A stretch of 14,926 nucleotides of DNA from contig JBBSWJ010000024.1 in the NCBI GenBank assembly GCA_038046345.1, forward strand, positions 1 through 14,926, written 5' to 3'. The first letter of the stretch is position 1, and every line of letters begins with the position of its first letter. The notes beneath the pieces were generated by a model. That model was not told the DNA's origin, did not search any database, and saw only the letters and a list, made by a program, of their open reading frames with translations. Source of the stretch: Nanobdellota archaeon (GTDB lineage: Archaea > Nanobdellota > Nanobdellia > SCGC-AAA011-G17 > JACPNG01). The position numbers and the translations under genes are program-made. This document shows positions 1-14,926 of the stretch, piece after piece.

Positions 1-216
1 AAAACTTGAGTATAAATCTTTAAAAAATTTAAATCTTGACATGTCTATAACTTTTACTAAAATCTTTTCTTTTGGATTATCAATTAATGAGAATTCAATT
101 TCGTCTCCGATTGATACCTTTTGTCTTTTATCATCAAATAACCTAACCTCAATAATTTTTCTTTTTTCTTTGATTCTGGAAAATGGTTCTTTAAATAACT
201 TCATTCGGTGCCTCAT
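1..216 (-). CDS. ASCH (PUA-like) domain protein, 3' end runs off the window; absent from the ORF track
   Basis: Manual translation MRHRMKLFKEPFSRIKEKRKIIEVRLFDDKRQKVSIGDEIEF... matches the ASCH pattern H-x-MKL...K-x-IE-x-RL-x-D-x-KR...GD-x-I-x-F. A GGGAGG Shine-Dalgarno lies about 10 nt upstream of the ATG at 216. Confidence 0.85.
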   Translation of the reverse strand, partial: MRHRMKLFKEPFSRIKEKRKIIEVRLFDDKRQKVSIGDEIEFSLIDNPKEKILVKVIDMSRFKFFKDLYSSF

Positions 217-403
217 AAAGGTCTAACCTCCCAATTAGTTTTTTAAATTTATTTGCATCAAAATTACAATATGATTGCGGAGGAGCAAATCCGTAAAATC
301 CATCTTTTAGTTCACTCAATGTAATTGGATTTATTCTTCTTGACTTCACAACGTGAAGTGCATAGCCTTCATAGTGGCTAATAACTTGGTTTAGACGTGA
401 CGT
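191..403 (-). pseudogene. 5'-truncated remnant of a PUA/ASCH-like (COG4933-type) gene
   Basis: Open frame with no ATG, preceded by an in-frame stop at 406-404: TSRLNQVISHYEGYALHVVKSRRINPITLSELKDGFYGFAPPQSYCNF... The GYA...PITLSEL...F-x-PPQSY pattern resembles the C-terminus of COG4933-like proteins. Confidence 0.6.
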
Positions 404-418
404 TTACTTTACAGCTCA

Positions 419-1513
419 CTAATTATTCTTTTTTTCACCAGCAGGGTATATCACTTCCATATGCGGGTAAGCAATATGTATATCCCCAGAAGTTTTTATA
501 GCTTCCAAAAATTTAATATTAATAACAGTCCTATTCTTCTTAATCTCATTATAAGGCGTTAAAAACTGAGCAATAAGAACCAGAGAAGAATCAGCCATTT
601 CTAAACGTATTTTAGGATTAAATTCCTCGCTTAAATGCTTTAACTCTTTGATCTCTTCCTTAATCTCAGAATGCTCTCTTTTCAAACGTTCTTCCTCTTT
701 ATGATCGGTCATGCCTGAAGAAAGAAATTCATTCAACTTCTTACTTGACTGCCTTTTAAACTGTATATACGAATTAATGTTTGTAGTAATGCGCTTTATA
801 ATTACATCCTCTAATATTTGCATAGCACTTTTATAGTTACTCTCATAAGTAATGGAGATAGTTAATTCATCTAACACATAATTAGATCCTTTGTTAAAAT
901 TTGATACATCAGTGGTCAATACCATCTCATTAGGAACTGTAACTATTTTCTGATCCTGCACATCAGAATTCTCAAGAAGGCTATACAAAACAGTATTCAT
1001 TAACTGAATTTCCTTTACATCACCACGTATATTTCCAATTTTAATACGATCACCCTCATTGTACAGATCATTTAGAATAATTGTTAACCATCCAACCATA
1101 TTAAGTATAGGTTTCTGCAAAGCAAAAGTTAATCCTAAACCAATTAAACCAACAGAAGCAATAATTGTAGCGAAATTATTTACTAAAATAAAAATTGAGA
1201 TGACTACCCATATTAATAAAATGATATACCGAATAAAATTATTAATACTAGCAATACGCCCAGCACTATACCCTTGTTTTTTGTACCAAGAAGAAACTAA
1301 TGAACTAATGATCCATTCAAATACCTTAAAAAGCACAAATAACAAAAGCAGAACTAATATTTTAGGAATTAAACTAACAAGGCCTGGCTTAATCATAAAT
1401 ATATCAAAAATAGAGGAAAATGCTTCAAGCTTAAGCATAACAAAAAGGAGAATTAAAGAAAGAATAAGCAAGCTACTTACAAATATTATAGATTTTATTT
1501 TTTTATGATCCAT
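419..1513 (-). CDS. mscS: Small-conductance mechanosensitive channel (MscS family)
   Basis: N-terminal TM helices, pore helix VGLIGLGLTFALQKPILN, GDRIKIGNIRGDV beta domain, VPN motif and C-terminal IAYPH. Confidence 0.93.
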   Translation of the reverse strand: MDHKKIKSIIFVSSLLILSLILLFVMLKLEAFSSIFDIFMIKPGLVSLIPKILVLLLLFVLFKVFEWIISSLVSSWYKKQGYSAGRIASINNFIRYIILLIWVVISIFILVNNFATIIASVGLIGLGLTFALQKPILNMVGWLTIILNDLYNEGDRIKIGNIRGDVKEIQLMNTVLYSLLENSDVQDQKIVTVPNEMVLTTDVSNFNKGSNYVLDELTISITYESNYKSAMQILEDVIIKRITTNINSYIQFKRQSSKKLNEFLSSGMTDHKEEERLKREHSEIKEEIKELKHLSEEFNPKIRLEMADSSLVLIAQFLTPYNEIKKNRTVINIKFLEAIKTSGDIHIAYPHMEVIYPAGEKKNN

Positions 1514-1566
1514 GAGATTAAAAATAAATATCTATTTAAAAACATTATTAACTCACTTTGAATAAA

Positions 1567-2187
1567 TCATCGCAGAACAGACAAAGTATCAATAATAAAC
1601 TGAATGCCTATTACTATCACAATAAGCCCCATCAAACGCTCAATAACATTAATACCTGTCTCGCCAAGCTTTTTTAATATGTTAACATTAATCAAAACAA
1701 AGTAAGAAATAAAACTAATCAAAACAATAACAACAGCTAAACCAAACCAATTAATTAATCCAGAGGATTCTGATAATAATACTAGCAGGGTAGCAATAGC
1801 TCCAGGACCGCTAAGCATAGGAAGAGCAAGCGGTACAACCGCAATATCTTCACGCCGTTTAGTATCTTTTTCCTCAGACTTACCCTGCCTATTATAAGGC
1901 AGCGGATTAATCATCTTAAACCCAATAAAAGATACTAACAATCCACCAGCAATCCTAAATGATTCAAGAGTAATATCAAAAAATTTAAAGATCAAAGAAC
2001 CAGAAATTAAAAAGAACAATAAAATCAATGCAGAAATAACAGAAGCCTTCTTTGCAACTCTAATTCGCTCTTTAGAAGAAAGCTTAGCAGATAAACCCAC
2101 AAAAATAAGACCAGTACTAAACGGATTAATAATAGCAAAAAGACCAATAAATGCACCCCACAAAAAACCCCACTCCACAAGCCCCAT
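1567..2187 (-). CDS. marC: MarC family inner membrane protein (start moved from 2280 to 2187; 2196 also possible)
   Basis: LFAIINPF, FRIAGGLL, IAVVPLALPMLSGPGAIAT and IERLMGLI...GIQF motifs. A BRE/TATA (GAAAAG-TTAATAA, about 2210-2223) sits about 23 nt upstream of the ATG at 2187. Confidence 0.9.
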   Translation of the reverse strand: MGLVEWGFLWGAFIGLFAIINPFSTGLIFVGLSAKLSSKERIRVAKKASVISALILLFFLISGSLIFKFFDITLESFRIAGGLLVSFIGFKMINPLPYNRQGKSEEKDTKRREDIAVVPLALPMLSGPGAIATLLVLLSESSGLINWFGLAVVIVLISFISYFVLINVNILKKLGETGINVIERLMGLIVIVIGIQFIIDTLSVLR

Positions 2188-2369
2188 AACTTTCATAAAC
2201 AATTTATGCTTATTAACTTTTCCACAAGCGCGGCCCATCCTAATCCTAAAGGCATGTAAATAGTTTTCCCGTAGAGACATAAAATTTCCAAGGAAAAAAA
2301 TATTTTACAATACTTAAAACAACTCTAATCTTATTAGCGCAGCTTTTCCAAAAACTTCTTCATAAACTG

Positions 2370-2546
2370 TTATATAGCTAAAATCGCGCTTATATCTTTG
2401 TATAACATCTTGTAGTATTGATGGGCCCAATTTGCCTTGGATACCAATGGATCATAACCATGTTCAGCTAATGGATCGCCTAGTTCGGCTTCGGGATTAT
2501 CAATAATAATATGTTTAGCCACCCTGATTATATTTTCATCACTCAT
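2370..2546 (-). CDS. Small hypothetical protein (58 aa from MSDEN), possibly a frameshifted remnant
   Basis: TATA box TTTATAAA at 2570-2577 lies about 24 nt upstream of the ATG at 2546. No family recognised. Confidence 0.45.
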   Translation of the reverse strand: MSDENIIRVAKHIIIDNPEAELGDPLAEHGYDPLVSKANWAHQYYKMLYKDISAILAI

Positions 2547-2697
2547 TATCAAATAGAACATAAGACCGGTTTATAAATATTTTGGTTAATTTACAATTTA
2601 ATAGTAATACCTATATTTCCTATAATTTTGTACCAGAAAAATAGCACAAACCTCCTCCCGAAATATGCTGATTATTATTCTTTCTACTACATAAACC

Positions 2698-3072
2698 TTA
2701 CCCAGAATTTGGACGTTTAAAACTGCCAGCAACATCAATTATGTATTTGCCATCCTCCACACGATAAACCAGCGGCTTACCATGAAATAACTCCACTATA
2801 TCCAGCTCATACTTACCAGGAGTCAAAATACGAATAGACTCAAGATCAAGTATAACCGGCTTATCAATATCTTCTAAACCAATAATATCAATAACATCAC
2901 TTTCAATCTGAATTTTATCTTCATCAGTAAGATTGCTAGTAATGTTTTTAGCATCCTCAATGTCTTTCTTCTTCATAAAAAAGAAAAATCTACCACCACA
3001 AGAACAACCAGCCAATATTTCATTAGCTCCATCATCATACAACTTAGTGCAGCGAACACATTGATGCGGCAT
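2698..3072 (-). CDS. arvC: Zn-ribbon protein, DUF2072/COG3364 (ArvC/OapC)
   Basis: MPHQCVRC...GCSCGGRFFFF, ESIRILTPGKYELDI and DGKYIID motifs. TAATG-coupled to the upstream gene. Confidence 0.88.
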   Translation of the reverse strand: MPHQCVRCTKLYDDGANEILAGCSCGGRFFFFMKKKDIEDAKNITSNLTDEDKIQIESDVIDIIGLEDIDKPVILDLESIRILTPGKYELDIVELFHGKPLVYRVEDGKYIIDVAGSFKRPNSG

Positions 3073-3458
3073 TAACCCAGCCTCCGCCTTCTATAACCCG
3101 TGGTTAATAACTGAACTTTATTAGGATCACGCTTAATTTCCTTAATGATAGTAGCAGGACCAATAACAGTCATACCACGCCTGTCACCTATCAAAAGACT
3201 TGCAAATAACAAACGAAGTTTAGTGAGCAAACGCTCATTACTTCTGCTCTGATCAAGTGTACAAAGCTCAATACCCTTAAAATCTTTAGAAATATCCTCC
3301 ATAGTTTTCTCTATTAACTGAGTTTCTTCTTCAGGGCGCAGCCTACCCTCAACAAGAACAATCTTATTATCTTTTACTTCATCAATAATCCTTTTTATAC
3401 GCTGACGTGAATTAAGCCGCTGTAGTTCATGAAACTGAATGAATTGCAAAGTTAACAT
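3072..3458 (-). CDS. arvB: DUF2073 family protein (ArvB/OapB)
   Basis: KIVLVEGRLRPEEETQLIEKTM, FKGIEL and GMTVIGPATIIKEIKRDP motifs. Lies between the GTPase and the Zn-ribbon gene with TAATG overlaps on both sides. Confidence 0.88.
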   Translation of the reverse strand: MLTLQFIQFHELQRLNSRQRIKRIIDEVKDNKIVLVEGRLRPEEETQLIEKTMEDISKDFKGIELCTLDQSRSNERLLTKLRLLFASLLIGDRRGMTVIGPATIIKEIKRDPNKVQLLTTGYRRRRLG

Positions 3459-4090
3459 TATCTTACCACCCCAAACAATGACTCATAAAACTCCTCCATA
3501 TTCCTACCAGTTTCCGCAGAAATCCCAACAACATCATACTGAGGAAAAGCATCCTCTACTTTTTTAACATTAGCTTTTTTAAGATCAGTCTTATTAGCAA
3601 TAATTAAAACAGGAATCTTTCTAGCAGCAAGATTACCAATTATAGTGATATTAACCTGGGAATAAGGATTAACAGTAGCATCAAGAACAACTAAAACACA
3701 ATCCATGTTATCAAGCCACTTAATAGCCTCAATAACACCCTTAGTAGCATCCTTAGCCCTTAACTTGGCCTCCTTTCGGCTAAGCCTGTACTTAAGAAAA
3801 TCCTCATAATCAATCTTAGTAGCAATACCAGGAGTATCAACAAGATTAAAAGATAAAGTCTTACCACGACGCTTAATATCTATTTTTTCTTTAACAATAA
3901 TCTCCCTTGTCTCATGCGGTATCTTAGAAACAGTACTCATCTCTTCCCCAAGCCAATCTTTAGAAATACGATTTGCAAGAGTACTCTTTCCTGCGTTCGG
4001 AGGTCCATACAAGCCAAGACGCAACTGTCTTTTATTACGAAAAATTTTAGAGATAGTTCTCCTAATAAATGCGCTTATTTTATTGATCAT
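3458..4090 (-). CDS. arvA: Small Era-like/Ras-superfamily GTPase (ArvA/OapA)
   Basis: G1 GPPNAGKS, G2 region PHET, G3 DTPG, G4 NKTD and G5 SAE are present. First gene of the conserved GTPase-DUF2073-DUF2072 triad. Confidence 0.9.
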   Translation of the reverse strand: MINKISAFIRRTISKIFRNKRQLRLGLYGPPNAGKSTLANRISKDWLGEEMSTVSKIPHETREIIVKEKIDIKRRGKTLSFNLVDTPGIATKIDYEDFLKYRLSRKEAKLRAKDATKGVIEAIKWLDNMDCVLVVLDATVNPYSQVNITIIGNLAARKIPVLIIANKTDLKKANVKKVEDAFPQYDVVGISAETGRNMEEFYESLFGVVR

Positions 4091-4311
4091 TCATAACACC
4101 ACTTCTTAATATCTTAAAAATAGCTCTAAGCAATATAAACATTTCGGTGGTTTAATAAAGATTTAAAGAGAATACTTTATGTGCTAACATGGGATTAAAC
4201 GAGATAAGCCGGTTATATAGAAAATTAGCGCTATTTCTTTAAATTAAAACACAACGATTTATACTGCTATATCCCGCATAACTATATAAATACTCACATG
4301 ACCACTAAAAT

Positions 4312-4605
4312 ATGGTAGAACAACTTAATAGATCGGGGTGGTATAATTATCTGTTTGGGGTTGTACTCTTCCTCGGACTTATTGGAGGTGATATATGTGG
4401 TTCAATTAATCCAGGGTATAGTGTGCATCCAGCAAGGGTTTATAACGAACGTATTGACCAAAATGATTCAAAAGATATAGTAGTATTCGATGGTCGTGGA
4501 GAACATTATATCTTTTTATTTGATGGGGAAAAATTTGTTAGACTTGAAGAATTGCAGAAAGCAGAAAAAGATTCTTTAGAAGCTAAAATTGCAGAGCTGA
4601 AATAA
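4312..4605 (+). CDS. Hypothetical membrane-anchored or secreted protein
   Basis: One hydrophobic N-terminal segment (YLFGVVLFLGLIGG), an IDQNDSKDIVV loop and a charged helical tail. TATA box TATATAAA at 4283-4290. Confidence 0.7.
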   Translation: MVEQLNRSGWYNYLFGVVLFLGLIGGDICGSINPGYSVHPARVYNERIDQNDSKDIVVFDGRGEHYIFLFDGEKFVRLEELQKAEKDSLEAKIAELK

Positions 4606-4626
4606 AATTTTTCTTATCTAAAACTA

Positions 4627-4834
4627 ACTTTACAGCTAACAGCAAAGTATATAATATTTAGGCATAAACAAACCGCATGGACACAGAAAGACCTGTTGGC
4701 CCACCAAAAGAAATAAAAAAAATAAATGATTTTACATGGGAATTACCAACAAGCTACAAAAAAGGAATGAATGTACCCGCAAGAATCATAGCAAGTGAAA
4801 AACTATTAAAACAAATGGACTTCGGAGTTTTTGA
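4627..4834 (+). repeat. Direct repeat copy 1: rtcB promoter plus 5' coding region (208 bp)
   Basis: Aligns ungapped to 5409-5616 (offset 782) with 7 mismatches in 208 bp. Confidence 0.97.
4648..4655 (+). promoter_or_regulatory. TATA box of the duplicated rtcB promoter
   Basis: CAGCAAAG-TATATAAT, 21 nt before the ATG at 4677; one base differs from the copy at 5430. Confidence 0.6.
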
Positions 4835-4850
4835 TTACTATTGTCTATAA
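4677..4850 (+). pseudogene. rtcB: Truncated rtcB 5' fragment (57 codons; 53 identical to RtcB, then YYCL-stop)
   Basis: MDTERPVGPPKEIKKINDFTWELPTSYKKGMNVPARIIASEKLLKQMDFGVFD-YYCL*; too short for the ORF track. Confidence 0.93.
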
Positions 4851-4887
4851 ATTTATTGGCAAAGCCAAACAAGAAGCAGGAGACAAT
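4840..4887. other. Nested inverted repeats in the junction spacer (possible terminator or element end)
   Basis: ATTGTCT (4840-4846) pairs with AGACAAT (4881-4887), enclosing the hairpin TTGGC-AAA-GCCAA (4856-4868). Confidence 0.4.
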
Positions 4888-4891
4888 TTCA

Positions 4892-5146
4892 TTAGTATAC
4901 TCTTTCTCTTTTATCAACTTTCACAACAACAATTCTCTTTTCTTCATGATTAACTCTGTAAAGTGCACGATAATCTCCAACTCTTACTCTGAATATTGGC
5001 TCGTTATATCCCTGCACTCTTTTTGAATCATGAGGGATAGGATTAATCTTGAGCTCCTCTAATTTCTTAATAATTCTATCAAAAAGAATCTTTTCGCATT
5101 TTCTGAGAAACTTATCAGCCTGTTTATCCAGCGTTATTTCGAACAT
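4892..5146 (-). CDS. relE: RelE/ParE-superfamily (RelE/StbE-type) ribosome-dependent mRNase toxin
   Basis: 84 aa with A-x-KFL, RII-x-KL-x-EL-x-x-NP, FRVRVGDYRALY and C-terminal KRERVY. Overlaps the upstream acidic gene by 23 bp. Confidence 0.92.
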   Translation of the reverse strand: MFEITLDKQADKFLRKCEKILFDRIIKKLEELKINPIPHDSKRVQGYNEPIFRVRVGDYRALYRVNHEEKRIVVVKVDKRERVY

Positions 5147-5327
5147 TCTTAAGTTTATCTAAAGACGTGAGTTTTCCAGCTTTTTCGTTTACAATACTTT
5201 CATCAAGAAGTTTTTTTTCTTCTGCAGTTAATATTATGTCAGCGTCTACCATATGGACTTTAATGTAGTGTAATTCCTCTTTAATACTTTTAAGTTCGTC
5301 CATTATCTGCTTGGTTTCGGTTGTCAT
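5124..5327 (-). CDS. Putative cognate antitoxin (67 aa; start moved from TTG 5378 to ATG 5327)
   Basis: Small protein with an acidic core (ILTAEEKKLLDES...GKLTSLD) directly upstream of and overlapping relE. BRE-TATA spacing supports the ATG at 5327. Confidence 0.8.
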   Translation of the reverse strand: MTTETKQIMDELKSIKEELHYIKVHMVDADIILTAEEKKLLDESIVNEKAGKLTSLDKLKNVRNNAG

Positions 5328-5347
5328 AGCGGGTATAAGCCGGGCTG

Positions 5348-5364
5348 ATTTATATTGTTTTCGG
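5348..5364 (-). promoter_or_regulatory. BRE-TATA promoter of the antitoxin-toxin operon
   Basis: Minus strand CCGAAAAC-AATATAAAT ends about 20 nt before the ATG at 5327 (leaderless spacing). Confidence 0.65.
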
Positions 5365-5408
5365 CTATTTTTTGACAACCATCCTTTTGAACAAAATAAC
5401 CACCGCTT

Positions 5409-5616
5409 ACTTTACAGGCAACAGCAAAGTTTATAATATTTAGGCATAAACAAACCGCATGGACACTGAAAGACCTGTTGGCCCACCAAAAGAAATAAAA
5501 AAAATAAATGATTTTACCTGGGAATTACCAACAAGCTACAAAAAAGGAATGAATGTACCAGCAAGAATCATAGCAAGTGAAAAACTATTAAAACAAATGG
5601 ACTTTGGAGTTTTTGA
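5409..5616 (+). repeat. Direct repeat copy 2: promoter and 5' end of the intact rtcB
   Basis: 201/208 identical to 4627-4834. Confidence 0.97.
5422..5437 (+). promoter_or_regulatory. BRE-TATA promoter of rtcB-archease
   Basis: CAGCAAAG-TTTATAAT, 21 nt before the ATG at 5459. Confidence 0.65.
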
Positions 5617-6934
5617 CCAAGTAAGCAATGTAGCATGCCTTAAAGGAATTCAAAAACAAGCATTTTGCATGCCAGACGGACACTGGGGATACGGATTCCC
5701 CATAGGCGGAGTTGCAGCTATGGACACAAGTGACGGAGTAATCAGCCCTGGGGGTATTGGTTTTGATATTAATTGCGGCATGCGACTAGTTAGAACCAAT
5801 CTAACTTTAACAGATGCAAAATCAAAATTAAAAGAGCTTAATGATGAGCTATTCAAAACAGTCCCAGCAGGAGTCGGATGCAAAGGTATAGTAAAATTAA
5901 ATAAAACACAGTTTAAGACAATATGCAATGAAGGATCTAAATGGTGCGTTGAAAATGGCTACGGTAATAAAAATGACATTAAAAAAACAGAATCACATGG
6001 AAGAATAGAACAAGCAGATCCATCAAAAATTTCTGATAAAGTAATAAAAAGAGGATTAGCACAACTCGGAACACTTGGCTCAGGCAATCATTATTTAGAA
6101 GTACAAGTCGCACATAAAGACGCAATATACAATCAAAAAATAGCAAAAACATTTGGCATAACAAAACCAGAACAAATAGTAATCATGTGCCACTGCGGAT
6201 CAAGAGGCACCGGCCACCAAGTTGCAACAGACTACCTAAAAATGTTTGATAACGTAATGAACAAGTATAAACTTACAGTAAACGACAGAGAACTGTCATG
6301 CGCACCATTCTCAAGCAGCGAAGGACAAGATTATTTTAAAGCAATGGCCTGCGCAGCAAATATGGCATTCGCAAACAGACAAGTAATCATGCATAGAATC
6401 AGAGAAGCATTTATGAAAATATTTGATATGAGCGAAAGCGATCTAGGATTAGAACTAATATACGATGTAGCACATAACATTGCAAAAGTTGAAACACATA
6501 AAATAGACGGAAGCATGAAAGAAGTAATAGTACACAGAAAAGGCGCAACAAGAGCATTTGGACCGGGAGAAAAAGAACTACCAGCAGAATATCAAGAAGC
6601 TGGACAACCAATAATACTCGGAGGAAGCATGGAAACAGGATCATTCTTACTAGCAGGAACACAAACAGCAATGGACGAAACATTTGGAAGCACCGCACAT
6701 GGCAGCGGCAGAACAATGAGCAGAACAAAAGCAAAACACGAAGTTAACGGCGAAGAACTTCAAAAGAACATGGAAAAAAGAGGAATATATGTTAGAACAA
6801 AAAGCATGGCAGGACTTGCAGAAGAAGCTGGAATAGCCTATAAACCAATTTCAGATGTAGTAGACTCATTAGAAGGAGCTGGAATAAGCAAGAAAGTAGC
6901 AGGATTAACCCCACTAACAAATGTAAAAGGATAA
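5459..6934 (+). CDS. rtcB: RtcB 3'-phosphate/2',3'-cyclic-phosphate:5'-OH RNA ligase (tRNA-splicing ligase)
   Basis: PDGHWGYGFPIGG, GGIGFDINCGMR, GTLGSGNHYLEVQ, HCGSRG, YDVAHN, HRKGAT and STAHGSGR (guanylylated His) motifs are all intact. Confidence 0.98.
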   Translation: MDTERPVGPPKEIKKINDFTWELPTSYKKGMNVPARIIASEKLLKQMDFGVFDQVSNVACLKGIQKQAFCMPDGHWGYGFPIGGVAAMDTSDGVISPGGIGFDINCGMRLVRTNLTLTDAKSKLKELNDELFKTVPAGVGCKGIVKLNKTQFKTICNEGSKWCVENGYGNKNDIKKTESHGRIEQADPSKISDKVIKRGLAQLGTLGSGNHYLEVQVAHKDAIYNQKIAKTFGITKPEQIVIMCHCGSRGTGHQVATDYLKMFDNVMNKYKLTVNDRELSCAPFSSSEGQDYFKAMACAANMAFANRQVIMHRIREAFMKIFDMSESDLGLELIYDVAHNIAKVETHKIDGSMKEVIVHRKGATRAFGPGEKELPAEYQEAGQPIILGGSMETGSFLLAGTQTAMDETFGSTAHGSGRTMSRTKAKHEVNGEELQKNMEKRGIYVRTKSMAGLAEEAGIAYKPISDVVDSLEGAGISKKVAGLTPLTNVKG

Positions 6935-6964
6935 TCTTTTAAACAAAAACGCTTAAACAAAAAC

Positions 6965-7393
6965 ATGGCATATACCTTCTTAGAAGACGTAGCAACAGCA
7001 GATGTAGCCTTTGACGCAGAAGGAGAAGATATAGATGAATTGTTTAAATCATGCGCAGAAGCAACATTCGAAGTAATGGCGGACCTAACCACAGTGGGGC
7101 AAGACACAGAAAAAAAGATAATACTAGAAAACAAAAAAGTTGACAAACTACTGTATGAATTCCTTGAAGAATTAATATACATAAAAGACTTAGACTGCAT
7201 ACTCTTCTCAGATTTTGATATTAAAATAAAAAAAGAAGACGGGATATACCAACTAGAAGCAACAGCATACGGATCAACTATTAACTCAGAAAAACAAGAC
7301 TTAAAAGCCGACGTAAAAGCAGTAACACTGCACATGTTTGAAGTAAAACAAACCAAAGACGGATGGAAAGCAAGAGTTGTACTTGATATTTAA
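6965..7393 (+). CDS. Archease (RtcB activating cofactor)
   Basis: FLEDVATADV, LLYEFLEELIY, DVKAVTLH and terminal VVLDI motifs; immediately downstream of rtcB. Confidence 0.95.
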   Translation: MAYTFLEDVATADVAFDAEGEDIDELFKSCAEATFEVMADLTTVGQDTEKKIILENKKVDKLLYEFLEELIYIKDLDCILFSDFDIKIKKEDGIYQLEATAYGSTINSEKQDLKADVKAVTLHMFEVKQTKDGWKARVVLDI

Positions 7394-7881
7394 GTCTTCC
7401 AAAACCAAAAACGAATAATACGATGCGGTTTGCCGCTAACACTAGAGCTTATGAAAACATCACTCGCATAAATCTCTTTTTCTAAAGGATACGCACCAGT
7501 AGGAACATAACAATCAGTATCTGGATCACAAGATGCAGAAGGATCAGTACACAAATTCTCCAAATCACACACGCAATCAGGATCAGTACACAAACGAAAA
7601 GCATAATCATAAGGAATATTTTTAACATTATCCTCAATAACCTGGCCAACAAGCTCAGAAACAGAATCCCCGCCACATAGAGTACTATCAATAACACACG
7701 CACGCAGCACTTCATCAATTTCAAATACACCCCTGATTACATTCTGCGCTGCAGATACACCGCGAGGAACTTCAGGAGAACGCTCAGATGTTCTAACCAC
7801 CGCAGAATAAGCAACCAGCAATATGATAACTACCGCAATAACTGATTCTATAGTCTTAATATATCCCTGCTTGTTTACCAT
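7390..7881 (-). CDS. Minor pilin-like protein with class III signal peptide and Cys/Asp-rich segment
   Basis: MVNKQG|YIKTIESVIAVVIILLV; 8 Cys; last gene of the pilus operon. Confidence 0.7.
   Translation of the reverse strand: MVNKQGYIKTIESVIAVVIILLVAYSAVVRTSERSPEVPRGVSAAQNVIRGVFEIDEVLRACVIDSTLCGGDSVSELVGQVIEDNVKNIPYDYAFRLCTDPDCVCDLENLCTDPSASCDPDTDCYVPTGAYPLEKEIYASDVFISSSVSGKPHRIIRFWFWKT
7540..7594. repeat. Intragenic 16-bp direct repeat AGGATCAGTACACAAA (7540-7555, 7579-7594), encoding LCTDP twice
   Basis: Exact copies 39 bp (13 codons) apart. Confidence 0.85.
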
Positions 7882-8642
7882 GCCTGGATTATAAGGTCTA
7901 TACGCCCTTCAACCTCTCCGTCAATATTCATATCAATCCCGGAAATAGTACTAGCAACAATATCAACATCATTTGGAGGATTATTATTCGGATGGCAATC
8001 ACTCAAATCATTAGCACAAATACGAAAGTTTCTTGTTAATGGTAATTTAAACTCTTCCTTGACAGCAGAATAATCATTATCCAATCTGCTAAAAAGATCA
8101 TCAAGCTTATCCCTACTCCAACCAAAACTCCACTCAGCAACACCAACATCAAATGAGCTTATCACCATACATGGATCACACAACGGGGCACCATGACCAC
8201 CATAGCTGCTTTCAGAATAAAAAAGCTTAAACGTATTAATAGAACTTGGCACAACACTATCAATAACAAGCTCAACAGGCGTATTACATGACTGAACAGA
8301 TCCAAGACTAAAATCAACAGAATCCCTGCTAGAAGGACTGGTCATACCCAACTTAAAATGATCACCCGGTATAGCAGCATCACTACAAAAAGGAAATACA
8401 CTAGGAAAGATTAGCTTAACAGTACTGATATCAACATCTGTAACAAAACTTATTGGAACCTTACCAACACCATGAAGAATTCTCTCATCAACATTATCAG
8501 TAATAAGCCCAATTAAATAACCAGAAGAAAACGCAGGAAGAATACCTGGTTTAAAAAAAATAAGTATCCCAAAAACAACAATCAGAAAAATCCCCATACT
8601 CAATATCCAATCAACATGAACAGCACCCCTAGTTGAGCTCAT
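7875..8642 (-). CDS. Minor pilin-like protein with class III signal peptide
   Basis: MSSTRG|AVHVDWILSMGIFLIVVFGILIFF, then a beta-rich domain with 6 Cys; ATGA-coupled to pilC. Confidence 0.72.
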   Translation of the reverse strand: MSSTRGAVHVDWILSMGIFLIVVFGILIFFKPGILPAFSSGYLIGLITDNVDERILHGVGKVPISFVTDVDISTVKLIFPSVFPFCSDAAIPGDHFKLGMTSPSSRDSVDFSLGSVQSCNTPVELVIDSVVPSSINTFKLFYSESSYGGHGAPLCDPCMVISSFDVGVAEWSFGWSRDKLDDLFSRLDNDYSAVKEEFKLPLTRNFRICANDLSDCHPNNNPPNDVDIVASTISGIDMNIDGEVEGRIDLIIQAW

Positions 8643-9511
8643 ATGCCACCTTTAACCAAGGTTATAGCTAATAATGCGCTGGTTATTAATATTAGACTGT
8701 GGACTAAACCCTGTTTGATAGAACCTTCAGAAAACTTACCAATGGTTAAACCAGCAAAAAAACCCTGAATAATAATCAAGAAGAAAAAAATACTATCAAG
8801 ATCAACATCAGAAGTTCCGCTGCCTGCACTTTTAAGCACACCACTAAAAGGACCAGAACCAATAACTGACTTACCCTCAAAAGCAACATCACTGCTAAGT
8901 ATTGAAAGTTGCGGTGTAAGCCATAGCTGGATAACTAACATTATTGCTATAAAAATATAAAAGACAATATACCCTTGGATAATCTGACCATGAGTTTCAG
9001 AACGGCGCTCCTCTCTCAGCCGCTTGATTGTGTAAACACTTTCACTAACAGATTCAAGAACACTACGAATATCCCCGCCCGATTTATCAGCCTCAATAAT
9101 AATAGAAATAGAACGCTTAATCATACTGTTACCAGTGTCATTACTCATGATTATAAGAGCACGATGCAGAGGAATACCCCACTCAATCTGATTAGCAAGC
9201 TTCTTAACATACGGAGAAAATGGACCATAATCCTCATCAGCAATATGCCCCACTGACTTGGATAACGGTATCCCAGAACGAACAGAACCAACAAGAGAAC
9301 GAATAAACTCCAAAAACTTTAACTCAATTTCTTTCTGACGCTGTAACTCCAAATAAAAATCATACCAAAAATGACCCCAGCAGATATTAATAGAAAGAAT
9401 CAAAACAGCAACAAACCAACGAGTGTTCAATAAAAGAAAAAAATCAATAACCGCAGTAATAATACCTAAAACAATTGAAACTAGATAGATTGGCTTAAAA
9501 CGAATTCTCAT
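8639..9511 (-). CDS. pilC: Type II secretion system F / PilC-TadC membrane platform protein
   Basis: FLEFIRSLVGSVRSGIPL, DYGPFSPYVKKLANQIEWGIP and IEADKSGGDIRSVLESV motifs with several TM helices. Confidence 0.9.
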   Translation of the reverse strand: MRIRFKPIYLVSIVLGIITAVIDFFLLLNTRWFVAVLILSINICWGHFWYDFYLELQRQKEIELKFLEFIRSLVGSVRSGIPLSKSVGHIADEDYGPFSPYVKKLANQIEWGIPLHRALIIMSNDTGNSMIKRSISIIIEADKSGGDIRSVLESVSESVYTIKRLREERRSETHGQIIQGYIVFYIFIAIMLVIQLWLTPQLSILSSDVAFEGKSVIGSGPFSGVLKSAGSGTSDVDLDSIFFFLIIIQGFFAGLTIGKFSEGSIKQGLVHSLILITSALLAITLVKGGI

Positions 9512-10794
9512 GCTGGCTGCAATACCCCCACTATAACTATGAAAAGTATATGCAACAATGGGATAACAACAAAAGTACCACCAACCGCTATTGTCCCCGC
9601 AGTTAAACCCACAATATTTCCACCAAGCATAGGAGTATTAATTATTGCCAACAGCACAAACAACATCATCGGTGCAGCAAGAGTAACACCAATATAAACA
9701 TCTGAAAATGTTGACAATGTCTGTAAGAATTTCTTCCTTTCAGTTTCATACGCACTTAATGCTTCATCTGCCTTGACAGATAAATAATTCTTTAGGTCAC
9801 CACCAGTCTCAATAGTTGTAACAATCCCAGACAATAATTCCTGGAAAGGCCTTAAAGGTGTTCTAGCAGCAACCAACCTTAAACTTGTAGTGAGATTATA
9901 ACCAAAGAGGTTAACATAATTAATTACCTTTTTGATTTCAGGCTCCAATGCTTTGTATTCTTCAGCACTAAGAACAAGATTAAACATACTAATCGGTTGA
10001 GCACCTGACCCGGCTACAGCAGCCATATGAACAACCACAAAAGGGAAATCAGCCTTCATAGATTTACGCTTCTGATTCTTCACATAAGCAGGATAGTAAT
10101 ACATAGAAAAAAATATAATGATTAAACCACTGACACCTAAAAGAAAAGAATTAAGAATACGCAACAATATCCCATCAAACAAAAAAAGACCAGTGAATAA
10201 AAATAGGATAAACCCGGCAATAGAAAATAAAAACATCATACTAAGGTATGTTTTATTTAAAATACCCAAATCAGCTGCCCTAACAGAATCAAAAAGATAT
10301 CTAAGAGATTCACCATATTTTTTGCTTACACTCAAGCTTATATCACCAAAAAAAGTATTAGCAAACCTACCAACACCTGATGGATGGTAAAGAACATAAT
10401 TAACCAAAGCAATATTAGTTTCCTTCTTTTTTTTCTTGGACCTAATAAACCTGCGAAACGCTTCATTGTCAATGTCTAGCTGCGGTAGATGCTTTACTTC
10501 AGCCGGTTTAACTATCTGAGAAACTTTCTCCGGTTTTACTGGAAGAACAACATTCTTCTGATCTGGTAACTTAGACCGTAAGTGCTTGATATAACGATCA
10601 TAACTATTAATAAACTCATCTTCAGATTTTCCGTTTGTAGTCTCGTAAAGCCTTTGATCATATTCCTTTTTAGATATTTGTTTTGAGACCAGCGCGCCAC
10701 GCAAACTAACTAAAAAGTCAGAAGCCTGAACCCTCGCCTGTTCATACTCTCCAATTTCTTTTTTCAGATCATCAATTCTTTTCAGATCAACCAT
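9508..10794 (-). CDS. pilC: Type II secretion system F / PilC-TadC protein with long N-terminal extension
   Basis: DFPFVVVHMAAVAGSG, EIKKVINYVNLFGYNLTTSL and TTIETGGDLKNYL motifs with TM helices. Confidence 0.9.
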   Translation of the reverse strand: MVDLKRIDDLKKEIGEYEQARVQASDFLVSLRGALVSKQISKKEYDQRLYETTNGKSEDEFINSYDRYIKHLRSKLPDQKNVVLPVKPEKVSQIVKPAEVKHLPQLDIDNEAFRRFIRSKKKKKETNIALVNYVLYHPSGVGRFANTFFGDISLSVSKKYGESLRYLFDSVRAADLGILNKTYLSMMFLFSIAGFILFLFTGLFLFDGILLRILNSFLLGVSGLIIIFFSMYYYPAYVKNQKRKSMKADFPFVVVHMAAVAGSGAQPISMFNLVLSAEEYKALEPEIKKVINYVNLFGYNLTTSLRLVAARTPLRPFQELLSGIVTTIETGGDLKNYLSVKADEALSAYETERKKFLQTLSTFSDVYIGVTLAAPMMLFVLLAIINTPMLGGNIVGLTAGTIAVGGTFVVIPLLHILFIVIVGVLQPA

Positions 10795-10800
10795 AAGCCC

Positions 10801-12363
10801 TCAAATCTTAAAACGATCAAGCACATTTTTAGGATTTTTATAATAATCATTGATAATAACCTGCACCTCTTTAAAACCAAAAATCTTACTCTTAAGAAGG
10901 TGGTATAATAACTTTGAACGAACATTAAACTCATAATCAAGAACCGACTTTTTAACGCCATGACGCATAACAATCTTATCAAACATAACACTCTTTGTCT
11001 TAAAAAAGAATTTATCACTAGCCGGATCACGAACAAGCGGAGTATTAGTAACAGCATTGCCATCTGCCTGAACGCTAACAACCTCCACAACTTCCTGAAG
11101 ACGACGAACAACTTTACCACCAACCCTTGCCTGAACAAGCACACAAACAGCATCAAGTGACTGCACAAGTGTTGGAGAGAGATTGATAGGTTCAGTTTCC
11201 AAACGACGAATAAGAGTTTCAACAGACTCAGCATGCATAGTGCTTATAACCGGATGACCTGAAGCAGCACCCTGAAACATAACAAATGCTTCACTACCAC
11301 GAATTTCTCCAACAACAACATAATCCGGACGCTGACGAAAACTCTCCTTCAATAATTCAAACATACTAACAGCACCACTCTTCTCTCCAAGAAGATTTTC
11401 AGAACCAAAACCTGCACGAGAAACAGAAGGAAGCCAGTTTTCATGCATTAGATTAAGCTCTTTAGTATCCTCAATTGTTACAATACGCGCAGCCGGCGGT
11501 ATGAAAAAAGCCAACGCATTCAAAAAGCTTGTCTTACCAGAAGCAGTAGCACCAATAATAATAATATTTGCACCATACTCTACAAGTATCCACAAATAAG
11601 CCAGCACCTCGGGCGATACAGTACGGAATTCCATAAGCTTAATTGGCGTCCAAGGAGTTTGAGTAAAACGACGAATAGTAAAAGTAGGACCACGAGTACT
11701 GATATCTGAAGAATAAGTACAGTTTAATCTTGATCCATCTGGTAATCTGCCATCAAGTAATGGCGTGGCATAAGAAATATACTTACCTGCTTTTTGAGCA
11801 AGTTTCTCAACAAAGTTAGTTAGCTTACCCATCTCAGTGAATATTATGTTAGTTCTTAGATTTCTGTATTTTCTATGAACAATGTATATTGGCGTATTAA
11901 TCCCGTTACATTCTATATCTTCCACATAGTAATCATTAATCATTGCTTCAATATCATTCAACCCAACAAAATTCCTCCAAATAAAGTACATTATCTTCAA
12001 AAAAGACTCCTCAGAAACAGAAACCTGAAATTCCCGCATGATAATATTAACATTTCTCTCAAGGTATTCCATAACTACGTTTGGACTTTGTACATTCAAA
12101 AAACTAATATTAATCAATTCACGAATACCATCCTCAACAAGGGAAAAAACTTTTTTTTCTTGATCTGTAAGATTTGGCTCCTCCACCTCATAGACTAGGT
12201 CTTTACTGTCTGCCTCATGATGGATATGAATATTTGCGTATGGCTTAATTACTGAATAACGAACATCAAGATTACTTGAAAGATCCGGCAGCTCTACAAT
12301 GTCCTGCCTTAAGTCAACTGAAAAGATTGGTTTAAACTGAGCATCTATATTTTTTGATACCAA
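10801..12363 (-). CDS. pilB: Type IV pilus assembly ATPase (PilB/TadA/VirB11 family)
   Basis: Walker A GATASGKTS, Asp box TIEDTKEL, Walker B VVVGEIRG, His box HPVISTMH and LPDGSRL. TTG start with a GGGGGTGA Shine-Dalgarno (12378-12371) 7 nt upstream. Confidence 0.95.
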   Translation of the reverse strand: MVSKNIDAQFKPIFSVDLRQDIVELPDLSSNLDVRYSVIKPYANIHIHHEADSKDLVYEVEEPNLTDQEKKVFSLVEDGIRELINISFLNVQSPNVVMEYLERNVNIIMREFQVSVSEESFLKIMYFIWRNFVGLNDIEAMINDYYVEDIECNGINTPIYIVHRKYRNLRTNIIFTEMGKLTNFVEKLAQKAGKYISYATPLLDGRLPDGSRLNCTYSSDISTRGPTFTIRRFTQTPWTPIKLMEFRTVSPEVLAYLWILVEYGANIIIIGATASGKTSFLNALAFFIPPAARIVTIEDTKELNLMHENWLPSVSRAGFGSENLLGEKSGAVSMFELLKESFRQRPDYVVVGEIRGSEAFVMFQGAASGHPVISTMHAESVETLIRRLETEPINLSPTLVQSLDAVCVLVQARVGGKVVRRLQEVVEVVSVQADGNAVTNTPLVRDPASDKFFFKTKSVMFDKIVMRHGVKKSVLDYEFNVRSKLLYHLLKSKIFGFKEVQVIINDYYKNPKNVLDRFKI

Positions 12364-12404
12364 ATCATATTCACCCCCATTATGATAAAAGCTAGTATGT
12401 TTAT

Positions 12405-12418
12405 TAATATAACTTTCG
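12405..12418 (-). promoter_or_regulatory. BRE-TATA promoter for pilB-pilC-minor pilins
   Basis: CGAAAG-TTATATTA on the minus strand; nearly the same as GAAAC-TTATATTA at 12960-12972. Confidence 0.55.
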
Positions 12419-12437
12419 GTAAAACATCATTAAAAGA

Positions 12438-12935
12438 CTAACAGCCAGGCAAAGAAATACGCTCATCTTTACCAAAAGATTGAGAAACATCAGTACAAAC
12501 ACGACTTTCATCACCAATAAAAACAGACGGCGTGACCTCAATAAGGCTAACAGTAACAGCTGCAGACTGACTACTAAAAATCTCACTAAATGTTTTAGAA
12601 ATAAATCTTTTCATTGTATACGGTGGAATGTTGTCAAATTTAATGTTTTTAATCTCACCATTAGTGCCTGTAACTTTAACAGAAATCTCAGAGAGTTCAA
12701 CAGAACCATCATTTGCAAGTATAAAATGCAGTCTATTGTTCATAATGCATACCTCTGATAATTTGAAATCAATATCCTGATTGCAAACAACCTGCAAGCT
12801 CAACGAAGCACCAGTATCATCACGAATATCTTCAACAAAAATATCACTCCAATTGATCAAAAGTGCAGCAACAACAACAGAAAACCCAATTATCATAACT
12901 GTTGCAACAAGCGGGGTAACACCTTTTCTTTGCAT
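12438..12935 (-). CDS. pilA: Archaeal type IV pilin
   Basis: Canonical MQRKG|VTPLVATVMIIGFSVVVAALL; four Cys; own TATA box at 12960-12967. Confidence 0.88.
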   Translation of the reverse strand: MQRKGVTPLVATVMIIGFSVVVAALLINWSDIFVEDIRDDTGASLSLQVVCNQDIDFKLSEVCIMNNRLHFILANDGSVELSEISVKVTGTNGEIKNIKFDNIPPYTMKRFISKTFSEIFSSQSAAVTVSLIEVTPSVFIGDESRVCTDVSQSFGKDERISLPGC

Positions 12936-12980
12936 TTAATAGATACTAAGAACAATGGTTAATATAAGTTTCTATTAAAC

Positions 12981-13520
12981 TTAAGAAACTGTAATCTCAA
13001 TCTTTGGAATAACCTCTGTAGAAAACCCAGTATTCTCAATCTTTAAAGAAAAGACACCTTGAAATGGACTTGCCAAGGAATTTTCTGTAATAATAAGATC
13101 AGCAACTTTTGATTCATCATCACTAAACTTTCTTGTGATTGTCATAACATAATCATCACCAGTTGGGCTTTCAGAAAGCAATATCACTAAATTACCCTCT
13201 TTAAATTCTATACCAGGACTAACAAGCTCAGCATTAGTTTCAAAATTCCAGACTATAGTATTAGTTACTTCATCAATAATTATCTTACCTTTCTCAACAG
13301 AGAATGGTGAAATAAAACGAGCAGATCCAGGACCATCATTAGAAACATCAACAATGTTTTCATCAAGAGTCTGCATTACACCTTTTGAACTACGAAAAAT
13401 GTTCTGATCAATATACTTATTCACCACAGGCATTGCAATAGCAAGCAGTATTGAAAGGATAATAAGACCTAATGCTAAATATAAAACAGCAGAAATCCAG
13501 ATATCACCTTTTTTACCCAT
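12981..13520 (-). CDS. Minor pilin-like protein (likely start MGKKG at 13520)
   Basis: MGKKG|DIWISAVLYLALGLIILSILL class III signal peptide; TATA-like TTTATTAA at 13542-13549 fits the 13520 start. Confidence 0.78.
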   Translation of the reverse strand: MGKKGDIWISAVLYLALGLIILSILLAIAMPVVNKYIDQNIFRSSKGVMQTLDENIVDVSNDGPGSARFISPFSVEKGKIIIDEVTNTIVWNFETNAELVSPGIEFKEGNLVILLSESPTGDDYVMTITRKFSDDESKVADLIITENSLASPFQGVFSLKIENTGFSTEVIPKIEITVS

Positions 13521-13566
13521 GGTATTAATCATAAAAATATATTAATAAACTTAACTAAAATAAAAT

Positions 13567-14106
13567 TTAGCAACCTTCAAATGGCTCACCATTACGATTA
13601 CCAAATGTCTGAACCACAGCATCACAACCATGGATCACACCACCAACATTAACTGAAACAAACATTTCTATGAACGCAGGTTCATCCGGTTTAATACCAC
13701 CAATATCAGTACCAATATTATCAACTACCATTAAGTATGATTTAAATGGTTCAACTTTTTGCTCCTGCCTTACAAACGTGTCACTTGACTCCCCGCTCTT
13801 ACTTTCATAACGCATAAATATATCTTCTATCCTAATGCCCCCATTATTATTAACATTAACCTCCAGCCCTTTAACACCCGTAACCGGATCTGTCAAACAC
13901 TTAGCGCTAGATATATCAAAACGTAAATCATTTACACAAACAAACTGTATCTCAGTAGTTTCGCTAGTATCCTCTTGAACAGTTTTAAAAAAATCAGTAC
14001 CCCAATTAATAATCAAAACAGCAAGAATAACAGTAAAACCAATAATCAAAACAGTCGCAATTAAAGGAGAAACACCACTCTTAGACAGACTACCCTCTTT
14101 TACCAT
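13567..14106 (-). CDS. pilA: Archaeal type IV pilin (tandem paralog 2)
   Basis: SKSG|VSPLIATVLIIGFTVILAVLIINWG; four Cys; ends FEGC. Confidence 0.88.
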   Translation of the reverse strand: MVKEGSLSKSGVSPLIATVLIIGFTVILAVLIINWGTDFFKTVQEDTSETTEIQFVCVNDLRFDISSAKCLTDPVTGVKGLEVNVNNNGGIRIEDIFMRYESKSGESSDTFVRQEQKVEPFKSYLMVVDNIGTDIGGIKPDEPAFIEMFVSVNVGGVIHGCDAVVQTFGNRNGEPFEGC

Positions 14107-14598
14107 ATCAACATCCCTCTAATCTCCTACCAGAATCAAGATCACCAAATGACTCAACATTCTCGCTACAGGTATACTCTACATTGTTAATTAGCACAAT
14201 TGGAAAAACATCAACCTTACCAGTATCAATATCCCCAAGATCTGTTGAATCAATAACCAAAGTAGTTGTACCATATGCCTCAAGAGTCTCACCCATAACC
14301 TGCTTAACTCCATTTCGCTCACTGTCTCCATAATCAAAATTAATAAACCTAACAACAAAACCTTGTATACTATAATCAGCATTGTTCTTAACTGTAACTA
14401 GGAGATCACCACCAACACATTTCGCACCAGAAACCTCAAACTTCACATCATTAGTACAAACAAACTGAGTCTCAGTAGTCTTGCTAGTATCCTCTTGAAC
14501 AGTCTGAAAAAAATCAGTACCCCAATTAATAATCAAAACAGCAAGAATAACAGTAAAACCAATAATCAAAACAGTAGCAATTAAAGGAGAAACACCAC
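13936..14598. repeat. 143-bp direct repeat shared by the 5' regions of the tandem pilins (13936-14078 and 14456-14598)
   Basis: Ungapped, offset 520, 7 mismatches; perfect 69-bp core (13987-14055 vs 14507-14575). Confidence 0.95.
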
Positions 14599-14623
14599 CC
14601 TTGCTTATAGCATTTTTTTCCAT
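14108..14623 (-). CDS. pilA: Archaeal type IV pilin (tandem paralog 1)
   Basis: SKGG|VSPLIATVLIIGFTVILAVLIINWG; four Cys; ends LEGC; TATA box TTTATATA at 14660-14667. Confidence 0.88.
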   Translation of the reverse strand: MEKNAISKGGVSPLIATVLIIGFTVILAVLIINWGTDFFQTVQEDTSKTTETQFVCTNDVKFEVSGAKCVGGDLLVTVKNNADYSIQGFVVRFINFDYGDSERNGVKQVMGETLEAYGTTTLVIDSTDLGDIDTGKVDVFPIVLINNVEYTCSENVESFGDLDSGRRLEGC

Positions 14624-14755
14624 TAAAGATTGCCTCTTTATATTATTAATAATAAATCATATATAAATCTTTGTACAACAGTTTGATGAACCACATAATC
14701 TAAAACTTTTCTTTTCTCTCTCTGCCGCAATAAAAGGTGATGATTCTTAAGTCGA

Positions 14756-14860
14756 ATGGCGGAGAAAAATAAAATCAGAGAAAACTTATTGAAATACTGC
14801 GGGTTGGATACTTTAGCAGGGGTTATGACTATTGAGAAATTGCGGGAGACAGTTCTTTGA
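14756..14860 (+). pseudogene. 3'-terminal remnant resembling a DUF2779/TM0106-type nuclease C-terminus
   Basis: MAEKNKIRENLLKYCGLDTLAGVMTIEKLRETVL*, with two in-frame stops just upstream (14738-14743). LL-x-YC-x-LDTLA is recalled as typical of that family's last helix. Confidence 0.55.
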
Positions 14861-14926
14861 TAATTTTTTTACATTTTTCTATTGCTTGTTTTGCAGTTTC
14901 ATAATCCATTCTATTCCCATAATAAG
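14829..14926 (-). CDS. C-terminal end of a probable HEPN-domain protein entering from the right edge
   Basis: YYGNRMDYETAKQAIEKCKKIIKELSPAISQ* resembles the final HEPN helix (Y...EEA-x-x-AIE-x-A-x-x-I). The R-x4-6-H motif would lie outside the window. Confidence 0.45.
   Translation of the reverse strand, partial: YYGNRMDYETAKQAIEKCKKIIKELSPAISQ

Follow-up and report, generated by a model that had tools for sequence, protein, structure and literature searches.

In the 14,926-nt stretch of DNA analysed here (hereafter the window), the promoter and 5′ end of the RNA ligase gene rtcB occur twice, and a RelE-type toxin-antitoxin cassette is located between the two copies. Our preferred reading, to which we assign a probability of about 0.45, is that host recombination or repair placed a cassette of ~570 bp at the 5′ end of rtcB and left a 211-bp target duplication. 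Related units bracketed by repeats of their own target sites were identified at many other loci, and neither the insert nor the rest of the window encodes a recombinase.

A cassette between two copies of the rtcB 5′ end

The rtcB promoter, the first 52 codons and two bases of codon 53 form a direct repeat on the plus strand, with copy A at 4624–4834 and copy B at 5406–5616. The copies show 8 mismatches over 211 nt (96% identity) and a start-to-start spacing of 782, and this sequence has just two occurrences in the 821-kb genome of this tiny groundwater archaeon. Copy A contains a TATA-like GTATATAATA (near 4648–4657, plus strand) and opens the relic reading frame rtcB′ (4677–4850, plus strand; 57 aa), in which 53 RtcB residues are followed by YYCL and a stop codon. 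The relic carries a promoter and faces the toxin gene. Copy B comprises the promoter TTTATAATAT (5430–5439) and the 5′ end of the intact rtcB (5459–6934, plus strand), which encodes a 3′-phosphate RNA ligase of 491 aa (PF01139, E 1.5e-169). The gene for the RtcB cofactor archease (6965–7393, plus strand; PF01951, E 1.2e-38) lies downstream. Because ~210 bases of its promoter and start flank the insert on both sides, rtcB is still whole.

The insert (4837–5405, minus strand) is a 569-bp unit, single-copy in the genome, with a promoter, an antitoxin gene, a RelE/ParE toxin gene and a hairpin. Cassette and rtcB are divergently transcribed, and their start codons are 131 nt apart. The arrangement promoter–rtcB′–spacer–relE–antitoxin–promoter–rtcB, proposed in a preliminary description of this DNA, was recovered by repeat alignment, gene calls and Logan contigs alike.

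An orphan ORF of 97 aa (4312–4605, plus strand) was observed between the GTPase gene and copy A, outside the cassette. It had no Pfam or NCBIfam match, and no homolog adjoined rtcB in ~90 related loci. Three genomes of the family have the GTPase gene and a divergent rtcB as immediate neighbours, and by this comparison the orphan ORF shows uptake of extra DNA into the intergenic region.

No gene for a recombinase, an integrase (or integrase fragment) or a transposase was detected among the ORFs of the window. The insert contains only the two toxin-antitoxin genes, and the other ORFs correspond to MscS, MarC, OapC, OapB, GTPase, archease, T2SSF, T2SSE and unknowns. Across the genome, PF00589 matches a single complete tyrosine recombinase gene, on contig C20, and a fragment on C5.

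The inserted gene pair and its signals

The toxin gene (4892–5146, minus strand) encodes 84 aa of the RelE/ParE family (PF05016, E 1.1e-9, above the curated cut-off). The protein matches the archaeal RelE of P. horikoshii (aRelE, PDB 1WMI; E 2e-7) and also E. coli RelE (4V7K). In a comparison based on sequence alignment alone, R53, R55, R60, Y63 and R80 were invariant in 24 homologs and Y84 nearly so (at least 90%); the active-site residues of E. coli RelE are R61, R81 and Y87. The co-oriented antitoxin gene (5124–5327, minus strand; 67 aa) is located upstream and overlaps the toxin start by 23 nt. A toxin matching aRelE and a small upstream antitoxin gene that overlaps the toxin gene recall the aRelE-aRelB system (1WMI), whereas the antitoxin here belongs to no named family and has no sequence match in Pfam, NCBIfam or any solved PDB chain. 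A small upstream partner gene was found in 50 distinct homologous pairs; most of these partners resemble this antitoxin, while 8 of the 50 are of another, 72-aa type.

The toxin-antitoxin complex was modelled with a score of 0.69, compared with 0.01 for the best control, and passed a mark that 58 of 80 solved complexes attain, compared with 2 of 110 mismatched pairs. Contact agreement between runs was at least 94%, and partner pLDDT was at least 79. As the related complex 1WMI has already been solved, this pass may reflect likeness to it. We assign the two proteins to the type II RelE/ParE pairs, with the antitoxin predicted to bind the toxin.

A palindrome downstream of the toxin stop, TTGGCAAAGCCAA (4856–4868, minus strand), is conserved in the G114 cassette described below and represents a candidate terminator hairpin. 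At the other end of the unit, AAAAATAGCCGAAAACAATATAAA (5345–5372, minus strand) includes a TATA-like box and constitutes the putative cassette promoter region. This region is kept in all close copies, with homology to the L097, L179 and L180 loci reaching window positions 5371–5383. A 24-nt similarity between 4116–4139 and the cassette promoter was dropped as generic AT-rich promoter likeness.

Joints of the locus in independent assemblies

The genome is a short-read metagenome-assembled genome, in which such a structure might be a chimera of two strain haplotypes, or of the chromosome and a 782-bp circle. We examined Logan contigs from four runs, with the bridging runs deriving from two independent groundwater studies. 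A 669-nt contig (X1 record 3) covers 4793–5461 with zero mismatches and spans both novel junctions. A 994-nt contig (X6 record 19; 5009–6002) connects the cassette, copy B and the rtcB body, and a 406-nt contig (X8 record 27; 4402–4807) joins the upstream gene to copy A with copy-A-specific bases. In the Logan contigs, the left-hand contexts of the repeat were limited to the upstream gene and the cassette, and depth was similar across the parts of the locus. The depth of the copy-A bin was low in some runs, a value that carries no information where k=31 contigs represent repeated sequence. In favour of a chimera, no one Logan contig extended from the upstream gene through copy A to the cassette. 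Since contigs of two independent groundwater studies carry every junction, we reject an assembly chimera and give it next to no weight. These contigs and depths speak against the concern raised in the preliminary description, that reads might not span both copies or that coverage might differ sharply between segments.

Neither a joint skipping the 782 bp nor a loose end leading to another context was observed in the Logan contigs of the four runs. Contigs of this kind drop rare variants, so the absence of skipping joints is uninformative on rare loop-out or circles.

Junction sequence and silent differences

Codon comparison of the two copies returned exactly the coding differences listed previously: Thr3 (ACA/ACT, 4685/5467), Thr20 (ACA/ACC, 4736/5518), Pro34 (CCC/CCA, 4778/5560), Phe49 (TTC/TTT, 4823/5605) and Asp53 (GAT/GAC, 4835/5617), all five third-position synonymous. 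Four further differences were located within 53 nt upstream of the ATG.

The sequence of the left junction bears on how these differences are counted. Positions 4823–4836 (TTCGGAGTTTTTGAT) are common to the tail of the G114 cassette (GACGTAGTTTTTGAT) and resemble native rtcB (TTTGGAGTTTTTGAC). The left junction lies within a 9–12-nt match of that tail to native rtcB. From alignment to the G114 cassette and comparison of the flanks, we read this zone as microhomology or as an rtcB-like cassette tail. The Phe49 and Asp53 differences lie within the 14-nt match between copy A and the G114 tail and so represent cassette sequence, not rtcB alleles. The Pro34 site is polymorphic; in runs X2 and X6, position 5560 of copy B has the base otherwise typical of copy A. 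Two cassette-tail sites and one polymorphic site leave 2–3 independent silent differences.

When all four coding differences inside the repeat are counted, the probability that all are silent is 0.007–0.028; for the 2–3 remaining differences it is ~0.03–0.16, calculated from per-difference probabilities with copy A decaying freely and copy B selected. Gene conversion between the copies would explain silent-only differences equally well. The two copies had been described as looking like functional alleles from different strains. The all-silent pattern behind that proposal stands, but the argument that two strains must be involved is weakened by this smaller number of sites.

Outgroups could not polarise the silent differences, the nearest rtcB (~72% DNA identity) being too far. 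No rtcB match was found in the G114 assembly, so its cassette tail is not comparable with an rtcB of its own. Cassette homology appeared to continue across the left boundary of copy B (16/26 nt after a gap), but this match was discarded as too weak.

Recurrence of the unit with target-derived repeats

Copies of the cassette were identified in other genomes beside unrelated genes. In Ca. Woesearchaeota RIFCSPHIGHO2_12_FULL_30_20 (G114, locus L097), a copy with 85% DNA identity over window positions 4823–5383 adjoins a NUDIX gene and an IS fragment. In Woesearchaeota nzgw60 (locus L180), the identity is 79% over 4885–5371, and the 3′ end of the neighbouring gene is duplicated as a 72-nt repeat on either side of the cassette. 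The cassette was also present in a metagenome-assembled genome labelled Methanosarcinales (85% aa). Its boundaries differ between copies, and the conserved mobile core comprises ~490–560 bp. These copies identify the unit as a horizontally mobile cassette among Woesearchaeota. Of the preliminary description of a 782-bp segment, the integrase-less mobile unit that rebuilds its target is retained, but not a fixed 782-bp entity, the core being shorter and the repeat a variable length of target.

Across the order, 13 of 69 homologous-toxin loci showed the unit bracketed by target-derived repeats of 18–51 nt. Among the 21 direct-repeat pairs found, 13 bracket a toxin-antitoxin unit, against 3.5 expected, and none of 200,000 simulations reached 13. 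The repeat sequences vary between sites and overlap the ends of neighbouring genes, and several are 100% identical (51, 30, 27 and 26 nt). Taken over related units, repeat lengths are 18–51 nt, 72 nt and 211 nt, with differing sequences. At the pcm locus, the target of a sister cassette, the congener G156 exhibits an empty site with a single repeat copy. Further bracketed units in the host's own genome include HicAB, AbiEii and Fic.

Two other loci are informative on the history of such repeats. In genus g99, an apparently old insertion is common to genomes ~81% identical in DNA; its repeats are identical in one genome (51/51) and decayed in two others, a pattern that suggests conversion between repeats. 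Metagenome contig L087 contains a second, independent duplication of the rtcB 5′ end, whose copies share 82% identity and differ at 23 silent and 8 replacement sites, and a xenologous rtcB 5′ end can thus be added in such a way.

A scan of viral contigs with the toxin returned no relative. In a metagenome scan with the RtcB N-terminus, all relatives had at most 85% aa identity, and neither a strain-level empty rtcB site nor a donor arrangement was recovered. The genus is represented by a single species in the genome set, which held no empty-site strain for the rtcB locus.

Comparison with other insertion systems

The closest parallel considered here is the insertion of restriction-modification units with long target duplication, a term attributed to Nobusato et al. 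2000 where that work is cited (ref. 37 in PMC2853133). Furuta, Abe and Kobayashi (2010, NAR 38:2428; PMC2853133) reported repeats of 46 to ~420 bp around restriction-modification units and described the mechanism as unknown, with breaks and recombination thought to be involved; no archaeal case passed their screen. The present insert is flanked by repeats longer than the 30 bp of that definition (211 nt, 96% identity), no mobile element lies in or beside it, and repeat length and sequence vary between sites. The repeat consists of target DNA, namely rtcB promoter and coding sequence, and a single-copy empty site was seen for a sister cassette at the pcm locus. In both systems a small addiction-type unit lacks a mobility gene and lies between long direct repeats that vary in length, duplicate the target and often overlap the end of a neighbouring gene. 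Empty sites of the restriction-modification units have one copy of the repeat. The systems differ in that the present cargo is a type II toxin-antitoxin pair in a DPANN archaeon, a promoter and 5′ coding end are duplicated instead of a 3′ end, and microhomology is visible at one junction. A literature search on flanking repeats of archaeal toxin-antitoxin loci returned nothing specific.

Several other classes of element were compared with the locus. Phage 21 and e14 carry a replacement icd end, and archaeal elements integrate in tRNA genes. Prophages and integrative elements resemble this locus in the rebuilding of the target gene by element-borne sequence, the flanking direct repeats and the mainly silent differences; unlike it, they possess an integrase and one fixed att site, whereas targets and repeat lengths vary here. 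An integrase-mediated integrative element (attL/attR) was rejected for want of a tyrosine or serine recombinase in element or window. No conserved or inverted termini were observed at 14 bracketed sites, where the duplications are 18–211 nt long, and a DNA transposon, MITE or casposon was rejected on the grounds that it would show terminal inverted repeats and a fixed short duplication length. Archaeal integrons reportedly exist. An integron gene cassette would end in an attC recombination site and depend on an IntI integrase; the repeats here read as rtcB sequence and not as a palindromic attC.

Origin of the insertion

Judging from the sequences compared, the locus is best accounted for by recombination guided by homology, short or long. 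The cassette moves horizontally among Woesearchaeota and would have entered with no integrase or transposase of its own. It would most likely have arrived by recombination with DNA of a related lineage that already had the cassette just upstream of rtcB. One crossover would fall in the homologous rtcB 5′ region, and the other join in the short rtcB-like cassette tail AGTTTTTGA. Such a process would count as homology-facilitated illegitimate recombination; Campbell-type insertion-duplication by a 782-bp circle would be equivalent. The product would be the old promoter, rtcB′ of 53 codons, the cassette, a second promoter and the full rtcB. Both processes, the second as laboratory insertion-duplication mutagenesis, are known from transformable bacteria; a homologous anchor combined with a microhomology join, or a crossover with a circle, places the insert between duplicated homology. 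Neither DNA uptake nor either pathway is known from Woesearchaeota. Surviving insertions are presumably those that spare the neighbouring gene, and loop-out between the repeats would be penalised should the toxin and antitoxin function as an addiction module. The proposed donor, a cassette upstream of rtcB without copy A, was not found in the genome set or the metagenome scan. The silent-only pattern rests on just 2–3 independent sites, which counts against the two-lineage route.

The duplication may instead have been made in place at the moment of insertion, by a widely staggered break or by template switching that re-primed 211 nt upstream, a possibility that we hold tentatively. The copies would then have been identical at birth, and the 8 differences would have arisen later and been kept few and rtcB-compatible by gene conversion. 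The many sister insertions with perfectly identical 18–51-nt repeats point in this direction, as do the conversion suggested by the g99 repeats, the copy-A base at site 5560 of copy B in two runs, and the loss of significance of the silent-only pattern once cassette-tail and polymorphic sites are removed. The low probability obtained with all four in-repeat differences argues against it, and the L087 case clearly joins two diverged functional alleles of rtcB. A 211-nt stagger would also be far longer than the 18–51 nt at most sister sites. The 100%-identical bracketing repeats elsewhere fit duplication at the insertion moment equally well.

Two further explanations were considered. The locus could be the remnant of a larger plasmid or virus that brought its own substitute 5′ end, much as phage 21/e14 does for icd, integrated site-specifically in rtcB and lost all but attL, the toxin-antitoxin pair and attR, since target-restoring direct repeats are the classical footprint of integrase-mediated integration (PMC2853133, PMC4158269). 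At no fewer than ten independent sites, however, the same minimal promoter-antitoxin-toxin unit sits tightly between repeats of differing length and sequence, and repeated deletion down to exactly that unit is implausible. With no integrase fragment in the window and no relative of the toxin in viral contigs, we consider such a remnant very unlikely. The head-to-head arrangement with rtcB and archease, with its divergent transcription, could alternatively indicate a functional RNA break-and-repair switch, as RelE-family toxins cleave mRNA and leave ends that RtcB can seal. Homologs of the toxin or antitoxin were present at 0 of ~90 related rtcB loci, and elsewhere the cassette adjoins unrelated genes; the association is therefore not conserved, and we regard a functional link as improbable.

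Insertion by homology-guided recombination also raises a more speculative and, in our assessment, rather unlikely extension, in which DPANN addiction cassettes would have a recombinase-free life cycle and take the duplicated target with them as an attachment site. After loop-out, the cassette and part of its last target would form a small circle, which host homologous recombination would insert into the corresponding gene of another genome, each time restoring that gene. The ~20-nt rtcB-like tail on the G114 cassette might then be the footprint of such a hop.

Implications for toxin-antitoxin spread in archaea

Toxin-antitoxin pairs spread horizontally, but the entry of a bare two-gene unit that lacks mobility genes can seldom be observed. 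The rtcB locus, together with its sister sites, provides a concrete, testable footprint of such entry in ultra-small archaea, with repeats of variable length derived from the target, a microhomology junction, an empty site and whole neighbouring genes. Annotators should bear in mind that a short 5′ or 3′ piece of a gene next to a toxin-antitoxin pair in a metagenome-assembled genome can be the scar of a genuine insertion and not an assembly error. The phenomenon described for bacterial restriction-modification units would extend to archaeal toxin-antitoxin cassettes, and to the promoter and 5′ end of a gene.

Structure of the rtcB locus

The contig (C24), which the window covers entirely (14,926 bp), belongs to a genome of 821 kb with a GC content of 34% and a completeness of 97%, and this sequence is found in runs from two groundwater metagenome studies. 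A direct repeat of 211 nt with 8 mismatches and a spacing of 782 was identified at 4624–4834 (copy A) and 5406–5616 (copy B), with concordant results from a repeat search, MAFFT and genome-wide BLAST; the genome-wide search found only these two occurrences. Each copy spans codons 1–52 of rtcB, two further bases from codon 53, and the 53 nt before the ATG, in which a TATA-like box lies. Copy A leads into a relic ORF of 57 aa (rtcB'), and copy B into an RtcB of 491 aa (PF01139, E 1.5e-169), downstream of which lies an archease gene. Between the copies, the cassette (4837–5405) carries on the minus strand a ParE/RelE toxin gene (84 aa; PF05016, E 1.1e-9), overlapped by the ORF of a putative antitoxin (67 aa). 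These searches confirm the repeat and bear out the arrangement claimed in the preliminary description, in which a toxin-antitoxin pair separates rtcB' from the full rtcB.

In family-level synteny, a GTPase gene directly adjoins rtcB, so the orphan ORF at 4312–4605 is likewise additional DNA at this spot. Genes for OapC (PF09845), OapB (PF09846) and the GTPase at 2698–4090 form an operon resembling origin-associated oap genes, immediately 5' of the rtcB region, and a replication origin may be close by. Additionally, two tandem paralogous genes on the minus strand (13567–14106 and 14108–14623) contain a direct repeat of 156 nt (13927–14602; 93% identity, spacing of 520).

Logan contigs (k=31) end inside the repeat, as expected, and every junction is nonetheless present. 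In run X1, record 3 (669 nt, no mismatches) leads from copy A through the cassette to copy B; record 19 of run X6 (994 nt) joins the cassette to the rtcB body across the whole of copy B, and record 27 of run X8 connects the upstream gene with copy A and shows copy-A-specific bases. The junction-carrying runs come from both studies and depth is similar over all parts, which argues against an assembly chimera; this explanation, which the preliminary description named together with uneven coverage as grounds for refutation, is highly improbable, and the structure stands. No deletion joint was seen in the Logan contigs, which cannot display rare forms. A minor X1 contig (depth 2.8 of 9.9) shows three base differences in the antitoxin gene (5169, 5184 and 5187), indicating that a second cassette variant coexists in that sample.

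Identity and distribution of the cassette

The closest solved relative of the toxin is an archaeal RelE (PDB 1WMI), and the toxin retains the residues that are invariant or near-invariant among 24 homologs. Fifty distinct homologous pairs have a small partner gene upstream, and the majority of these partner genes are similar to the present antitoxin. The predicted toxin-antitoxin complex reached a model score of 0.69 (best control, 0.01), with run agreement of at least 94% and partner pLDDT of at least 79; since a related complex has already been solved, the score indicates likeness rather than binding. Among 80 solved complexes, 58 attained this mark, compared with 2 of 110 mismatched pairs.

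The insert at rtcB is a mobile cassette. Homologs of the toxin were found in 119 of the 240 genomes of the order searched, and the close relatives of the cassette carry the title Candidatus Woesearchaeota. In G114 (Ca. Woesearchaeota RIFCSPHIGHO2_12_FULL_30_20), from another family, the cassette shows 89% protein identity and 85% DNA identity over window positions 4823–5383; a NUDIX gene lies next to it, as does an IS fragment, and rtcB is absent nearby. Copies with 79% DNA identity (~85% aa) occur in Woesearchaeota nzgw60, where a 72-nt repeat (85% identical) duplicating the final 23 codons of the neighbouring gene flanks the cassette, and in a MAG labelled uncultured Methanosarcinales (CAYIEF010000016.1; toxin 85% aa identical), representing either a cross-phylum transfer or a binning error. 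The shared core extends from ~45 nt 5' of the antitoxin ATG, including the promoter, to the toxin stop or ~60 nt past it, with end points that vary among copies. The NUDIX hydrolase gene beside the G114 cassette (L097:800–1361) itself lies within 38-nt direct repeats (95% identical, spacing 524), and adjacent small units may thus form arrays of such insertions.

Footprint at other sites

The 69 loci with a homologous toxin were scanned for direct-repeat pairs at 350–1200 nt spacing. Among the 21 pairs found, 13 tightly bracket the antitoxin-toxin unit, typically at a spacing of 500–560 nt, against 3.5 expected by random placement (13 was reached in none of 200,000 simulations). The bracketing repeats are 18–51 nt long, have site-specific sequences and overlap neighbouring gene ends; at some sites, the stop codon of the toxin itself comes from the repeat. 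In genus g99, three genomes carry the insertion beside a protein-isoaspartate methyltransferase gene, and a fourth, G156, has this gene with one repeat copy and without the cassette, and therefore represents an empty site.

The window's own genome contains the same kind of bracket around a HicB/HicA pair (C27:17434–18327), an AbiEii-like nucleotidyltransferase unit (C30:1682–3474, 36-nt direct repeats) and a Fic/Doc gene (C17:13647–14823, 49-nt direct repeats). The HicAB repeat (91–94 nt, 98–99% identical, both differences being replacements) corresponds to the 3' part of the preceding class I Trp/Tyr-type tRNA synthetase gene; its second copy enters a 100-N scaffold gap, and the visible length may therefore be partial. 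Direct repeats of 31 nt also enclose a unit made up of an HATPase_c_2 gene and a weak, below-cut-off DUF5760 match (C2:10757–12130). None of the bracketed units is accompanied by inverted termini, a constant duplication length or a recombinase gene, and the genome's single full tyrosine recombinase gene is on a contig other than C24, consistent with the integrase-less element suggested earlier.

A parallel case and other rtcB relatives

An independent duplication of an rtcB 5' end lies on a metagenome contig (L087, Ga0209211_10001104; 8437–10228). A 71-codon rtcB' comes first, then an unknown ORF, then a LAGLIDADG endonuclease gene (PF14528, E 2e-18), and last a complete rtcB that has its own start. 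The 5' ends of the two copies share 82% identity; 23 of the differences between them are silent and 8 are replacements, and their first 17 codons are unrelated. The two are diverged functional alleles. This case shows that a foreign rtcB 5' end and a selfish gene can be placed before a resident rtcB; by analogy, it supports, but does not prove, a two-lineage route for the window. The region immediately upstream of this duplication contains a DDE transposase gene.

Six related rtcB genes carry, between MPDGHWG and YGFPIGG, a frame-breaking insert of 28–32 nt, a length that is never a multiple of three (L008:902–968; L013:1455–1515, minus strand; L015:1068–1132; L049:10200–10262; L077:1926–1988; L087:10208–10270). 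At least three of these inserts (L013, L087 and L008) fold into a helix of 4–5 bp, a bulge of 3 nt and a hairpin; the remaining folds were weaker. We regard the insert as a candidate bulge-helix-bulge mini-intron of the splicing-ligase mRNA, of which a literature search found no published report; if true, RtcB synthesis would depend on RtcB. The rtcB' fragment of L087 stops at PDGH, a few bases 5' of this candidate site, and the window's rtcB is without the insert. Four other loci (L017, L033, L046 and L064) carry a ~1.5-kb insert within rtcB at an NCG motif, about residue 105, which is probably an intein.

Origin of the duplication

The toxin-side tail of the G114 cassette reads GACGTAGTTTTTGATTACT, copy A at the junction TTCGGAGTTTTTGATTACT and native rtcB (copy B) TTTGGAGTTTTTGACCAAG; this comparison places the join between rtcB and cassette inside a 9–12-nt match (AGTTTTTGA). 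With one indel allowed, the likeness of the G114 tail to rtcB extends to ~20 nt. Either the cassette tail met matching rtcB sequence, or the G114 copy may derive from a cassette formerly beside rtcB, carrying a scrap along; both readings point to homology-dependent joining over a site-specific enzyme.

The five coding differences listed in the preliminary description (Thr3, Thr20, Pro34, Phe49 and Asp53) were recovered identically and all are silent, but their reading as functional alleles from two strains holds only in part. At Phe49 and Asp53, copy A has the bases of the G114 tail (C at 4823 and T at 4835, respectively), and these are thus cassette sequence rather than an rtcB allele. At the Pro34 site (5560), copy B of runs X2 and X6 has C, the copy-A base, and this site is therefore polymorphic or converted. 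Independent differences remain at Thr3, Thr20 and perhaps Pro34. With 17–26% of random substitutions in this sequence being silent, and on the assumption that copy A drifts and copy B is purified, the probability of an all-silent outcome is 0.007–0.028 for four differences and, from the same per-difference values, ~0.03–0.07 for three and ~0.08–0.16 for two; this makes the pattern suggestive but not conclusive. Gene conversion in both directions would equally keep copy A functional-looking, and the g99 repeats, identical (51/51) in one genome and decayed in relatives, suggest that such conversion occurs.

We favour, with a probability of about 0.45, recombination with DNA from a relative in which the cassette preceded rtcB. 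In this model, one crossover fell in the homologous rtcB 5' region and the other join formed in the rtcB-like cassette tail; alternatively, a single crossover of a 782-bp circle would yield the identical product. The main rival, a plausible but somewhat less probable one, is a duplication that arose during insertion, through a staggered break or a template switch, and was then modified by mutation and conversion. A selected functional pairing of RelE with RtcB is compatible with the other explanations; it is unlikely because this toxin-antitoxin pair is absent from all of the ~90 related rtcB loci. Still less credit is given to an integrase-bearing element that was later deleted.

Relation to known insertions

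The closest described phenomenon is the 'insertion with long target duplication' of restriction-modification units, with repeats of 46 to about 420 bp overlapping gene ends, no mobility gene and a mechanism described as unknown; none of the cases passing the screen of that study was archaeal (Furuta, Abe and Kobayashi 2010, PMC2853133). The rtcB cassette differs in its toxin-antitoxin cargo, its DPANN archaeon host and its duplication of the promoter and 5' coding end of rtcB. Further new elements are the visible microhomology at the junction and the order-wide bracketing statistics. Once in place, the segment may be retained through addiction.
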